From sequence record OK272486.1: 50,987 bases of DNA; one strand, written 5' to 3'. Positions 1 to 50,987 of this stretch are shown one piece after another. The notes below the pieces were generated by a model. The model had not been told where the DNA came from and did no database searches. It was given only the letters and a program-made list of their open reading frames with translations. The translations under genes were made by a program, and so were the position numbers. Origin of the DNA: Escherichia phage JLBYU10. Numbering within the stretch: the first letter of the stretch is position 1; the number at the start of each line of letters is the position of its first letter.

Positions 1-1
1 T

Positions 2-931
2 TTATAGCAGTGATTCGGGCTTGTAGAGTTTTCTTTCTACGCCCTGTTTAAAATTATCGTTAACAGGCATCATTATGTCAAGCCCTCTTTCCTCTGCCGC
101 GATTATCACATCACGATCATCTTTCCGGCAGACTACGCGCATTCTTCTTTCTCCTTTATATCTATGCGCAACCATTTCAAGATTTGAAGGAGTAAAACAG
201 GCCCACACCTCTTGACCAGTTGATAAATGAACATGCTGAGAATCAACCCAATCAAGGCACAAATAGATCGTCTTATCTGTGCTACCTGTTTTAACAACAG
301 ATCCGCGCGTGTAGTCGCGAGCTAAAAACCAATCCTTTCCATCCTCATCAATGAAAAGCACGTTACACATTTCATCATCCAGCCCGTCATCATGCACCAG
401 GTGACAAGGTAGCGCGTGAATGTATCGACCATCCTTGACGCCGCAATCATAATGACAATCTTCCGGCGGATATATCCCTTCATAAACACTTAAAGGTGTG
501 CGATCGAATTTTAATGTTTTTGCCATCACTTTTTCGCAGCATTCATGACTTGCCTGTTTCCCGAACGAGTAACCAGAAGAACGCGAAGCGCGTTTGTTTG
601 CTCTGATCCTGTAATCCTGCGGCACTTTTCCGAGGAAGCGGCCCAAAATGTTGATGGCCTCGCTGTAAGGTTCGCCAGTTAATTTCATTAACCAACCGAT
701 CCCCGTGTCGTTGCCGCATACGTTGCAGATCGCGCCGCCGTCGCCCTCTTCATTTAGCTTATCAGTCCATCTAAAACGATCCTTACCGCCGCAGTGTGGG
801 CAAGGTTGATGCTTTTTGTTGAAAACATCGCTATGCAGTCCGCAAATGCTTTGTAGTGCTTCACGCCATAACCCCTTCATATATGGCAAAACATCTTCTT
901 TCTGATAGGTCATAAAGTTTTCAGTATTCAT
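2..931 (-). CDS. DNA primase (zinc-ribbon plus TOPRIM-like domain)
   Basis: ORF 2..1009 trimmed to internal Met with GAGG RBS; CPHCGG...CNVCG zinc ribbon; YEG and FIDEDGKD acidic motifs resembling TOPRIM. Confidence 0.55.
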   Translation of the reverse strand: MNTENFMTYQKEDVLPYMKGLWREALQSICGLHSDVFNKKHQPCPHCGGKDRFRWTDKLNEEGDGGAICNVCGNDTGIGWLMKLTGEPYSEAINILGRFLGKVPQDYRIRANKRASRSSGYSFGKQASHECCEKVMAKTLKFDRTPLSVYEGIYPPEDCHYDCGVKDGRYIHALPCHLVHDDGLDDEMCNVLFIDEDGKDWFLARDYTRGSVVKTGSTDKTIYLCLDWVDSQHVHLSTGQEVWACFTPSNLEMVAHRYKGERRMRVVCRKDDRDVIIAAEERGLDIMMPVNDNFKQGVERKLYKPESLL

Positions 932-986
932 GGCAAACCTCAATAAAAAAGCCCAGCAAATATTATCATTTCGCTGAGCCTTATCA

Positions 987-1463
987 TTAGCTATTTGTGC
1001 TGTTATCACCTTTGTAGAATCGTCCGCCTGGTTCGTAGTCTGAATTTTTGACTACGCGCAACATCTCGTATTTGTCGCAACGGGTAGTAAGAGGCTTACC
1101 GTTAGAATCAAACCGCAGATCTGGACGACAAAATGATGCGCGGTATCCTTTGCATCCATTATATTTGTAGTCGTTATGCACCTTTTGTGCTCCAGCGGCT
1201 GAAATCATACCACGCTTTCGCCATTGGTTAACGACTTGCTGAGATACGCGTAGACGTCGAGCCATAGCAGGAACACCGCCATAATACTCGATCAGAATAT
1301 CCAAGCGAGATTTCAGGCTTGCTTTTACCTCATCTCGCAGGATAAGAAATCCGGTTCGGTGTTTTCGTGGCTTTTTGTCTTTACCTCGTCGCGTTCCGTT
1401 GTTACCGTTAATAGTGCGCTTGTCGATCTCACCCGTAGAAACCGCAATTCGTGCATCTTTCAT
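987..1463 (-). CDS. HTH DNA-binding protein (Cro/YdaS-like helix-turn-helix)
   Basis: ORF track; segment GGVPAMARRLRVSQQVVNQWRKRG looks like an HTH; basic N-terminus. Confidence 0.45.
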   Translation of the reverse strand: MKDARIAVSTGEIDKRTINGNNGTRRGKDKKPRKHRTGFLILRDEVKASLKSRLDILIEYYGGVPAMARRLRVSQQVVNQWRKRGMISAAGAQKVHNDYKYNGCKGYRASFCRPDLRFDSNGKPLTTRCDKYEMLRVVKNSDYEPGGRFYKGDNSTNS

Positions 1464-1474
1464 CTAGTCACCTC

Positions 1475-1518
1475 ATAGCATTTTTTGTTAAAACAGTTTA
1501 TTGTAATGAGTCTATTAT
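1475..1518 (+). promoter_or_regulatory. Motif-type promoter-like unit: ATAGCATTTTTTGTTAAAAC, 22-bp spacer, TATTAT
   Basis: Conserved motif copy in divergent intergenic region upstream of helicase gene; -10-like hexamer 22 bp after TTGTTA. Confidence 0.45.
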
Positions 1519-1550
1519 ATACTCCAAATGGCATTTTTTAAAGGTTTAAG

Positions 1551-3548
1551 ATGATTCCAAATATCGAAAAACAAATATCAGCGTTAGGCGAGGCAGTAAT
1601 AAAAAGCATCCAAGAGCGATTCACGGTTGGCAATATAGTGCCTTATCCTTATCAGTGCGTTGCGTATGCCGAGATCGCAAAGCGCATGAAAAACTATGAG
1701 CATCCTTTCTTTGTTAAGGCTTCTGTGTCGGCTGGCAAAACATTGATGTTTGCGATGGTTGCGGCGCAATGCCGAAAAATGGGATTGAAAATGATGGTCC
1801 TTGCTCGCCAGGCTGAAATTGTTGATCAGGATTCGGAAGAGATCAGCAATCTTGGAGTGCCAAACTCAATCTATTGCGCCGGACTGAAAACAAAAAGCGC
1901 ATACTTTCCGATCGTGGTCGGTTCTGAGGGCACTGTAGTAAACGGATTGTTTAAGTCGTTAGGTGATTATGTTCCGCACGTTATCGGTATTGATGAATGT
2001 CACCAGGTGGATTGGGAGGATCTCGCGGACGCGATAGAAAATAATGAATCTTACCAGCAGATGACCACTAAGAAGGATTTGCCTGTACTGATTGGAGAAG
2101 AACAGCAATTTGATTCCAATGGCGATCCAATGTTCGGAACAGGGCGCACACAGTACACCGTAATAATCATGGAAATGATGCGCAGGTGTCGCGAGGCATA
2201 CGGGCACGAATTGCGAATATTCGGTATGACTGGATCTGAGTTTCGCGGCGTGGTTCCAATACTGGTTGAAGATAAGAACAAAAAGGGATTCTGGCGTGAG
2301 CAGGTGACTAACATAGACACAAACTACTTAATCAAATTTGGTTCGGTAGTGCCAACAAATTTCGGCGACGTAGGCGACCTGGGGTATGACCTTTCAGAGT
2401 TCGAAGCCAGTAGCGAGGATGGCGTTTCAGACTTTGACGCTAAAACATTGCGCAAGATGGAAGAAAAGATCCATCAAGACGCAACAATGACACAGAAAAT
2501 CATGGCTAAAGTCCATGAGATATGCAAAGACAGGAACGGAGTTTTAGTTACATGCGCAGGGGAAAGGCACTGCAATGAGGCCGCCGCCGCACTGCCGCCA
2601 GGCGTTGAATACAGGATCATAACTGGCAAGACTGGAGATAATCAGCGTAAAGAGTGGCTGAGGGAGGCATACGAGGGAAAAGTAAAATACATCTTCCAGG
2701 TACAGGCGCTTACCACTGGCGTTAACGTTCCGTTTTGGGATACTTCGGTAATACTGAGAAAGATAGGATCTCTAACATTGCTTATCCAGCTTTTGGGGCG
2801 CGGCATGCGACTGCTTAAGCAATGGCACATTGAGCAGGGATTCAAGAAAAAAGATCATCTTGTATTGGATTTTGCAGGTACTATGGATGAGTTAGGTGAT
2901 TTGTATTTCGATCCAATCCTTGAGCAAGCGCAATTTCAAAAGAGATTTACAAACGGGAAAGAGCCTAAGACTTGCCCGATATGTGGAACGCTAAACAGCT
3001 TTTACGCTCGCCGATGTATGCAAGTAGACGATAACGGGAAGCGATGTGAGCATTTTTGGACTTACAGAATTTGCGAGGACCAGGTAGATCCGAGAACGAA
3101 AAAGATAATCAAGCGCGGCTGCGGAACAAAAAACGACGTAGTGGCGAGAGTATGCCGTTGTTGCGATATTTCTCTTATCGATCCTAACGAGAAGTTAAGC
3201 GGTAAGCACTACACCAAAAACGATTGGTGCAACGTTAAATCTTTCCGCGTTGATATGACGAAAAACCAGAAAGGAATTATTTTTTGCTATGAGCTTGAGG
3301 CCAACGGCGACACGTTCAAGGCATACGAAAGATTTTTCCCTGAGTCAGAAAGCAACATTTGCCGGACGATATGGAGAAAAATAGCATTGCAGCACATACC
3401 GGATCGCAAGATTGCTGGTATGGTGGCGAGCTATAGAAATGCTCGTAAAATAATGTCATACGCTCATCACATCATGCCGCCTGTACGCGTAACGCATCGC
3501 AAAAACGGCAAAGGTGAGGATAACATTGCAAAACGGGAGTTTGTTTAA
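1551..3548 (+). CDS. SF2 DNA helicase with C-terminal Cys-rich zinc-binding region
   Basis: Walker A-like SAGKT, motif II IDECH, helicase C-terminal-like region, multiple CxxC near C-terminus. Confidence 0.65.
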   Translation: MIPNIEKQISALGEAVIKSIQERFTVGNIVPYPYQCVAYAEIAKRMKNYEHPFFVKASVSAGKTLMFAMVAAQCRKMGLKMMVLARQAEIVDQDSEEISNLGVPNSIYCAGLKTKSAYFPIVVGSEGTVVNGLFKSLGDYVPHVIGIDECHQVDWEDLADAIENNESYQQMTTKKDLPVLIGEEQQFDSNGDPMFGTGRTQYTVIIMEMMRRCREAYGHELRIFGMTGSEFRGVVPILVEDKNKKGFWREQVTNIDTNYLIKFGSVVPTNFGDVGDLGYDLSEFEASSEDGVSDFDAKTLRKMEEKIHQDATMTQKIMAKVHEICKDRNGVLVTCAGERHCNEAAAALPPGVEYRIITGKTGDNQRKEWLREAYEGKVKYIFQVQALTTGVNVPFWDTSVILRKIGSLTLLIQLLGRGMRLLKQWHIEQGFKKKDHLVLDFAGTMDELGDLYFDPILEQAQFQKRFTNGKEPKTCPICGTLNSFYARRCMQVDDNGKRCEHFWTYRICEDQVDPRTKKIIKRGCGTKNDVVARVCRCCDISLIDPNEKLSGKHYTKNDWCNVKSFRVDMTKNQKGIIFCYELEANGDTFKAYERFFPESESNICRTIWRKIALQHIPDRKIAGMVASYRNARKIMSYAHHIMPPVRVTHRKNGKGEDNIAKREFV

Positions 3549-3967
3549 TGGCTATAACTGATAAAGGAGATTATCTTGAGTTTTACGAAAGAGATCCAAC
3601 CGACACGAGAAAGGAAGTTAATCACCAGATAGATAGCTTTCAGTGGTTGACTTATGCTCATCCTTATTTGCTAGCGTGGCATACGGTAAACGAGAATGAG
3701 AAGTCGAAAGTAACGGCGATGATTGATCAGCAGTCCGGCTTGGTTAAGGGGGTAAGCGATTTCATCATCCTGATTGGTTCAAACGGAAAATACCCCTTTG
3801 CAGCGATTGAGATCAAACGAGTGAATAAATCAGGCAAGGGGAAAGCATCACCAGTCAGCGATGAACAAAAGGCTTTTTTGCGTCGCGTTCGCAGCTTAGG
3901 AGGATTCGCTGCGGTCGCCTACGGATTTAATCAGTTTAAGTTAGCTATTGAATACATGCTTAAATAG
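3548..3967 (+). CDS. VRR-NUC domain nuclease
   Basis: ATGA start-stop overlap with helicase; SDFIIL...AIEIKR...DEQKAF...GG.AAVAYG pattern typical of VRR-NUC. Confidence 0.6.
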   Translation: MAITDKGDYLEFYERDPTDTRKEVNHQIDSFQWLTYAHPYLLAWHTVNENEKSKVTAMIDQQSGLVKGVSDFIILIGSNGKYPFAAIEIKRVNKSGKGKASPVSDEQKAFLRRVRSLGGFAAVAYGFNQFKLAIEYMLK

Positions 3968-4007
3968 CACTTTTTGTTAAAACTGGCGCGATGGATTGCG
4001 CCATAAT
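3964..4007 (+). promoter_or_regulatory. Motif-type promoter-like unit: ATAGCACTTTTTGTTAAAAC, hairpin in 22-bp spacer, CATAAT
   Basis: Motif overlaps TAG stop of VRR-NUC gene; GGCGC..GCGCC stem in spacer; -10-like hexamer at fixed distance. Confidence 0.5.
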
Positions 4008-4020
4008 TCAATAACACGAG

Positions 4021-4773
4021 ATGGCTTTTAATAGCGGAGAAATGAAAATGGCTAAAGATATTTTAGATAAAGACACCCATGACGCATTTGTTAGCTTTGA
4101 GCAGTTGGAGAGAGAAACGTTTATAGGAAATGCTCTTGCAACTGGAGGCCATTACCAGGCAGTAAAGCCAAATCAATATTATAAGGTAAGCGGCAACCGA
4201 TACGCTGGAAGCACTACGCCGGACGTTGTGCGCGATATGTGGAGCACACCTCAAGAGATCGTGGAGTGGATGGAATCAGAATTTGGCGAATACGATCTCG
4301 ACGCGGCAGCAAGCCAGGAAAACGCAGTTTGCGAGAAGTTCTATAGCAAGGAAACAAACTGCTTAAAGAGTTGGTGGGGTAGCAACAAGCACGTATGGCT
4401 TAACCCGCCGTACAGCAACCCAACTCCATTTATCAAGAAAGCAATTGAGCAAATGGAGCACAACAACCAAATTGATGTTTTGTTGCCATCCGACAACTCT
4501 ACAGCATGGTTTTATGAGGCGCAGCAAAACGCGGCTGAAATCATCTGGATCACTGGCGAGGTTTACGAAGAGGGGGGAGTGGAATATTCCCGCACCGGAA
4601 GAATCGCCTTTGTGTCTGGATTGACTGGCGAGCCTGTACAGGGCAACAATAAGGGAAGCGTGATTTTTGTCATGCGCAAACTTAAAGAAGGCGAGGAGCA
4701 GAAAACGCGATACGTTAAGATCAGCGATATTTGCCCCTCTGTAAACGAACGCCGCGCGCGCAAACGGAGCTAA
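4021..4773 (+). CDS. DNA N6-adenine methyltransferase (Dam-like, NPPY motif)
   Basis: WLNPPYSNP catalytic motif; alternative start at 4045 has better RBS. Confidence 0.65.
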   Translation: MAFNSGEMKMAKDILDKDTHDAFVSFEQLERETFIGNALATGGHYQAVKPNQYYKVSGNRYAGSTTPDVVRDMWSTPQEIVEWMESEFGEYDLDAAASQENAVCEKFYSKETNCLKSWWGSNKHVWLNPPYSNPTPFIKKAIEQMEHNNQIDVLLPSDNSTAWFYEAQQNAAEIIWITGEVYEEGGVEYSRTGRIAFVSGLTGEPVQGNNKGSVIFVMRKLKEGEEQKTRYVKISDICPSVNERRARKRS

Positions 4774-4777
4774 CACG

Positions 4778-5035
4778 ATGAAAAAAGAGAGAAGCGTTTA
4801 TTTAAATGAAACTGGCGAGTGGTTGTTATTTCGCGCTATGGTGTGCGATGCACTTGATAAAAACCCTAACGTGAAAAAGATGATTGATTGCGATCCGTGG
4901 GAATTTTCAAGCGCATTAGATATGAGCTTTGATGAGACAAGAAAACTCCCTCTTGAAAAATGGCACGAACAAATCAGAAATGATATGCAAGAGTTTGTAG
5001 ATTCGTGGAATTTTCAGAACGGAATGATCCACTAA
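4778..5035 (+). CDS. hypothetical protein
   Basis: ORF track; ACGGAG RBS; tightly packed. Confidence 0.45.
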   Translation: MKKERSVYLNETGEWLLFRAMVCDALDKNPNVKKMIDCDPWEFSSALDMSFDETRKLPLEKWHEQIRNDMQEFVDSWNFQNGMIH

Positions 5036-5078
5036 TGGCACTTTTTGTTAAAACGCCCGGCATTTTGTCGGGCATAAT
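5036..5078 (+). promoter_or_regulatory. Motif-type promoter-like unit: TGGCACTTTTTGTTAAAAC, hairpin GCCCGGC..CGGGC, CATAAT
   Basis: Motif immediately after TAA stop; 22-bp spacer with stem-loop; -10-like hexamer. Confidence 0.5.
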
Positions 5079-5104
5079 TATTTCATCGAAACGAACGTGA
5101 GGAA

Positions 5105-5290
5105 ATGAAAATGGTAGTATATAGCAAGAAAGCATTTGACCAGGCGCAACAAGCCGCACGCGAGGCGGTAAAAGGTGGAACGAAAAACAATATGCAGCTT
5201 GATTGGGGCGCTGCAATGATTCTACTTCGCGTTGCATATGGTCACTACCCATTAGAATTTGCGGAGGCATATTATAAGCATGAAGGTTGA
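5105..5290 (+). CDS. hypothetical protein
   Basis: ORF track; GAGGAAATGAAAATG RBS context. Confidence 0.4.
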   Translation: MKMVVYSKKAFDQAQQAAREAVKGGTKNNMQLDWGAAMILLRVAYGHYPLEFAEAYYKHEG

Positions 5291-5522
5291 ACAAGGTAGA
5301 GAGGCGGTATGGAATCACGCTAAAGAATGCGGAATAGCCGACGATATAAAGAAGATCGCGCAATACTTTGATATTGCAGATGTGAGCATAATTAGCGGCG
5401 ACAAGATGACTTTCCTCAAGGAAAGGCCGCGAAAAATGGTAAGAGTTCCAGCAGTTCCAACAAAAATTGATTTCAAAGAGGCAATGGCTAAAATCCGAGA
5501 GCCTCGCAAATATTATAAATGA
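5280..5522 (+). CDS. hypothetical protein
   Basis: ORF 5259..5522 trimmed to Met overlapping upstream stop. Confidence 0.35.
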   Translation: MKVEQGREAVWNHAKECGIADDIKKIAQYFDIADVSIISGDKMTFLKERPRKMVRVPAVPTKIDFKEAMAKIREPRKYYK

Positions 5523-5616
5523 GGATAGTTATCATGTGGCGCTTGTTTGTTCTACCGTTACCCGTTATCATCGCTGTTACAGTTATGTACCATATAGTGA
5601 TGAGATAGGTAGCAGA

Positions 5617-6732
5617 ATGAAAAATGTAAAAATTACAGATGAGCAATTCAAGATCGAACGGGCGGCGGGTAAGACATATAAACAGATCGCTCAAGAGTAC
5701 GGAATGAATGTTAGAAGCGTCGAGCGTCGCGCGGCGCGTCTTGCAAAGCAAGGCCAGGTATCCACCATTGGAGCGCCTGGTTTTGGCGTTCATGGTGAGT
5801 CAGTAATGACTGACAAAGAAGGCAACATAATCCTAAAGTGGACTAAAACCAGCAAGGATAAAGAGCAATTAGAAGCATTAATGCGCGCAGCAATGGAGGC
5901 ATTTAGCGAGGAAGTGCCGCGATTAGATCCGGTTCCATTACAGGAGCGCGACTATAACGAAACGCTTTCCTTGTATCCGATCTTTGACATGCACTTAGGC
6001 GCTATGGCCCATAAGCACGAATGCGGCGAAAATTGGGATACTGCCACGGCAGAGCGCGTTATGAATAACTTTATCGACTATGCTTTAATGTGCGCACCGG
6101 ATAGCGAAAAGGCTGTCATCCTGATTGGTGGCGATATGCTGCATAGCGACGGCCTGGAGGCGGTTACACCTGCAAGCGGTCACGTACTGGATCAAGATAG
6201 TCGATATGCAAAATTGGTTTACGTTGCCATCCGTGCAATGCGACGCGCAATCAATAAAATGTTGTTAAAGCATAAACATGTTGAAGTCCAGATCGTAGAG
6301 GGAAATCATGACCAATCAGGAATGATTTGGCTGCGCGCAGCAATGGCGGCAGCATATGAAAACGAGCCGCGCGTTTACGTTGATGTTTCACCTCGCGTTG
6401 TGCACCACACGCAATACGGAAAAACTTTCCTTGCGTACCATCACGGGCACACAGTGCGTAAACCGGAGACTTTGCTAATGATGTGCGCGTCAGATTGGCG
6501 GGAGGACTTCGGAAACTCAAAAACGATGTATGCGCACGTAGGGCACTGGCATCACCAGACCGTGACAGAAACGTCGCTTGGCATCGTTGAGGTGCATAGC
6601 ACCCTGGCGGCAAAAGACGCATACGCCGCGCGCGGTGGCTGGAGATCTCGACGCCGTGCGGCGGTTATCATTTACGACAAAGAGCATGGAGAGGTGGGGA
6701 GATTTGTTCACTATCCAGAAATGATGAATTGA
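5617..6732 (+). CDS. calcineurin-like metallophosphoesterase with N-terminal HTH
   Basis: GDMLHSD and VEGNHD phosphoesterase-type motifs; N-terminal YKQIAQEYGMNVRSVERRAARL HTH-like; start chosen inside ORF 5467..6732. Confidence 0.45.
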   Translation: MKNVKITDEQFKIERAAGKTYKQIAQEYGMNVRSVERRAARLAKQGQVSTIGAPGFGVHGESVMTDKEGNIILKWTKTSKDKEQLEALMRAAMEAFSEEVPRLDPVPLQERDYNETLSLYPIFDMHLGAMAHKHECGENWDTATAERVMNNFIDYALMCAPDSEKAVILIGGDMLHSDGLEAVTPASGHVLDQDSRYAKLVYVAIRAMRRAINKMLLKHKHVEVQIVEGNHDQSGMIWLRAAMAAAYENEPRVYVDVSPRVVHHTQYGKTFLAYHHGHTVRKPETLLMMCASDWREDFGNSKTMYAHVGHWHHQTVTETSLGIVEVHSTLAAKDAYAARGGWRSRRRAAVIIYDKEHGEVGRFVHYPEMMN

Positions 6733-6778
6733 TGAATTTTTATTTAAATCAATGACAAATTAAATCAAAAACTTGCAA

Positions 6779-6808
6779 AGGGGCGGCGTTTGTCGCCTCT
6801 TTTTTTTG
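6779..6808 (+). terminator. rho-independent terminator
   Basis: GC stem AGGGGCG/CGCCTCT followed by run of 8 T. Confidence 0.55.
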
Positions 6809-6878
6809 TTTAATTTTTTTACCATGTACGTTTATCATGCGGTCAATATATTGACTTTAATTAATATGGAGAATAAAA

Positions 6879-7094
6879 ATGAAAGATTTTATTAACGCAG
6901 CTACCGCCGGATCTGGCGGTTCATCTATCGCAAGCGCCGCTACAGGGCAGTTAACCATTGCTATTGCCAGCTTTGTTTTAATGGCTGCATTCGGTGCATG
7001 GGGCGCTTACCTTCGCTGGCGTGATAGTAAAAAATTCCACGAGGCGATCGAAAAAGGTGATATTCAAAAAGCTATTGAGATCAGGGGCAAGTAA
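6879..7094 (+). CDS. holin
   Basis: 71 aa, hydrophobic helix [20 protein letters not shown], charged C-terminus, directly upstream of endolysin. Confidence 0.55.
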
Positions 7095-7588
7095 TGAGCA
7101 TAAAGAACAGGGTAGCGGCTGCGGCCTTTGGCGTTGCGGTTGCCTTGACTTCTCCACTTCTTGAAGAGATCGAAGGGGTAAGATACAAGCCATACAAAGA
7201 TATTGCGGGGGTATGGACGGTTTGCGCAGGAATCACCGGACCCGATGTTATCCTGGGGAAAACGTACACTAAAAAAGAGTGTGATGCTTTGTTGGCTAAG
7301 CATATCCAGGTTGCTAAAAAGGAAGTTGACAAGCAAGTTAAGGTTGACATTCCTGATAGTATGCGTGCAGCAATGTACTCATTCACTTACAATGCAGGTG
7401 TGGGAGCTTTCAGAAATTCAACAATGCTGAAACTCATCAATCAGGGGAAATTAAACGAGGCTTGCGATCAGCTTTATCGTTGGACTTATTACCATAACCC
7501 AAAAACAGGAAAGCGCGAGAAGTCTAAAGGCTTACTTAACAGGCGCAAGGTCGAATACAAATATTGCACAATGGATCTTAAATTATGA
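7094..7588 (+). CDS. endolysin, lysozyme-type with N-terminal signal-anchor-release (SAR) segment
   Basis: E...C/D...T catalytic spacing EG..YKPYKD..G.WT.C.GIT as in phage lysozymes; hydrophobic N-terminus [13 protein letters not shown]. Confidence 0.7.
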
Positions 7589-7977
7589 AGAAATTTTTAC
7601 TTACACCAATCGCAATGGCGGTGATCTTGTCTGGATGTTCAAGCGTTACGCCACTGACCGGATTAATCGGCAGTAAGCCGGAAATCACAGCGCAGGCTGG
7701 CGCGGAGAACGTGAAGCAGACAGTTGGCATTACAGCAAGGCAGGACGCCAGCACAAAACAGGAAACCACAATAAAGGAATCTGCGGTTGACAAGGTGGAC
7801 ACGTCCAGCAAGAAGGATTTCACAACATCAACCATTCAGGCCAATACCATCAAGGCAGACAAAATTCAGGTCGTGCAGGGTAATAACGGCAGATGGTACG
7901 ATCCAGTAATCATATGCGTGGTTGTGTTTCTTGTGCTGATTTGTCTTTACTGGATAGAAAAGAAAAAGGAGGCTTAA
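7585..7977 (+). CDS. unimolecular spanin (u-spanin)
   Basis: N-terminal lipobox ILSGCSS plus C-terminal transmembrane helix [16 protein letters not shown]; ATGA overlap with endolysin; architecture of T1 gp11. Confidence 0.6.
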
Positions 7978-7995
7978 CGCCTCCTTTATTTTTAT
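7960..7995. terminator. bidirectional rho-independent terminator between convergent genes
   Basis: AGGAGGC/GCCTCCT stem flanked by A-run and T-run. Confidence 0.5.
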
Positions 7996-8216
7996 GCGTC
8001 GGGCCACATATGGCTTTCGTTTGTTGGCTTGTTCGATTCGTCGTACTGCCTTACTTCAATGCTGCAAGTGTCGCCGTATAGTCCTGCAATCTTGCGCTCA
8101 TTTTCAACCGCCGATTGCTCACTCCAGCCTGAATCCTTATCGTAAACTGTCGGGATTTCAGAAGAAGATCCATTTGCATGATTGTATACGCGAACTACTA
8201 AAAACTTGCTGGACAT
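7992..8216 (-). CDS. hypothetical protein
   Basis: ORF 7992..8267 trimmed to Met with AAAGGAAAA RBS downstream of motif promoter. Confidence 0.4.
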   Translation of the reverse strand: MSSKFLVVRVYNHANGSSSEIPTVYDKDSGWSEQSAVENERKIAGLYGDTCSIEVRQYDESNKPTNESHMWPDA

Positions 8217-8253
8217 AATTTTTCCTTTTTGGTTGTTTCGTTTCGATGAAACA

Positions 8254-8297
8254 AATATACCCGACACTAGGCCGGGCGTTTTAACAAAAAATGCTAT
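8254..8297 (-). promoter_or_regulatory. Motif-type promoter-like unit (minus strand): ATAGCATTTTTTGTTAAAAC, 22-bp spacer, TATATT
   Basis: Reverse-complement motif overlapping TAG stop of upstream minus-strand ORF. Confidence 0.45.
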
Positions 8298-8488
8298 TCA
8301 ATACGCTTTAACGTAACCAGTAATACACCATCATCATTGCATAAAACATGTTCAGTGGTGCTAAAAGCGCGCATATCTGAATAAAGCAGCGTAAGTAACG
8401 CATGAATAAAATCCTCATGTGAGATTGAATTTACGGCGCAGTGCTTCAAGATCTTGTCTATTAGCTTTTGCCTGGAACAATTCATCAT
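8294..8488 (-). CDS. hypothetical protein (overlaps upstream gene by ~74 bp)
   Basis: ORF track; GGGGAG RBS; stop embedded in motif like other real genes. Confidence 0.3.
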   Translation of the reverse strand: MMNCSRQKLIDKILKHCAVNSISHEDFIHALLTLLYSDMRAFSTTEHVLCNDDGVLLVTLKRIE

Positions 8489-8810
8489 CGCCCATCTCCC
8501 CTATTCTAGCCATATCCCTGATCCAGTCGTTGCGCATACCATCCAGGCTATACAATTCGAATCCGAAAGGCCGCTTTGACGATCCTTTGGACCAGTATTT
8601 TCCGCAGACTCCATCTATATAACCAGCCGTCATCATTCTTGCGCAAAATTCCTTAGATGCAAGGCTGGCGAACATTCGCGGCGTAAGTCCGGCGGCCCGT
8701 GCGAGCCGCTCACATTCTCTATGCTGATAGATAAATTTGGCTATGTGCTGCCTGTTAAACCAGTCGTATGACTCACACCATTTATACAGATCAAGCAAAA
8801 ACATAATCAT
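8415..8810 (-). CDS. hypothetical protein
   Basis: ORF track; ATGA overlap with upstream 526-aa gene. Confidence 0.45.
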   Translation of the reverse strand: MIMFLLDLYKWCESYDWFNRQHIAKFIYQHRECERLARAAGLTPRMFASLASKEFCARMMTAGYIDGVCGKYWSKGSSKRPFGFELYSLDGMRNDWIRDMARIGEMGDDELFQAKANRQDLEALRRKFNLT

Positions 8811-10387
8811 CCCAGCAGTATTGGATTGACAAAAATAACACCATTAATCACACAAACATAATTTCTTTCTTCCAGCATTGGCAGCAAGTGCCCTTCTATC
8901 CTCTTCATTACGCCAGCCTGACCAACGAAAGGTTTTACCTTTCTCGCTGATTCGTACAGGGCGCGAATATTCAGGATTCCTTTGTTCGCCTTGCCGTGCC
9001 TCGTGATCAATTCAATCAATTTACCCATTTCAGCATCATCACCAGCATAACCAGAAGCATTGGCGGCGCTAATGTATGTTTTGCTCAATTCCTGAAACAT
9101 GATCAACGCCTCTTGCATTGTTTCCACGTCGATCTCTTTCGACTTCTGCGGGTATCCGGCAGGATTAAACCAGTTACGGATAACATGCAGGACGGAAGCA
9201 AGCCTGATCACCTGTTTATCCATTTTACCCAGCGCACCGCGTAACATTGTATGAGAATACTTTCCTCCGTCTGCAAGATGCGGTTCCATATCCTGGCGAG
9301 CAATGTTGAGCACTCGCATAGCTGAACGGCTTATTTTCAGCGATATATTTGATTCGCTCATGATGTTATGCACCAATTGATAATATTGGGCTTTCAATTC
9401 AGAATCCACCGCCTCATAGGTAGAATCACCATTTTCATCAATGAATGAGCGACGGCCTAAGAATGATTCCTCTCGGACCAACAAAAAACGCTCACTAACA
9501 CCGATGCCTCGCGATCCAGCGTCCATTATTCCGCTTATCGTTTCATCCTGGGCTATAACGCTCATACATCCAAGCGCGCGAAAACTCATATTATTGTCAG
9601 CATTAGCGCGGGCAATTGATACGTGACCATTATCCCACGCCTTAAGCACTAACTCACTGTTAGTCTTCCTTTCGCTATTTGCATAGGTCAAGCCTAACAG
9701 ACTGTTAATACTTGTTGCTTCATCAGATATTACGGCAAAGTTACCTTGCTTGTTGTTGATTTTCGCCAAGCCTTCTGGAGTTGTATCTGAAACAGGAAAA
9801 GTTATATCACACATTTTTTCCAGCTTTTCCTCCAGATCCTCTTTTTCCTGGTATAGAGATTCCATATCAGCGCCGGATCTTTCGCTTTTCATCTCCTTTG
9901 CAAGACCTGCCAGCTTTGCCTGTATTTTCTTTCTTTCCTTGCGGCGTTGCTCGTTGATCTTCTCAACTTCCGCAATCATCGGAGCAATAGCCATGCTGTT
10001 GATCGCAGATTTACCAGTTGACGGCGGCTGGCTTGTAACGACGTAAAGCGCAGTCGGCTGATCTGTTCCGTGATAGTCAACCGTAAAGCGTCCAAGCATA
10101 GCGGCAGAAATGCAGCCGATAAAGTGCATGTAAGCCGATGATTCAGGGAATTGAACGGATCGCGCAATGCTGCGTGATAACTTGCCGACAACATCAATAT
10201 CATTACCAAGAGAAATAACGGGGTAGCGATCGTGACCGCTATTCACATCCTTTACGTCGCCCCAAAAGCTGGACGACTGGCGATAGCCGTTAGCCTGAAT
10301 TGATACGCGAACTGGCGAAAGGTTCTGGCTTTCAGCCATAGCGATTATTTGCTGTGGAGTTAATTTGTTCGTTTCTAATGAAAACAT
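8807..10387 (-). CDS. large hypothetical protein with P-loop-like motif
   Basis: 526 aa; PPSTGKS Walker-A-like; AAGGAGA RBS; coiled-coil-like KEDLEEKLEK segment. Confidence 0.55.
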   Translation of the reverse strand: MFSLETNKLTPQQIIAMAESQNLSPVRVSIQANGYRQSSSFWGDVKDVNSGHDRYPVISLGNDIDVVGKLSRSIARSVQFPESSAYMHFIGCISAAMLGRFTVDYHGTDQPTALYVVTSQPPSTGKSAINSMAIAPMIAEVEKINEQRRKERKKIQAKLAGLAKEMKSERSGADMESLYQEKEDLEEKLEKMCDITFPVSDTTPEGLAKINNKQGNFAVISDEATSINSLLGLTYANSERKTNSELVLKAWDNGHVSIARANADNNMSFRALGCMSVIAQDETISGIMDAGSRGIGVSERFLLVREESFLGRRSFIDENGDSTYEAVDSELKAQYYQLVHNIMSESNISLKISRSAMRVLNIARQDMEPHLADGGKYSHTMLRGALGKMDKQVIRLASVLHVIRNWFNPAGYPQKSKEIDVETMQEALIMFQELSKTYISAANASGYAGDDAEMGKLIELITRHGKANKGILNIRALYESARKVKPFVGQAGVMKRIEGHLLPMLEERNYVCVINGVIFVNPILLG

Positions 10388-10415
10388 TCGTTAGCTTCTC
10401 CTTTGTGGGCCGTAA

Positions 10416-10459
10416 ATTTTAACGGCCCAATACTACCCCGTTTTGTCAAAAAGTGCTAT
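10416..10459 (-). promoter_or_regulatory. Motif-type promoter-like unit (minus): ATAGCACTTTTTGACAAAAC, hairpin GGGCCG..CGGCCC, TAAAAT
   Basis: Motif overlaps TAG stop of upstream gene; -10-like hexamer in hairpin loop 22 bp after TTGACA. Confidence 0.5.
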
Positions 10460-10677
10460 TTGATCCGCTCTATTGCAACCAGAAGTCGATCAGGCTGGCG
10501 GTCGCTGTAGCATTCTCCTGTAATCCCATCCTTAAACGTAAAGTAAAGCGCCTTATGATATGAAAAACCAATCAGCCAACCTACCGCCGTTTTTTTGATG
10601 GGCCTAACTATATCGCCAGGCTTGAAAGTCTTTGTGGTAGAATGCGTTACTTTATAACGGTTTTCACTGTTTATCAC
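10456..10677 (-). CDS. hypothetical protein
   Basis: ORF track. Confidence 0.45.
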   Translation of the reverse strand: MINSENRYKVTHSTTKTFKPGDIVRPIKKTAVGWLIGFSYHKALYFTFKDGITGECYSDRQPDRLLVAIERIK

Positions 10678-11060
10678 AGATATTTGCCCTCAAACAGATA
10701 ACAGCCGCCAGCAGAGAATCCGACCTCTTCACGGTACAGGTTCCAGCGGTCGCCGCACTCATCAAAAACATAACCCGCAACGCTTCCAAGCGGTCGCCCT
10801 TTCTCGATCTGGTATCGCTTGCCCTGCTTAAAGTGCTTTTTGCACGGCATGTTATGATCTACAAACGTGCAAAGAACGGTTTTTGTGTTAATGGCGCGGT
10901 AATCATCTCGGTTTGCTGGAAGCCAGCGGCTACCCTTAACAAGCGTCTTAACCTGGAATTCTTCCACCTCGATCACATCATCACTTCCTGCAATCTTCTG
11001 ATAAACCGTTTTAAAACGGCCTTTCATCAATACGTTGGTTTCATTACAGATAACATTCAT
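10674..11060 (-). CDS. hypothetical protein
   Basis: ORF track; AAGGAGATC RBS. Confidence 0.5.
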   Translation of the reverse strand: MNVICNETNVLMKGRFKTVYQKIAGSDDVIEVEEFQVKTLVKGSRWLPANRDDYRAINTKTVLCTFVDHNMPCKKHFKQGKRYQIEKGRPLGSVAGYVFDECGDRWNLYREEVGFSAGGCYLFEGKYL

Positions 11061-11089
11061 GATTAGATCTCCTTTGTTTGTTCGATGTG

Positions 11090-11133
11090 ATTATGCCAGG
11101 TTTTTACACCTGGCTTTTAACAAAAAGTGCTAT
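11090..11133 (-). promoter_or_regulatory. Motif-type promoter-like unit (minus): ATAGCACTTTTTGTTAAAAG, hairpin CCAGG..CCTGG, CATAAT
   Basis: Motif overlaps TAG stop of methyltransferase-like gene; fixed 22-bp spacer. Confidence 0.5.
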
Positions 11134-11870
11134 TTTGAATTTGACTCAAAGACGGCGCGAGCAAATCCGCGCGGAGTGAGGGAGCGTAGTTGCTTTGTTC
11201 TGGCAGACTTACCGCCTAAAAACTTCCAACCCCAAAAGAACATTACGCCATCATCATTGGATAACGGCTTGCGTTCCGGTTCGGTAAATCCGTTGCCGCA
11301 CCAGATAGCCGTCCTTTTAGTGTAGCCATCCTTTAGCGGCATTTTGGGGTGAAATGACCCATCGGATTCGTCCAAGTAGTTACCAAAATCGCGCGGATTG
11401 AAATAAAAATCCGGCTTGCGCCATAGCGTTGATAGTCGGCCTACCGGATTCTCAGCCATCCAGGGAACACCGAAATGATTTCCGACTTTTTCAACCATGA
11501 TTGCATTTTGGAGCGCGATATGAATATCGTCTTCGCTGCGCACATGCTTACTTCCTGATTGGGCGAACATGGTGCAGTCTGGAAAGCCAAATACAATATC
11601 AGGTTTTGGAATATCCATCTTAATGATGTTTTCAATGAAATTTTCATCAATCCACATATTCACATAATGCAGATTTTCATGCTTCATTTTGATGAAATAT
11701 TCTCCGTGATTGCCTTCGTCAGCGTTAAAGCAATAGCATTGATAACCAGCCTTCGCATATTCAAGCAACATGATTCCAGATCCATCAAACATTGAGTAAG
11801 CAACTTTATTTCCCATGATTTTTATGATACCCCAATTCATTCTCGGCTTTACGTTTTGCGGCAACAGCAT
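11130..11870 (-). CDS. DNA cytosine methyltransferase-like protein
   Basis: FDGSG (motif I-like), GFPDC (Pro-Cys-like), ENP motifs; start uncertain (overlaps HNH gene end). Confidence 0.5.
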   Translation of the reverse strand: MLLPQNVKPRMNWGIIKIMGNKVAYSMFDGSGIMLLEYAKAGYQCYCFNADEGNHGEYFIKMKHENLHYVNMWIDENFIENIIKMDIPKPDIVFGFPDCTMFAQSGSKHVRSEDDIHIALQNAIMVEKVGNHFGVPWMAENPVGRLSTLWRKPDFYFNPRDFGNYLDESDGSFHPKMPLKDGYTKRTAIWCGNGFTEPERKPLSNDDGVMFFWGWKFLGGKSARTKQLRSLTPRGFARAVFESNSK

Positions 11871-12333
11871 CTCCAAAACTGGAGAAACAACCTATATAAA
11901 TCCTACTTCCTCGCTTTCCGCTTCCAACCCTTACAATCCACTTGCCATGTTTATTTTTATGCACGCCTGGTATGCCACTTGTATTGTTTTTCTGCTTTGA
12001 TGTGTTTCGCATATTTCCTTTGTGATCTTTTAACTCAAAGTTTATTGCTCTGTTATCAGTCGTAATGTGATTTACGTGATCAACCTCCATTCCTTCCGGT
12101 ATAGGCCCATAGTGCATTTCATAGCATATTCTATGAACTTTCAGGTTATAACGTTTTCCGTTTACAGTAAGTGCGGTTTCTAAATATCTGCCACCACTAC
12201 CCAAAGAGCCAACCTCATTACCAGCATTACAAGCATTCCATTGTTTAACTCTTGATTGGTGAATATCTTTTCTTTCTTTCCAGAACAGCTTTCCGGTTTC
12301 TGGATTGTATGTAAAGTAATCGTGCCAATTCAT
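11806..12333 (-). CDS. HNH homing endonuclease (HNH plus AP2-like DNA-binding region)
   Basis: VDHVNHITTDNR HNH signature; GIPGV...KW...VG; paralogous to ORF at 39518..39994. Confidence 0.65.
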   Translation of the reverse strand: MNWHDYFTYNPETGKLFWKERKDIHQSRVKQWNACNAGNEVGSLGSGGRYLETALTVNGKRYNLKVHRICYEMHYGPIPEGMEVDHVNHITTDNRAINFELKDHKGNMRNTSKQKNNTSGIPGVHKNKHGKWIVRVGSGKRGSRIYIGCFSSFGDAVAAKRKAENELGYHKNHGK

Positions 12334-12341
12334 TCATTACC

Positions 12342-12566
12342 TCAAAACGGAAAACAGCGCGCACAACCAGGATCGAAATCGCATCCACAATCATTAACAA
12401 TCATAGTGGGATCTGCAAATATTGCGCTTGATTCAAGATCCATATCCATATCACCTAAAGCCTCATCAAGAGTCTTAATTTTATATGCCACTTCAAGCGC
12501 CGCCTCTTTATTTAGTCCGGCATCTTCTGCCATTTGAAGGCGCTCAAAAAATCCGTCTTGACTCAT
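12342..12566 (-). CDS. hypothetical protein
   Basis: ORF track. Confidence 0.4.
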   Translation of the reverse strand: MSQDGFFERLQMAEDAGLNKEAALEVAYKIKTLDEALGDMDMDLESSAIFADPTMIVNDCGCDFDPGCARCFPF

Positions 12567-12679
12567 CGCATAATCCCCTTAATAACAGCCAAGATAATAG
12601 CCAGGCCAGCAGCAGTAACCAAAAAGCCAACCGCGCCAATAATCGAATAAAAAAAGAAATCAATAGCCTTATCTATCAT
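12563..12679 (-). CDS. small hydrophobic protein (38 aa), not in ORF track
   Basis: Hand translation MIDKAIDFFFYSIIGAVGFLVTAAGLAIILAVIKGIMR; GAGGTGG RBS; TGA overlapping ATG of next gene. Confidence 0.3.
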   Translation of the reverse strand: MIDKAIDFFFYSIIGAVGFLVTAAGLAIILAVIKGIMR

Positions 12680-12721
12680 TTTCCACCTCATTTAAAAGGC
12701 GGCAAAACGCCGCCAGATTAA

Positions 12722-12949
12722 TTAAAGAGCACGCCAACTTTGAATATAGAAAGCGTTTTCTTCCAGTAATTCTTTTAACTGATCTTTATTGTATTTGCGC
12801 ACCTTACCGCCTGGATGGATACCAATAAGATAGCCGCCTTTGCCCTCGGTGATAGTGATTTGGCTAATTCCACAAGACTTATCAAGTTTTACAGCAACGC
12901 GGTGATGAGCGTCAATAGTTGACATAATGTTTAAAACTTTTGCTTTCAT
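12722..12949 (-). CDS. hypothetical protein
   Basis: ORF track. Confidence 0.45.
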   Translation of the reverse strand: MKAKVLNIMSTIDAHHRVAVKLDKSCGISQITITEGKGGYLIGIHPGGKVRKYNKDQLKELLEENAFYIQSWRAL

Positions 12950-13057
12950 TTAAATATCCTCAATTGAAATATGAATGACGTGGCGCTCTTTTTCCGTCGC
13001 CGCCGTAATGGTCATTTGCAACCGCCACCATCCAAGCGTTTTTGAAAATAAATAGCC

Positions 13058-13270
13058 TCATTTCTTATTTTTCAGCTTAAATTTATGACCTGGAACACCA
13101 GCGCCAATATACCCATCGTTGTATTCCATTAAATAAAGGTGAAGACCATTATCTGAAATTACATGAGGATCTTCTTTGAGATTTCCCATTAGTGGATATT
13201 CTTTTCCGCGCGTAAATTTCCAAATTGAGTTATAAGTTTCTACGCATTTAAGTTTTAATTGCTTTGCCAT
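13058..13270 (-). CDS. hypothetical protein
   Basis: ORF track. Confidence 0.4.
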   Translation of the reverse strand: MAKQLKLKCVETYNSIWKFTRGKEYPLMGNLKEDPHVISDNGLHLYLMEYNDGYIGAGVPGHKFKLKNKK

Positions 13271-13551
13271 TATGCGATCCCAGTTACGTTAAAACTTACA
13301 GCCTTTGTTGCGCTAAATACATAAGCATCAACAGCGCCGCCAAATACACGAATTTTACCCTGGCCGTACTGCGCATTCATATTTCGCCAAACCGTTCTAT
13401 TAGAGCAGAATGCGCTACCAGTCTTAATAAGCGTATCCATATCTTTTCTTAGATCGCGATAGTCCAGCCAGAATCTAAAGGCACGCTGTTTAATTCGCGC
13501 CGCCTTGATTTTTTCTCTTGCGCTATTGAAATCATTCTTTTCGTATGCCAT
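13270..13551 (-). CDS. hypothetical protein
   Basis: ORF track; start-stop overlap with neighbours. Confidence 0.45.
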   Translation of the reverse strand: MAYEKNDFNSAREKIKAARIKQRAFRFWLDYRDLRKDMDTLIKTGSAFCSNRTVWRNMNAQYGQGKIRVFGGAVDAYVFSATKAVSFNVTGIA

Positions 13552-13748
13552 TAAATGATCTCCATGTATGTTTCAAAGCCATTTAACTTGAACAGTCCGT
13601 TTTCACATTTGCGCACGTTCCAAGTTAGCCCTGAGTGGTACGCCTCCATATCATCAAGGTCAATGGTGATTTCAGCACCTTTCTTAAACAAACCTTTTTC
13701 GTGAGACTTGTCGCGCTTAACAACTTTAACATCAACCTGATTTTCCAT
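13551..13748 (-). CDS. hypothetical protein
   Basis: ORF 13551..13799 trimmed to ATG with GAGGA RBS so that the motif promoter lies upstream. Confidence 0.4.
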   Translation of the reverse strand: MENQVDVKVVKRDKSHEKGLFKKGAEITIDLDDMEAYHSGLTWNVRKCENGLFKLNGFETYMEII

Positions 13749-13779
13749 CTTTAAATCCTCGTTTGTTGTCGATGGGTGT

Positions 13780-13823
13780 AATATACCATTCAGGAGCACA
13801 TCGTTTTTAACAAAAAGTGCTAT
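13780..13823 (-). promoter_or_regulatory. Motif-type promoter-like unit (minus): ATAGCACTTTTTGTTAAAAA, 22-bp spacer, TATATT
   Basis: Motif overlaps TAG stop of upstream gene. Confidence 0.45.
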
Positions 13824-14110
13824 TCAACAACTTTTCCAGTTAAAGAGATAAGTTGCCTTGTAATCTTGTGGCGGCGATACTTACGCGCAACAACAGGAAG
13901 GCTTTCACCGCTTTGATGGCCAAAGCAGATCGGCAATTCACCTTCAAGGGAGCGGAAGCCACCAAATTCAAGATCCCGCACTGGCTTCGTGCGCCAGGCT
14001 TCAATAAATCCTCGCTCGTCACGAGTGATATAGCGGTATATGTTCGGGAGGGGCAATTGTATCCCCTCAAAATCCACGGTGTCGGTATAGCTATAAAACT
14101 TAGAACTCAT
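13820..14110 (-). CDS. hypothetical protein
   Basis: ORF 13820..14161 trimmed to Met coupled to upstream small ORF. Confidence 0.4.
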   Translation of the reverse strand: MSSKFYSYTDTVDFEGIQLPLPNIYRYITRDERGFIEAWRTKPVRDLEFGGFRSLEGELPICFGHQSGESLPVVARKYRRHKITRQLISLTGKVVE

Positions 14111-14252
14111 AGTCAACAACTCCAAACTCATTGACGATTTGGGCCTTGTAGAAGCCGCCATTTTTCGCCAGGTTGTAACAAGCGGCTACGGTTTCAAATT
14201 CGCGCGCTTCCGGCTGGCTGTTTTCGTGTTCCCAGGTAATCAGAGTAACCAT
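14100..14252 (-). CDS. small hypothetical protein (50 aa), not in ORF track
   Basis: Hand translation MVTLITWEHENSQPEAREFETVAACYNLAKNGGFYKAQIVNEFGVVDYEF; GAGGA RBS. Confidence 0.3.
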   Translation of the reverse strand: MVTLITWEHENSQPEAREFETVAACYNLAKNGGFYKAQIVNEFGVVDYEF

Positions 14253-14285
14253 TTTAAAATCCTCGCATTCGTTGTCGATGCGTGT

Positions 14286-14329
14286 AATGTACAGGAATGC
14301 GAGGATTGAGTTTTAACAAAAAGTGCTAT
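14286..14329 (-). promoter_or_regulatory. Motif-type promoter-like unit (minus): ATAGCACTTTTTGTTAAAAC, 22-bp spacer, TACATT, 10-bp inverted repeat CCTCGCATTC/GAATGCGAGG around it
   Basis: Motif adjacent to TAA stop of upstream gene; long stem flanks the -10-like hexamer. Confidence 0.45.
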
Positions 14330-14593
14330 TTAGTCCAGGAATTCGATTTCACGCTCTCCAGTTAACGGATCCACAAGCCAGAATCCGAGCGGTTCGCCGT
14401 GAACACCGCCATAGAATCCAAGCGCCGTCAGATCTTCACCTTTAACAAATACCAGTTTTCCGCTACGGCCTACGTGAGACACGTTAACGATAACCGGAAA
14501 TGTGCGATCCTTAAATGCAGGACGCAGGGCGTAACATCCGTTGTTGAGCAAACGTGCTTTGCGCTTAACTGGAATAGGTGCATTAATTTTCAT
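14330..14593 (-). CDS. hypothetical protein
   Basis: ORF track; AAGGAG RBS. Confidence 0.5.
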   Translation of the reverse strand: MKINAPIPVKRKARLLNNGCYALRPAFKDRTFPVIVNVSHVGRSGKLVFVKGEDLTALGFYGGVHGEPLGFWLVDPLTGEREIEFLD

Positions 14594-14819
14594 GGTTATT
14601 ACTCCTTATCGTAAAGATTTAAAGACGTATAGTTTATTGCGGTAACTATATATCCGCATTGTTATTTCTCGCAGTGCAATATATTCCTTCCTGTTTTCCG
14701 GCAGACTGGCGAGCAACAACAGGCAGTATTTATAAGCGCGGTCAAGATTTCTTTCCGTGCCCCTGCAATATCCCTTGTTGCGCCTGGAACGGTACAGCCA
14801 TAACAATTTCTTGAACATT

Positions 14820-15029
14820 TCAGATACGCCCATACAGATCACAGACTTCGTTGATAAAACAGCGTTGAGACTCTTTATCGTCACGCTCAAAAATTGCGCG
14901 GCATTCAAACTTAAGATTATGCACGATGACTACAACCATATTTTCAGGCATTGAGCGGTTATAGCGTCGCGCGTCAGTGATTAAAACATCCATACCCATC
15001 TCATGTGCTTTCTTGATCACATCCAACAT
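14820..15029 (-). CDS. hypothetical protein
   Basis: ORF 14820..15053 trimmed to ATG with GGAGAAG RBS. Confidence 0.4.
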   Translation of the reverse strand: MLDVIKKAHEMGMDVLITDARRYNRSMPENMVVVIVHNLKFECRAIFERDDKESQRCFINEVCDLYGRI

Positions 15030-15283
15030 TTTTTCTTCTCCTGCAATAAGCAAACATCATTGATAAAATCAGCACGGCCCTTAATGTTGCTGATGTGGAA
15101 CGTCTTTTCAGCGTACAGGCCATCACCTTCAATCACGATCATTACGCGAGTCGGTTTATTCACGGGCGCACACGAAAAGAGTGGTCGCGCCGGAAGAAAT
15201 TTAGTAGCCACATCCAGGTTAGCCCTGGCGGCCCTGCAAAATGCCTCCGCCAGATCCAAATCATTTTCGGTAATCACCGCCAT
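15017..15283 (-). CDS. hypothetical protein
   Basis: ORF track. Confidence 0.4.
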   Translation of the reverse strand: MAVITENDLDLAEAFCRAARANLDVATKFLPARPLFSCAPVNKPTRVMIVIEGDGLYAEKTFHISNIKGRADFINDVCLLQEKKKCWM

Positions 15284-15555
15284 TACTTCTTGATCTCCTC
15301 ACTGATAAATTTCAGCACCTGACGCAAGAAAACCTCGTTGTTGATAGTCGCTGGCAATTCTTCCTTCACTTCTTGCGGCAGATAGATATTGCCATGCCAG
15401 GTCAAGCAATCGTAGTTGATACGATAAGAGCAAAGCCACTCGCAATCGTTATCTGCTTCCCAAATGCAGAGTTGCAGAACATCGCCAAAATCTTCAACAG
15501 TCAGATCCAGACCGTGACGCTTAGCGAAATTGAAAGTGGTTTTGCTGATGTTCAT
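15283..15555 (-). CDS. hypothetical protein, first gene of leftward block
   Basis: ORF track; CAGGAGATAGC RBS. Confidence 0.5.
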   Translation of the reverse strand: MNISKTTFNFAKRHGLDLTVEDFGDVLQLCIWEADNDCEWLCSYRINYDCLTWHGNIYLPQEVKEELPATINNEVFLRQVLKFISEEIKK

Positions 15556-15589
15556 TGCTATCTCCTGAGCGGTTCGTTTTGATGTGTGT

Positions 15590-15633
15590 AATGTACCCGA
15601 TCAGACGGCCTGAGTTTTAACAAAAAGTGCTAT
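15590..15633 (-). promoter_or_regulatory. Motif-type promoter-like unit (minus): ATAGCACTTTTTGTTAAAAC, 22-bp spacer, TACATT
   Basis: Only motif copy heading the leftward gene block; not preceded by a gene. Confidence 0.5.
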
Positions 15634-15660
15634 TTGACGGTTAGCGCCAGGATTGTGATC

Positions 15661-15752
15661 GAAATAATCAAAAGTAATCATTCGTAATCAAATAACGTCA
15701 AAATGATGATTGCCTTTGCAAACTTGATGAGAAAAGTAATCACGTTTAATCA
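15661..15752. repeat. Phased short direct repeats (TAATCA at 10-bp spacing, then GTAATCA/TTAATCA)
   Basis: Three TAATCA copies exactly one helical turn apart, two more related copies ~50 bp downstream; upstream of leftward promoter. Confidence 0.5.
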
Positions 15753-15899
15753 TTGGTTGCAGGGGAGATAGTGAAACCCTCCCCTCTTGCCTCACTTTTC
15801 CGCCTGGCTGTCAGTGGTTGTTATGTTCCGTTCCCGCCTGTTCTTTTGTTGACCTTCCGCAAAATACGATAACAAAAAATAACAAACAATACCTATATA

Positions 15900-16165
15900 A
15901 TACATTGAAAAATAAGGATTATTTATTTATATGTATCTATATATTCTCTTTTGTTATCTTGGTTATTGTGGTATTTGGTGGGGGTATATAGTTTTTGTGT
16001 ATCTGTATGTGTGTATGGGTATGTAGGGGCATATATATCTATATGGCACTTTCCGCGAGAAAACTTCGATAACAGGCAATGATAACATTGATTTATAAGG
16101 AAAAATAACGCCAATATTGTTATTGTGCCACCATGTAAAATTGATAAAACACGCGGGAACAAGAA
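15900..16165. repeat. TG/TA-rich non-coding element, copy 1 (homologous to 45000..45240)
   Basis: Shares TTATTTATTTAT-TGTAT...CTTTTGTTATCT...TTGTGGT..TTTGGT and GGGAACAAGAAAAA blocks with copy 2. Confidence 0.6.
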
Positions 16166-16172
16166 AAAACAG

Positions 16173-16201
16173 TTGACACATTAAATAGCATTATTGATAA
16201 T
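16173..16201 (+). promoter_or_regulatory. sigma70-type promoter (TTGACA, 17 bp, GATAAT)
   Basis: Canonical hexamers with 17-bp spacer ~30 bp upstream of first rightward early gene. Confidence 0.6.
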
Positions 16202-16230
16202 GCCGACACCTAACAACCAGGAGGTAGAAA

Positions 16231-16695
16231 ATGAGCGAGCAATCATTCACTGACACGCTGCGCCGTGCCGCTATTATGCTGGCTAATGGCGAGGAAGAGA
16301 CGATCAAGATTCCTGACGCGTATTTGCAGGTCCACATGTTCGGCAAGAAGTCGGCAAGCAATCCGGCGGCCTACATTCGCCAGATCATGAGTCGAGTGCC
16401 AGAAGTCGCCGAGCGGGGGAGCGTATCCGTTACCCGTGGCGTTTACGGGCCGGAAGATGAAAACTTCGGTAGCACTTTCTACGAGGTGCGCATTGTTGAA
16501 GGCCGTCGCAAGGTTTACAACAAAGATGCACTGGAAAGGGCAGTACGCCAGGCTAAGCGCAAGGTTGCAGAGGCGATCATTGATATGTCACCAAACCTGG
16601 CAAACTATGCGCCGGAAGAGTATGAAACATTATCAAAGGCCGTCGCTGACTTTCACGCGATGATCAAAAAAACTTTCCTGGAGGATGAGCAATGA
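16231..16695 (+). CDS. hypothetical early protein
   Basis: ORF track; AGGAGG RBS; first gene after strong promoter. Confidence 0.55.
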   Translation: MSEQSFTDTLRRAAIMLANGEEETIKIPDAYLQVHMFGKKSASNPAAYIRQIMSRVPEVAERGSVSVTRGVYGPEDENFGSTFYEVRIVEGRRKVYNKDALERAVRQAKRKVAEAIIDMSPNLANYAPEEYETLSKAVADFHAMIKKTFLEDEQ

Positions 16696-16964
16696 AAAAG
16701 GCGTTAATCGGCGTTTTGGTGGCAATGGCATTCCTGACCGGATGCGAAGAAGATGGCGCGCATGTTGGCAATGTGCAGATGGCTAACCCTGGCGATGACT
16801 ACAGCGTAAGGGAGCTATTCACCGCCGATGGTTGCACTGTTTACCGATTCTATGACGGTCGCACTGTTTACTTCACCAACTGCAAGGGAACGACTAGCTG
16901 GGAAGTGTCGAAAAGCAACGGCAAAGGCACGAAAACAGAATACATGACCGTTGAGACAAAATAG
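16692..16964 (+). CDS. lipoprotein (possible superinfection-exclusion type)
   Basis: Signal peptide with lipobox FLTGC; ATGA overlap with upstream gene. Confidence 0.5.
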   Translation: MKKALIGVLVAMAFLTGCEEDGAHVGNVQMANPGDDYSVRELFTADGCTVYRFYDGRTVYFTNCKGTTSWEVSKSNGKGTKTEYMTVETK

Positions 16965-17003
16965 CACTTTTTGTTAAAACTCAAATGTGGGGCCAGGTAT
17001 AAT
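16961..17003 (+). promoter_or_regulatory. Motif-type promoter-like unit: ATAGCACTTTTTGTTAAAAC, hairpin GGGCC..GGCCC, TATAAT
   Basis: Motif overlaps TAG stop of lipoprotein gene; TATAAT in hairpin loop 21 bp after TTGTTA. Confidence 0.5.
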
Positions 17004-17033
17004 GGCCCTACTTTCAACGAAGGAGATAAAACG

Positions 17034-17255
17034 ATGTACATTAAAAAGAAGATGAAATGCGTTTCCGTTAACTATGCTTGCTCCGGCATGTTCAAGCCTG
17101 GCGAAATCTATACGGCGCAAAAACTGAAATCATCAACCGGATCTTTTTACGTGAGCAATAGTAAGGGGCATCGCATGTTCCTGAACGGCGGCGAAGGCAC
17201 TAAGGTTATGGCACACGCTATGGTAATGGCTGAATTTGAGGAAGTGAAACAATGA
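17034..17255 (+). CDS. small hypothetical protein, paralog A
   Basis: ORF 16971..17255 trimmed to Met with AAGGAGA RBS; shares FxLNGxEGTK..A...V.AEFExV with next ORF. Confidence 0.45.
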   Translation: MYIKKKMKCVSVNYACSGMFKPGEIYTAQKLKSSTGSFYVSNSKGHRMFLNGGEGTKVMAHAMVMAEFEEVKQ

Positions 17256-17485
17256 TCATTGAAAACAATTTTCTTTGCGTTAAGAGCAATAGACCATTCT
17301 TCACGCCTGGCAAGGTGTACCAGGGCAAGAAGGACAAAAGAGATGGTCACTCTTATCATGTTTACTGCAACAACGGATACAAGTTTTACCTTAACGGCGA
17401 GAATGGAACTAAGATCGTTGCGTTTGAAAACGTAGTTGCAGAGTTCGAGCAGGTTACAGACGCTGAATTTGAGGAAGTGCAATAA
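17252..17485 (+). CDS. small hypothetical protein, paralog B
   Basis: ORF track; tandem paralog of previous gene. Confidence 0.45.
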   Translation: MIIENNFLCVKSNRPFFTPGKVYQGKKDKRDGHSYHVYCNNGYKFYLNGENGTKIVAFENVVAEFEQVTDAEFEEVQ

Positions 17486-17667
17486 TGGATGATTTTACTC
17501 GGCTTGTTCTAGGCTGGATTGTTTTTCTTTTTGCGTGGCTTATCCACTGTGCGAGGCATAAATTCAGACTGAGCTATGATAATTCATTCGTTATGACCTG
17601 CTTCAGTATTCCAGGATGGATCATTTTGCTTGTGGCTACTGCTGAATACATCCATAAAACATTTTAA
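17485..17667 (+). CDS. small membrane protein
   Basis: ORF track; two hydrophobic segments. Confidence 0.4.
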   Translation: MDDFTRLVLGWIVFLFAWLIHCARHKFRLSYDNSFVMTCFSIPGWIILLVATAEYIHKTF

Positions 17668-17677
17668 GGATTAATAT

Positions 17678-18217
17678 ATGAAAAAATACACTTTCGAACT
17701 ATGGGGCAAGAAATACGAATTAATGACCAGCAAGCCGATTGTTGTGTGCGATCTCGACGGCACGCTATCGGACGGATCGCATCGTTTGCATTTGCTGCCA
17801 ACTGAAAACTTGCACCTTACGGAATCGTGGAGCGAATTTAACAGGGCCGCCGCCGGAGATTCACCGATTAAAAGCACGATCGCGGTTATTAACGGTTTAT
17901 GGGTGTCGGGATTTGCCATCGTCATCTTGACCGGACGCAGCGACGAGGTTCGCTATGAAACCTGCAAATGGTTGAATGAGAACGGCGTGAAGTTTGACGA
18001 AATCATCATGCGCCGCCAGGAGGACAACCGAAAGGATACTGTTATTAAAGAAGAAGCCTTGCGCGCTATTGGCCTGGACAACATTGTTTGCGCCTTTGAC
18101 GATTCGCCGAACGTGGTTAAGCACTTCCGCAGCTTGGGGATCACAACCTATCAGGTCACGGAATACGACAAGCCACACGCTCACCTGCAATCTCACGGCG
18201 TGGAGTGTTTAAAATGA
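17678..18217 (+). CDS. HAD-family phosphatase (polynucleotide 3'-phosphatase-like)
   Basis: DLDGTL motif I of HAD superfamily near N-terminus; further acidic motifs. Confidence 0.55.
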   Translation: MKKYTFELWGKKYELMTSKPIVVCDLDGTLSDGSHRLHLLPTENLHLTESWSEFNRAAAGDSPIKSTIAVINGLWVSGFAIVILTGRSDEVRYETCKWLNENGVKFDEIIMRRQEDNRKDTVIKEEALRAIGLDNIVCAFDDSPNVVKHFRSLGITTYQVTEYDKPHAHLQSHGVECLK

Positions 18218-18375
18218 CTTGGTTGCTTTTAATCTTTGTCACAAGTTACAACTCCGCAGCTATTGAGTCGCAGGAGTTCCACGGCGAATCAAGATGCCAG
18301 GAAGCGCGAAAGCAAGTTGTTCTCCACATGTCAGATAGTGGTAAGGATGTAACAGCGTTATGCGTTCGTAAATAG
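18214..18375 (+). CDS. small hypothetical protein (53 aa), not in ORF track
   Basis: Hand translation MTWLLLIFVTSYNSAAIESQEF...; ATGA overlap upstream; TAG stop embedded in motif. Confidence 0.3.
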   Translation: MTWLLLIFVTSYNSAAIESQEFHGESRCQEARKQVVLHMSDSGKDVTALCVRK

Positions 18376-18415
18376 CACTTTTTGCAAAAACAGATTATCG
18401 GGCTTGCGGTATAGT
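18372..18415 (+). promoter_or_regulatory. Motif-type promoter-like unit: ATAGCACTTTTTGCAAAAAC, hairpin GGGCTT..AAGCCC, TATAGT
   Basis: Motif overlaps TAG stop; -10-like hexamer in hairpin loop, 22-bp spacer. Confidence 0.5.
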
Positions 18416-18446
18416 AAGCCCATAAACAACAAACGAGGATTAAATC

Positions 18447-18710
18447 ATGGCTAACAAGATTGAGTTTTTTAAAGCGGTGGACGTTATCGACGGCGAGCCT
18501 AGCTTCTTTGCTATCCATTCTATTGACGGCAAGGATATTGGGTACGACGTTATCCGTCGAGATGGAATCTCAAAACTTAGTGACCTGGTAGGCTATATTG
18601 TGTCAAACGGAAAATGCGCATGGCCCGATTCGCCACGAGAGCCACGCCGCCGCAACATGATTGATCCTGAATTGCTTTACACGCTGGTAGTAGAGGGAGA
18701 AAATAAATGA
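18447..18710 (+). CDS. hypothetical protein
   Basis: ORF track; ACGAGGA RBS. Confidence 0.45.
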   Translation: MANKIEFFKAVDVIDGEPSFFAIHSIDGKDIGYDVIRRDGISKLSDLVGYIVSNGKCAWPDSPREPRRRNMIDPELLYTLVVEGENK

Positions 18711-18892
18711 TTTGGTTACTTGCTTTTTTGGTTGTTTTTCTTTACATTTCAGGCTTGTTTACGTTCCGTGCGTTGGTGAAATATTCTGACGCGACAGACA
18801 AGGACGATAAAATCGTTCTCGCTTTCTGGTTTGTTTGGGTATGGTTAGCAATTTACGAGATCATCAGAGACAAACAGAAATTTGAGTGGTGA
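18707..18892 (+). CDS. small membrane protein
   Basis: ORF track; hydrophobic. Confidence 0.4.
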   Translation: MIWLLAFLVVFLYISGLFTFRALVKYSDATDKDDKIVLAFWFVWVWLAIYEIIRDKQKFEW

Positions 18893-18950
18893 TTCTTGCT
18901 ATGGCGCATTCATGCAGTGCGCCATGTTGAGAAAACCTAAAGGGGGGGGA

Positions 18951-19103
18951 ATGATGCGTAACTTTGAAAAAATCATTACCAAAAAGAAGCGTCGCGGGTA
19001 CGATGAGCATGTGGAGCTTGTGAAAAAGCAACGCAAGAAGCGCAACGAAGACAAGAAGCGCGGGAAAAAAATTAATGCGATTTTTCGCTATGGAGATCAT
19101 TAA
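18951..19103 (+). CDS. small basic protein
   Basis: ORF 18882..19103 trimmed to Met after G-rich RBS; Lys/Arg-rich. Confidence 0.3.
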   Translation: MMRNFEKIITKKKRRGYDEHVELVKKQRKKRNEDKKRGKKINAIFRYGDH

Positions 19104-19105
19104 TC

Positions 19106-19696
19106 ATGAAACGAGACATTATCATCCTTAATGGGCCGCCAGGTTGCGGGAAGGACACTATTGCAGCTTACCTAACGGGCCATCGTTACCCAGCGGTCAA
19201 GGCGTCATTCAAACAGCCGATGTTCGATATTGCTTTTTCTATGCTGGGCGTGTACCGATACGATGAATTTATGGACCTGTACAACGACCGAGAGCAAAAA
19301 GAAAAGCCTCAAGTTATCTTAGGCGGCAAGTCACCTCGACAATTCATGATCTGGATTAGTGAGGATGTAATGAAGCCAGTTTTTGGGGAGCAGTATTTCG
19401 GGCGTCGAATGGTTGAAGAGATTCACGAGATGTACCGAGATTTGGCGGTTGTGATCAGTGATGGCGGATTCCCCGAAGAAATCAAGCCGCTTGTTAAGGC
19501 AGGGCATGAAGTGCATATTTGCCGATTGCATCGCGACGGCTTCACGTTTGCTGGCGATTCGAGAGACTACATTGACCTGAGCGGTTATCACTATCGAATC
19601 CATCACTATGACTTCCACTTGCAGGACGGCAAGCCGGAACTGGCTGTAAACGAGATCGTCAATACTGTCAAATGGAAGCACACACAGATTAAATAG
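19106..19696 (+). CDS. P-loop nucleotide/polynucleotide kinase-like protein
   Basis: Walker A GPPGCGKDT at N-terminus, adenylate-kinase-like. Confidence 0.55.
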   Translation: MKRDIIILNGPPGCGKDTIAAYLTGHRYPAVKASFKQPMFDIAFSMLGVYRYDEFMDLYNDREQKEKPQVILGGKSPRQFMIWISEDVMKPVFGEQYFGRRMVEEIHEMYRDLAVVISDGGFPEEIKPLVKAGHEVHICRLHRDGFTFAGDSRDYIDLSGYHYRIHHYDFHLQDGKPELAVNEIVNTVKWKHTQIK

Positions 19697-19736
19697 CACG
19701 AATTGCTAAACGCGGGGTTATCGGCCCCGCTATAAT
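19693..19736 (+). promoter_or_regulatory. Motif-type promoter-like unit (degenerate motif ATAGCACGAATTGCTAAAC), hairpin GCGGGG..CCCCGC, TATAAT
   Basis: Motif overlaps TAG stop of kinase gene; 22-bp spacer. Confidence 0.45.
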
Positions 19737-19766
19737 GCGCACATCAACAATCAAGAGGAAATCACA

Positions 19767-20147
19767 ATGGTTAACATCAGAAAAATTCGCGTCGGCACTA
19801 AATTCTTAGTTACTTACGCAATTCCAGATAGCGGAATGAAGAAGGGCCAGATTGTTAAGGTTGATAGCAAAAGATTCGGAATCCCTGGCATCAATGGCTA
19901 TCTAATCAATAAAGATCTTGGATTCGGCGGCTTCGCTATCCGTTCGCTTGATGGTATTGTTGCTACCCTCAAGCAAATCACTAACCATCGCGGCTGCCCA
20001 ATCAAGACGATTAAAGCGCCAACCAATTACGGCAAACTGGATAATCGTCGAATCCGCCGCCTGGCGCGTAACGCGTTAAAATTCCGTGGCGTAGGCGATG
20101 ATTTCTACTATGGTTACAAGAGGATCGCGCGCAATGCTGGGAAATAA
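19767..20147 (+). CDS. hypothetical protein
   Basis: ORF track. Confidence 0.45.
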   Translation: MVNIRKIRVGTKFLVTYAIPDSGMKKGQIVKVDSKRFGIPGINGYLINKDLGFGGFAIRSLDGIVATLKQITNHRGCPIKTIKAPTNYGKLDNRRIRRLARNALKFRGVGDDFYYGYKRIARNAGK

Positions 20148-20174
20148 CAATAACGCAACGAATCCTAAGCCACC

Positions 20175-20209
20175 TTTTGATTTTCATTCCGCAATGATTG
20201 CGGTATTAT
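20175..20209 (+). promoter_or_regulatory. Promoter-like unit without the motif: TTGATT, 21-bp spacer containing perfect palindrome CCGCAATGATTGCGG, TATTAT
   Basis: Same hairpin-in-spacer design as motif units. Confidence 0.35.
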
Positions 20210-20246
20210 CAATGCTACTTTTTCTTTATAGCATGAGGGCGCTACT

Positions 20247-20495
20247 ATGGTTTTTAACGCATTGAAACGACTGTTTAAGCCGGAATACCGGATCGTATTT
20301 TGCCGAGACTGTTCTACTTATCATGTGCAGCGACGCAGCTTAGGCGGCAATTGGCACTATGTTACAGACGACTTTTTCGGCATTATTGCCACTGAATTTA
20401 AGTATTACAGCGATGCTTATATGTACGTCAAGAAGCGCCACCGCTTACGCAAGTGTCGTTTTTCCGTGCTGATTCACGTTAATGATTGTTACTGA
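20247..20495 (+). CDS. hypothetical protein
   Basis: ORF track. Confidence 0.4.
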   Translation: MVFNALKRLFKPEYRIVFCRDCSTYHVQRRSLGGNWHYVTDDFFGIIATEFKYYSDAYMYVKKRHRLRKCRFSVLIHVNDCY

Positions 20496-20502
20496 GGTTA
20501 AA

Positions 20503-20685
20503 ATGAAAACTGGTATTATTATTCTTTTCCTGATCCTTTTCGGCAGTCATTTAACCATTAACTATGAGGGCATTATGGCCTTTTGGGGCAACTTGATGGT
20601 TTTTGCCGCTGGTTCAATTACTGGCTACTCTGACGGGAAAAAGGACGGCGTTCGCAAGATGCTGATGGGACTTAAACAAAAATAA
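20503..20685 (+). CDS. small membrane protein
   Basis: ORF 20482..20685 trimmed to Met with GAGG RBS. Confidence 0.35.
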   Translation: MKTGIIILFLILFGSHLTINYEGIMAFWGNLMVFAAGSITGYSDGKKDGVRKMLMGLKQK

Positions 20686-20696
20686 GGGGATCTGAA

Positions 20697-20987
20697 ATGG
20701 CAAACAAAACTTACCGCAAACTACTGGTTAACGCTTTTGAAAACATCGCGCAGTGTAACAAGTGGAACGACTCTAAACACTCGCCAGTCACAATGAAGCG
20801 CGCCGGATTCAAAAATGCTCGTTCATGGGCGCGAGCTTTCGCAGCTTGCTATATGCCGGATGGCGGACTAGGGGCGATGAACGATTTTTTGATCAATATG
20901 ATAGAGGAAGCGGCGCGAGAGGATCGACCGCTGACACAGCGAGATTTTGACGACTTCGCGCGCGATGAGCTTTACTATCTGAGCTAA
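20697..20987 (+). CDS. hypothetical protein
   Basis: ORF track. Confidence 0.45.
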   Translation: MANKTYRKLLVNAFENIAQCNKWNDSKHSPVTMKRAGFKNARSWARAFAACYMPDGGLGAMNDFLINMIEEAAREDRPLTQRDFDDFARDELYYLS

Positions 20988-21030
20988 TAGCACTTTTTGT
21001 TAAAACTTCCGCAAGGGCATTTGGTAAAGT
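20987..21030 (+). promoter_or_regulatory. Motif-type promoter-like unit: ATAGCACTTTTTGTTAAAAC, hairpin AAGGGCA..TGCCCTT, TAAAGT
   Basis: Motif abuts TAA stop; -10-like hexamer inside hairpin, 22-bp spacer. Confidence 0.45.
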
Positions 21031-21062
21031 GCCCTTATTGAAGCGAAACAGAGGAAAGCGCA

Positions 21063-21275
21063 ATGAAAATCAAAATCACCAAAATCGACACTATCAACGG
21101 CGACGGATCAATCACTCTTGAGCAATGTGGCCTGGTTGTTGGTGATGTGCTGGAAGTTGACGGACATTTCAGCGACGGATCTTATTGTGTTATTGCGCCG
21201 CGTAACAGCGAGTTTATCAAGGCTGGCGATAATATTAGTGTTAACCATGACGAATGCGAGGTAGTAGAAGAATGA
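21063..21275 (+). CDS. hypothetical protein
   Basis: ORF track. Confidence 0.45.
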   Translation: MKIKITKIDTINGDGSITLEQCGLVVGDVLEVDGHFSDGSYCVIAPRNSEFIKAGDNISVNHDECEVVEE

Positions 21276-21535
21276 TCACGATTAACCTGTCAGAGCAGCA
21301 AGCGCGCATTATGTTGTCGGCCTTCGGTTGGCGAGACAATGACGGTTTACAGGCTACAGTTAAAATTTATGAGCCAGTGGCGCGTGAAGTTTTCAGCCAG
21401 CTAGAACACGCATTTGATCCTGCTGGGACTGAGCAAGCGGAAACTGCCGCTTGGTTCGGAGAGAACGGATACAGAGATCAGCAAGTCGAAAACTGGAAGC
21501 GAATAAACGAGACTATGGAGGAATCAGGTTTATGA
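21272..21535 (+). CDS. hypothetical protein
   Basis: ORF 21254..21535 trimmed to Met overlapping upstream stop. Confidence 0.4.
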   Translation: MITINLSEQQARIMLSAFGWRDNDGLQATVKIYEPVAREVFSQLEHAFDPAGTEQAETAAWFGENGYRDQQVENWKRINETMEESGL

Positions 21536-21846
21536 TTTACATTCACTACTACCAAATCGGAACTAACGAGAACAAAAAAGAGCATCGTTTCATCCACGAT
21601 GATTTGGACAAGGCAAAGGCCCAGCAACAGGTTTTAGGCGGCGTTATTCAGGCTTTTGAGCCTGTGGAAGATATTGAGCACCGCGAGCATTTAAAAGATG
21701 TTGTTATTGATGAGATCTCTTGCTTGATTGATGATATGACAAATCACGGCCCTGGTTCCCCGTGGGAAGACGCAGGATCTGTAACGTGGGACAAGGCCAA
21801 AATTAAGACGCTAAACAACTTTCGAGAGATTCTCGACGGTTTTTAA
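21532..21846 (+). CDS. hypothetical protein
   Basis: ORF 21451..21846 trimmed to Met with GGAGGAA RBS, ATGA overlap. Confidence 0.4.
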   Translation: MIYIHYYQIGTNENKKEHRFIHDDLDKAKAQQQVLGGVIQAFEPVEDIEHREHLKDVVIDEISCLIDDMTNHGPGSPWEDAGSVTWDKAKIKTLNNFREILDGF

Positions 21847-22044
21847 TTAAAAACGCATAGCCGTTAGAGCGCCCAAATCGCATTCTAACGAGCTATTTTT
21901 CTGGTAAGGTGATTTAATGGATGAGTACAAACAACCTTCGCAGTGGTGCAAAGAGAAGCAAGAAGAGGCACTGGAGCGCGGAGATGTGGAAGAAGCTATG
22001 AACTATTTCAAACTTGCGGAAGAATGGAAGGGGAGAGGATACTG

Positions 22045-22275
22045 ATGTTCGGCATGAATGAGGCGCAATTCAACGCAGCTAAACGCCAGGCTAAAAAGTG
22101 CGGCGAGGCGATGAAAGCGGATGTGGAAAAGCGCGGGAAGTATGTTGATGAAGTAATGAAGGGCATCATTGCAGAACACTACCAGCCAATCGCGCCAATG
22201 TTGACGATCACTCAATTCATTTGGCTATGTGGTTACTTGCGTGGACGTTGGGGGAACGCTTTCGACAGGGAATGA
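22045..22275 (+). CDS. hypothetical protein
   Basis: ORF 21943..22275 trimmed to Met with GGGAGAGGA RBS. Confidence 0.35.
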   Translation: MFGMNEAQFNAAKRQAKKCGEAMKADVEKRGKYVDEVMKGIIAEHYQPIAPMLTITQFIWLCGYLRGRWGNAFDRE

Positions 22276-22437
22276 TTGACAACTCTTTCCTGATTGGTTA
22301 GCATGGCGTCGTTTACATAAGAGCGGCTTAGTCCGAACGCGTGACGCGATAGTCACACAACAACGGCGATATGCAGGAGGTTTTTGCATTGCAAAATAAT
22401 CCGTAAGACGTATCGCCTTTTTTAATGGAGATCCAAA

Positions 22438-22671
22438 ATGATTAAATACGAATTAACCGTTTCTTTCCGTGATACCGTTATTCATCCTTTCCTCAAGAGC
22501 TTTGTTAAATGCTTTACGGTAGAAGTTACAGAGGATCAGCTAGACGGTGACGAAACTTGCATTTCTATCGGCAATGTTGCTTATCCGATTCACAACATTA
22601 CCAGCATTAAGCGTGAGGTTGTCGCTGATGAATTACAAAGTGAAGATGACGATCCGGCGAATGGGGCGTAA
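22438..22671 (+). CDS. hypothetical protein
   Basis: ORF track. Confidence 0.4.
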   Translation: MIKYELTVSFRDTVIHPFLKSFVKCFTVEVTEDQLDGDETCISIGNVAYPIHNITSIKREVVADELQSEDDDPANGA

Positions 22672-22813
22672 TTGCCAATCATGCAAACAGGAATATGAAT
22701 GCGTAGTTGATGCTCTTGATGAACTGGAAGCAGTAGCAAAAGCAAAAGAGCAATCGGGCGCTAATCCTGAAACACATCAATTTTCAATTAACCTTGTGAG
22801 GACTTTACAATGA
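22661..22813 (+). CDS. small Cys-rich hypothetical protein
   Basis: ORF 22547..22813 trimmed to Met; CQSCKQEYEC. Confidence 0.25.
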   Translation: MGRNCQSCKQEYECVVDALDELEAVAKAKEQSGANPETHQFSINLVRTLQ

Positions 22814-23034
22814 TCGCATTATCTTTCTGCATTGGTTTTATCATGGCTATCATTATCTTTTCCGTTGTCATGCGCTTTGCTTATAAGTTCGTTATTAATA
22901 AAGGCTGGTACGCTTCTGCAATCTGGAGCGAAAAACAAAAGAAATGGCTTGTCCGTGGTCAATACCTGACAATCGGTAGCAAGATCCTTAATTCCATTCG
23001 AGCCAAAGATGGAAAAGTAAAATACACAGCTTAA
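22810..23034 (+). CDS. small membrane protein
   Basis: ORF track; hydrophobic N-terminal helix. Confidence 0.4.
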   Translation: MIALSFCIGFIMAIIIFSVVMRFAYKFVINKGWYASAIWSEKQKKWLVRGQYLTIGSKILNSIRAKDGKVKYTA

Positions 23035-23036
23035 AA

Positions 23037-23064
23037 ATCACCCGCCGAACGGCGGGTTTTTTTA
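23037..23064 (+). terminator. rho-independent terminator ending the early block
   Basis: CCCGCC..GGCGGG stem followed by T7. Confidence 0.6.
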
Positions 23065-23076
23065 TTGCCCGTTGTC

Positions 23077-23085
23077 TGGTATAAT
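23077..23085 (+). promoter_or_regulatory. extended -10 promoter-like element (TGGTATAAT) before terminase genes
   Basis: TGnTATAAT match ~29 bp upstream of TerS start. Confidence 0.35.
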
Positions 23086-23113
23086 CAGGTATCTAACCAA
23101 AGGAGGATTAACA

Positions 23114-23641
23114 ATGGCTAAAAACGTTGAGCCTGCTGTAAAGGCATTAAATTTCAAAGAGTTATACAATAAAACTTATGGCGATATTGTTACGCTAAAT
23201 AACCGCCACAAGTACACGCCGGAACAGGTTTTTGATATGGCGATCCGCTATTTCACTTGGGCCGAAGAGAATCACATCCAGGCGGCTGAAACTGCTTCCT
23301 TTCAGGGTGACGTGTACGAGAGCAGAGTTTACAAGCCTCGCGTTTTCACGGTTAACGGATTCAGCTTGTATCTAGGCGTTACCGAGGCGGCTGTAAGCAA
23401 GTGGCGTAAAGAGCCTGGATTCTGCGATGTGATGGAGTTTGTTGATAAAGTAATTTACGAGCAAAAATTCCAGCTTGCGGCAAACAACATGATTAACGCT
23501 GGATTCATCGGTAAAGAGATCGGAGTAGAGAAGCCAGCGACAGTGAGCGTTGAGGCGAGCGCGGCAGCTAATGCAAGCATTGACGCAGTAACTGCCGATG
23601 AGGTGAAAGAGGCCGTGATTGATATTCTGGAGCAACTTTAA
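23114..23641 (+). CDS. terminase small subunit (putative)
   Basis: ORF 23072..23641 trimmed to Met with AAAGGAGG RBS; directly upstream of TerL. Confidence 0.5.
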   Translation: MAKNVEPAVKALNFKELYNKTYGDIVTLNNRHKYTPEQVFDMAIRYFTWAEENHIQAAETASFQGDVYESRVYKPRVFTVNGFSLYLGVTEAAVSKWRKEPGFCDVMEFVDKVIYEQKFQLAANNMINAGFIGKEIGVEKPATVSVEASAAANASIDAVTADEVKEAVIDILEQL

Positions 23642-25209
23642 TGATCATATGGGAAGATTTGACGGCGGCGCAAAAGCGAGCCATTAAAGAAATCAGTGAG
23701 CATTCATTCGAAAAGATGATCAGAATCTGGTTCCAATTATTGCAGGGGCAAAAATTCCAGAGCAACTGGCATTTTAGCTTATTGTGCAGTGAGGTAGAGA
23801 AGATCATCAATGGAGAGTCGCAGAATGTGATTTTCAACATTACGCCAGGTAGCGGCAAGACTGAGATTTTCTCGATCCACATGTCACCCTACGCGTCATT
23901 GAAAAGCCGGAAAGTGAGAAACCTTAACCTTTCGTTTAGTGATGGCCTTGTCCAGCAAAACAGCAACCGGATAAAGGAGATTATTGGTTCTCCTGAGTGG
24001 CAAGAGCTATGGCCTGGAAAACTGGCAAAGGCGAGCGCTAAAGATCTGATAGTCACCGAAGGCGGCAAGGTTAAATTGCAGGTTAACTCACGTTCTATTG
24101 GCGGCCAGGTAACAGGTTTGCGTGGCGGCTATATGGATGATGGTTTTACTGGTATGCTGGTTCTTGACGATCCAGACAAGCCGTATGATATGCTTTCTAA
24201 GGTCAAGCGCGAGGCTATTCACATGCGGTTAAAAAACACAGTGCGATCGCGTCGAATGAAAGACACCACGCCGATTGTTATGGTGCAACAGCGACTACAC
24301 GTTAATGATTCCACCTGGTTCATGCTTAATGGCGGAATGGGTGGTATTGAGTTTAAAGTCGTGAGCATTCCGGCGCTGGTTACGAAAGAATACCGCGAAA
24401 CGCTTCCTGATTGGTTGAAGCCTGAATTTGATCGTGATGTGCTGTCAAGTAAGCCAGTGATGATAGATGGCGTTGCTCATTATTCATTTTGGCCTGCGAA
24501 GGAAAGCGCGGAGGAATTGCTTGCATTGCGCAATGCAGATCCTTATACGTTCGCCAGTCAGTACCAACAGCAGCCAATCGCGCTGGGCGGGAACGTGTTT
24601 AAAACAGAGTGGTTCCAGTATTACGGCAGCGGCGAAAAATGCGCACTTCCTAAACCGGATCGCTTTGAATACACATTTATCACTGGAGATACCGCACAGA
24701 AGGCCGGAGAGCTTAACGACTATTCGGTTTTTTGTTATTGGGGGATGTATAAGAATCGCGTTTACTTCATTGATGGCATTCGCGGAAAGTGGGAAGCGCC
24801 GGATCTTGAATTAAATTTTATTGCCTTCGTTAACCAGTGCTGGAAGCGCAATAAGGAGTGTGGCAGCTTGCGACGTATCCACATTGAGGATAAGGCCAGC
24901 GGCACGGGTTTGATTCAGGGGGCCAAAAAGAAGATCCCGATTGATATAAATCCCGTTCAGCGAAGCAATGACAAGGTGACGCGAGCAATGGACGCCGCGC
25001 CAGTAATGAGGGCCGGACGTGTGGCACTGCCAGAAAATCACCCCATGCTGCCTGAGATACTGGCAGAGGTTGCAGCATTCACTTTTGATGATTCTCATCC
25101 CCATGATGATATTGTCGATAATATAGTTGATGCTGTTAACGTCGAAATGAACTTGGCAGATGATCCGGTGGCAAGGATGAAAAAGCTGGCTGGTCTACGC
25201 AATAAATAG
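23641..25209 (+). CDS. terminase large subunit
   Basis: 522 aa; Walker A-like PGSGKTE, Walker B-like LVLDDPD; position before portal. Confidence 0.75.
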   Translation: MIIWEDLTAAQKRAIKEISEHSFEKMIRIWFQLLQGQKFQSNWHFSLLCSEVEKIINGESQNVIFNITPGSGKTEIFSIHMSPYASLKSRKVRNLNLSFSDGLVQQNSNRIKEIIGSPEWQELWPGKLAKASAKDLIVTEGGKVKLQVNSRSIGGQVTGLRGGYMDDGFTGMLVLDDPDKPYDMLSKVKREAIHMRLKNTVRSRRMKDTTPIVMVQQRLHVNDSTWFMLNGGMGGIEFKVVSIPALVTKEYRETLPDWLKPEFDRDVLSSKPVMIDGVAHYSFWPAKESAEELLALRNADPYTFASQYQQQPIALGGNVFKTEWFQYYGSGEKCALPKPDRFEYTFITGDTAQKAGELNDYSVFCYWGMYKNRVYFIDGIRGKWEAPDLELNFIAFVNQCWKRNKECGSLRRIHIEDKASGTGLIQGAKKKIPIDINPVQRSNDKVTRAMDAAPVMRAGRVALPENHPMLPEILAEVAAFTFDDSHPHDDIVDNIVDAVNVEMNLADDPVARMKKLAGLRNK

Positions 25210-25226
25210 CACTAATTGCCAAAAAG
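25206..25226 (+). repeat. degenerate motif copy (ATAGCACTAATTGCCAAAAAG) followed by terminator
   Basis: Overlaps TAG stop of TerL; lacks -10 at canonical spacing. Confidence 0.4.
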
Positions 25227-25236
25227 TTATATAATC

Positions 25237-25263
25237 AAGGCTGGATTTTTCCAGCCTTTTTTA
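25237..25263 (+). terminator. rho-independent terminator
   Basis: GGCTGG..CCAGCC stem followed by T-run. Confidence 0.55.
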
Positions 25264-25279
25264 TTATGGAGATTTGACG

Positions 25280-26572
25280 ATGAGTGAAAAAACAAGGCTA
25301 GTTAAGGCCGATGGATACAACGAGATTTTCAAGGGCAGCAAGGGCAATGGGCGTGTGGAGTTGCCTTTCTTTATGCAAGGGTTCGAATACACCACGCACG
25401 CTGATTTTTACATTCGCGACGGCCTAGCAAAACGAATCATCGACGTTGTTCCAGAAGAAATGGTGACGCCTGGATTTAATATTGACGGCGTGGAAGACGA
25501 GGAAAGTTTTAGATCTTTGTGGGATGAGAAGCGACTAAACGATAAAATCATTGATGCGCTTTGCTGGTCGCGTCTTTTTGGTGGCGCTGCAATCGTGGCA
25601 ATCGTTCAGGATGGCAGGGCATTAAAGTCACCTGTAGCGCCTGGTGCAATCCTTGAAGATGTTCGCGTTTACGATCGCTTTCAGGTTCGCGTAGAAAAGC
25701 GAGAAACCAATCCGCGCAAGGTGCGATATGGTGAGCCATTGATTTACACCATTACACCTGGTGCTGACCTGCCAGAATACCAGGTTCACTATTCGCGAGT
25801 CTGTATTATCGACGGTGAGCGGCTACCAAATCAGCGACGTCAGTCAAATGATGGTTGGGGTGAGTCGATCCTGAATAAGCGACTTGTTGAGGCCATTTGT
25901 GATTATAACTACTGCGAAAACTTAGCAACTCAATTGTTGCGACGTAAGCAACAGGCGGTATGGAAAGCTAAAGGTCTTGCTGATCTTTGTGATGATGATG
26001 ATGGTGTTAGCGCCGCACGTTTGCGCCTTGCTCAAGTTGATGATGAGGGTGGCGTGGGCCGTGCGATCGGCATTGATGCGGAAGATGAGGAATATGATGT
26101 TTTAAATTCTGATATTTCCGGCGTCGATTCATTCCTTGAAAAGAAGATGGATCGCATTGTATCTCTTTCCGGCATCCATGAAATCATCCTCAAAAACAAG
26201 AACGTTGGCGGTGTTAGTGCGAGCCAAAACACGGCGCTTGAAACCTTCTACAAGCTGATCGACCGAAAGCGAAAGGAAGAATACAAACCAATCCTTGAAT
26301 TTCTGATCCCGTTCCTGATTCAAGAACAAGAATGGAGTATTCATTTTGCGCCGTTAAGCGTTCCCAGCGAAAAGGACCAGGCCGAGATCTTGAACAAGAA
26401 TATTGATTCTTTGAGCAAGGCTATTGACGGTCAATTCATGGATACAGAGGAGGCGCGCGACACATTGCGAGCCATTGCGCCTAACGTTAAACTAAAAGAC
26501 GGCAATAACATTAAATTACCTGAGCAGGACGTAGAGCCGGAGCCAGGAACAACCGAGGGTAACGATCAATGA
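25280..26572 (+). CDS. portal protein
   Basis: ORF 25274..26572 trimmed to ATG; ~430 aa with acidic C-terminus; follows TerL. Confidence 0.6.
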   Translation: MSEKTRLVKADGYNEIFKGSKGNGRVELPFFMQGFEYTTHADFYIRDGLAKRIIDVVPEEMVTPGFNIDGVEDEESFRSLWDEKRLNDKIIDALCWSRLFGGAAIVAIVQDGRALKSPVAPGAILEDVRVYDRFQVRVEKRETNPRKVRYGEPLIYTITPGADLPEYQVHYSRVCIIDGERLPNQRRQSNDGWGESILNKRLVEAICDYNYCENLATQLLRRKQQAVWKAKGLADLCDDDDGVSAARLRLAQVDDEGGVGRAIGIDAEDEEYDVLNSDISGVDSFLEKKMDRIVSLSGIHEIILKNKNVGGVSASQNTALETFYKLIDRKRKEEYKPILEFLIPFLIQEQEWSIHFAPLSVPSEKDQAEILNKNIDSLSKAIDGQFMDTEEARDTLRAIAPNVKLKDGNNIKLPEQDVEPEPGTTEGNDQ

Positions 26573-27324
26573 TAGTGAAAGGCGTCGTTAAACAATGGCG
26601 CTTTCCTGAAGCAAGCGAGCGGCAATTGCGCCGCTCAATTCAGGAGGCGATAAGGGATCTTGTTGTGCTGATGCGCAGCAAAACAAAGGAAATGAAATTT
26701 GACGCGGACACCGAAGAAATCAACGCCGCAGAGGATGAGATTAGTAGCTTCGTGTTAAAGCTAATAGCTGGCATCGCCGCATCGCTTCCGGCTATCGGTC
26801 TTGCTGTTTATAAATTCAACGCGAAGCAATTTATTAACGTAGCCAAATCAACGGGAGGCAAGTCAAATTCCGCCGTTATCATCCTTATGGCTATTGGGGC
26901 CAATGCGAATGAGAGTTGGTATAGGACGCTATACGGTCAATGGCATGACATGACGATCGCATCTCTTCAAAAACTATTTGGAAACATCGTGTCTGACTGG
27001 TCAACCAATATTAGATTGGCAAACTTTCGCGGAATGAGAGATAGCCAGGTCAATGAATTGGCTGGTAAGAGATTTGCAGTGTATAGCTCTTGGGGTAAGA
27101 CCAGGGCGGAAAACATCATAGGCGCTTGGAATAGTAGACTCATGCGCCAGCGTCTGTATGATGCAAAAGTAACTCATTATTTTTGGCATGGTATGCTTGA
27201 TGACAGAGAGCGATTGCAGCATGTACAATGGGAAGGTAAGCGCATTGCGCTAGATTCTGAACATGATTTTCCTGGTGAGCCTTTCGGTTGTCGTTGTTGG
27301 GCCATACCAGATTGGAACAGTTAA
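26569..27324 (+). CDS. head morphogenesis protein (Mu F / SPP1 gp7-like)
   Basis: ORF track; position after portal. Confidence 0.45.
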   Translation: MIVKGVVKQWRFPEASERQLRRSIQEAIRDLVVLMRSKTKEMKFDADTEEINAAEDEISSFVLKLIAGIAASLPAIGLAVYKFNAKQFINVAKSTGGKSNSAVIILMAIGANANESWYRTLYGQWHDMTIASLQKLFGNIVSDWSTNIRLANFRGMRDSQVNELAGKRFAVYSSWGKTRAENIIGAWNSRLMRQRLYDAKVTHYFWHGMLDDRERLQHVQWEGKRIALDSEHDFPGEPFGCRCWAIPDWNS

Positions 27325-27334
27325 GAGGTGTTAA

Positions 27335-28450
27335 ATGAAGGCAAAACAAAGATTTGATAGCGCCAAAGTAAAGGCGCACTTTGATGATAACGGGTTTTTA
27401 GTTGATCGCCCTATCGTGGCGCGAATTGGTTTACAAGTCTATCAGACTCCTTTCGGTGAGCGCAGAGAATTTCGTCCGGCGTCCGAAGTATTCAAGGCCG
27501 ACTCGCTCGCCACCTTCGCAGGTAAGCCAGTCACGGTTGGTCACGTCACGGTAACGCCAGAAAACGCCGAAAAGGTTGTAGTTGGTTCTTGTGCTGGCGC
27601 TGGTGTGCCGAACGGGATCGGCGTAGAGGTTCCGTTAAGCATTTACTCAAAACGAGCAATCGAAAGCGCAAAGAAGCGAGACACGGCGGAAATTTCAGTT
27701 GGTTATACATCGGTTGATATTGATAAACCAGGCTGGGGCAATAATAAAACTGGTGAGTACGTTTTCGATGAGGACGTTAGCGAAGACTGGAAACCTGATT
27801 CTCCTGATTGGGTTAAGTTTGATGCAATCCAGACTGAAATCAAGGTAAACCACATCGCGTTAGTTTTCCGAGGTCGAGCTGGCATTGCAAAATTAAACCT
27901 TGATAGCCAGCAAGATTTTCCGTATAGTGACGACGTTATTAACAACAAAGAGGATCAAATCATGACTGTAAAAATTAAACTGGATGGCGCTGTAGAGTTT
28001 GACGTGCCGAAAGCGGTTGCGGATCACATTGAATCACTGAAAGCTGATGCCAAAGCGCAGAAAGAAAAGGCGGACGGCCTGGAAGCTGAGCGAGATGCAC
28101 TGCAAACCAAAGTAGATGGCATTCAGGATCAGATTGATGCCGCAGTCAAGAAAGCCAAAGAAGATGCCGCGCAACATGCTCAATTAGTGGCAGACGCTAA
28201 AGAGTTAGGCATCAAGTGCGACGGCCTGGATGCGAAAGCAATCAAGGTTGCATACATCAAGGAAGTTATGGGCAATGACGTTTCTGATAAAACTGATGCC
28301 TATATCGAAACAGCTTTCGACATCGCCAAAAACTCTGATAAAATGGCGGCGCAGCGTAAGAGCATTAAAGGTGACTCTTTCGCGAATGAAAAGCAGGATG
28401 ACGCAGGTTCTAAGCTGAATCCTAACGCTCGTTTTGAGAAACTGAAATAA
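27335..28450 (+). CDS. head scaffolding protein (coiled-coil C-terminal half)
   Basis: ORF track; Ala/Lys/Asp/Glu-rich helical C-terminus; before capsid genes. Confidence 0.45.
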   Translation: MKAKQRFDSAKVKAHFDDNGFLVDRPIVARIGLQVYQTPFGERREFRPASEVFKADSLATFAGKPVTVGHVTVTPENAEKVVVGSCAGAGVPNGIGVEVPLSIYSKRAIESAKKRDTAEISVGYTSVDIDKPGWGNNKTGEYVFDEDVSEDWKPDSPDWVKFDAIQTEIKVNHIALVFRGRAGIAKLNLDSQQDFPYSDDVINNKEDQIMTVKIKLDGAVEFDVPKAVADHIESLKADAKAQKEKADGLEAERDALQTKVDGIQDQIDAAVKKAKEDAAQHAQLVADAKELGIKCDGLDAKAIKVAYIKEVMGNDVSDKTDAYIETAFDIAKNSDKMAAQRKSIKGDSFANEKQDDAGSKLNPNARFEKLK

Positions 28451-28462
28451 GGAGTAATTAAA

Positions 28463-28972
28463 ATGGCTAAAATTGGAGCAAGTTATTTTGACACTATGGC
28501 GCGTGCGCTTCCTGGTCAGGTATCCGATACTTCGGCATATAACATCGACGGCGCTTGTGTTCTTGACAAGGAAGACGGCATCCCAATCCTGGTTGGCGTG
28601 GCTGTTAAGCTAAAAGGCGTTGACTCAATGGGTAATAAGCTGATCGACGCTATTTCTGGTAGTGGTGATGTTCCTTATGGCGTTGGCATCCGTTCGCACT
28701 TTCAAACTACGGCTGATAATGGACGAATGGTTTATGAGGCTGGCGGCGGAATCAACGTTATGACAGAGGGCCGCGTTTGGATGGTTGGCGATGATACCGA
28801 CAAGAGCAAAAAACCATCGTATCGTGATCCTGTAAAAATTGATGAAAACACTGGCAAGGTGAAAAGTGCTGGCACTATCAATACCAACTGGATTTACACG
28901 GGAGATAAAACCACATTTGGAACTGGCGATGATGTGTTGACTTTGTTTGAAGTTCAGGTCTTCCCAAGCTAA
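28463..28972 (+). CDS. capsid-associated protein, paralog 1
   Basis: ORF track; shares AYNIDG and VWMVGDD-like blocks with next ORF. Confidence 0.4.
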   Translation: MAKIGASYFDTMARALPGQVSDTSAYNIDGACVLDKEDGIPILVGVAVKLKGVDSMGNKLIDAISGSGDVPYGVGIRSHFQTTADNGRMVYEAGGGINVMTEGRVWMVGDDTDKSKKPSYRDPVKIDENTGKVKSAGTINTNWIYTGDKTTFGTGDDVLTLFEVQVFPS

Positions 28973-28976
28973 AATT

Positions 28977-29003
28977 AAGGCGCTCGCTTGAGCGCCTTTT
29001 TTA
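28977..29003 (+). terminator. rho-independent terminator
   Basis: GGCGCTC..GAGCGCC stem followed by T6. Confidence 0.55.
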
Positions 29004-29022
29004 TTATGTAAGGAGAAATGAA

Positions 29023-29805
29023 ATGGCTAAAGATTATTCATCTGTTATGGGTCTTTCTTGCCCTGGTTGTTTGGTTGATTCTACTCGCTACAATATTGAT
29101 GGAACTGGCGTTTGCGGATCTGAGTCGATCATTGCTGGCAAAGTTGTTTTCTTCAAAGAGAGAGCGGAAGGTTATAACATATTTGTTGATCATAAAGAGT
29201 ATGATGCTGTGGTTGCTGGCGTCGCGCTAAGGAGCAACATAACAACGACAGTTAACGAGGAAGACGGGTATTCAGACTACAAGGAAGGAGACGCCATCAA
29301 CATTTTGACAAGAGGTGTTGTATGGTGTGTAACTCAAACAATTGAATCTCCTCCTGAACATGGCGATCTTGTTTATGTTAACAATGATGGCTTTGTAGCA
29401 AAGAGTGACGGGGATGAAATCGTCGATGGCTGGATTTTTACTGGTGACTTCTACAAGTTTGATGAAACAATAAACATAGTAGGAGTAAGGATAACGCCGC
29501 TTCATCATAGAAAATACCTTCTTACTGGTGCGATAATTGAGGCTGAAAATGGCTACATAGAGGGAACAGAGACGGTTAATAACGTTCAATTAAAGGTAAC
29601 GGTTGTTCCTACTTGGGCTGATGACAAAACTGGTCAGTGGACAATTACAAACGAGCAAGATCCAAAGGTTGCCAGCGTTAGCCGTACAGGTCTTGTTGTT
29701 CCTACTGGTGTAGGAGGCAGAGTTAACGTCAACTGGACTGCTAATGATGGTTCTGGAGTTGCTGACCAGTTTGATATTGTATTTACGAGAACAGCTGGCG
29801 AATAG
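29023..29805 (+). CDS. capsid-associated protein, paralog 2
   Basis: ORF track; paralogous N-terminus to 28463..28972. Confidence 0.4.
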   Translation: MAKDYSSVMGLSCPGCLVDSTRYNIDGTGVCGSESIIAGKVVFFKERAEGYNIFVDHKEYDAVVAGVALRSNITTTVNEEDGYSDYKEGDAINILTRGVVWCVTQTIESPPEHGDLVYVNNDGFVAKSDGDEIVDGWIFTGDFYKFDETINIVGVRITPLHHRKYLLTGAIIEAENGYIEGTETVNNVQLKVTVVPTWADDKTGQWTITNEQDPKVASVSRTGLVVPTGVGGRVNVNWTANDGSGVADQFDIVFTRTAGE

Positions 29806-29829
29806 CTAATAGCATAAAAAAACATTGCA

Positions 29830-29848
29830 CGTTTAACAAAAAGTGCTA
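29830..29848 (-). repeat. motif copy in inverted orientation (GTTTAACAAAAAGTGCTAT) upstream of capsid gene
   Basis: Reverse complement of motif inside a rightward operon, next to a terminator. Confidence 0.45.
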
Positions 29849-29853
29849 TCATC

Positions 29854-29882
29854 TAGGCCGTTACATTTAACGGCCTTTTTTA
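29854..29882 (+). terminator. rho-independent terminator
   Basis: AGGCCGTT..AACGGCCT stem followed by T-run. Confidence 0.55.
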
Positions 29883-29895
29883 TGGAGGAAGCAAA

Positions 29896-30867
29896 ATGGC
29901 TAAAAAATATGATGAACTAGATGCTACGATTGTAGCGAATCATTTGCAGATTCAGGGTGTCAAGACCGACGCTTCTGATATGGGTATTTGGACCGCTCAA
30001 GAGCTACACAAGATCCGCTCTACCGCATACGAGAAAGAGTATCCGGCAGGTTCCGCGCTTCGCGTATTCCCCGTAACAAACGAGCTTTCTGATACTGACA
30101 AGACTTTCGAGTATCAGACTTTTGATAAGGTTGGCTACGCGAAAATTATCGCAGACTACACCGATGATCTGCCAACTGTGGACGCGCTGATGACTTCTGA
30201 GTTTGGCAAAGTGTTCCGCCTGGGTAACGCTTTCCTGATCTCAATTGACGAAATCAAAGCAGGTCAGCGAACTGGTAAAAGCCTTTCTACTCGCAAGGCT
30301 AACGCAGCGCAGAATGCACATGATCAGCTTATTAACTTCCTGGTTTTCAAAGGTTCCAAGCCTCATAAGATCGTTTCCGTTTTCGATCATCCAAACCTGA
30401 CTAAAATCACGTCAAAAGGATGGCTGAGTAACGACGGAAACACCAAGTTTCCAGAAGTTGCAAGCGATGAACTGGAGGCCGCAATCGAAACGATCGAGGA
30501 AGTAACAAAAGGCCAGCACCGCGCGACTAACATCCTGATCCCGCCGTCCATGCGCAAAGTCCTGACGGTTCGAATGGAAAATACCACTGAAAGTTATCTG
30601 GAATACTTCCAGAAGCAAAACGGCGGTATCACTATCGACTCTATCGCAGAGCTTGAGGATATTGACGGCAAAGGTACGAAAGGTTGCTTGGTTTACGAAA
30701 AAGATCCAATGAACATGAGCATTGAGATTCCAGAAGCGTTTAACATGCTTCCGGCGCAGCCAAAAGACCTTCACTTAAAGGTTCCTTGCACTTCCAAGTG
30801 TACTGGCCTTACGATTTACCGTCCGTTTACGATGGTGCTTATTACTGGCTTGAAAAAGTCAGCTTAA
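29896..30867 (+). CDS. major capsid protein
   Basis: 323 aa ORF with strong GGAGGAAGC RBS, flanked by terminators, downstream of scaffold. Confidence 0.65.
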   Translation: MAKKYDELDATIVANHLQIQGVKTDASDMGIWTAQELHKIRSTAYEKEYPAGSALRVFPVTNELSDTDKTFEYQTFDKVGYAKIIADYTDDLPTVDALMTSEFGKVFRLGNAFLISIDEIKAGQRTGKSLSTRKANAAQNAHDQLINFLVFKGSKPHKIVSVFDHPNLTKITSKGWLSNDGNTKFPEVASDELEAAIETIEEVTKGQHRATNILIPPSMRKVLTVRMENTTESYLEYFQKQNGGITIDSIAELEDIDGKGTKGCLVYEKDPMNMSIEIPEAFNMLPAQPKDLHLKVPCTSKCTGLTIYRPFTMVLITGLKKSA

Positions 30868-30877
30868 TTAGATAACA

Positions 30878-30907
30878 TGGGGAGCCTTAAGGGTTCCCCT
30901 TTTTTAT
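30878..30907 (+). terminator. rho-independent terminator after capsid gene
   Basis: GGGGAGCC..GGGTTCCCC stem followed by T-run. Confidence 0.6.
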
Positions 30908-30923
30908 TTATGGAGTACACAAA

Positions 30924-31190
30924 ATGAGCAAAACTTTAAAACTTAAAGTAACTGGCGTTTGCATGATTATTATGGACGGTAAGCGTTATCATCCTGGTGA
31001 TGAAATTGAAATTGAATCAGATCGCATTAATGATTCCGCAATTGAATACCTGATCGCTCGCGGCGATGTGGAAGTTAAAGACAATTCCGAAATTAACGAG
31101 CAAATCAAGGAGAAAGCGGAGAAGAAGCGCAAAAAAGATCCTACCGAGGGCAAGAGCCGCAAAGAGCTAGAGGATGGCGGCGAATATTAA
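30924..31190 (+). CDS. hypothetical head protein
   Basis: ORF track. Confidence 0.4.
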
Positions 31191-31195
31191 TAATT

Positions 31196-31214
31196 GGGGC
31201 GCTTATGCGCCCCT
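31196..31214 (+). terminator. hairpin GGGGCGC-TTAT-GCGCCCC (weak terminator/attenuator), part of repeated hairpin-RBS cassette
   Basis: Near-identical cassette at 47395..47435. Confidence 0.35.
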
Positions 31215-31236
31215 TGTCATATCTGGAGAAAACAAA

Positions 31237-31656
31237 ATGGTAGATGAATTTTATACAGACGCTGAAATCGTTCAGCAAATCGTAAAGTTGGCCCCACCAA
31301 TGCAGCAGGTTGATCCCGATTTAATTGTGGCATGGATTGAGCTTGCTAAAGAATTTGTTTGCAAAAAACGGTTTAAAAACTCATACCCTAAAGCGGTTGC
31401 GCTTTACACTCTTCACCTTATGACCTTAGACGGGGCAATGAAACAGGAAGGTGAAAGCGTAGAAAGCTATTCCCGCCGCGTTGCATCGTTCACTCTGACT
31501 GGTGAGTTTAGTCAGACGTTTGATCGAATTTCTTCCGATACAAGCGGAAAGCAGATCCGACAAACGCCGTGGGGCAAAATGTACGAAGTGTTAAACCGTA
31601 AGCACGGTGGCGGCTTTGGCCTTGTGACTGGATTGCGCCGGAGATGCTGCCGATGA
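31237..31656 (+). CDS. head-tail connector/adaptor protein (putative)
   Basis: ORF 31174..31656 trimmed to Met with GGAGAAAACAAA RBS; position. Confidence 0.4.
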
Positions 31657-32027
31657 ACTACAATGAGATTGCAAGAATGGCTACGGATGGGATTAACTTT
31701 TTCAGCGATGCTAACGGTATGTTTAAGTGCATCACGCAGCAGGGAGGGGTTGAGATTATCGGCGGAGAGGAAGTTACCAAGCCGGAGATTTCAGTGATGA
31801 TAAAGGGGCTTGTTAGATCTCCGAGGACTAGAGAGGTTGACGGTGAAACAATCCGAGTAACCGACAAGTTGGGGATATTCACCAATGAAACTGAGATCAA
31901 AAATGGTTATCAGATTGAAATTGATGGCGATCGTTACGTTGTCGTTGAAGCAAGACCAGTCAGGCAGACTAACATCACGGCAGCTTATCGTCCGATATTA
32001 AGGAGGATTGCAGTGCATGGCGGATAA
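31644..32027 (+). CDS. head-tail joining protein (putative)
   Basis: ORF track; position. Confidence 0.4.
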
Positions 32028-32460
32028 TTATAAGATCAGGGAATTTCACGGTGATATAAGCAGGTGGATTGATTCAGTAAGCAGCGGCCTTGTTGATTGC
32101 GTTGAAATGTTCGCGACAAACGTCCACGAGGATCTTGTAAAGCGTTCGCCAGTTGATACGGGCCGATATAAAGCTAACTGGCAGGTAACAGCAAACAAGC
32201 CGCCGCTATATGCTCTCAATCAATACGATCGCGATGGTAGTAAAACCATTGCAGAAGGCAAGCGAGCAATATATGCAATCATGCGGGGCGGTGGCGCGGT
32301 GCGGTCAATCTATTTTTCAAACATGCTTATTTACGCCAATGCGCTTGAATACGGGCATTCAAAACAAGCGCCGTCCGGCGTGCTGGGAATCGTGGCGGTA
32401 AAGCTGCGATCCTATATGACTAAGGCAATAAAGGATTCGAGGGCAAAAAATGCACTATGA
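32008..32460 (+). CDS. neck/tail terminator protein (putative)
   Basis: ORF track; position. Confidence 0.4.
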   Translation: MQCMADNYKIREFHGDISRWIDSVSSGLVDCVEMFATNVHEDLVKRSPVDTGRYKANWQVTANKPPLYALNQYDRDGSKTIAEGKRAIYAIMRGGGAVRSIYFSNMLIYANALEYGHSKQAPSGVLGIVAVKLRSYMTKAIKDSRAKNAL

Positions 32461-32851
32461 TTTAATGTTATCGGCAAGAAAGGCGCTGGCGGAGGAATAT
32501 GAATCACGATTCAAGATCGCCTATGAAAACGTTGATTTTGTTCCGCCTGGTGATGGTTCGATGTGGTTAAAATTTGACTACATGGAAGCCGACACAGATC
32601 GCATATCTCTTGATAGAAAATGCGTTTCTTATATCGGATTGGTTCAGGTTGGAATTGTTATGCCTCCTGGCGGCGGCACTGATAAAGCGCGTTTGCTGGC
32701 TAAAGAGATTGCGAGATTTTTCTATGATGGTAGAATGTTTGAAACTGGCTATATTAGCGAGGGGGCAAACGTCCACGCATTACTAAAAAGTGAAACAGGT
32801 TGGTTCTTACCGATCCGTTTCAGTGTTAGGCTTGACACAAAGGAGGAATAA
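32450..32851 (+). CDS. tail completion protein (putative)
   Basis: ORF track; position. Confidence 0.4.
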   Translation: MHYDLMLSARKALAEEYESRFKIAYENVDFVPPGDGSMWLKFDYMEADTDRISLDRKCVSYIGLVQVGIVMPPGGGTDKARLLAKEIARFFYDGRMFETGYISEGANVHALLKSETGWFLPIRFSVRLDTKEE

Positions 32852-32853
32852 TC

Positions 32854-33516
32854 ATGCACTTGCCTAATGGTTCTCAAATTTTCATCGGCGTTAATATGGG
32901 TGAGCCAATTAGCGCGACTCAAATCAGCAATGCTGATAATCCTGTTTTTACAACCGAAAACACTCAAAGCATCAAAAAAGGCGCTTATGTTCTTATTGAA
33001 ACATCTTCTTGGGGCAAACTTGTTAGTCGAGTGCTTCGAGTTAAGGAAGTATCAGATAATGTAAGTGTTACTCTTGAGGGTGTTAGCACTAAAGATACAA
33101 ACGTATTTCCAGAAGGACAGAACACAGCAACCTTCCGAGAAGTAAAATCATGGGTAGAGATTCCTTGCGTGCAGGATCTTGCGCAGGACGGCGGCGAGCA
33201 ACAGTATTACACTTATCAGTGTTTGGCTGACGACCAGGAGCAGCAGTTACCGACCTATAAGAGCGCCGTTTCTCTTACCTACACTTTCGCGCATGAATAT
33301 GATAACCCGATTTATCCGATCTTGCGCGAGGCTGAGGAATCCGGCGACGTAACAGCTTTGCGTATGTACGTGCCGAAAGCTAAAGAGATGCGTTGCTGGG
33401 CTGGCGTATTGTCTTTTAATGACATTCCGCAAACAACTATGAACGAAATGGAAACTGTTTCCCTTTCTGTATCTCTGAAAGTCCGATTCACGTTCTTACC
33501 TTCCGACGTTAAGTAA
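32854..33516 (+). CDS. major tail protein
   Basis: 220 aa; followed by terminator then chaperone/tape measure genes. Confidence 0.55.
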   Translation: MHLPNGSQIFIGVNMGEPISATQISNADNPVFTTENTQSIKKGAYVLIETSSWGKLVSRVLRVKEVSDNVSVTLEGVSTKDTNVFPEGQNTATFREVKSWVEIPCVQDLAQDGGEQQYYTYQCLADDQEQQLPTYKSAVSLTYTFAHEYDNPIYPILREAEESGDVTALRMYVPKAKEMRCWAGVLSFNDIPQTTMNEMETVSLSVSLKVRFTFLPSDVK

Positions 33517-33543
33517 AACAAGGGGCGTTGCGCCCCTTTTTTC
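33517..33543 (+). terminator. rho-independent terminator after major tail gene
   Basis: GGGGCG-TTG-CGCCCC stem followed by T-run. Confidence 0.6.
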
Positions 33544-33581
33544 ATTCCTGTAAAATCAATCTATCAAATAAATTAATTCCA

Positions 33582-33601
33582 CTTTTAACAAAAAGTGCTA
33601 T
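33582..33601 (-). repeat. motif copy in inverted orientation (CTTTTAACAAAAAGTGCTAT) abutting RBS of chaperone gene
   Basis: Reverse complement of motif followed immediately by AAGGAG and ATG at 33616. Confidence 0.45.
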
Positions 33602-33615
33602 AAGGAGATCTTAAG

Positions 33616-33933
33616 ATGGCAAAGATGAAACTAACGTTAGGCCCACTTCCTGATTTTAAGCTGCCTGTTTCTTTCGTGCTTCCAAATGGTGATGAGCAAG
33701 TTATTGTTTTTACCGTGCGCCACAAGAAGGCAAGCGAAATTCACGAACGATACACGGCAGAAAAGCCGATGAGCGACGTAGAAATGATCACCTTCCTTGC
33801 TTCCGGTTGGGATTTGGAAGATGAATTTAACGAGGAAAACGTTGCTAAATTGCTGGATTATTACCCGTCTGCGTCATTATCGCTGACTGGTCATTATATG
33901 AAAGCACTTGCGGGGCAGCGGGTAAAAAACTAA
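33616..33933 (+). CDS. tail assembly chaperone (lambda G-like)
   Basis: ORF immediately upstream of tape measure gene; ends 3 nt after slippery heptamer. Confidence 0.55.
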   Translation: MAKMKLTLGPLPDFKLPVSFVLPNGDEQVIVFTVRHKKASEIHERYTAEKPMSDVEMITFLASGWDLEDEFNEENVAKLLDYYPSASLSLTGHYMKALAGQRVKN

Positions 33934-34250
33934 AGCGGGCGGTTTACCTGTTTTACCTCAAGCCGCCAACTGACGCACAATTAGAGGCCGTCGGCCTATC
34001 CCGTTCAGACTACGAAGGGGAGGATCCGCCGGAGGTAATTTTTGATGAATCAATGTTTCAATCTTGGGATCTGTTTTGCGCTATGCAGACGCAATGGAGA
34101 TCGACTAGCGGCAGTGTGTATGGGTTCGACTATAACGTTTTGCCTATGCTTTTTGACATTTACAAGATTGAGGATCGGGAGATGGCGCTAAATGATTTGC
34201 GCATCATGGAACAAAAGGCGCTAGAAATGATTCATTCAAACAAAACATAA
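33616..34250 (+). CDS. tail assembly chaperone frameshift product (lambda GT-like fusion, ~211 aa)
   Basis: -1 frame after heptamer joins ORF 34053..34250 with no stop; conserved arrangement before tape measure genes. Confidence 0.45.
33924..33930 (+). other. candidate -1 programmed ribosomal frameshift site A_AAA_AAC
   Basis: X_XXY_YYZ heptamer just before stop; -1 frame open to 34250. Confidence 0.5.
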
Positions 34251-34271
34251 GCGCCGCGAGGCGCTTTTTTA
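34250..34271 (+). terminator. rho-independent terminator/attenuator
   Basis: GCGCC-GCGA-GGCGC stem followed by T6. Confidence 0.5.
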
Positions 34272-34289
34272 ATATCTGGAGGTTTTAAA

Positions 34290-36971
34290 ATGGCTGAAAA
34301 ATACGCTGGCCTAACGCTAGGCGTTGACGTGTCGCAGGTCAACAATGCTGTTAAATCATTGCAGCAATTCAAGAAGGCAAACGACGACGCAAAAAAAAGC
34401 GTTAATGAATTTGTTGATTCTGAGGTTGTGGCCCGACAGCAAGCAAAACAGCTTGCCGAAGAACTGGCGCGCCAGAAAGCAGAATTTAAGAAAATCCAGG
34501 AGTCAATTGATCCCACTGCATCAAAGATGGATAAGCTGCGAAAGGCAGCGACACAGCTTGATGCGCTATGGAAAAAGGGCGTTGTTCCTGATCAGACTTT
34601 TTTTGAGCTTGGATCAATTCTTGAGACGCAGCAAAACAAGCTGATCGCAACAAAAAAAGCGATGACGGAGGAAGGCCGCGCGGCGCTTGAGGAATCAAAG
34701 AACAAAGCGCGTGCAGCGGAAGAGGCTAAAAAATTCGTCCAGGCTTTGCGTGAGCAGGAAGAAGCAGCCGGAAAAAGCAAGTCTGAATTGCTGGAAATGA
34801 AAGCGGCACAGCTTGGTGTTAGCCAGGAGGCAGCGCCTTACATCGCAAGGCTGAAAGAGCAGGAAAAGCAGATCCAAAAACTTGGAATTTCTACGGGCCA
34901 ATACAAACAAGCAATGGCGCAATTGCCAATGCAGATCACAGACGTGGTGACTTCACTTGCTTCTGGAATGCCTGTTTGGTTGGTCGCAATCCAGCAGGGC
35001 GGACAGATTAAGGATTCTTTTGGTGGCGCATCCAATGCTTTAAAAGCGTTGCTATCTTTCCTGAATCCGGTAAACGTGGCGTTTGGCTTGCTTTCCGGTA
35101 CGCTGGCAATTGCTGCATATAATGCCTACAAAACACAGACAGAGTTTGAGGCAATTAAAAAAACCGTTCAGGAAACAACTGGCTTGACTGGTGATTTTGC
35201 CGAAAAGATTGCTACCGGAATACAGGAGCTTTCCGACAAAACAGGCGAAAGCGCCGAAGATCTGGCAAAGGCTTACATCACAACGAAAGACGGCGCGAGC
35301 GAGGCGATTAAAAAACTGGTTGACGTTGGCATGACTTATGATGACGCAAAAAAGAAAGTCAACGAGTACAAGGGCGCGTCTAGCTTTGTCAGCTTGAATA
35401 ACGAAATTGCAAACCACAAAAACAAAGTCCTTGAGTTGGGCGATTCGTGGTATGAGGTTTTGAAAGCGAAGCGTGATTACGCTTCCCCGTCCGGCGGCCT
35501 GTTAGGTAAGGAGCTTGGCTATGTTAACCCTATGCTTAAGTTTGCACTTAACACTTATGAAGACATTGGAAAGGTCGTAAAAGATGCGAATAAGGACATG
35601 GCGGAACGAGCGGAGCGAATCGACAAAGAAAACCTGGCCTTAAACAGAGTGCGCGCAGCACAGGAGGCTTTAAACAAAGCTATTGAGGATCAGAAAAATG
35701 TGGCGCGTTCGGCTGATGAAGAACTGAAAAAGCGCGCGGCTGAAAACGTGGAGTTTAGGCGCAAAGAGCTTGAGGAAATCAAGAAGCAGGAGCAGAAAAA
35801 GAAAGAGGCTAAAGGTGGAATAGTTCGCGGCCCGACTGAGCAGCTTGATAAAGAGTTGTACGTTTTAAAAGCGCAACTGGAGATGCTTAAAGAGCATCGC
35901 ACTGTTAACGATGTTATTTCTCGCCAGCGTAAATCATTATGGAGTATCGAAAAGCAGATCGAGATCCTGGAGGAAGCGCAGAGCAAGCGTAAATTGACCG
36001 GAGCGGAACAGGCGCTACTAAACGAGCAAAAAGCCGTTCTTGAAATGGCAAGGCAAAAAGCGGAGCTAGGGGATCAGATTGTTTTGCAGGAGCGCAAAAA
36101 CAAGCTGGAGCAAGATAGCATTAAGTTTATCCGTGAAACTCAGGCGGCTATTGATGTGCTTGGCCTTAAGCAACTTGGCTACACTGAAAAGCAGATCGAG
36201 CGTGAGCTAGAGTTACGCAAGCTGCGCACCGACTACGAGTCGCAAGGCGGAAGCGTTAGCGATGAAGTTTTTCAGCAAATGGAGGCGAAACTTAAGCAGT
36301 ATTATCAGACACAGGATGAGGTTCAAGGCAACTGGTTGGCAGGAGCAAAAAACGCATGGGAGATGTTCGCGGAAGATGCAAACAATGCCTATGGCAATGT
36401 TCAGCAGATCGCAAGCGAGGCGTTAAACGGCCTTACAAACCAATTAGCGAATTTTATCGCTACTGGCAAGGCAAACTTTAAAGACTTCTCGACGGCTATC
36501 ATCAAAATGATTATTCAGATGATCACGAAAATGGTCGTCTTTAATGCGTTATCTGGTCTGATGGGTGGTCAAACCTGGACGATGGGGAGCTTGCTTAAGA
36601 ATATTGGCGGATTTGCTGGCGGTGGATACACTGGCGACGGCGGGAAGTATGAGCCAGCCGGAATTGTCCATAAAGGTGAATTTGTCATGACGAAGGAGGC
36701 GACTCAGCGTATTGGGGTAGGAAACTTGTACCGCATGATGCGAGGCTATGCTAACGGCGGCGTTGTTGGTAGTTCCGGCTATACTGGCGGTGGCGCTGTA
36801 ACTGGTGGAGCACCTCAATTTAACATCGGCGGGATTGATGTTAGCATCACTAACGGAAACGATCCGAAGGGCATCGAAACTGGTGTTAAGATGATCTTTA
36901 CTGATATGATTAAACGTTCCTGTATGCAGGGCGGCGAGGTTTACGAATTTGTTATGAGCAAGCGAGGTTGA
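34290..36971 (+). CDS. tail tape measure protein
   Basis: 893 aa, long coiled-coil-rich, Gly-rich C-terminal region; after chaperone pair. Confidence 0.75.
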   Translation: MAEKYAGLTLGVDVSQVNNAVKSLQQFKKANDDAKKSVNEFVDSEVVARQQAKQLAEELARQKAEFKKIQESIDPTASKMDKLRKAATQLDALWKKGVVPDQTFFELGSILETQQNKLIATKKAMTEEGRAALEESKNKARAAEEAKKFVQALREQEEAAGKSKSELLEMKAAQLGVSQEAAPYIARLKEQEKQIQKLGISTGQYKQAMAQLPMQITDVVTSLASGMPVWLVAIQQGGQIKDSFGGASNALKALLSFLNPVNVAFGLLSGTLAIAAYNAYKTQTEFEAIKKTVQETTGLTGDFAEKIATGIQELSDKTGESAEDLAKAYITTKDGASEAIKKLVDVGMTYDDAKKKVNEYKGASSFVSLNNEIANHKNKVLELGDSWYEVLKAKRDYASPSGGLLGKELGYVNPMLKFALNTYEDIGKVVKDANKDMAERAERIDKENLALNRVRAAQEALNKAIEDQKNVARSADEELKKRAAENVEFRRKELEEIKKQEQKKKEAKGGIVRGPTEQLDKELYVLKAQLEMLKEHRTVNDVISRQRKSLWSIEKQIEILEEAQSKRKLTGAEQALLNEQKAVLEMARQKAELGDQIVLQERKNKLEQDSIKFIRETQAAIDVLGLKQLGYTEKQIERELELRKLRTDYESQGGSVSDEVFQQMEAKLKQYYQTQDEVQGNWLAGAKNAWEMFAEDANNAYGNVQQIASEALNGLTNQLANFIATGKANFKDFSTAIIKMIIQMITKMVVFNALSGLMGGQTWTMGSLLKNIGGFAGGGYTGDGGKYEPAGIVHKGEFVMTKEATQRIGVGNLYRMMRGYANGGVVGSSGYTGGGAVTGGAPQFNIGGIDVSITNGNDPKGIETGVKMIFTDMIKRSCMQGGEVYEFVMSKRG

Positions 36972-37324
36972 TAATGAAGCTGGATCAGTTTAAGTGGTGC
37001 ACGCAGGTTCAGAACGGTGGCGGGTCCATGACGTCATCAAATAACGATCGAGAGATTGCATTCGGTAACGGATACACACAGGTAGCATCTGGAGGCTTTA
37101 ACACAATCCGGCGAGAGTTTAGCATTGTTTACGCTGGGCTTGATTACAGAGATGTTGTCAAGTTCCTAAATGAGCACAGACTAAAACCTTTCTTGTGGAT
37201 TATGCCTGATGGAAGCCCTGGATTGTTCAGAGTGAAAAGCGGTAGCGTCGGCCTTACTCCATTGTCGCCAACCGTTCAGGAAGTAAAAGCCACTTTTACG
37301 GAGCAATTTACATCAATGCAGTAA
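36968..37324 (+). CDS. minor tail protein (lambda M-like)
   Basis: ~118 aa ORF directly after tape measure gene. Confidence 0.5.
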   Translation: MIMKLDQFKWCTQVQNGGGSMTSSNNDREIAFGNGYTQVASGGFNTIRREFSIVYAGLDYRDVVKFLNEHRLKPFLWIMPDGSPGLFRVKSGSVGLTPLSPTVQEVKATFTEQFTSMQ

Positions 37325-37327
37325 TTT

Positions 37328-37353
37328 AAAGCCGCCTTTGTGCGGCTTTTTTC
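37328..37353 (+). terminator. rho-independent terminator
   Basis: AGCCGC..GCGGCT stem followed by T-run. Confidence 0.5.
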
Positions 37354-37386
37354 TTGATGTTACAATGAGCAAAAAGGAGGTAGAAA

Positions 37387-38148
37387 ATGGCTAATAAAGA
37401 ATCAGGTAGAGTTGAATTTGAGAACTGCCTACAAAGTTTGTACCCAGGTGAAATTATAACGCTTGTAGAGATTGACGGGACGAAGTTCGGGGCAAATATT
37501 TACCGATTTCACAATGAGAACATCTCTTATACTGCCGAAGAATTAATGCAAGCGCAGCAAACCGGAATCTTGCCGCCGAAAGATATTATTTTTCAGGGTG
37601 AGGTTTACGGAGCGCGGCCTTTCGGTGTGAGCGGGATTAACTTCACAAGTAACGGCAGGGCAGATAAGCCTCAGCTTATAGTGTCAAACCTTGACAGCAG
37701 GGTTAGCGCCATGATCAGAAACTACAATGGCATGATGCAAGCAAAGGTGACTTTCTGGATTACGGCAAAGGAATTTATAGGAGAAGGCGGAGCAATCAAA
37801 GATGGCGCTTACAGAAAATTGGTTTATTACATTGAGCGCCCAAGCCAGTATAATAGAGAGGTGGCGAAATTTGATCTGACATCGCCTTACGATATGGATG
37901 GATTAATGATCCCGCCGCGCATCACTCAAAGCGTTTGCTATTGGGCGCAAAGGGGGTGGTACAGGAGCGGAAAGGGTTGCTCTTATAACGGATCGGCAAT
38001 GTTCGATAAAGACAATAAGCCAGTAACAGATCCATCACAAGACTATTGCGCAGGAACTGTAACGGCTTGCAAATTGAGATTCGGTCAGCAAAACGAGTTG
38101 GATTTCGGCGGCTGTGCGGTGGCATCACTGCTACGGAGGAATCAATAA
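37387..38148 (+). CDS. minor tail protein (lambda L-like, C-terminal Cys cluster)
   Basis: 253 aa with C-terminal cysteines CYWAQ...GCSYNG...YCAGTVTAC. Confidence 0.55.
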   Translation: MANKESGRVEFENCLQSLYPGEIITLVEIDGTKFGANIYRFHNENISYTAEELMQAQQTGILPPKDIIFQGEVYGARPFGVSGINFTSNGRADKPQLIVSNLDSRVSAMIRNYNGMMQAKVTFWITAKEFIGEGGAIKDGAYRKLVYYIERPSQYNREVAKFDLTSPYDMDGLMIPPRITQSVCYWAQRGWYRSGKGCSYNGSAMFDKDNKPVTDPSQDYCAGTVTACKLRFGQQNELDFGGCAVASLLRRNQ

Positions 38149-38879
38149 TGATTAGTGCAAAAATTAAACTTGAAATAATGCAGCACGTTAAAGAGGAATA
38201 CCCTAAAGAGGCTTGCGGCGTCATAACTCAAAAGTCACGGGTACAGAAATATCACCGCATAACCAACGTTCATGACGATCCAGAAAATCATTTTGAAATG
38301 GACGCCGTAGAATACGCTGAATCGCTCGACAAAGGCGAATTAATCGCGGTGGTGCATTCCCATTGCGGGGATGGTGCTAGCACGATACCGAGCGCGCACG
38401 ACTCATGTATGTGCGATGAAATGGGTGTGTCGTGGATTATAGTGTCATGGCCCGAAGGTGATATGAGAATTGTCGAGCCGCAGGAGAGGCCGCTTATCGG
38501 TCGCCCGTGGTCGCTGGGGTCGTTCGATTGCTGGGGTCTTATCATGGCATGGCATAAACAGCACGGAGTAGTATTGAATGACTTCCGAAAGCCTTACGAG
38601 TGGTGGAGGTCAGAATATGGTGAAAATCTTTACCAGGATAATTATTTGAAAGAGGGATTTGTTGAAACTAACGAGCCTCCAAAACCTGGTGATATGGTGA
38701 TTATGCAGCTATCATCGCCAGTCTGGAATCATGCGGGGATTTATTTGGGTAACAATCAGCTATTACATCATGCGTTTGGAAAGCTATCTCGCATTGACTT
38801 GTATTCTGGATGGTATCAGGAGCACACTGTAAAAATTTGCCGACATAAGGATCTGAAATATGACATTGAAAGTAATTAA
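38148..38879 (+). CDS. tail assembly protein (lambda K-like, MPN/JAMM plus NlpC/P60-like)
   Basis: ORF 38046..38879 trimmed to Met with GGAGG RBS; EACGV and HSHCGDGASTIPSAHD JAMM-like motif. Confidence 0.55.
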   Translation: MISAKIKLEIMQHVKEEYPKEACGVITQKSRVQKYHRITNVHDDPENHFEMDAVEYAESLDKGELIAVVHSHCGDGASTIPSAHDSCMCDEMGVSWIIVSWPEGDMRIVEPQERPLIGRPWSLGSFDCWGLIMAWHKQHGVVLNDFRKPYEWWRSEYGENLYQDNYLKEGFVETNEPPKPGDMVIMQLSSPVWNHAGIYLGNNQLLHHAFGKLSRIDLYSGWYQEHTVKICRHKDLKYDIESN

Positions 38880-39456
38880 GCTATCTGGTTCCCTGGGGCG
38901 TAGATTTGGCGTCTTTCACAAAATGGCGGTTGACTCATACCCCGAAGCAATACGCGCGTTATCTTCCCAGGTTGAAGGGTTCAAAGACTACATGCAAAGC
39001 GAAGTAGGATCGCGCATGAAATACGCTGTATTCGTTGATGGAAAAAACATTGGTCAGCATGATGAAAAATCATGGAAGTGCGCGCGAGAGGTTCGAATAG
39101 TTCCTGTTCCAACTGGTTCTAAGTCCGGCGGCCTGTTCAATGTTGTTTTTGGTGCTGTAATTATGGCTACTGCGTTCATTACTGGCGGTGGAAGCCTGGC
39201 GCTTATGGGCGCTTTTGCATCTTCCGCATTTATGATGGGTGGTGCTATAGCGCTTGGCGGTGTCATGCAAATGATCTCACCGCAGCAGGGCGGAATGAAA
39301 CTGCAAAGCCAATCAGCGGAAAACAAGCCTTCTTACGCTTTCGGCGGTGCAGTAAATACCACGGCGGCAGGTTATCCGGTTCCGTTGCCATATGGATATA
39401 GGACAGTCGGCGGCGCGATCTGGTCGGCTGGCAGCTACGCAGAGGACAAAGCATAA
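38860..39456 (+). CDS. tail assembly protein (lambda I-like)
   Basis: ORF between K-like and J-like genes; Gly/Ala-rich hydrophobic C-terminal half. Confidence 0.5.
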   Translation: MTLKVIKLSGSLGRRFGVFHKMAVDSYPEAIRALSSQVEGFKDYMQSEVGSRMKYAVFVDGKNIGQHDEKSWKCAREVRIVPVPTGSKSGGLFNVVFGAVIMATAFITGGGSLALMGAFASSAFMMGGAIALGGVMQMISPQQGGMKLQSQSAENKPSYAFGGAVNTTAAGYPVPLPYGYRTVGGAIWSAGSYAEDKA

Positions 39457-39500
39457 ATAGCACAATATGTTAAAGCGAAAACGGATTTTCGCTTTACAAT
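39457..39500 (+). promoter_or_regulatory. Motif-type promoter-like unit (ATAGCACAATATGTTAAAG), hairpin GCGAAAA..TTTTCGC, TACAAT
   Basis: Motif adjacent to TAA stop of I-like gene; precedes HNH gene inserted in tail module. Confidence 0.45.
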
Positions 39501-39517
39501 TAATTAAGGAGGTGATC

Positions 39518-39994
39518 ATGTGGCGTGATATTTTTTATTATAATGACGGTAAGTTATTTTGGGCTGTAGACGTAGGAAGAAGGATAAAGAAAGGAAGTGA
39601 GGCAGGAAGCGTAAGCAAAAGCAAGAAGAGTGGAGAAAGGGTTAGAATATCAATTGATGGAGAAAGATACTACAGGAGCAGGATAGTTTGGGAAATTCAT
39701 AATGGAGAAATACCGCATGGAATGCAAGTTGATCACATAGATCACAACACAATGAACGACAATATTTCAAACTTAAGACTTGTTAGAATGAGTGTTAACA
39801 ACAAGAATAAGTCGCTTTACAGGAACAGCAAGACGGGAATTACTGGGGTAAACTTTAGTCGCGGAAAATGGATTGCAAGAGCAAAGATTGATGGTGTTAG
39901 GCATGAATTTTACTTTGATTCATTTCAGGATGCGGCAGAAAAGAGGATAGAGATTGAAGTTTTAAACAAATTCCACATAAACCACGGAAAGTAG
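39518..39994 (+). CDS. HNH homing endonuclease (paralog of 11806..12333)
   Basis: ORF 39467..39994 trimmed to Met with AAGGAGG RBS; VDHIDHNTMNDN HNH signature; shared C-terminal ...HGK. Confidence 0.65.
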   Translation: MWRDIFYYNDGKLFWAVDVGRRIKKGSEAGSVSKSKKSGERVRISIDGERYYRSRIVWEIHNGEIPHGMQVDHIDHNTMNDNISNLRLVRMSVNNKNKSLYRNSKTGITGVNFSRGKWIARAKIDGVRHEFYFDSFQDAAEKRIEIEVLNKFHINHGK

Positions 39995-39997
39995 ATT

Positions 39998-40023
39998 TAA
40001 CCAGCATTGCGCTGGTTTTTTTG
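39998..40023 (+). terminator. rho-independent terminator after HNH gene
   Basis: CCAGC..GCTGG stem followed by T7. Confidence 0.55.
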
Positions 40024-40071
40024 TGCATTTATAATGTGCAAACCAAGAAACAGCACAAAAGGTTAAAAGTC

Positions 40072-43000
40072 ATGGCTAAATATATGATAAGCGGCAGTAA
40101 GGGCGGAAGCAAAAAGCCATACGTGCCAAAAGAGATGGAAGATAACCTGATCTCGATAAACAAGATTAAAGTTTTGCTGGCTGTATCTGATGGCGAGTGC
40201 GATCCAGATTTCACGTTGCGTGATCTTTATCTTGATGATGTTCCGGTTATTGCCAGCGATGGCACTGTTAACTATGAGGGGGTAACGGCTGAATATAGAC
40301 CAGGCACACAGACGCAAGATTACATCCAGGGGTTTACTGACACATCAAGCGAGGTGACAGTTTCGCGAGACATTACAACAGACAATCCCTATATTATCTC
40401 TGTGACAAACAAAAATCTTTCTGCAATAAGAATCAAGATTCTGATGCCAGTTGGCATAAAACAGGAGGATAACGGCGATCTTGTTGGCGTAAGGGTTGAG
40501 TATGCCGTAGATATGGCTATTGATGGCGGTTCTTATAGCGAGGTTATGAGAGATGTAATTGACGGCAAGACAAGATCAGGATACGACCGCAGCAGAAGGA
40601 TTGATCTTCCTAAGTTTGATGAGCGCGTTTTAATCCGAGTAAAGCGACTGACTCCAGACAGCACATCTTCAAAGGTGACTGATAAAATCAAGCTGCAAAG
40701 TTACGCTGAGGTTGTTGATGCAAAATTCCGTTATCCTCTGACTGGCCTTGTATTCGTAGAATTTGACAGCGAATTGTTTCCTACGCAAATCCCTAACATT
40801 TCTATAAAAAAGAAATGGAAGATTATTAATGTGCCAAGCAACTATGATCCAATATCAAGAGAATATCACGGGTCATGGGATGGGACTTTTAAAAAAGCGT
40901 GGTCAAATAATCCCGCTTGGGTTCTTTATGATCTGGTGACAAATCAGCGTTATGGACTTGATCAGCGAGAGTTAGGAATACAGATCGACAAGTGGAGCTT
41001 ATACGAGGCGGGCGTTTACTGTGATCAGAAAGTTCCAGACGGTAAGGGCGGTACAGAGCCTCGCTACCTATGCGATGTAGTTATCCAGAATCAGGTTGAG
41101 GCTTATCAGCTAATCCGTGACATTTGCTCAATCTTTCGCGGAATGAGCTTTTGGAATGGTGAGAGCTTATCAATCGTGATTGATAAGCCGCGCGATCCAT
41201 CATACGTGTTTACTAATGAAAACGTCATCAACGGTGATTTTCAGTACACAACCGCAAGCGAAAAAAGCATGTACACGCAATGTAATGTGACGTTTGACGA
41301 CGAACAAAACATGTATCAACAGGACGTCGAGGGGGTTTTTGATACTGAGGCGGCATTACGATTTGGATACAATCCAACAAGCATTACAGCGATCGGATGT
41401 ACACGCAGGAGTGAAGCGAATCGTCGCGGTCGGTGGGTTTTGAAAACAAACCTTAGAAGCACTACTGTAAACTTTGCTACCGGACTAGAGGGGATGATTC
41501 CATCCATAGGTGATGTGATTGCTATCGCTGATAATTTTCAGAGCAGCAATCTAACGTTAAATCTTTCGGGCCGAGTAATGGAAGTTTCAGGCTTGCAAGT
41601 TTTCGTTCCGTTTAAAGTTGATGCGCGTCCTGGTGATTTTATTATCATCAATAAGCCGGACGGCAAGCCAGTTAAGCGAACGATCTCAAAGGTGAGCGCA
41701 GACGGAAAAACCATTGAGTTAAATATTGGCTTTGGTTTTGATGTTAAGCCTGATACTGTTTTTGCGATTGACCGTACTGACCTTGCGTTGCAGCAATACG
41801 TTGTGACAACTATCAGCAAGGGTGATGACGAAAACGAGTTTACCTATTCAATCACGGCTGTAGAGTACGATCCGAACAAATACGACGAGATTGATTATGG
41901 AGTAAACATTGATGACAGGCCAACTTCAATTGTTCAGCCTGACGTGATGGCAGCGCCTGAGAACGTGCAGATCTCATCTTATTCTCGCGTCGTGCAGGGC
42001 GTCAGCGTTGAAACTATGGTTGTGTCGTGGGAAAAAGTGCCTTATGCGTCACTGTATGAAATGCAATGGCGAAAAGGTGATGGCAACTGGCTGAATACGC
42101 CGCAGACAGCTAACAAAGAGATAGAGGTAGAAGGAATTTATTCTGGTAACTACCAAGTAAGGGTTAGATCTGTTTCTGCAAGCGGTAACACTTCCCCGTG
42201 GTCAAAGATTGCAACCGCAACCCTGACAGGTAAAGTTGGCGAGCCAGGAGCGCCGATTAATCTTACAGCTTCTGATAATGAAGTTTTTGGCATTCGTGTC
42301 AAATGGGGTATGCCGGAAGGATCAGGCGATACGGCTTACATTGAGCTTCACCAATCGCCAGACGGAACGGTTGAAAACTCAAGCCTGCTTACGCTGATTC
42401 CATATCCTCAATATGAGTATTGGCATAGCACGTTACCAGCGGGTCAAGTTGTATGGTATAGAATCCGTAGCGTTGACAGGATCGGCAACGTTTCCGGCTG
42501 GACTGACTTTGTTCGCGGCATGGCGTCAGATGATGTTGAATCTGTTTTAGGCGACATTCTGGACAAGATTTTTGATACCGAAGCGGGTCAAGAAATCAAA
42601 GAGAACGCCATAGACAGTGCAAACAAAATCAAAGACCAGGCGCAATCAATCATCCAGAACGCATTGGCAAACGATGCTGATGTGAAGTGGACGCGAGTAC
42701 AAAACGGAAAGCGTAAGGCTGAATATGGTCATGCACTGGAGCTTATTGCTACCGAAACGGAGGCGCGAGTAACTCAAATCGAAGAGTTAAAGGCGTCAAT
42801 TGATGAAGATATAGTTTCAAGTATCAAAACCGTTCAGGAAGCGATTGCCAACGAATCAGAGACGCGAGCTACTCAAGTGCAGCAACTTGATTCTAAATTT
42901 ACGAAGGAAATAGACGGCGTAAAACAAGATACGGCTGCAAGCATTGGCGAGGTAAGGCAAACCATTACCAATGAATCAGAAGCGCGTGCGCAAGCCGTTC

Positions 43001-43650
43001 AGCAGCTTGACGCTAAGTTTTCGAAAGAGATTAATGACCTTAACGATGCAATCAAGGTTGATGTTGAGGCGAACATATCAGAAGTAAGACAGGCTATCGC
43101 TAATGAGACAGAGGCAAGGGTTCAGGCTGACCAGGCTTTAACAGCCAAATTCGGAGACGTTGAATCAGCACTAGCCGAAAAACTTGATTCGTGGGCTAAC
43201 GTTGATTCGGTTGGCGCTAAGTACGCTATGAAATTGGGCCTTACTTACAAGGGGCAGAAGTACAGCGCAGGCATGATCATGCAGTTGTCGCAATCTTCTC
43301 AAGGCCTGATCTCGCAAATCTTGTTCGATGCTAACAGGTTCGCGATCATGACTAGCTCTACTGGCGGTACGTTTACATTGCCGTTTGTAGTAGAAAATAA
43401 CCAGGTGTTTATCAACAGTTTGTTGGTGAAAAACGGGTCCATTACTAACGCAATGATTGGTAACGTGATTCAGTCAAATAACTTTGTTCAGAATCAGCAA
43501 GGATGGAGGCTTGATAAAAATGGTAACTTTGAGAACTACGGAACTAGAGCGGGAGAAGGAGCTACAAAATTCACTAACGAAGGCTTAAAGGTGAAAGATG
43601 CAAATGGACGATTGAGAGTTGAGATAGGGAGAATAACCGGAAGTTGGTAA
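40072..43650 (+). CDS. tail tip / host specificity protein (lambda J-like)
   Basis: ORF 40021..43650 trimmed to Met; ~1190 aa; last large gene of tail module. Confidence 0.7.
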   Translation: MAKYMISGSKGGSKKPYVPKEMEDNLISINKIKVLLAVSDGECDPDFTLRDLYLDDVPVIASDGTVNYEGVTAEYRPGTQTQDYIQGFTDTSSEVTVSRDITTDNPYIISVTNKNLSAIRIKILMPVGIKQEDNGDLVGVRVEYAVDMAIDGGSYSEVMRDVIDGKTRSGYDRSRRIDLPKFDERVLIRVKRLTPDSTSSKVTDKIKLQSYAEVVDAKFRYPLTGLVFVEFDSELFPTQIPNISIKKKWKIINVPSNYDPISREYHGSWDGTFKKAWSNNPAWVLYDLVTNQRYGLDQRELGIQIDKWSLYEAGVYCDQKVPDGKGGTEPRYLCDVVIQNQVEAYQLIRDICSIFRGMSFWNGESLSIVIDKPRDPSYVFTNENVINGDFQYTTASEKSMYTQCNVTFDDEQNMYQQDVEGVFDTEAALRFGYNPTSITAIGCTRRSEANRRGRWVLKTNLRSTTVNFATGLEGMIPSIGDVIAIADNFQSSNLTLNLSGRVMEVSGLQVFVPFKVDARPGDFIIINKPDGKPVKRTISKVSADGKTIELNIGFGFDVKPDTVFAIDRTDLALQQYVVTTISKGDDENEFTYSITAVEYDPNKYDEIDYGVNIDDRPTSIVQPDVMAAPENVQISSYSRVVQGVSVETMVVSWEKVPYASLYEMQWRKGDGNWLNTPQTANKEIEVEGIYSGNYQVRVRSVSASGNTSPWSKIATATLTGKVGEPGAPINLTASDNEVFGIRVKWGMPEGSGDTAYIELHQSPDGTVENSSLLTLIPYPQYEYWHSTLPAGQVVWYRIRSVDRIGNVSGWTDFVRGMASDDVESVLGDILDKIFDTEAGQEIKENAIDSANKIKDQAQSIIQNALANDADVKWTRVQNGKRKAEYGHALELIATETEARVTQIEELKASIDEDIVSSIKTVQEAIANESETRATQVQQLDSKFTKEIDGVKQDTAASIGEVRQTITNESEARAQAVQQLDAKFSKEINDLNDAIKVDVEANISEVRQAIANETEARVQADQALTAKFGDVESALAEKLDSWANVDSVGAKYAMKLGLTYKGQKYSAGMIMQLSQSSQGLISQILFDANRFAIMTSSTGGTFTLPFVVENNQVFINSLLVKNGSITNAMIGNVIQSNNFVQNQQGWRLDKNGNFENYGTRAGEGATKFTNEGLKVKDANGRLRVEIGRITGSW

Positions 43651-43680
43651 AAAAAGGGGGCATAGCCCCCTTTAATTTTA
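43651..43680. terminator. bidirectional rho-independent terminator
   Basis: GGGGGC-ATA-GCCCCC stem flanked by A-run and T-run between convergent genes. Confidence 0.6.
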
Positions 43681-44292
43681 ATCATAGTGTGATGAATTTA
43701 TAACCAAAACAGATGAAGCCGTGTAAATACCAACAGGACCAGAAGTTTGTGCAACCTGCCTAGATAAAGAATATACCCCGTTGCCATACGCGGCAGCTTG
43801 AGACTCAAATATCATGAATCCACCTAAAGACGGATTACGCACAGAGTTTAAAGCTGTTAGTGACGGCATGATGGCGCAAGGGTATCCCAAGTTAACGTCA
43901 AAAGTGATCCCGCTTACAGATACAAGTTTTGCATCTAAAGGCTTCATCTTTCCATGATAAACCATCTCACCATTAGCATTATAAAAAGCTATTCCGTGAC
44001 TGCCAGGAGGAGTAACCATATTGCTAAAAGCATAAACAAATACCTCACCTTGATTGTCGGACTTTTCTATCTTTATTGCGTGCTTCCCACCATTATTAAA
44101 TTGAGTAAATGCTATGTATGATTTTGATGTTAACCTTACAAAAAAGAAGCACGGTCTATTTATTGGTATAGAAGTATTAAAAACGGTTCCTGTTTTTGCT
44201 GATATTTTACCTTTATCTATAAGGTTAACAGGAGTGAAATCTGGACTTAACCACAATGATCCGTCTGGTTTTTTTATGCTCATCCCGTACAT
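43678..44292 (-). CDS. putative receptor-binding protein
   Basis: ORF 43678..44304 trimmed to Met with GGGGG RBS; leftward locus directly after J-like gene, co-transcribed with lipoprotein. Confidence 0.35.
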   Translation of the reverse strand: MYGMSIKKPDGSLWLSPDFTPVNLIDKGKISAKTGTVFNTSIPINRPCFFFVRLTSKSYIAFTQFNNGGKHAIKIEKSDNQGEVFVYAFSNMVTPPGSHGIAFYNANGEMVYHGKMKPLDAKLVSVSGITFDVNLGYPCAIMPSLTALNSVRNPSLGGFMIFESQAAAYGNGVYSLSRQVAQTSGPVGIYTASSVLVINSSHYD

Positions 44293-44294
44293 TA

Positions 44295-44573
44295 TTACCC
44301 CCAAAAAGTATATATATATCTTGAGTCAGATCCAGAAAGTCCGCTCCATGTAACGGTATCACCACTTACACCTAAACTTGGAGCGCCAGGATCTCCTCCG
44401 CGCCACGAATTCATTCCAACATATATTGCTTTCAACGACTTACCTGGCGGCCTGTTTGAGTAGGTCTTACTGCCAGATGATTGAGTAAATTTATCCAAGA
44501 AAAAAACTGGAGTTAAAAGGCCAGTAACATTTCTACCTTGCTCATCATATATTGCATACCCATATTCAGCCAT
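44295..44573 (-). CDS. hypothetical protein in receptor-binding locus
   Basis: ORF track; GAGGTG RBS. Confidence 0.4.
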   Translation of the reverse strand: MAEYGYAIYDEQGRNVTGLLTPVFFLDKFTQSSGSKTYSNRPPGKSLKAIYVGMNSWRGGDPGAPSLGVSGDTVTWSGLSGSDSRYIYTFWG

Positions 44574-44841
44574 TTTTGCACCTCAAATCAATGAATTTTC
44601 TTTCATCTTGCCAACGGTTGATAAATTTAACTTCTTTATTGTCAACGCTCAACCTGTATTGCTTTTGGCTGAATCTGTTTTCGCGTACCGCATTAATTTT
44701 AACTTCATGGAATCCGTTAACAGGGAATGTTTTAACGTTAAATTTTGCCGTGCAATCGATCTCCTTGAAGTTGCCAGTAGGCGAAGAAGAACATCCGGTC
44801 AGGGCGGCTACGGTGGCGATAACTGCGATTAATTTTTTCAT
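44566..44841 (-). CDS. lipoprotein (Cor/Llp-like superinfection exclusion candidate)
   Basis: ORF 44566..44847 trimmed to ATG; signal peptide with lipobox ALTGCSS; AAGGGG RBS. Confidence 0.5.
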   Translation of the reverse strand: MKKLIAVIATVAALTGCSSSPTGNFKEIDCTAKFNVKTFPVNGFHEVKINAVRENRFSQKQYRLSVDNKEVKFINRWQDERKFIDLRCKNG

Positions 44842-44872
44842 CTTCAATACCCCTTAGTTGTTGTTGGCTGTA

Positions 44873-44915
44873 ACTATACACGATCCGGCAAGCCGAGTTT
44901 AGCAAAAAGTGCTAC
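44873..44915 (-). promoter_or_regulatory. Motif-type promoter-like unit (minus): GTAGCACTTTTTGCTAAAC, 21-bp spacer, TATAGT
   Basis: Reverse-complement motif heading leftward lipoprotein/receptor-binding operon. Confidence 0.5.
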
Positions 44916-44999
44916 TTGTTATTTTTTGTTTTCCGGTGCTATCGGATTTAAGACGGCGTAAATTTAGCGCAAATTTTAGCCAACATAAGAACAATAAAT

Positions 45000-45240
45000 A
45001 ATCAATAAAATATGTATATACATATAAAATCAATAGTTTATTTATTTATGTATGTGTATTTGTTTTTTTCTTGTTATCTGTGTTTCTTGTGGTTTTGGTT
45101 GTTTGTGGTGATTTTTCTTTCTGAGTATCTGTATGTGCCATCATTCATGTGTATGTATATAATCCGGCGTATCTGAGAGAACAAGGGAACAAGAAAAATA
45201 ACACATATTAATCATTAACTTACGCGTCAAATTTGTTTTA
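45000..45240. repeat. TG/TA-rich non-coding element, copy 2 (homologous to 15900..16165)
   Basis: Shares TTTATTTATTTATGTATGTGTATTTGT...CTTGTTATCTGTGTTTCTTGTGGTTTTGGT and GGGAACAAGAAAAA blocks with copy 1. Confidence 0.6.
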
Positions 45241-45285
45241 TTGCCATCTGAGAACGCTTAGAAAACAGAAAAAACAAAACAACTA

Positions 45286-45313
45286 TTGACTAAATCAATC
45301 AAATGGCTACAAT
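45286..45313 (+). promoter_or_regulatory. sigma70-type promoter (TTGACT, 16 bp, TACAAT)
   Basis: Near-canonical hexamers ~30 bp upstream of exonuclease gene. Confidence 0.55.
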
Positions 45314-45343
45314 GCACACACAAAGCAACGAGGAGCATTAAAG

Positions 45344-46399
45344 ATGAGTGATTTTAACGCCTATACTAGCGAAGAAATGAGCAATGAGCTTTATCATGAT
45401 CCTAACGCGTGGACGGCTGAATACGTCAGCGGTTCCAGCCTGGCGGAGATTTACAGCACTTGCCCTGCCTACTGGAAGTACAAGCCTCGCCAGGAAACCA
45501 AAGCACTTGTTTTCGGTACGCAGTCGCATACCAATTTTGAAAGCAAGGAGTTATTCGAAAAAACATATCGCCGCGCACCGTCGCAGGATGATTTTAAAGA
45601 TCTGATCACAAGTCAAACGGCGTTGGCCTCAAAGCTGAAATCTTTTGGCCTGAAAGGTACAACGGGTAAGCAATACCCCGAATTGCTGGAAATGCTGTAC
45701 AAGTGCGGTGAGGATCTCAATGTATGGTGGCTTATCGAAATGATGGCAGAATGCCAGGCCGCAGCGGACGGCGTGCAGTTAATCGACGCGAAAGATTATG
45801 ATGCCTGTGTAGCGATGCGGCGCGTACTTGAGGCAATACCTGAGCATAATGCTTGCATGAATAGCCCAACCGCGCAGCGTGAAATGTCAATATTCGGGAT
45901 CATTAATGGCGTAAAAGTTAAAGTGCGCCTTGATCACGTTGACGTAAACAAGGATGTAAAGGCCACAATCATTAACGGTTACGACGAAAAAGGCCGACCG
46001 ATTTATGAAGAAGTCATCTATCCAGAAGCTGTGATTATAACTGACTATAAAACAACGGTTAGCGCAAATCCGATTGACTTCCAGCGCCTGGCTTACAATC
46101 ACGGCTATTATCTCAAAATGGCTTTGCAACATGATTTATTCAAAAAGGCGTATCCAGACGAGGAAAGACCAGTAATTGTGAGATTGCTTGCTCAAGAGAA
46201 GAAAGAGCCTTACTTGCCGCTCGCATTCCGAATGAATATTGAGCAATTGAAGATCGGGCGTATCCAGTACATGAGCGTGATCAACAAGTTCAACGTTTGC
46301 CAACAGTTAGATGAATGGCCTTCGTATGCAAACGGACAACCAGAAATTGATCTTGATACTCCTGATTGGGTGCGCGCTCAATTCAGGCAGTATCTATAA
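45344..46399 (+). CDS. recombination exonuclease (PD-(D/E)XK fold, putative)
   Basis: D...ITDYKT acidic-Lys motif; position upstream of Erf and SSB. Confidence 0.5.
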   Translation: MSDFNAYTSEEMSNELYHDPNAWTAEYVSGSSLAEIYSTCPAYWKYKPRQETKALVFGTQSHTNFESKELFEKTYRRAPSQDDFKDLITSQTALASKLKSFGLKGTTGKQYPELLEMLYKCGEDLNVWWLIEMMAECQAAADGVQLIDAKDYDACVAMRRVLEAIPEHNACMNSPTAQREMSIFGIINGVKVKVRLDHVDVNKDVKATIINGYDEKGRPIYEEVIYPEAVIITDYKTTVSANPIDFQRLAYNHGYYLKMALQHDLFKKAYPDEERPVIVRLLAQEKKEPYLPLAFRMNIEQLKIGRIQYMSVINKFNVCQQLDEWPSYANGQPEIDLDTPDWVRAQFRQYL

Positions 46400-46474
46400 C
46401 AAACTAAACAAATAGCTAAACTTTTATAATGGTTGGTGATATAATTCGCCAACCAGATAACAGGAGAATGAGAA

Positions 46475-46732
46475 ATGACAGACAAAGACAATGCCACATT
46501 GTTGCATTTAGAACGATTCATTGATCGAGTAACCATTGCAATGAAAGAATTTATTAAGCCGATGAACATTAAAGAGTCGGAAGAAATGAAGACTTACATC
46601 AAGGACGTGGTTGCATCCATTGACAACGTTATCCTTGTTGCAACGATGAGCAAGGGAAACAAAGAGCGCGAGAGGTTGGTTGTTGAATCAACAGAAGAAT
46701 TTATTAAAATGCTTGAAAGCGAGAAGGAATAA
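46475..46732 (+). CDS. hypothetical protein
   Basis: ORF track; CAGGAGAA RBS. Confidence 0.45.
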   Translation: MTDKDNATLLHLERFIDRVTIAMKEFIKPMNIKESEEMKTYIKDVVASIDNVILVATMSKGNKERERLVVESTEEFIKMLESEKE

Positions 46733-47389
<657 letters not shown>

Positions 47390-47432
47390 TAAACGGGGCG
47401 CTTGCGCCCCTTTTGTCATAGGAGAAAACAAA

Positions 47433-47885
47433 ATGCACGTTATTACAGGTGAGATTCGAAAAGAGCCAAAAGTAAAGCAAATGCCTAACGGCAGCACGCT
47501 ATATGTTATTGAGCTTTCCGAGCGATACAAAGACCGAGAGGGAAATTGGCAGTATACAAACTATGTGTTTTTCTTTAACGCGAAAACAGACGGCCTGAAT
47601 GGTTGGTATGCCGAGGCGTTCCAGGTAGGCAAGGTTGTTTCTGTTTCCTGCGATACCTTGCGAGTAGAAACGCGAGAATACAACGGAAAGATTTACAGCA
47701 CCGTGCAGCCTGGCGGATTTGCAAACTTGCTATTTAGCCAGAGAGGTGAAAGCCAGCAACAATATCAGCAGCGAACGCAAGGAGGCTGGGGGCAACCACA
47801 ACAGCAACAGCAACAAAATACTCAACAGCAGCCGCAGCAAAGCAATCAGCCTCCGATTGACTTTGACGACGATATACCATTCTGA
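47433..47885 (+). CDS. ssb: single-stranded DNA-binding protein
   Basis: ORF 47382..47885 trimmed to Met with GGAGAAAACAAA RBS; Gly/Gln-rich linker and acidic tail DFDDDIPF. Confidence 0.75.
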   Translation: MHVITGEIRKEPKVKQMPNGSTLYVIELSERYKDREGNWQYTNYVFFFNAKTDGLNGWYAEAFQVGKVVSVSCDTLRVETREYNGKIYSTVQPGGFANLLFSQRGESQQQYQQRTQGGWGQPQQQQQQNTQQQPQQSNQPPIDFDDDIPF

Positions 47886-47887
47886 TA

Positions 47888-47919
47888 ACAAAAAGCCCCG
47901 CATATGCGGGGCTTTTTTT
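47888..47919. terminator. bidirectional rho-independent terminator
   Basis: GCCCCGCAT-ATGCGGGGC stem flanked by A-run and T-run between convergent genes. Confidence 0.6.
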
Positions 47920-48322
47920 AGTCTAACGTGGTTGGTTTGTTTACCAGTGCCGCTACAACCGCTTTTAGCTCGTCAATTTCTTTTCTCATCTCATCGTTTT
48001 CCGCTTTCAGTTTCTTAACGTGGTGAATCAGTGGAACAGTGAGGCGGTCATACATAACGCCTTCCGCCACCATGCCATTACTTGAAGCAATGGCAGGATC
48101 TTCTCCTTCTTGCAGCGGCCGCCAGTGAACGTACTCCGGCGCAATTTCTCCAACCTCTTCCGCGATTAGCCCGTACCATCCCCAATCTTTACGGTCGCTT
48201 TCACAGGTTGACCGATACCACACAGGACGCATTTCAAGCATCAGATCCGCATATTCATCAATAACCGATTCTACGCTGCGCTTATAACGAGAAGAGGAAG
48301 TGGAGCGTAAAACTTGCGACAC
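47918..48322 (-). CDS. peptidase S74-like intramolecular chaperone domain protein (possibly C-terminal part of a split tail-fibre gene)
   Basis: SDRKDW...YGLIAEEVGEIAPEYV...coiled-coil tail, resembling tail-fibre auto-cleaving chaperone domains; frame open upstream of annotated start. Confidence 0.4.
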   Translation of the reverse strand: MSQVLRSTSSSRYKRSVESVIDEYADLMLEMRPVWYRSTCESDRKDWGWYGLIAEEVGEIAPEYVHWRPLQEGEDPAIASSNGMVAEGVMYDRLTVPLIHHVKKLKAENDEMRKEIDELKAVVAALVNKPTTLD

Positions 48323-48615
48323 TCCAGCATTTGGATCAAGCCATAAGTTTGCTGATTGAGCGGGGTTGTGTTTAGTCTAAACAAATAAAATGCCTCGTTA
48401 CCAGTCAGGGGGTAAAAATTGCCACCATACCTTCCGCTATCCAACTCGGACGATAGATCATTTTGTTTTAGATACGGTTTCAACTTATTGTCAACATCAG
48501 CAGTTGATGCTTTTCCGGCAACATCCTGTTTTAGTGTCGAAACATCCTGTTTTATCGTAGAAACATCATTTTTCAGCTTCGTTATATCACTAGGTATAAC
48601 AGTGACTGTAGCCAT
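48271..48615 (-). CDS. tail-fibre-like coiled-coil protein fragment
   Basis: ORF track; heptad-like KLKNDVSTIKQDVSTLKQDV; overlaps next ORF out of frame by ~50 bp. Confidence 0.3.
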   Translation of the reverse strand: MATVTVIPSDITKLKNDVSTIKQDVSTLKQDVAGKASTADVDNKLKPYLKQNDLSSELDSGRYGGNFYPLTGNEAFYLFRLNTTPLNQQTYGLIQMLECRKFYAPLPLLVISAA

Positions 48616-48627
48616 TTTCCTAACTCC

Positions 48628-48906
48628 TTAAGCCCATTCTCTAATCGGCTGATCTAACTCAACCACGTAGCCGTTAAAAATTACGGCATCAAACTTATCA
48701 TCAATGATTCGCACATTGACGAAATAGCCGTCGTTCTTTCGCGCAATCTCATCGCCATCGTCAGATCGTGCAATTACTGTGTAAGTATTGCCGATTACAT
48801 CGAGCAGGATTGCATCCTGAATGGATTCGTTTTCGTTCCATTCAATTTCTTCCAGAAAGGCGGAAAACTCCGCCTTGTCTAAAAATTTCAGTGTTAAATC
48901 ACGCAT
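48628..48906 (-). CDS. hypothetical protein (tail-fibre accessory?)
   Basis: ORF 48628..48951 trimmed to ATG overlapping stop of tail-fibre gene. Confidence 0.4.
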   Translation of the reverse strand: MRDLTLKFLDKAEFSAFLEEIEWNENESIQDAILLDVIGNTYTVIARSDDGDEIARKNDGYFVNVRIIDDKFDAVIFNGYVVELDQPIREWA

Positions 48907-50882
48907 TATACAATTTCCCCCAATTGATGATCTGTTAGTGCCTTGTGCCATATACGGAAGTTTCTAACGTGCCCGAAAAGATGGCGTTCGCCCGTAGTTG
49001 TTTGTCCGCCAATCCTTATAGTAGCCGTTGATTTTATGTATCTCCATTCCGTTTTTGTTTCGCTTGATATTCTGGCATTACTTACACAGCAATTATTGTA
49101 ATCACTCTTTACTCTCATTCCCATGATCATCTTTTTTAGTTTTGCATTCTCGTAAACCCTTCTTTTTGATCCACCTATATCGCAATAAGGGAATCCATCA
49201 TTATCTCCCTCGGCAGATCCGAAAGCAAGAATAATTGCCGCACCAGATTGATGACCTACAGTATCAAAAACACGAGGCGCAGCATTTGGCGTTATACTCC
49301 AGTTTTTATTAGCTTCCACAAGAACTGTAAACGGCAAATTGTAAAGGTTGTTTTTTATTGGCACTGTAACCATATCGCTTGCCCTTGTTACTGGATTTTC
49401 TTCTGTAATTATGAAAGAAGAGGCACAAGATCCTCCCTCAACTTGTGGAGTTGCAATATAAATGTAATCATCCGCGCCAGTGCCCACTCCTTTTGCCGGG
49501 GCATACTGAACCATTCCACCTATCATATTTTCTGTATCAAGTGCCTTAATTGTCGCCTCAAAAAAGATCCATTTGCTTGCTTCATCTTTAACAGCCCTTG
49601 CAGTAATACGATTTGCAGCGACGCCAGTTTTTTCAATTGATAAATCTGTCAGATTTACGTAAGCATCACCCAAAAATGCATAAGCAGATCCATCGTAGTT
49701 TTCAAATCGTAATCGGCATCTTAAATTTGGAGTCCCACTTTGCGCCCTGCATGATATGGTTACATACTTTTCATTTCCTGTTACATCAAAACCTCTACTG
49801 CCGGAAACGGTTACTATGTTAATCTCTGAAATTTGCCCTACCATTTCTGGTTTTAATGTAAATTTTGCGTACTGGAATCCGAAATTATCCACACCTGATC
49901 TATCTAAGATCATATTTGATGACTTGTTCCATTTTGAAGGATTGACGCTATTTATAAGAAGGTTTGTTCTTTGCCCCTCAATGAGCAGACCATCCTTTTC
50001 AAATCTAGGTTCATCAATAGCAGCATTAGTAAGCACCCCAGACTTATTAATGTAAGTAGCGGTTGATGCGCGTTTAAACTTAACAATCTTGTCACCTGGC
50101 ATCGTGATCTCATCGTCACCTATAACAATCTTTTTATATGACGGAGAGAATCCGGTGATCATATCCAGGGAATCATTAAACGGTATCCACACGTCCGGCA
50201 ACGGTTGCAATAAATCTTTGTAAGGTTCTGCGGCCTGCTTTGCGTATTCCTCCGCTTGATCTCGCGCACTTTCAGCTCCTGCCTTTGCAGTGTTCGCAGC
50301 GTCACGCGCGGATTCAGCGCCTTTTCTTGCAGTTTCAGCGCCAGTCTTTGCAGTGTTTGCAGCGTCGCGCGCGGATTCAGCGGCAGCCTTTGCAGTGTCA
50401 GCACCTTTCTTGCTATTCTCTGCATTTGTTGCGCTTGTCTTTGCGTTATTCTCGCTAGTTTTAGCTGCCTTCTGGCTTGCTGCGGCTGCGTCAGCATTTG
50501 TCTTTACGTCTTCCTGGATCTTCTGTAGCTTATCCCAATCAAAATCCTTGATGATCTCAATAAATCCAGCAAGCTCCGACTCCTTTCCCTGGTAATAACG
50601 CAACGTTTCCGCTACGTCTTGCGCAAGACCGTCAACCGTTAACGAGTCATGAAGCAAGATCAGGTAATTTGTCTTCTGGACTACCGCGCCGCCAGTAGTA
50701 ATTGCGCGAATGCTTGTATCGCTAATCACTTCCGTAATCACAGCAGCTTGCAAAGGTTGAGCAAGAAAGAAAATAGTTGCACCTGGGCGAATCAAGGTTA
50801 ATTGCTCACGCCATTTTGTACCGTAACCAGTTACATAACCTTGCGCGTCCATAGACGCTTGGCCTTGTCTGTAAATCGCCAT
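48906..50882 (-). CDS. side tail fibre protein
   Basis: ORF 48906..50906 trimmed to ATG with AGGAGGA RBS; Ala-rich repeats AAESARDAANTAKTGAETARKGAESARDAANTAKAGAESARD typical of fibre shafts. Confidence 0.55.
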   Translation of the reverse strand: MAIYRQGQASMDAQGYVTGYGTKWREQLTLIRPGATIFFLAQPLQAAVITEVISDTSIRAITTGGAVVQKTNYLILLHDSLTVDGLAQDVAETLRYYQGKESELAGFIEIIKDFDWDKLQKIQEDVKTNADAAAASQKAAKTSENNAKTSATNAENSKKGADTAKAAAESARDAANTAKTGAETARKGAESARDAANTAKAGAESARDQAEEYAKQAAEPYKDLLQPLPDVWIPFNDSLDMITGFSPSYKKIVIGDDEITMPGDKIVKFKRASTATYINKSGVLTNAAIDEPRFEKDGLLIEGQRTNLLINSVNPSKWNKSSNMILDRSGVDNFGFQYAKFTLKPEMVGQISEINIVTVSGSRGFDVTGNEKYVTISCRAQSGTPNLRCRLRFENYDGSAYAFLGDAYVNLTDLSIEKTGVAANRITARAVKDEASKWIFFEATIKALDTENMIGGMVQYAPAKGVGTGADDYIYIATPQVEGGSCASSFIITEENPVTRASDMVTVPIKNNLYNLPFTVLVEANKNWSITPNAAPRVFDTVGHQSGAAIILAFGSAEGDNDGFPYCDIGGSKRRVYENAKLKKMIMGMRVKSDYNNCCVSNARISSETKTEWRYIKSTATIRIGGQTTTGERHLFGHVRNFRIWHKALTDHQLGEIV

Positions 50883-50899
50883 TTGTAAAATCCTCCTAA

Positions 50900-50920
50900 A
50901 TAGCACTTTTTGCTAATGAC
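50900..50920 (+). repeat. motif copy (ATAGCACTTTTTGCTAATGAC) upstream of, and inverted relative to, the tail-fibre gene
   Basis: No -10 at canonical spacing on plus strand; adjacent to RBS of minus-strand gene. Confidence 0.4.
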
Positions 50921-50947
50921 AATGCAGATAATAGCATTTTCAAGTGC

Positions 50948-50975
50948 AAAAAAAAACCCCGCATAAGCGGGGCAA
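50948..50975 (-). terminator. rho-independent terminator for leftward transcription
   Basis: CCCCGCATAAGCGGGG stem with T9 on minus strand; would terminate primase operon if genome is circularly permuted. Confidence 0.5.
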
Positions 50976-50987
50976 TACTAGCGGAGT

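What the first reader, a model, noticed from the sequence alone, without database searches (positions are those of the whole stretch)
33616..34250. Candidate -1 programmed frameshift in the tail assembly chaperone
The chaperone ORF ends three nucleotides after a slippery heptamer A_AAA_AAC (33924-33930); the -1 frame stays open from there to 34250, which would give a ~211-aa fusion. This matches the conserved G/GT arrangement upstream of tape measure genes in long-tailed phages, though the specific heptamer and the ~100-residue extension should be verified.
Basis: partly seen in the sequence, partly recalled or inferred. Interest (0 to 1): 0.45.

Follow-up and report, generated by a model that had tools for sequence, protein, structure and literature searches.

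The report
T1-like phage tail-chaperone −1 frameshift
The phage's tail assembly chaperone gene ends in a slippery A_AAA_AAC site where some ribosomes probably slip back one base to make a longer fusion protein; this is real but is the ordinary G/GT arrangement already reported for T1-like phages.

Summary
The 105-aa chaperone ORF (33616-33933, Pfam Phage_TAC_4) ends GTA AAA AAC TAA. The heptamer A_AAA_AAC (33924-33930) is in the right register. The −1 frame is open to 34250, giving a 211-aa (24.3 kDa) fusion.

The window is a Warwickvirus (Drexlerviridae, T1-like). Comparative evidence is strong:
- Across 43 distinct T1-like sequences, the heptamer's AAA and AAC are the only two of 20 conserved degenerate codons that never vary.
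- The three-base periodicity of substitutions switches from the 0 frame to the −1 frame exactly at the heptamer.
- The −1 frame has no ATG/GTG/TTG before 34053, yet the 41 codons upstream of 34053 evolve as coding sequence.
- The same two-frame layout recurs in more than 1000 phage records. Distant relatives carry A_AAA_AAC or G_GGA_AAC next to the stop codon.

A hairpin 7 nt downstream is conserved in most relatives. It shows little covariation and is weak in this window.

The frameshift is already reported for T1-like phages (Stevie, Skenny) and is annotated as a joined CDS in Stevie, in the same subfamily. Warwickvirus records simply omit it. Verdict: real and ordinary. No experiment confirms it in any T1-like phage.

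The parts
32854..33516 (+). Tail tube (major tail) protein gene, upstream neighbour
   Evidence: Pfam Phage_tail_3, E=4e-62
33520..33538 (+). Terminator-like GC hairpin plus T-run between the tail tube gene and the chaperone gene
   Evidence: The homologous site is annotated as a rho-independent terminator in T1 RefSeq.
33602..33607 (+). Shine-Dalgarno AAGGAG, 8 nt upstream of the G start codon
   Evidence: Read from the sequence
33616..33933 (+). G: tail assembly (tape measure) chaperone ORF, 105 aa, 11.9 kDa, 0 frame
   Evidence: Pfam Phage_TAC_4, E=5e-31. Named 'tape measure chaperone' or TfmA in public records.
33924..33930 (+). Slippery heptamer A_AAA_AAC. The 0-frame codons are AAA (Lys) and AAC (Asn), which are the last two sense codons of G.
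   Evidence: Invariant in all intact T1-like, Dhillonvirus, eiAU and enterobacterial prophage homologues seen. These are the only two of 20 conserved degenerate codons that use a single codon in 43 distinct sequences.
33931..33933 (+). 0-frame stop codon TAA, directly abutting the heptamer
   Evidence: The adjacency is conserved (TAA, TGA or TAG) across lineages down to 27% protein identity.
33938..33967 (+). Candidate stimulatory hairpin: GGCGGUUU (33938-33945) pairs with AAGCCGCC (33960-33967), with a 14-nt loop, 7 nt after the heptamer
   Evidence: Folds (-13.2 kcal/mol, z=-1.3). 90% of cells paired in 26 T1-like sequences but little covariation. Same 7-nt spacer and GGCGG/CCGCC stem in T1 (z=-4.8), Dhillonvirus and eiAU. 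Inferred, not shown.
33930..34250 (+). T: the -1-frame extension, 106 codons plus TAA. It is translated only as the C-terminal part of the 211-aa G-T fusion.
   Evidence: Pfam DUF1799, E=7e-12; phrog_17368 and phrog_680. Coding periodicity in the -1 frame from the heptamer onward. No ATG/GTG/TTG before 34053.
34249..34266 (+). Terminator-like hairpin plus T-run overlapping the T stop codon, upstream of the tape measure gene
   Evidence: The homologous site is annotated as a terminator in T1.
34290..36971 (+). Tape measure protein gene (893 aa), downstream neighbour
   Evidence: Pfam TMP_2 (E=9e-37) and Tape_meas_lam_C (E=4e-22)

Best explanation
This is a programmed -1 ribosomal frameshift of the lambda G/GT type in the tail assembly chaperone gene of a T1-like (Warwickvirus) phage.

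Most ribosomes translate 33616-33930 and terminate at TAA 33931-33933. This gives the 105-aa chaperone G.

A minority slip back one base. This happens with tRNA-Lys on AAA and tRNA-Asn on AAC, or one step later with these tRNAs in the E/P sites and the stop codon in the A site. The tRNAs re-pair with AAA AAA, and the ribosome continues with CTA at 33930. The product is a 211-aa fusion, ...GQRVKN-LKRAVYLF..., that carries the T (DUF1799) domain.

By analogy with lambda, many G molecules and a few G-T molecules coat the tape measure protein. The T domain then recruits the tail tube protein. Neither protein ends up in the virion.

What is shown: the frames, the heptamer register, its synonymous-site conservation, -1-frame coding constraint starting at the heptamer, absence of a start codon, the protein families and the gene order.

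What is inferred: that slippage occurs and at a low rate, that the downstream hairpin and the adjacent stop codon help, and what G and T bind.
For: - Frames and register.
- Protein families: G matches Phage_TAC_4 and the extension matches DUF1799. One 213-position PHROG profile is matched by G at positions 1-107 and by T at positions 109-211.
- Gene order is terminator, tube, G/T, tape measure, M, L, K, I.
- tblastn with the fusion finds 1124 phage records. In the 60 rows sampled, 58 matches are split into two pieces, which means two reading frames.
- A_AAA_AAC plus a stop is invariant in T1 itself and in every intact T1-like locus examined, while neighbouring synonymous sites vary freely.
- Only the heptamer's AAA and AAC are single-codon among 20 conserved degenerate codons in 43 distinct sequences.
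- Positional entropy by codon position is 0.62/0.42/1.47 in the 0 frame upstream of the heptamer. It is 0.36/0.23/1.06 in the -1 frame for 33934-34052, the same as after ATG 34053.
- Variation in the first six codons after the heptamer is synonymous in the -1 frame.
- The -1 frame has no ATG/GTG/TTG from 33849 to 34052.
- Distant homologues keep the junction but change the motif. Dhillonvirus, eiAU and 29 enterobacterial prophage loci have A_AAA_AAC. Ralstonia, Pseudomonas and Paenalcaligenes relatives have G_GGA_AAC. MUC-5 and Taid have A_AAG.
- A phage of the same subfamily, Stevie, has a joined CDS for this product. Papers state the frameshift for T1-like phages (PMC4319613, PMC6763657).
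- A_AA.A_AA.C works in E. coli at low efficiency and is used by IS1 (PMC4066793).
- The predicted T-domain fold matches the C-terminal parts of UniProt 'tape measure chaperone' fusion entries from other siphophages.
Against: - No experimental detection of a G-T fusion exists for any T1-like phage in the literature I could search.
- A_AAA_AAC is an inefficient motif in E. coli (PMC4066793).
- The hairpin in this window is weak: z=-1.3, and it ranks in the top 7% of 40-nt windows in the tail-gene region (31000-40000). It is absent in some relatives (L011-13, L040, L044). It shows almost no covariation and overlaps conserved codons.
- The heptamer alone is not over-represented in the window.
- Most public Warwickvirus records annotate two separate genes.
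- The exact fusion sequence is not in the 15-billion-protein collection.
Confidence: 0.9

Rival explanations
1. Two independent genes. T is translated on its own from ATG 34053 as a 65-aa protein, as annotated in many public records, and no frameshift occurs.
For: Records such as JLBYU16 and tunus annotate 34053-34250 as a separate CDS. The 65-aa protein exists as a database cluster. The Met at this position is conserved among T1-like sequences.
Against: - The 41 codons upstream of 34053 have the same -1-frame coding periodicity as the codons after it.
- Pfam DUF1799 and the PHROG matches begin upstream of this Met.
- The nearest SD-like GGAGG (34031-34035) lies 17 nt from the ATG, which is too far.
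- Gene callers give this ORF lengths from 63 to 136 aa in different relatives, so there is no consistent start.
- The Met is absent in Webervirus and more distant homologues.
- This model does not explain the invariance of the heptamer at synonymous sites.
Confidence: 0.04
2. Transcriptional slippage. RNA polymerase adds an extra A in the A6 run, and the edited mRNA encodes G-T in a single frame.
For: The site is an A-run of 6 here and 7 in prophage relatives. Two public contigs have one extra A that fuses G and T in frame (L150, L168).
Against: - From my own knowledge of bacterial transcriptional slippage, runs of about 9 or more identical bases are needed. Six is too short.
- Homologues in Ralstonia, Pseudomonas and Paenalcaligenes use G_GGA_AAC, and MUC-5 and Taid use A_AAG. 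These have no long homopolymer but fit tRNA re-pairing.
- The C at position 7 and the exact reading register are invariant. That matters for ribosomal slippage, not for polymerase slippage.
Confidence: 0.03
3. Termination-reinitiation or initiation at a non-canonical start. T would begin just after the G stop, for example at CTG 33948 preceded by GGCGG, as a separate protein of about 100 aa.
For: The G stop and the start of T homology are adjacent. There is an SD-like GGCGG 5 nt upstream of CTG 33948. One database entry is a 100-aa version of T (P0019).
Against: - The six codons between the heptamer and CTG 33948 (L K R A V Y) are conserved as amino acids, and the nucleotide changes there are synonymous in the -1 frame. 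They are therefore translated.
- CTG starts are very rare in E. coli.
- This model does not explain why the heptamer is invariant, or why distant relatives replace it with other slippery motifs at the same place.
Confidence: 0.03

Closest known systems
Phage lambda G / G-T tail assembly chaperones (-1 frameshift at G_GGA_AAG)
   Same: The position between the tail tube gene (V) and the tape measure gene (H) is the same. Both have a short chaperone ORF with a -1-frame extension that has no start of its own. Both have a heptameric slippery site at the very end of ORF1 and lambda-like M, L, K and I genes downstream. The expected low fusion-to-G ratio matches the roughly 30:1 G:GT ratio quoted in PMC5009743.
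   Different: The Pfam families differ: Phage_TAC_4 and DUF1799 here, Phage_TAC_2 and Phage_tail_T in lambda. No sequence relationship is detectable by hhalign (probability 0.3%). The heptamer is A_AAA_AAC rather than G_GGA_AAG. The 0-frame stop abuts the heptamer here but lies five codons later in lambda. The extension is 106 aa here and about 144 aa in lambda.
Tape measure chaperone frameshift of T1-like phages (Citrobacter phage Stevie, Klebsiella phage Skenny; T1 gp40/gp39)
   Same: These are direct homologues. Stevie belongs to the same subfamily (Tempevirinae) and has the same A_AAA_AAC plus TAA. Its record has a joined CDS giving a 210-aa product. The frameshift is stated in PMC4319613 and PMC6763657. 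T1 itself has the identical heptamer, stop and hairpin.
   Different: None of the seven Warwickvirus and T1 records inspected carries the joined CDS. The fusion sequence of this phage is not in the protein collection. The window's hairpin has lost the inner CUG/CAG pairs present in most relatives.
IS1 InsAB' frameshift (A_AAA_AAC) in E. coli
   Same: It uses the same heptamer in the same host translation system. The frameshift is proven, low-level and has no established stimulator. It sets a low amount of a fusion protein (PMC4066793).
   Different: It is a transposase rather than a virion assembly chaperone, and the proteins are unrelated.
Acinetobacter phage Loki gp12/gp13
   Same: [quoted passage not shown] The UniProt fusion entry appears only as a weak, non-significant match to the T-domain model (E=0.46).
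   Different: It is a distant phage with a different host, and the frameshift is likewise only predicted.

Membership tests
G/GT-type tail assembly chaperone frameshift (Xu, Hendrix & Duda 2004 class) | Two overlapping ORFs located between the major tail (tube) gene and the tape measure gene | tested here: met
   Tube gene 32854-33516, G/T 33616-34250, tape measure gene 34290-36971
G/GT-type tail assembly chaperone frameshift (Xu, Hendrix & Duda 2004 class) | [quoted passage not shown] | tested here: met
   The -1 frame is open from 33849 to 34250. There is no ATG/GTG/TTG before 34053. There is no well-spaced SD for 34053.
G/GT-type tail assembly chaperone frameshift (Xu, Hendrix & Duda 2004 class) | A slippery sequence in the correct register within the overlap, conserved among relatives | tested here: met
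   A_AAA_AAC at 33924-33930. It is invariant at synonymous sites in 43 distinct T1-like sequences. Alternative slippery motifs occur at the same junction in distant relatives.
G/GT-type tail assembly chaperone frameshift (Xu, Hendrix & Duda 2004 class) | The extension is under protein-coding selection in the shifted frame, starting at the shift site | tested here: met
   The codon-position entropy switch. Synonymous-only variation in the first codons after the heptamer. Pfam and PHROG hits.
G/GT-type tail assembly chaperone frameshift (Xu, Hendrix & Duda 2004 class) | Both the short and the fused products are made in vivo, with the fusion at a few percent | not testable with these tools
   Needs a western blot, mass spectrometry or a reporter assay. 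No such data for T1-like phages turned up in the literature searches.
G/GT-type tail assembly chaperone frameshift (Xu, Hendrix & Duda 2004 class) | Both products are required for tail assembly and are absent from virions. G binds the tape measure protein and T binds the tube protein. | not testable with these tools
   Inferred by analogy with lambda (PMC5009743)
Pfam PF08748 Phage_TAC_4 (tail assembly chaperone) | Score above the curated gathering threshold over the full-length profile | tested here: met
   107.9 bits against a cutoff of 21.1; residues 1-105 match profile positions 1-124 of 124
Pfam PF08809 DUF1799 (the T-domain family of this lineage) | Score above the curated gathering threshold | tested here: met
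   45.9 bits against a cutoff of 26; fusion residues 128-206. All 30 homologues found carry PF08809.
Lambda gpG / gpT protein families (PF06894 / PF06223) | Sequence membership in the lambda families | tested here: not met
   The window proteins do not hit these families. Lambda G and T do. hhalign probability is 0.3%. This is the same mechanism in different protein families.
Canonical -1 PRF signal (heptamer + spacer + 3' structure) | A stable downstream stem-loop or pseudoknot 5-9 nt from the heptamer, supported by covariation | tested here: inconclusive
   The hairpin lies 7 nt downstream at -13.2 kcal/mol, z=-1.3. It is conserved in 21 of 26 T1-like sequences but has only 2 double-sided changes and is confounded with coding. 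It ranks in the top 7% of windows in the tail-gene region.

The most novel reading that the evidence does not exclude
The 0-frame stop codon that directly abuts the heptamer (A_AAA_AAC-UAA) may be a functional part of the signal rather than just the end of the gene. It is conserved from T1-likes to Ralstonia and Paenalcaligenes relatives at about 27% protein identity.

On this reading, slow termination with the stop in the A site gives the E/P-site tRNA-Lys and tRNA-Asn time to slip -1. This would be a '-1 shifty stop'. The G:GT ratio would then depend on release-factor activity and on the hairpin 7 nt downstream. It would also explain how an intrinsically poor E. coli heptamer delivers enough fusion protein.
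Probability: 0.25. Interest if true: 0.4.

Novelty: already known. Interest (0 to 1): 0.12.

Why it matters
The practical value is for annotation. Most Warwickvirus and T1 records, including RefSeq T1, list G and a truncated 'T' as separate genes or omit T. The 211-aa product is missing from protein databases. [quoted passage not shown]

Mechanistically it adds nothing new to the G/GT paradigm. The one small open point is the family-wide pairing of a low-efficiency AAC-ending heptamer with an abutting stop codon and a hairpin at a fixed 7-nt distance. That would be a compact system for studying how weak bacterial slip sites are tuned.

Tried and rejected
- **Single-sequence statistics.** The heptamer count is 27 observed against 22 expected. 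The global fold z-score of 33924-34010 is -0.64. Neither supports anything on its own.
- **Mechanical control for -1 extensions.** 20 of 159 open stretches have a -1 extension of at least 100 codons. I rejected this control as uninformative, because overlapping real genes inflate it.
- **Upstream SD-like stimulator.** The G-rich stretch 33912-33922 is not conserved: the relatives use other synonymous codons there.
- **Covariation test of the hairpin.** It is conserved but has almost no compensatory changes, so it remains a candidate only.
- **Remote homology to lambda GT by hhalign.** None was found. Only a 13-residue motif resemblance appears (GLDYNVLP against GLTYTVLS), and it is not significant.
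- **Sequence search of the PDB with G and with T.** No relatives were found.
- **Exact look-up of the fusion protein.** It is absent from the collection.
- **Search for a joined CDS.** None was found in the 7 Warwickvirus, T1 and lambda records and the 11 more distant records inspected. Stevie is the only one that has it.
- **Loci that seemed to lack the -1 extension.** L039/L127, L043, L092 and L129 have 5 A's instead of 6, with further indels in L043. I take these as probable homopolymer sequencing errors, not counter-examples.
- **Not done.** I did not predict the G-domain structure, because the Pfam match was decisive.

Full report
**1. The observation.**
- The ORF 33616-33933 encodes 105 aa and ends ...CAG CGG GTA AAA AAC TAA.
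- A_AAA_AAC occupies 33924-33930 in the X_XXY_YYZ register. AAA and AAC are the last two sense codons, and the stop codon follows directly.
- The -1 frame is open from 33849 to the TAA at 34248-34250. The +1 frame closes after 13 codons.
- Slippage on the heptamer gives ...GQRVKN-LKRAVYLF.... The product is 105 + 106 = 211 aa and 24.3 kDa, against 11.9 kDa for G alone.

The single sequence is not statistically remarkable. AAAAAAC occurs 27 times in the window against about 22 expected. About 0.12 in-register heptamers are expected in the 27-codon overlap. A 106-codon open frame has P of about 0.004.

**2. What the window is.** The region is 99.6% identical to several Escherichia phages of the genus Warwickvirus (Drexlerviridae, Tempevirinae), which are T1-like siphophages.

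The gene order is canonical. It runs tail terminator (32450-32851), tail tube protein (32854-33516), the G/T pair, tape measure protein (34290-36971), then homologues of lambda M, L, K and I.

G is a Pfam Phage_TAC_4 tail assembly chaperone (E=5e-31). The extension matches DUF1799 (E=7e-12). One PHROG profile of 213 positions (phrog_17368) is matched by G over positions 1-107 and by the extension over positions 109-211. Full-length fusion proteins are therefore already present in phage annotation.

**3. Comparative evidence that the -1 frame is translated from the heptamer onward.**

*Two-frame layout.* A tblastn search with the fusion found 1124 phage records. In the 60 rows sampled, from 100% down to 27% identity, 58 matches are split into two pieces, meaning two frames.

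*Invariance of the heptamer.* T1 itself (gp40/gp39) and every intact T1-like locus examined carry AAAAAAC followed at once by a stop codon, while neighbouring synonymous positions vary freely. Among 43 distinct T1-like sequences, 20 codons near the end of G have a conserved, degenerate amino acid. Only two of these use a single codon everywhere, and they are the AAA and AAC of the heptamer. The preceding codon always ends in A although its amino acid alternates between Val and Ala.

*Switch in coding periodicity*.

| Region | Frame | Entropy at codon positions 1/2/3 |
|---|---|---|
| Upstream of the heptamer | 0 | 0.62 / 0.42 / 1.47 |
| 33934-34052 | -1 | 0.36 / 0.23 / 1.06 |
| After ATG 34053 | -1 | 0.35 / 0.18 / 1.01 |

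The first six codons after the heptamer (L K R A V Y) vary only at sites that are synonymous in the -1 frame.

*No start codon.* The -1 frame has no ATG, GTG or TTG between 33849 and 34052. The SD-like GGAGG at 34031-34035 is 17 nt from ATG 34053. Gene callers give this ORF anything from 63 to 136 aa in different relatives.

*Distant relatives.* They keep the junction at the homologous position (...R-x-K/G-N | L-x-x-A-A...) but change the motif:
- A_AAA_AAC plus stop in Dhillonvirus, Edwardsiella phage eiAU and 29 enterobacterial prophage loci.
- G_GGA_AAC in Ralstonia, Pseudomonas and Paenalcaligenes relatives.
- A_AAG in Klebsiella phage MUC-5 and Pectobacterium phage Taid.

Different tRNA-re-pairing motifs at one conserved junction is the signature of ribosomal slippage. 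It also argues against transcriptional slippage, because several of these motifs have no long homopolymer.

**4. Possible stimulators.** A hairpin begins 7 nt after the heptamer. GGCGGUUU (33938-33945) pairs with AAGCCGCC (33960-33967) at -13.2 kcal/mol.
- In favour: the same 7-nt spacer and a GGCGG/CCGCC-closed stem occur in T1 (z=-4.8), Dhillonvirus and eiAU. In 26 distinct T1-like sequences 90% of cells are paired, against 31-56% when the partner is slid.
- Against: there are only two double-sided changes, and the arms encode conserved residues (R-A-V and K-P-P). Some relatives lack the stem (L011-13, L040, L044). In this window it is weak, with z=-1.3 and a rank in the top 7% of 40-nt windows in the tail-gene region.

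I treat the hairpin as a candidate, not as shown. An upstream SD-like element is not conserved.

The 0-frame stop directly abutting the heptamer is conserved across the whole family. In lambda it lies five codons later. From memory, 'shifty stop' effects are known for other frameshift sites. Whether the stop contributes here is untested.

**5. Mechanism.** The best-supported model (confidence 0.9) is tandem -1 slippage of tRNA-Lys and tRNA-Asn on A_AAA_AAC. It yields a minor G-T fusion alongside abundant G.

A_AA.A_AA.C and G_GG.A_AA.C are low-efficiency motifs in E. coli. They are nonetheless functional and are used by IS elements, including the proven IS1 case that has no known stimulator (PMC4066793). 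Low efficiency fits the roughly 30:1 G:GT ratio known for lambda (PMC5009743).

The roles of the two products are inferred by analogy with lambda only. On that analogy G coats the tape measure protein and the T domain recruits the tube protein.

The T-domain model (pLDDT 78, with a confident core at residues 40-103) matches significantly the C-terminal parts of UniProt 'tape measure chaperone' fusion entries from Klebsiella phage Solomon and Serratia phage Scapp. Entries from Salmonella phage Shivani, Acinetobacter phage Loki and Caulobacter phages also appear, but only at E-values of 0.04 or weaker. The model matches nothing meaningful in the PDB.

**6. Rivals.**
- *Independent initiation at ATG 34053* (0.04). 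It fails to explain the coding constraint upstream of 34053 and the invariance of the heptamer.
- *Transcriptional slippage* (0.03). Six A's is too short, and non-homopolymer motifs occur in relatives.
- *Reinitiation at a non-canonical start such as CTG 33948* (0.03). It conflicts with the constraint on the six codons between the heptamer and that CTG.

**7. Comparison with what is known.**
- It works like lambda G/GT, but it is not a member of the lambda protein families. Lambda has Phage_TAC_2 and Phage_tail_T, and hhalign gives a probability of 0.3%.
- It is a direct homologue of the tape measure chaperone pair of T1-like phages, where the frameshift has been stated in print for Citrobacter phage Stevie (PMC4319613) and Klebsiella phage Skenny (PMC6763657).
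- Stevie belongs to the same subfamily, and its GenBank record has a two-piece joined CDS for the 210-aa product.
- The Warwickvirus and T1 records I inspected lack the joined CDS. The exact fusion sequence is absent from the large protein collection.
- I found no experimental confirmation for any T1-like phage.

**8. Verdict.** The feature is real and strongly conserved, and it is an already-known kind of signal in an already-described phage group. What remains is an annotation gap, plus a minor mechanistic question about the abutting stop codon and the hairpin. Interest is low (0.12).

Noticed in passing
L046-L048, L153-L167 (Klebsiella Webervirus loci), at the junction homologous to window 33922-33933: Webervirus relatives carry GCA AAA GTY TAA instead of GTA AAA AAC TAA. 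This leaves only an A_AAA tetramer and no canonical heptamer. Two related contigs (L151, L152) keep AAAAAAC. The -1 extension of 104 codons is intact, and UniProt holds a 210-aa fusion entry for Klebsiella phage Solomon.
   Followed up: partly
L150:1523-1530 and L168:1523-1530 (enterobacterial prophage-like IMG/VR contigs): These contigs have eight A's instead of the seven seen in 29 related prophage loci. This puts G and T in one reading frame as a 217-codon fusion with no short G. It is either a homopolymer sequencing error or a natural GT-only variant. L168 has a further break in T.
   Followed up: partly
L039/L127, L043, L092, L129 (IMG/VR T1-like contigs): The A-run at the slip site is 5 instead of 6, and L043 has additional indels elsewhere. 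These are most likely homopolymer sequencing errors at exactly the slippery site.
   Followed up: partly
window 33520-33538 and 34249-34266: Two strong terminator-like GC hairpins with T-runs bracket the G/T cassette, after the tube gene and overlapping the T stop codon. The homologous sites are annotated as rho-independent terminators in T1 RefSeq. Partial termination could help set the tube: chaperone: tape measure stoichiometry.
   Followed up: partly
window 34042-34191 (+), 0 frame of G: A 49-aa Cys-rich ORF (TTG ATG...) lies inside the T region, with GGAGG (34031-34035) about 9 nt upstream of its ATG at 34045. It is probably spurious. The substitution periodicity there follows the -1 (T) frame, not this frame.
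   Followed up: partly
window 39467-39994 (+): A 175-aa ORF directly after the lambda-I-like tail assembly gene contains an H-N-H-like motif (...VDHIDHNTMNDNISNLRL...). It may be a homing endonuclease inserted among the tail genes. This is read by eye from the translation only.
   Followed up: no
window 33982-34025: A second local structure is stronger than the hairpin next to the slip site, at -16.4 kcal/mol for a 40-nt window. It includes GAGGCCGUCGGCCU and lies about 50 nt downstream of the heptamer. That is too far for a classical stimulator, and it was not analysed further.
   Followed up: no
lambda T (L058) against the window T domain, residues 169-181 of the fusion: The most conserved motif of the T extension (YGFDYNVLPMLF) aligns with lambda T SGLTYTVLSLFF. 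It is the only hhalign segment and is not significant, but it might hint at very remote homology between DUF1799 and Phage_tail_T.
   Followed up: partly

Follow-up and report, generated by a model that had tools for sequence, protein, structure and literature searches.

A predicted BtuB-directed receptor-binding locus with a Cor-family lipoprotein behind the J-like gene of the Warwickvirus JLBYU10

The DNA analysed here (the window) is a stretch of 50,987 nucleotides from Escherichia phage JLBYU10 (OK272486.1), a T1-like siphovirus that belongs to Warwickvirus (Drexlerviridae). On its plus strand, a gene at 40072..43650, whose start was taken from the vB_EcoS-95 annotation, encodes a J-like central tail fibre or tail tip protein (Pfam and PHROG 31), the presumed attachment site of the receptor-binding proteins. 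Between this gene and the exonuclease VIII operon lie three minus-strand open reading frames, which encode a 91-aa lipoprotein (44566..44841), a 92-aa protein (44295..44573) and a 204-aa protein (43678..44292). The leftward operon that the earlier note had placed behind the J-like gene is thus present. As read from the sequence, the trio is tightly coupled in translation: the end of the lipoprotein gene and the start of the 92-aa gene overlap by 8 nt, the stop codon of the latter is separated by 2 nt from the ATG of the 204-aa gene, and a Shine-Dalgarno sequence precedes all three starts. The ATG at 44292 gives the 204-aa protein the MYGM start common to all its homologues. The locus is 99% identical to that of vB_EcoS-95, in which all three proteins are 100% identical, and 87% identical to that of Bas04. 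We take the three genes to be real since the trio is conserved in 78 phage records and two of its products have been seen in virions by mass spectrometry.

The operon is bordered by a promoter-like repeat copy upstream and by a bidirectional terminator downstream. The motif TAGCACTTTTTG is found at 44914..44903(-), 73 nt upstream of the lipoprotein ATG, and a -10-like TATAGT is placed 18 nt past its 3' hexamer; this element at 44873..44914(-), a copy of a 21-nt direct repeat found phage-wide plus the -10-like hexamer, is the putative operon promoter. The window contains 16 copies of the motif, 14 of them with a TATAAT-like hexamer at the same offset, and both Bas04 and vB_EcoS-95 carry the same element at the corresponding place. 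Published accounts of the 21-nt repeat concern TLS, T1 and Rtp, and its function is putative. A scan for consensus sigma-70 promoters upstream of the operon made no minus-strand call, and the element has no good -35 hexamer. The motif promoter previously proposed for this operon is confirmed as a motif copy, whose promoter activity is putative and assigned by resemblance to the repeat family. The intrinsic terminator (43653..43673) separates the convergent J-like and 204-aa genes. Its hairpin, GGGGGC-ATA-GCCCCC at 43656..43670, was called by the scan on the plus strand; on the minus strand, a run of seven T (TTTTTTT, read from the sequence) comes directly after it.

The two small proteins belong to families known from other phages. 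The 92-aa protein matched PHROG 557 (E 6e-21) and aligned with T1 gp32, ES18 gp30 and Stx2-86 gp27. This match is at odds with PMC13164509, according to which the family, of which N15 gp22 is also a member, is absent from Tempevirinae. The 204-aa protein matched PHROG 425 (E 5e-51), and its family, which also takes in N15 gp23 and numbered 129 representatives in an exhaustive search, aligned by hhalign with gp31 of T1 and ES18 over residues 2-205 versus 3-229 (95.5%, E 1.4e-8). In JLBYU10, T1, ES18, Stx2-86 and the contig L008, the PHROG 425-type gene adjoins the 3' end of the J-like gene and is preceded by its small partner, the 92-aa gene occupying the PHROG 557-type position directly upstream. 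Published mass spectrometry of vB_EcoS-95 virions detected the 22.0 kDa vBEcoS95_84, whose sequence matches that of the 204-aa protein with 100% identity, as well as the 10.0 kDa vBEcoS95_85, corresponding to the 92-aa protein, with 55% coverage.

We considered the possibility that the two small proteins reside in the host membrane and work alongside Cor in superinfection exclusion. The names and categories of their PHROG families ('outer membrane protein' for PHROG 557, 'membrane associated protein' for PHROG 425) point to a membrane role, PMC13164509 (2026) assumes an exclusion-related role because the genes adjoin cor, and in JLBYU10 the two genes share an operon with the lipoprotein gene. 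Yet, no signal peptide or hydrophobic segment was found in either protein, and published estimates of membrane affinity are low for their homologues. Furthermore, both proteins are present in purified virions of vB_EcoS-95, among whose detected proteins the lipoprotein is absent, and in T1, ES18 and Vid5 the pair is encoded in the tail operon directly behind J. Together with the structural match described below, these observations make a membrane role extremely unlikely, and we regard both PHROG labels as mis-annotations for these proteins.

Structural comparison of the 204-aa protein gave a single strong match, the receptor-binding protein of Oekolampad (PDB 9RPT chain C, solved on LptDE), so that the structural check asked for in the earlier note gave a receptor-binding-protein fold. 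By sequence, the two proteins had an hhalign probability below 1%, and they are therefore not filed in one sequence family. When all three locus families were compared with the Oekolampad proteins by hhalign, the signal peptide alone was matched, and a PDB sequence search with the 204-aa protein found nothing. T5 pb5 showed neither sequence nor structural similarity to the 204-aa protein, which thus stands outside the pb5 type.

Fused versions of the two small proteins also exist. These proteins of 309-325 aa, one of which is encoded directly behind the J-like gene in Pantoea phage Vid5, contain an N-terminal stretch of 80 residues homologous to the 92-aa protein (hhalign 93.3%, E 2.7e-7). We also considered them as LptD-type proteins and rejected this assignment; they are fused 92+204 proteins of Pantoea/Pectobacterium-type phages. 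The sequence blocks that the 92-aa and 204-aa proteins had been said to share are there, and they are short. Comparison of the two proteins was non-significant both by pairwise BLASTP (E 0.28) and between family profiles (probability 8%). The pattern [YHW]G.[AS][IFT][YKW][DKN]..G occurs at exactly three sites in the six-frame translation, namely the N-terminal ends of both small proteins and residue 99 of the 204-aa protein, though this count is a post hoc test, the pattern having been built from those same three sites. T1 gp32 matches the pattern at its N-terminus as well, and gp31 matches it mid-protein, at a position that aligns with the site in the 204-aa protein. This short recurring motif suggests that the two proteins may be internally related. 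[quoted passage not shown]

Another explanation is that the J-like protein alone recognises the receptor, the small proteins being assembly chaperones or non-essential tail decorations. The C-terminus of lambda J is itself known to bind LamB, Lewis et al. assign receptor binding to J, and the C-terminal tip of J likewise co-varies with receptor type. In addition, TolC-specific Drexlerviridae have been reported to lack the locus and to have an extended J. The J-like protein of JLBYU10 (vBEcoS95_83 in vB_EcoS-95, 132.4 kDa, also detected in virions) contains the Pfam domains FNIII-A_GpJ, Phage-tail_3 and Phage_Tail_Tip, but it ends with the last of these and has no added receptor domain. Moreover, both small proteins remain in the mature virion, the Oekolampad protein of homologous fold binds LptD directly, and in two large published data sets the alleles of the locus match receptor type without exception. 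Recognition by J alone is therefore very unlikely, and we retain the 92-aa and 204-aa proteins as the predicted receptor-binding unit.

The earlier note had held that receptor specificity cannot be read from the sequence. This does not stand, as comparison with phenotyped relatives predicts BtuB. All four Warwickviruses tested in published work (Bas04, JK16, RB36 and Kameto) depend on BtuB, and a transposon screen with Bas04 recovered btuB, sdaC and dcrB. The proteins of the JLBYU10 locus are 87-94% identical to those of BtuB-dependent Warwickvirus relatives; the Bas04 protein shows 86.8% identity to the 204-aa protein over 100% of its length. Within the BtuB-type class of Drexlerviridae receptor-binding proteins, identity exceeds 30% and coverage 99% (bioRxiv 2026.04.02.716166); the 204-aa protein falls within these limits by way of the Bas04 protein, the identifiers of that data set not being mappable to GenBank tags. 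JLBYU Warwickviruses are reported not to depend on FhuA. Against BtuB, a published AlphaFold3 model of the Bas04 protein with this transporter reached an ipTM of only 0.47. Since relatives whose proteins are 87% identical need BtuB, the 92-aa and 204-aa tail-tip proteins of JLBYU10 most likely bind this vitamin B12 transporter, the 204-aa protein probably contacting it directly.

It is conceivable that the receptor-binding assignment is right and that JLBYU10 nevertheless uses a receptor other than BtuB, or a further one besides it. Between the 204-aa protein and its Bas04 counterpart, 27 of 204 residues differ, homologues with 47% identity occur in Stx phages whose reported receptor is BamA, Drexlerviridae with dual receptors have been published, and the nearest JLBYU relatives are formally listed with an 'unknown' receptor. 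However, the substitutions relative to a Bas04-like sequence of about 86% identity (row P0002 of alignment A1) looked scattered and mostly conservative by eye, and J ends in 60 residues that hardly differ from the end of Bas04 J. The uniform use of BtuB by the four phenotyped Warwickviruses and the identity above 30% that family members show in every receptor class of the 2026 data set also argue against a different receptor, which we consider distinctly improbable.

The first gene of the operon encodes a Cor-family outer-membrane lipoprotein, which we predict to be a superinfection-exclusion protein. The lipobox noticed earlier is canonical (LTG/C in MKKLIAVIATVAALTG/CSS, with Ser at +2), and the mature part of 75 aa behind the lipobox signal peptide is of the size found in Cor proteins (about 60-75 residues). 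The lipoprotein matched PHROG 1119 (Cor) over its full length (E 6e-8), and hhalign aligned it end to end with Cor of T1, ES18 and Stx2-86 (96.3%, E 1.9e-9), with both conserved cysteines aligned. C17, C30 and C88 are invariant among 13 sequences; C30 and C88 align with C25 and C73 of T1 Cor, so that the lipoprotein possesses the Cor cysteine pair. This pattern, a lipidated cysteine plus a pair joining both ends, agrees with that of Llp as well as Cor. With the NCBIfam model of Cor (NF047972), the score was 18.6 bits versus a curated cut-off of 31, which, given the PHROG and hhalign matches, indicates a divergent Cor relative rather than an equivalog. Besides this sub-threshold match, the NCBIfam scan gave only signal-peptide noise (TrbH, TrbK, TraV). 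PDB sequence searches with the lipoprotein, single and as a profile, found nothing, and its similarity to T5 Llp on superposition (PDB 8A60 chain B) was non-specific.

By analogy with Llp/FhuA and Rtp45/LptD, whose structures show the blocking mechanism for lipoproteins encoded at the equivalent position, the lipoprotein most likely blocks BtuB in infected cells. Instead of blocking BtuB, it could act at a later step (TonB coupling, or DNA entry via SdaC/DcrB) or serve a purpose that has nothing to do with exclusion. The score under the curated Cor cut-off, the non-specific resemblance to Llp and the requirement of Bas04 for sdaC and dcrB would be compatible with this, as would the 92/204 pairs of Stx phages and of contig L008, which have no lipoprotein gene beside them. 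The end-to-end homology to Cor, both cysteines included, speaks against it, as does the location of the gene where other phages encode Cor, Llp or Rtp45, each known to act on its cognate receptor. Homologues of the lipoprotein were moreover found solely on contigs with the size of Drexlerviridae genomes. On balance, a role other than BtuB blocking appears unlikely.

A second lipoprotein gene lies at 16692..16964 on the plus strand, in an early-type operon outside the receptor module. As noticed previously, the gene is real (lipobox FLTG/C), is the second of the early block, here the second after a near-consensus sigma-70 promoter, and is unrelated to the first, BLASTP of the two lipoproteins giving no alignment. 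The product matched PHROG 6360 and Pfam DUF4884 (33 bits versus a cut-off of 30); the literature on DUF4884 gave no functional account. It occurs in Serratia myophages and across Drexlerviridae of all receptor types; it therefore has no demonstrable link to receptor type or to receptor blocking. We also considered either lipoprotein as a spanin and rejected this because the lysis genes (endolysin and Rz-like spanin) sit at 7094-7977.

Loci of exactly such a class have been described in published work. All three genes are homologous to the FhuA-type gp32-gp31-Cor cassette of T1, N15, HK022, ES18 and phi80 (PHROG 557, 425 and 1119), which likewise lies between J and the exonuclease VIII operon with the small protein before the large one. 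In T1 and ES18, however, the tail operon includes the pair, encoded on the same strand as J, and cor is a solitary gene on the other strand, whereas in JLBYU10 the pair has the reverse orientation and shares a transcript with the lipoprotein gene ahead of it. Identity to the T1-type cassette is only 20-25%, and the predicted receptor is BtuB rather than FhuA. From the loci of Bas04 FritzSarasin, JK16, RB36 and Kameto, which have the same gene order, orientation and promoter repeat, there is no difference in kind, the JLBYU10 locus being a sequence variant identical to that of vB_EcoS-95.

Oekolampad has the same leftward operon, with the lipoprotein first and the receptor-binding protein second. 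The Oekolampad proteins and the Rtp44/Rtp45 pair (LptD type; PDB 9RPT) nevertheless lack detectable sequence similarity to those of JLBYU10, and Oekolampad and Rtp have a single 321-aa protein directed at LptD in place of the 92+204 pair. The same logic, a receptor-binding protein gene beside that of a small outer-membrane lipoprotein, is seen with pb5 and Llp of T5 and in BF23; the T5-like lipoprotein, whose termini are tied by a cysteine pair, blocks the same TonB-dependent transporter from the periplasm. Dhillonvirus JLBYU60, Stx phage 24B and Littlefixvirus have 'Ig-like' tip proteins of the 92-aa family and 'hand-like' ones of the 204-aa family (Matusiak 2025), the Stx-phage homologue being the one 47% identical to the 204-aa protein, and the published model places both kinds at the tip of a J-like spike without a receptor domain of its own. 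In contrast to JLBYU10, these phages, whose receptors are FhuA or BamA, encode the pair on the same strand as J with no Cor-like neighbour, and Stx phages have lom there.

Taken together, our findings support the core of what had been proposed from the sequence, namely a receptor-binding locus behind J with a Cor/Llp-like exclusion lipoprotein, by virtue of Cor profile homology, virion components and the literature. We put the probability that the locus is a host-recognition and self-exclusion cassette of Warwickvirus, working as follows, at about three in four. A single leftward transcript would start at the promoter-like repeat copy and stop at the bidirectional terminator behind J. The Cor-family lipoprotein, after export and lipidation, would be sorted to the outer membrane and sit in its inner leaflet. 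The beta-rich 92-aa protein and the two-domain, all-beta 204-aa protein would form the terminal receptor-binding unit, in which the latter contacts BtuB, a TonB-dependent transporter of the outer membrane. Once a cell is infected, the lipoprotein would bind the periplasmic face of BtuB and make it unusable for further phage, much as T5 Llp does with FhuA. Such blocking would prevent superinfection as well as the loss of progeny on cell debris. The exclusion gene is co-transcribed with virion genes, and the timing of its expression is not accounted for by this explanation.

At a broader scale, we lean somewhat towards a common origin of these tail-tip proteins. Those of T1-like, N15/ES18-like and short-tailed Stx phages, which are associated with FhuA, BtuB and BamA, may represent one ancestral two-part unit, as may, at a greater distance, the LptD-binding protein of Oekolampad and Rtp. 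The unit is either split (92 + 204 aa) or fused (309-325 aa) and would travel with a Cor-family lipoprotein retargeted from FhuA to BtuB.

The locus is an ordinary host-recognition cassette of a T1-like coliphage, of a class already known, and its main biology, a post-J receptor-binding locus with a cognate exclusion lipoprotein, was already published. The present analysis adds only small points to this: it links the BtuB/FhuA-type proteins by structure to the LptD-binding protein that has been solved, offers the fusions as evidence that the two small proteins act as one unit, and recognises that an existing proteomic data set already has both of them in the virion. It also corrects three misleading database names and makes BtuB predictable as the receptor for this phage and for many near-identical relatives. 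If the common origin of the tail-tip proteins holds, the cassettes of Warwickvirus and T1 would, as homologues, make a natural pair in which to map what determines receptor specificity on either face of a TonB-dependent transporter.

The three leftward genes adjoining the J-like tail fibre gene were found, in the ORF list and in the raw sequence, exactly where the earlier note had placed them: a lipoprotein gene (91 aa; 44841-44566, minus strand), a 92-aa gene (44573-44295, minus) and a 204-aa gene (44292-43678, minus). The 92-aa gene begins within the end of the lipoprotein gene, an overlap of 8 nt, and the 204-aa ATG follows the 92-aa stop after a gap of just 2 nt; a Shine-Dalgarno sequence precedes each of the three starts. 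A mechanical ORF call places the start of the third gene four codons further upstream, at a TTG; the 204-aa form is correct, because all its homologues begin with MYGM. Downstream, a GC hairpin (43656-43670) is followed by seven T on the minus strand and by AATTTT on the plus strand, so that it can end transcription of J as well as of the leftward operon. The lipoprotein begins with MKKLIAVIATVAALTG followed by CSS; this lipobox is canonical and has Ser at +2. Under the E. coli +2 rule, by which Ser at this position means outer-membrane sorting, the protein is predicted to reach the outer membrane.

The 1.8-kb locus is 99.2% identical to that of Escherichia phage vB_EcoS-95, all three proteins being 100% identical to their counterparts, and about 87% identical to those of Bas04 (FritzSarasin), JK16 and many other members of Warwickvirus (Drexlerviridae, Tempevirinae). 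Compared with Bas04, the 204-aa, 92-aa and lipoprotein sequences are 86.8%, 93.5% and 91.2% identical, versus 99.4% for the neighbouring exonuclease VIII; the locus is thus a local hot spot of divergence. Pfam gave nothing specific for the three proteins. They matched PHROG 1119 (Cor; lipoprotein), 557 ('outer membrane protein'; 92 aa, E 6e-21) and 425 ('membrane associated protein'; 204 aa, E 5e-51).

The same three families lie directly 3' of J in T1 (gp32, gp31, Cor) and ES18 (gp30, gp31, gp32). Profile comparisons indicated full-length homology of the 204-aa family with T1 gp31 and ES18 gp31 (95.5%, E 1.4e-8), and of the lipoprotein family with Cor of T1, ES18 and Stx2-converting phage 86 (96.3%, E 1.9e-9), in an alignment that pairs both conserved cysteines. 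On the curated NCBIfam Cor model the lipoprotein scored 18.6 bits against a cut-off of 31, and is therefore a divergent relative rather than an equivalog. In T1 and ES18 the strand of J also carries the small pair, with cor by itself on the opposite one; here the pair is inverted and comes after the lipoprotein, all in a single operon. Oekolampad arranges its LptD-type locus likewise, running leftward with the lipoprotein ahead of the receptor-binding protein. The pair also occurs in phage 86 (5714-6618) and in about 100 Stx phage records, after the tail fibre gene and before lom; no lipoprotein gene adjoins it in short-tailed Stx phages. The large Stx protein is 47% identical to the 204-aa protein, and the FhuA-type T1 and ES18 proteins only about 25%.

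In published mass-spectrometry data on purified vB_EcoS-95 virions, the J protein (vBEcoS95_83, 132.4 kDa) is present, as are vBEcoS95_84 (22.0 kDa) and vBEcoS95_85 (10.0 kDa, 55% coverage); the lipoprotein vBEcoS95_86 was not detected. GenBank tags and computed masses identify vBEcoS95_84 as the 204-aa protein and vBEcoS95_85 as the 92-aa protein, so that the virion contains both of them. An exhaustive profile search recovered 129 representatives of the 204-aa family, among them natural fusions of 309-325 aa (P0081, P0082, P0094, P0108, P0126 and P0131) in which the 204-like part begins near residue 100. Homology to the 92-aa family covers their first 80 residues (93.3%, E 2.7e-7), and homology to the 204-aa family the remainder (99.5%, E 2e-22); in Pantoea phage Vid5 the fused gene (4992-5972) comes immediately after the J-like gene. 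Such a 'Rosetta stone' pattern points to the two proteins working as one unit. The same picture emerged from modelling of homologues in Dhillonvirus JLBYU60, Stx phage 24B and a Pseudomonas podovirus (Matusiak 2025), in which a small Ig-like and a 'hand-like' protein are predicted to cap a J-like spike devoid of its own receptor domain, the hand-like protein being the best-scoring modelled partner of FhuA or BamA.

Short sequence blocks had been said to be shared by the 92-aa and 204-aa proteins. Pairwise and profile comparisons of the two whole proteins were not significant, yet a ten-residue motif, [YHW]G.[AS][IFT][YKW][DKN]..G, is common to both: it stands at each N-terminus and again, in the 204-aa protein, at residue 99. 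It has no other occurrence in the six-frame translation of the window, a count made post hoc with a pattern derived from these three sites. Independent support comes from T1, where the motif fits the gp32 N-terminus and the mid-gp31 position aligned with the 204-aa site. The motif could reflect an ancient duplication, or else a strand-hairpin element that is repeated.

Besides its lipid-bearing Cys, the lipoprotein has a cysteine pair tying both ends of the mature protein, as in T5 Llp (Cys11-Cys58) and Rtp45. Together with the position of the locus and the homology to Cor, this pattern suggests a mechanism of the Llp/FhuA and Rtp45/LptD type. In those solved cases (Dunbar 2025 for Rtp45) the lipoprotein sits on the periplasmic face of the receptor and induces changes after which the phage protein no longer binds. 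By analogy, the lipoprotein of the locus would bind the periplasmic face of the phage's own receptor with the same consequence. The authors of the Llp structure proposed that the mechanism extends to other TonB-dependent transporters, and Cor-like genes are reported in BtuB-dependent Tempevirinae (PMC13164509, 2026).

The receptor, which the earlier note had considered unreadable from the sequence and which the authors of JLBYU10 entered as unknown, can be predicted from phenotyped relatives. Bas04 is BtuB-dependent in the BASEL tables, and all four Warwickviruses in bioRxiv 10.64898/2026.04.02.716166 (RB36, JK16, Bas04 and Kameto) use BtuB. The locus allele matches the receptor without exception in two independent surveys (Maffei 2021; bioRxiv 10.64898/2026.04.02.716166), and JLBYU Warwickviruses 99% identical at the locus are not FhuA-dependent. 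BtuB is thus the best prediction, with a probability of roughly 0.8. The published AlphaFold3 interface score for the Bas04 protein is low (ipTM 0.47; bioRxiv 10.64898/2026.04.02.716166). A cut-off on sequence identity is not enough to settle the receptor, since the 47%-identical homologues belong to Stx phages, whose reported receptor is BamA. The supplement to bioRxiv 10.64898/2026.04.02.716166 gives btuB, sdaC and dcrB for a genome-wide transposon screen with Bas04; phages with this receptor module probably depend, in addition, on a route of entry in the inner membrane or periplasm.

The motif described as the promoter of the operon is present: the 12-mer TAGCACTTTTTGCTAAAC lies 73 nt upstream of the lipoprotein ATG, with TATAGT 18 nt later. 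At no more than one mismatch it occurs 16 times in the window, nearly always intergenic and oriented toward the downstream gene, with a TATAAT-like hexamer at the same offset in 14 copies. It belongs to a 21-nt repeat, TAGCACTTTTTGTTAAAAC, found on the plus strand at 1476, 3965, 5036, 16962, 18373, 20988 and 50901, and on the minus strand at 8296, 10458, 11132, 13822, 14328, 15632, 29848, 33600 and 44914. The element stands at the same place in Bas04 and vB_EcoS-95, has eight copies in T1, and is the known direct repeat (aaATAGCACnnnTTGnTAAAA) of TLS, T1 and Rtp, located about 76 nt upstream of start codons, for which a role as promoter enhancer or stoperator has been proposed. Its activity as a promoter at the locus is putative; owing to a weak -35-like hexamer, this copy went uncalled in a simple sigma-70 scan. 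The copies at 29848 and 33600, antisense within the block of plus-strand structural genes, are not accounted for by a simple promoter role. The intergenic regions at 15640-16230 and 44842-45343 are both unusually long and A+T/TG-rich and can be aligned to one another along some 380 nt. At the end of each is a near-consensus sigma-70 promoter pointing rightward (TTGACA-17-GATAAT at 16172; TTGACT-16-TACAAT at 45286), and the two are possibly early control regions that arose by duplication, or DNA resembling an origin.

The second lipoprotein (16692-16964, plus; DUF4884, Pfam 33 bits against a threshold of 30) begins with MKKALIGVLVAMAFLTG followed by CEED. It is unrelated to the first lipoprotein and is the second gene of the early block, its start overlapping the stop of the first gene of the operon led by the promoter at 16172. 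Homologues accompany all receptor types among Drexlerviridae (LptD in Rtp, FhuA in JLBYU41, BtuB in Bas04) and also occur in Serratia myophages, which argues against a receptor-specific exclusion role. Warwickvirus carries two alleles, >92% (tonnikala-like) or about 48% identical (Bas04, JLBYU26); as these phages are almost identical to the window at the receptor locus, the split reflects mosaic exchange independent of receptor type. A part in the lysis cassette is ruled out, the lysis genes being at 7094-7977. We found no published functional work on DUF4884. Elsewhere, a 175-aa ORF (39467-39994, plus) between the tail-assembly gene and J contains an HNH-like motif (VDHIDHN...N), and is on that account probably a homing endonuclease gene that has entered the tail operon.

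The interpretation as a receptor-binding and exclusion locus was essentially right and the underlying observation accurate. This class of locus is already described (Wietzorrek 2006, as cited in PMC13164509; Maffei 2021; Matusiak 2025; Dunbar 2025; and, in 2026, bioRxiv 10.64898/2026.04.02.716166 and PMC13164509), and the sequence is identical to that of a phage published in 2019. What is added is modest. According to PMC13164509 (section 2.5), the small 'outer membrane protein' is absent from BtuB-dependent Tempevirinae, yet the match of the 92-aa gene to PHROG 557 places it there; the profile search of that study probably missed it. The same paper suggested that both small proteins serve exclusion, against which existing proteomics already puts both in the virion, and the fusions add evidence for a two-part unit. 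Finally, a structural link between the BtuB/FhuA-type protein and the solved LptD-binding protein qualifies the description of the four receptor classes as 'unrelated' (bioRxiv 10.64898/2026.04.02.716166).

What the first reader, a model, noticed from the sequence alone, without database searches (positions are those of the whole stretch)
47918..48615. Split or frameshifted tail-fibre gene with a peptidase-S74-like chaperone domain
ORF 47918..48322 carries features of the auto-cleaving intramolecular chaperone domain found at the C-terminus of tail fibres and tailspikes (SDRKDW, YGLIAEEVGEIAPEYV, terminal coiled coil), but lacks a fibre body. The upstream ORF 48271..48615 has fibre-like heptads and overlaps it by ~50 bp in a different frame; the chaperone frame is open well upstream of its annotated start. 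This suggests one gene interrupted by a frameshift (programmed, mutational or a sequencing error in a G-run near 48361-48365), or a chaperone acting in trans on the 658-aa fibre upstream.
Basis: partly seen in the sequence, partly recalled or inferred. Interest (0 to 1): 0.55.

Follow-up and report, generated by a model that had tools for sequence, protein, structure and literature searches.

The report
Frameshift-broken short tail-fibre gene
The two overlapping ORFs are one 231-codon accessory tail-fibre gene of a T1-like coliphage, broken by a two-base insertion. This is an ordinary loss-of-function lesion, though the same gene is broken in other ways in about 40% of sequenced relatives.

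Summary
Window 47918-48615 (- strand) is one gene split into two overlapping ORFs. The window is a Warwickvirus (Drexlerviridae, T1-like) coliphage. In its closest relatives the same stretch is a single CDS of 224-245 aa. It has an N-terminal heptad coiled coil, a short distal domain and a C-terminal Peptidase_S74 intramolecular-chaperone domain with a Ser/Lys dyad.

Removing the two bases restores a 231-aa protein. There is no slippery heptamer and no downstream structure, and no relative shares the insertion, so a programmed frameshift is very unlikely. A sequencing error cannot be excluded without reads.

The unexpected part is that 14 of 35 related phages carry a lesion in this gene. There are 10 different lesions (frameshifts and nonsense codons), one per copy. 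The neighbouring 658-aa fibre gene and 92-aa gene are full length in all 23 relatives whose annotation was inspected. Intact copies show purifying selection (pN/pS 0.23).

Best reading: a dispensable short fibre that carries its own chaperone and is recurrently inactivated, in the manner of the stf frameshift of lambda PaPa. It is not a chaperone acting in trans. Interest is low to moderate.

The parts
47918..48615 (-). Whole short-fibre gene (698 nt, which is 696 + 2). It encodes a 231-aa protein once the +CC is removed. It is the orthologue of tunus CDS0031, XY3 'chaperone of endosialidase' and Bas05 gp29 'putative lateral tail fiber chaperone'.
   Evidence: Alignment to relatives; reconstruction; annotations
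48362..48365 (-). CCCC run (GGGG on the + strand). All aligned relatives have CC here. This +2 insertion is the frameshift lesion.
48366..48615 (-). Authentic N-terminal coding part: conserved N-terminal peptide MATVTVIPSDITKLK, heptad coiled coil and the start of the distal domain. The remainder of ORF 48271-48615 downstream of the run is out-of-frame read-through.
   Evidence: PHROG N-terminal matches
47921..48298 (-). Peptidase_S74 intramolecular-chaperone domain. The predicted nucleophile Ser codon is 48296-48298 and the Lys codon at +5 is 48281-48283. The C-terminal coiled-coil helix follows; the stop codon is 47918-47920.
   Evidence: Pfam; PDB profile alignment to 8hqz_d; AF2 and Foldseek; coordinates
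48408..48412 (-). C5 run, intact in the window. It is expanded to C6 (frameshift) in AV105, orkinos and JLBYU19, so it is a recurrent lesion site.
47895..47912 (.). GC-rich hairpin GCCCCGCATATGCGGGGC flanked by A/T runs. It is a conserved bidirectional terminator between the SSB gene (+) and the fibre gene (-).
   Evidence: Read from the sequence; conserved in all relatives. The consensus scanner did not list it.
48628..48906 (-). 92-aa gene of unknown function (phrog_1361). It always lies between the large fibre gene and the S74 gene, also in E. coli prophages.
48906..50882 (-). 658-aa lateral tail-fibre gene (phrog_1419). It is full length in the window and in every annotated relative.
   Evidence: relatives' annotations

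Best explanation
The two ORFs are one gene for a short accessory tail-fibre protein. It is the last gene of the three-gene lateral-fibre cassette: 658-aa fibre, 92-aa protein, then this gene. The intact product would be 231 aa. It has a conserved N-terminal docking peptide, a heptad coiled-coil stalk, a small distal domain and a C-terminal S74 intramolecular chaperone. That chaperone is expected to drive trimer folding in cis and then cut itself off at the conserved Ser. The cis action and the cleavage are inferred from the family, not shown here. In this genome a non-programmed +CC insertion at 48362-48365 shifts the frame after codon 84. The stalk is then followed by about 30 nonsense residues and the chaperone domain is not translated, so the allele is most likely null. 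Shown: single-gene status, the site and nature of the lesion, the S74 fold and dyad, and recurrent independent lesions in relatives. Inferred: the protein is a virion fibre component, its loss is tolerated or favoured during plaque isolation and propagation, and the insertion is a real mutation rather than an assembly error (roughly 3:1 in my estimate).
For: Relatives have one CDS of 675-738 nt at this position. Alignments show a 42-nt in-frame repeat difference plus a +CC unique to the window. Removing CC gives a 231-aa ORF colinear with the 231-aa isoform of relatives. S74 membership rests on Pfam at or above its cut-off. It also rests on a profile hit to the DT57C L-shaped fibre 8hqz_d, which aligns TSSxRYK to TSGIEYK. 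AF2 pLDDT is above 90 and Foldseek hits ICA/IMC domains. The protein matches positions 1147-1384 of the 1385-position phrog_3299, which is the C-terminal end of long fibres elsewhere. The lesion map shows 14 of 35 phages disrupted by 10 distinct lesions, one per copy, some recurring on different haplotypes. Control: of 77-82 comparable annotated CDS between the window, orkinos and Phunderstruck, this gene is the only true disruption. The large fibre gene and the 92-aa gene are full length in all 23 relatives whose annotation was inspected. If lesions fell at random in the cassette, all 10 landing in this gene has P about 8e-7. Intact copies have pN/pS 0.23, and 0.16 over the S74 part. Literature: lateral fibres of Drexlerviridae are thought dispensable on K-12 (PMC8594841). 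A lateral-fibre deletion in the Drexlerviridae phage Bas13 gave a general fitness gain (bioRxiv 10.1101/2023.05.21.541620). Lambda with side fibres rapidly yields large-plaque stf frameshift mutants (PMC2762979).
Against: No reads are available, so a CC to CCCC homopolymer error in this assembly cannot be excluded. No virion proteomics or structure shows that the protein is part of the particle; the swan01 proteomics supplement gave no hit for its locus tags. Disruption is not associated with K-12 isolation hosts (7/16 against 6/18, P 0.73), so a K-12-specific relaxation is not demonstrated. Only 4 complete uncultivated copies were found (all intact), too few to separate laboratory selection from natural polymorphism. 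Why lesions spare the large fibre gene is unexplained.
Confidence: 0.8

Rival explanations
1. Sequencing or assembly error: the phage has CC and an intact 231-aa gene, and the extra two C's were introduced by homopolymer miscalling or polishing.
For: The change is an expansion of a C run and is unique to this genome. The rest of the gene carries no second lesion and every conserved S74 residue is intact. The window also differs from relatives by one A in an A-run in an intergenic spacer.
Against: A two-base change in a run of only two is not a typical homopolymer error. The same gene is broken in 13 other independently sequenced phages, five of them by base substitutions to stop codons, which are not homopolymer artefacts. 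No other gene of the window is disrupted relative to two complete relatives.
Confidence: 0.2
2. Programmed -1 ribosomal frameshift: ribosomes slip on C CCC G so that full-length protein, with one extra Pro, is made from the split gene as a regulated minor product.
For: A -1 slip of tRNA-Pro from CCG to CCC at this run would re-enter the correct frame and give ...NTTPAQSANLW... (read from the sequence). Some low-level spontaneous slippage is therefore conceivable.
Against: There is no X XXY YYZ heptamer. The 89 nt downstream fold no better than shuffles (z -0.65). None of the 34 relatives has the CCCC run. Relatives that are split are split at nine other positions, including stop codons inside the S74 domain. 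Most relatives encode the protein in one frame.
Confidence: 0.03
3. Two functional genes: the downstream ORF is a free-standing S74 chaperone that folds the 658-aa fibre (or the upstream stalk protein) in trans.
For: Some database records name the orthologue 'putative lateral tail fiber chaperone' or 'chaperone of endosialidase'. The gene always lies downstream of a large fibre gene, also in prophages.
Against: Orthologues are single CDSs with their own conserved N-terminal stalk. The residues just upstream of the cleavage Ser are among the most conserved in the family, as expected for a cis substrate. Elsewhere the same sequence is the C-terminal end of long fibres (phrog_3299). The GTG of the downstream ORF has GGAG only about 1 nt upstream, a poor spacing. 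If it served the large fibre, lesions should also hit that 2.7-fold larger gene, yet none of the 23 relatives inspected has one. To my knowledge S74 domains are known to act only in cis.
Confidence: 0.04

Closest known systems
Lambda PaPa stf frameshift (Hendrix & Duda 1992, cited from my own knowledge and from PMC11990801 ref. 132; experimental re-evolution in Gallet et al. 2009, PMC2762979)
   Same: A single-site frameshift splits a side-fibre gene into two ORFs in a laboratory-propagated siphophage. Loss-of-function alleles arise repeatedly and at clustered sites. In lambda the fibre is dispensable on K-12 and its loss gives larger plaques.
   Different: Here the broken gene is not the large fibre gene but a small S74-bearing gene downstream of it. 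The phenotype of loss is untested. The phages are virulent T1-like phages. Lesions are seen across many independent environmental isolates rather than in one laboratory lineage.
Fibres with a C-terminal S74 intramolecular chaperone: T5 pb1, DT57C LtfA (PDB 8hqz), K1F endosialidase (3gw6), GA-1 neck appendage (3gud)
   Same: C-terminal PF13884 domain with a Ser and a Lys at +5, a predicted ICA/IMC fold and a terminal coiled-coil helix. It lies at the C-terminus of a protein with a coiled-coil or fibre N-terminal part.
   Different: The fibre body is very short: about 105-119 residues before the cleavage site, against about 900-1260. Autocleavage and trimerisation are not demonstrated for this protein.
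Two-component or branched lateral fibres: DT57C LtfA/LtfB (PMC4728585, PMC10713586) and BASEL 'T-shaped' distal fibres docking on proximal fibres (PMC11990801)
   Same: There is a separate fibre protein carrying its own receptor-binding tip and IMC, encoded next to a larger fibre protein. Its conserved N-terminus is shared between otherwise different fibre proteins (phrog_4563 and phrog_19752, residues 1-26).
   Different: No evidence here shows that the small protein docks on the 658-aa fibre. The 658-aa protein has its own C-terminal lectin-like end (weak Laminin_G_3 hit).
GenBank orthologues: Bas05 PeterMerian gp29 'putative lateral tail fiber chaperone', XY3/JK16/Jahat 'chaperone of endosialidase', and the E. 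coli prophage 'tail fiber domain-containing protein' (227-234 aa)
   Same: The same gene family and the same cassette position.
   Different: Those copies are intact. The window allele is frameshifted. The 'chaperone' names describe the domain, not a tested trans function.

Membership tests
Peptidase_S74 / intramolecular chaperone (IMC) fibre proteins | Match to Pfam PF13884 at or above the gathering score | tested here: met
   22.7 bits against a cut-off of 22 for the window frame, and 22.5 for the intact homologue P0001. 50 of 54 aligned family members match, best E 7e-11. The score for this clade is marginal.
Peptidase_S74 / intramolecular chaperone (IMC) fibre proteins | Catalytic Ser with a Lys five residues downstream at the start of the domain | tested here: met
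   STSSSRYK: Ser120 and Lys125 in 245-aa numbering, codons 48296-48298 and 48281-48283. T119 and K125 are invariant and S120 is at least 90% conserved in 54 sequences. The motif aligns to TSGIEYK of 8hqz_d, and Pfam profile position 1 falls on Ser120.
Peptidase_S74 / intramolecular chaperone (IMC) fibre proteins | IMC/ICA fold ending in a long C-terminal helix | tested here: met
   AF2 pLDDT is above 90 for residues about 125-240, with helix 202-238. Foldseek hits are 7dc3 MyRF ICA (E 2e-5, prob 1.00) and, more weakly, 3gw6 and 3gud.
Peptidase_S74 / intramolecular chaperone (IMC) fibre proteins | Domain sits at the C-terminus of a trimeric fibre or spike that it folds in cis | tested here: inconclusive
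   A coiled-coil N-terminal part precedes it in the same polypeptide in all intact orthologues. The trimeric state and the cis dependence are not testable with these tools.
Peptidase_S74 / intramolecular chaperone (IMC) fibre proteins | Autoproteolytic release of the domain after folding | not testable with these tools
   Needs protein biochemistry or virion mass spectrometry.
Programmed -1 ribosomal frameshift site | Slippery heptamer X XXY YYZ at the frame junction | tested here: not met
   The junction reads A ACC CCG C. Only a C4 run is present.
Programmed -1 ribosomal frameshift site | Stable stimulatory structure 5-9 nt downstream | tested here: not met
   MFE -19.4 kcal/mol against shuffles -17.6 +/- 2.8, z -0.65.
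Programmed -1 ribosomal frameshift site | Two-frame arrangement conserved in relatives | tested here: not met
   None of the 23 aligned relatives, nor the 11 others judged from match length and annotation, has the +CC. Most have a single ORF.
Domestication-type loss of side fibres (lambda PaPa-like) | Loss-of-function lesions arise repeatedly and independently in a fibre gene of propagated isolates | tested here: met
   10 distinct lesions in 14 of 35 phages, one per copy. The +C and TAC>TAA lesions recur on different haplotypes. The effect is gene-specific.
Domestication-type loss of side fibres (lambda PaPa-like) | Loss gives a growth or plaque-size advantage under laboratory conditions | not testable with these tools
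   There is only analogy: lambda stf (PMC2762979) and the Bas13 lateral-fibre deletion (bioRxiv 10.1101/2023.05.21.541620). No association with a K-12 isolation host was found (P 0.73).

The most novel reading that the evidence does not exclude
The small S74 fibre gene of Warwickvirus phages is a preferred target of loss-of-function mutation. About 40% of isolates carry independent null alleles while the adjacent large fibre gene is never hit. This would reflect either strong selection during plaque isolation (a general 'domestication signature' of T1-like phages, comparable to lambda PaPa) or a natural on/off polymorphism of an accessory receptor-binding fibre. In either case the genome sequences of many 'wild' isolates would misreport the natural adsorption apparatus.
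Probability: 0.45. Interest if true: 0.5.

Novelty: new member of a known kind. Interest (0 to 1): 0.3.

Why it matters
For this window the practical consequence is annotation. The two ORFs should be one frameshifted (pseudo)gene for a short tail fibre with an intramolecular chaperone, not two hypothetical proteins or a free 'chaperone'.

More broadly, the recurrent and gene-specific inactivation suggests that isolating and propagating T1-like coliphages, or some natural process, routinely removes an accessory fibre. This matters for host-range prediction from genomes, for phage-therapy candidates (several affected phages were isolated on clinical or ECOR strains) and for comparative studies that treat isolates as wild type. 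It also gives a simple natural experiment, matched intact and null alleles, for finding out what these very short S74 fibres do.

Tried and rejected
1. Programmed frameshift: no heptamer, no structure and no conservation, so rejected.

2. Trans-chaperone reading: rejected on gene architecture and on the lesion distribution. It was not tested biochemically.

3. K-12-specific relaxation: disrupted and intact alleles are equally frequent among phages isolated on K-12 and on other hosts, so it is not supported.

4. A genome-wide control with raw longest ORFs was too noisy because of start-codon extensions and spurious ORFs. It was replaced by annotated CDS of two relatives. The one extra 'disruption' in the window turned out to be an A-run difference in an RBS spacer under a mis-annotated start.

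6. Virion proteomics of swan01 (PMC6563131): its locus tags were not found in the held supplements.

7. Uncultivated relatives: only four complete copies were found in IMG/VR and metagenomes, all intact. That is too few to compare allele frequencies.

8. Prophage copies in E. coli genomes: a spread sample shows no internal length changes, but stop codons could not be checked.

9. The consensus terminator scan missed the obvious hairpin at 47895-47912. It was read directly from the sequence.

Full report
WHAT IS THERE

These are 48271-48615 (114 aa, ATG) and 47918-48322 (134 aa, GTG), with 52 nt of overlap in different frames. The downstream frame is open for a further 18 codons, up to 48376.

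It matches Pfam Peptidase_S74 just above the curated cut-off (22.7 against 22 bits). The upstream ORF gives only coiled-coil type hits.

WHERE THE WINDOW COMES FROM

The 3.3 kb around the finding is 95-99% identical to Escherichia phages of the genus Warwickvirus (Drexlerviridae, Tempevirinae; T1-like). The best match is phage tunus OR912983 at 98.8%.

The local gene order is as follows. On the + strand lie the exonuclease, Erf and SSB genes. Converging on the - strand lie the primase gene, the 658-aa lateral tail-fibre gene, a 92-aa gene and then the gene under study. A conserved hairpin terminator (47895-47912) sits between the two convergent units.

ONE GENE, AND THE LESION

In tunus, XY3, SLUR29, Tuinin, swan01, JK16, PeterMerian (Bas05), MatMar, BEBK14, Jahat, JLBYU16, tinuso, G3B1, WaterSpirit and BabyEgg the same stretch is a single CDS of 675, 696 or 738 nt, that is 224, 231 or 245 aa. 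The three lengths differ by in-frame 42- or 63-nt copy-number changes in an N-terminal heptad/21-residue repeat.

Against these relatives the window shows the 42-nt repeat difference, so it is the 231-aa type. It also has two extra C's: AACACAACCGCT in all 23 aligned relatives is AACACAACCCCGCT in the window. Deleting two C's gives a 696-nt ORF encoding a 231-aa protein colinear with the relatives.

WHAT THE PROTEIN IS

The intact protein has four parts:
- a conserved N-terminal peptide (MATVTVIPSDITKLK);
- a heptad coiled coil;
- a roughly 60-residue distal segment whose last part (TTAxxANLxLD...LRST) is among the most conserved stretches of the family;
- the S74 domain, which starts at STSSSRYK.

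In an alignment of 54 family members T119, K125 and the YGLIAEE core are invariant, and S120 is at least 90% conserved. 50 of the 54 match PF13884, with profile position 1 on Ser120.

A profile of the family finds the L-shaped tail-fibre protein of the T5-like phage DT57C (8hqz_d, E 8e-7). The alignment places TSSxRYK on TSGIEYK, which gives the Ser and the Lys at +5 typical of these autoproteolytic chaperones.

An AlphaFold2 model of the 97%-identical intact homologue P0001 is confident over the S74 part (pLDDT above 90). It is poor over the N-terminal part, as expected for a monomer model of a trimeric fibre. Foldseek places the model with the MyRF ICA domain (7dc3, E 2e-5) and, more weakly, with the endosialidase and GA-1 intramolecular chaperones (3gw6, 3gud).

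PHROG comparison is informative. The protein matches positions 1147-1384 of the 1385-position family phrog_3299, so in other phages the same sequence is the C-terminal end of a long fibre. Its first 26 residues also match the N-termini of other tail-fibre families (phrog_4563, phrog_19752).

The same cassette (large fibre, 89-aa protein, 227-aa S74 protein) occurs in E. coli prophages. The prophage version of the gene is present in 742 of 5426 complete E. coli genomes. Related small S74 genes lie in the lateral-fibre loci of other coliphage isolates of differing genome size (51-109 kb; for example KarlJaspers, KurtStettler and Salmonella phage HMD-P4), where they are annotated 'putative lateral tail fiber chaperone'.

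I read all this as a short fibre protein with its own cis-acting chaperone. It probably forms part of a multi-component lateral fibre, as in DT57C LtfA/LtfB or the BASEL 'T-shaped' fibres that dock on proximal fibres (PMC4728585; PMC11990801). I do not read it as a free chaperone. Trimerisation, autocleavage and presence in the virion are inferred, not shown.

IS THE FRAMESHIFT PROGRAMMED?

No. There is no X XXY YYZ heptamer. The 89 nt downstream fold no better than shuffled sequences (z -0.65). None of the 34 relatives has the CCCC run.

A spontaneous -1 slip of tRNA-Pro on C CCC G would re-enter the right frame with one extra proline. A trace of full-length protein is therefore conceivable, but nothing suggests that it is an evolved feature.

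THE UNEXPECTED PATTERN

While collecting relatives I found that the gene is broken in many of them, and each time differently. Positions refer to the 738-nt tunus gene.

| Phage(s) | Lesion |
|---|---|
| KMB46 | -13 nt at nt 73 |
| brachmannus | -1 A in an A4 run, at nt ~188 of the 738-nt reference |
| AV105, orkinos, JLBYU19 | +C in a C5 run at nt 245 (window 48408-48412) |
| this window | +CC at nt 292 |
| ityhuna | -1 G at nt 437 |
| Phunderstruck | GGA>TGA, codon 159 |
| tuinn | GAG>TAG, codon 167 |
| EC195, JLBYU07 (and EC125, inferred from hit statistics and annotation identical to EC195) | TAC>TAA, codon 175 |
| JLBYU01 | GAA>TAA, codon 219 |
| SECphi27 | -1 A at nt 690 |

That makes 14 of 35 distinct phages with 10 distinct lesions, and exactly one lesion per copy. 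The nearest relatives of the three +C phages, and of the two sequenced TAC>TAA phages (EC195, JLBYU07), lack the lesion, so these are recurrences on different haplotypes. Five further records were scored intact only from annotation and equal match length.

SPECIFICITY AND SELECTION

I used the annotated CDS of two complete relatives that carry lesions (orkinos, Phunderstruck) and compared them with each other and with the window. Between 77 and 82 CDS are comparable per pair, and this gene is the only real disruption.

The few other flags are start-codon artefacts. One is an A-run difference in an RBS spacer under a mis-annotated start.

The 658-aa fibre gene and the 92-aa gene are annotated full length in all 23 relatives whose annotation was inspected. 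If lesions fell at random in the three-gene cassette, all ten distinct ones landing in this gene has probability about 8e-7.

Intact copies evolve under purifying selection: pN/pS is 0.23 overall and 0.16 in the S74 part. The gene is therefore functional in the long run, and the null alleles are recent.

Four complete uncultivated copies (IMG/VR and a metagenome) are all intact, but four is too few to conclude anything. A spread sample of prophage copies in E. coli genomes shows no internal length changes, against 8 of 35 frameshifted copies among the virulent isolates (P 0.0016). The prophage gene is only about 54% identical at the protein level, and stop codons could not be checked there.

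Disruption is not associated with isolation on K-12 (7/16 against 6/18, P 0.73).

INTERPRETATION OF THE PATTERN

The closest known phenomenon is the stf frameshift of lambda PaPa. Lambda carrying side fibres makes smaller plaques and quickly yields large-plaque mutants; 19 of 21 such mutants had a mutated stf gene, 15 by frameshift, with clustered sites (PMC2762979).

For Drexlerviridae, the BASEL authors consider the lateral fibres non-essential for host recognition, by analogy with T5-like phages on O-antigen-less K-12 strains (PMC8594841). A lateral-fibre deletion in the Drexlerviridae phage Bas13 out-competed wild type with or without CBASS (bioRxiv 10.1101/2023.05.21.541620).

A similar advantage, or at least tolerance, of losing the small S74 fibre during plaque isolation and propagation is the most economical explanation. 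It is an inference. Why the lesions spare the 2.7-fold larger fibre gene is unexplained. That asymmetry argues that the two proteins are not functionally equivalent, and it argues against the small protein being merely the large fibre's chaperone.

REAL MUTATION OR ERROR IN THIS WINDOW?

This cannot be settled without reads.

In favour of an error:
- the change is an expansion of a C run;
- it is unique to this genome;
- there is no secondary decay in the gene.

In favour of a real mutation:
- two bases were added to a run of only two;
- the window has no other broken gene;
- the same gene is knocked out in 13 other genomes, five of them by substitutions that are not homopolymer artefacts.

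I put the odds at roughly 3:1 for a real mutation.

VERDICT

The feature is a frameshifted allele of a known kind of gene: a short tail fibre with a C-terminal S74 intramolecular chaperone. It is not a programmed frameshift and not a split chaperone system. On its own it is ordinary.

The recurrent, gene-specific inactivation across Warwickvirus isolates is a modestly interesting by-product. I did not find it described in the papers I searched, though those searches were limited.

Noticed in passing
window ~48520-48600 (-); relatives L001-L023: The N-terminal heptad/21-residue repeat of the short-fibre gene varies in copy number among relatives through in-frame 42- or 63-nt indels. This gives 224-, 231- and 245-aa isoforms, so stalk length is polymorphic. 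The window is the 231-aa type.
   Followed up: partly
window 48408-48412 (-); L004, L006, L008: A C5 run, intact in the window, is expanded to C6 in three relatives on three different haplotypes (AV105, orkinos, JLBYU19). Likewise TAC>TAA at codon 175 occurs on two haplotypes (EC195, JLBYU07). These look like recurrent hot spots or recombinational spread of null alleles.
   Followed up: partly
[not shown]
   Followed up: partly
L027 1-3244 (E. coli GCA_001647315.1 contig LRHQ01000038.1); E. coli genome search: The same three-gene fibre cassette (at least 659 aa, 89 aa, 227-aa S74 protein) sits at the end of an E. coli prophage next to a DinI gene and an integrase, with a Dus-family gene just beyond. 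The prophage S74 gene is present in 742 of 5426 complete E. coli genomes, including E. coli B derivatives.
   Followed up: partly
window ~12680-12683 (-); L030 33206-33379: The window has A4 where relatives have A3, in the spacer between a Shine-Dalgarno sequence (GAGGTGG) and the ATG of a roughly 40-codon hydrophobic ORF. Phunderstruck gp47 is annotated from an upstream ATG that runs through a terminator-like hairpin, which is probably a mis-annotated start.
   Followed up: yes
window 47895-47912: The perfect hairpin GCCCCGCATATGCGGGGC is flanked by an A-run and a T-run between the convergent SSB gene and the short-fibre gene. It is conserved in all relatives and is likely a bidirectional terminator. 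The consensus terminator scanner did not report it.
   Followed up: partly
window 48906-50882 (-), about residues 140-225 of the 658-aa fibre: The large lateral-fibre protein has an alanine-rich repetitive segment (AKTSENNAKTSATNAENSKKGADTAKAAAESARDAANTAKTGAETARKG...). Some relatives annotate a repeat_region there. Many relatives align over only about 85% of the 3.3-kb query, which suggests a variable block in this gene.
   Followed up: no
L033 (ON711395.1, phage brachmannus): This record, labelled UNVERIFIED and unannotated, carries a -1 frameshift in an A4 run of the same short-fibre gene. It may be a real lesion or a sign of lower sequence quality in that record.
   Followed up: partly
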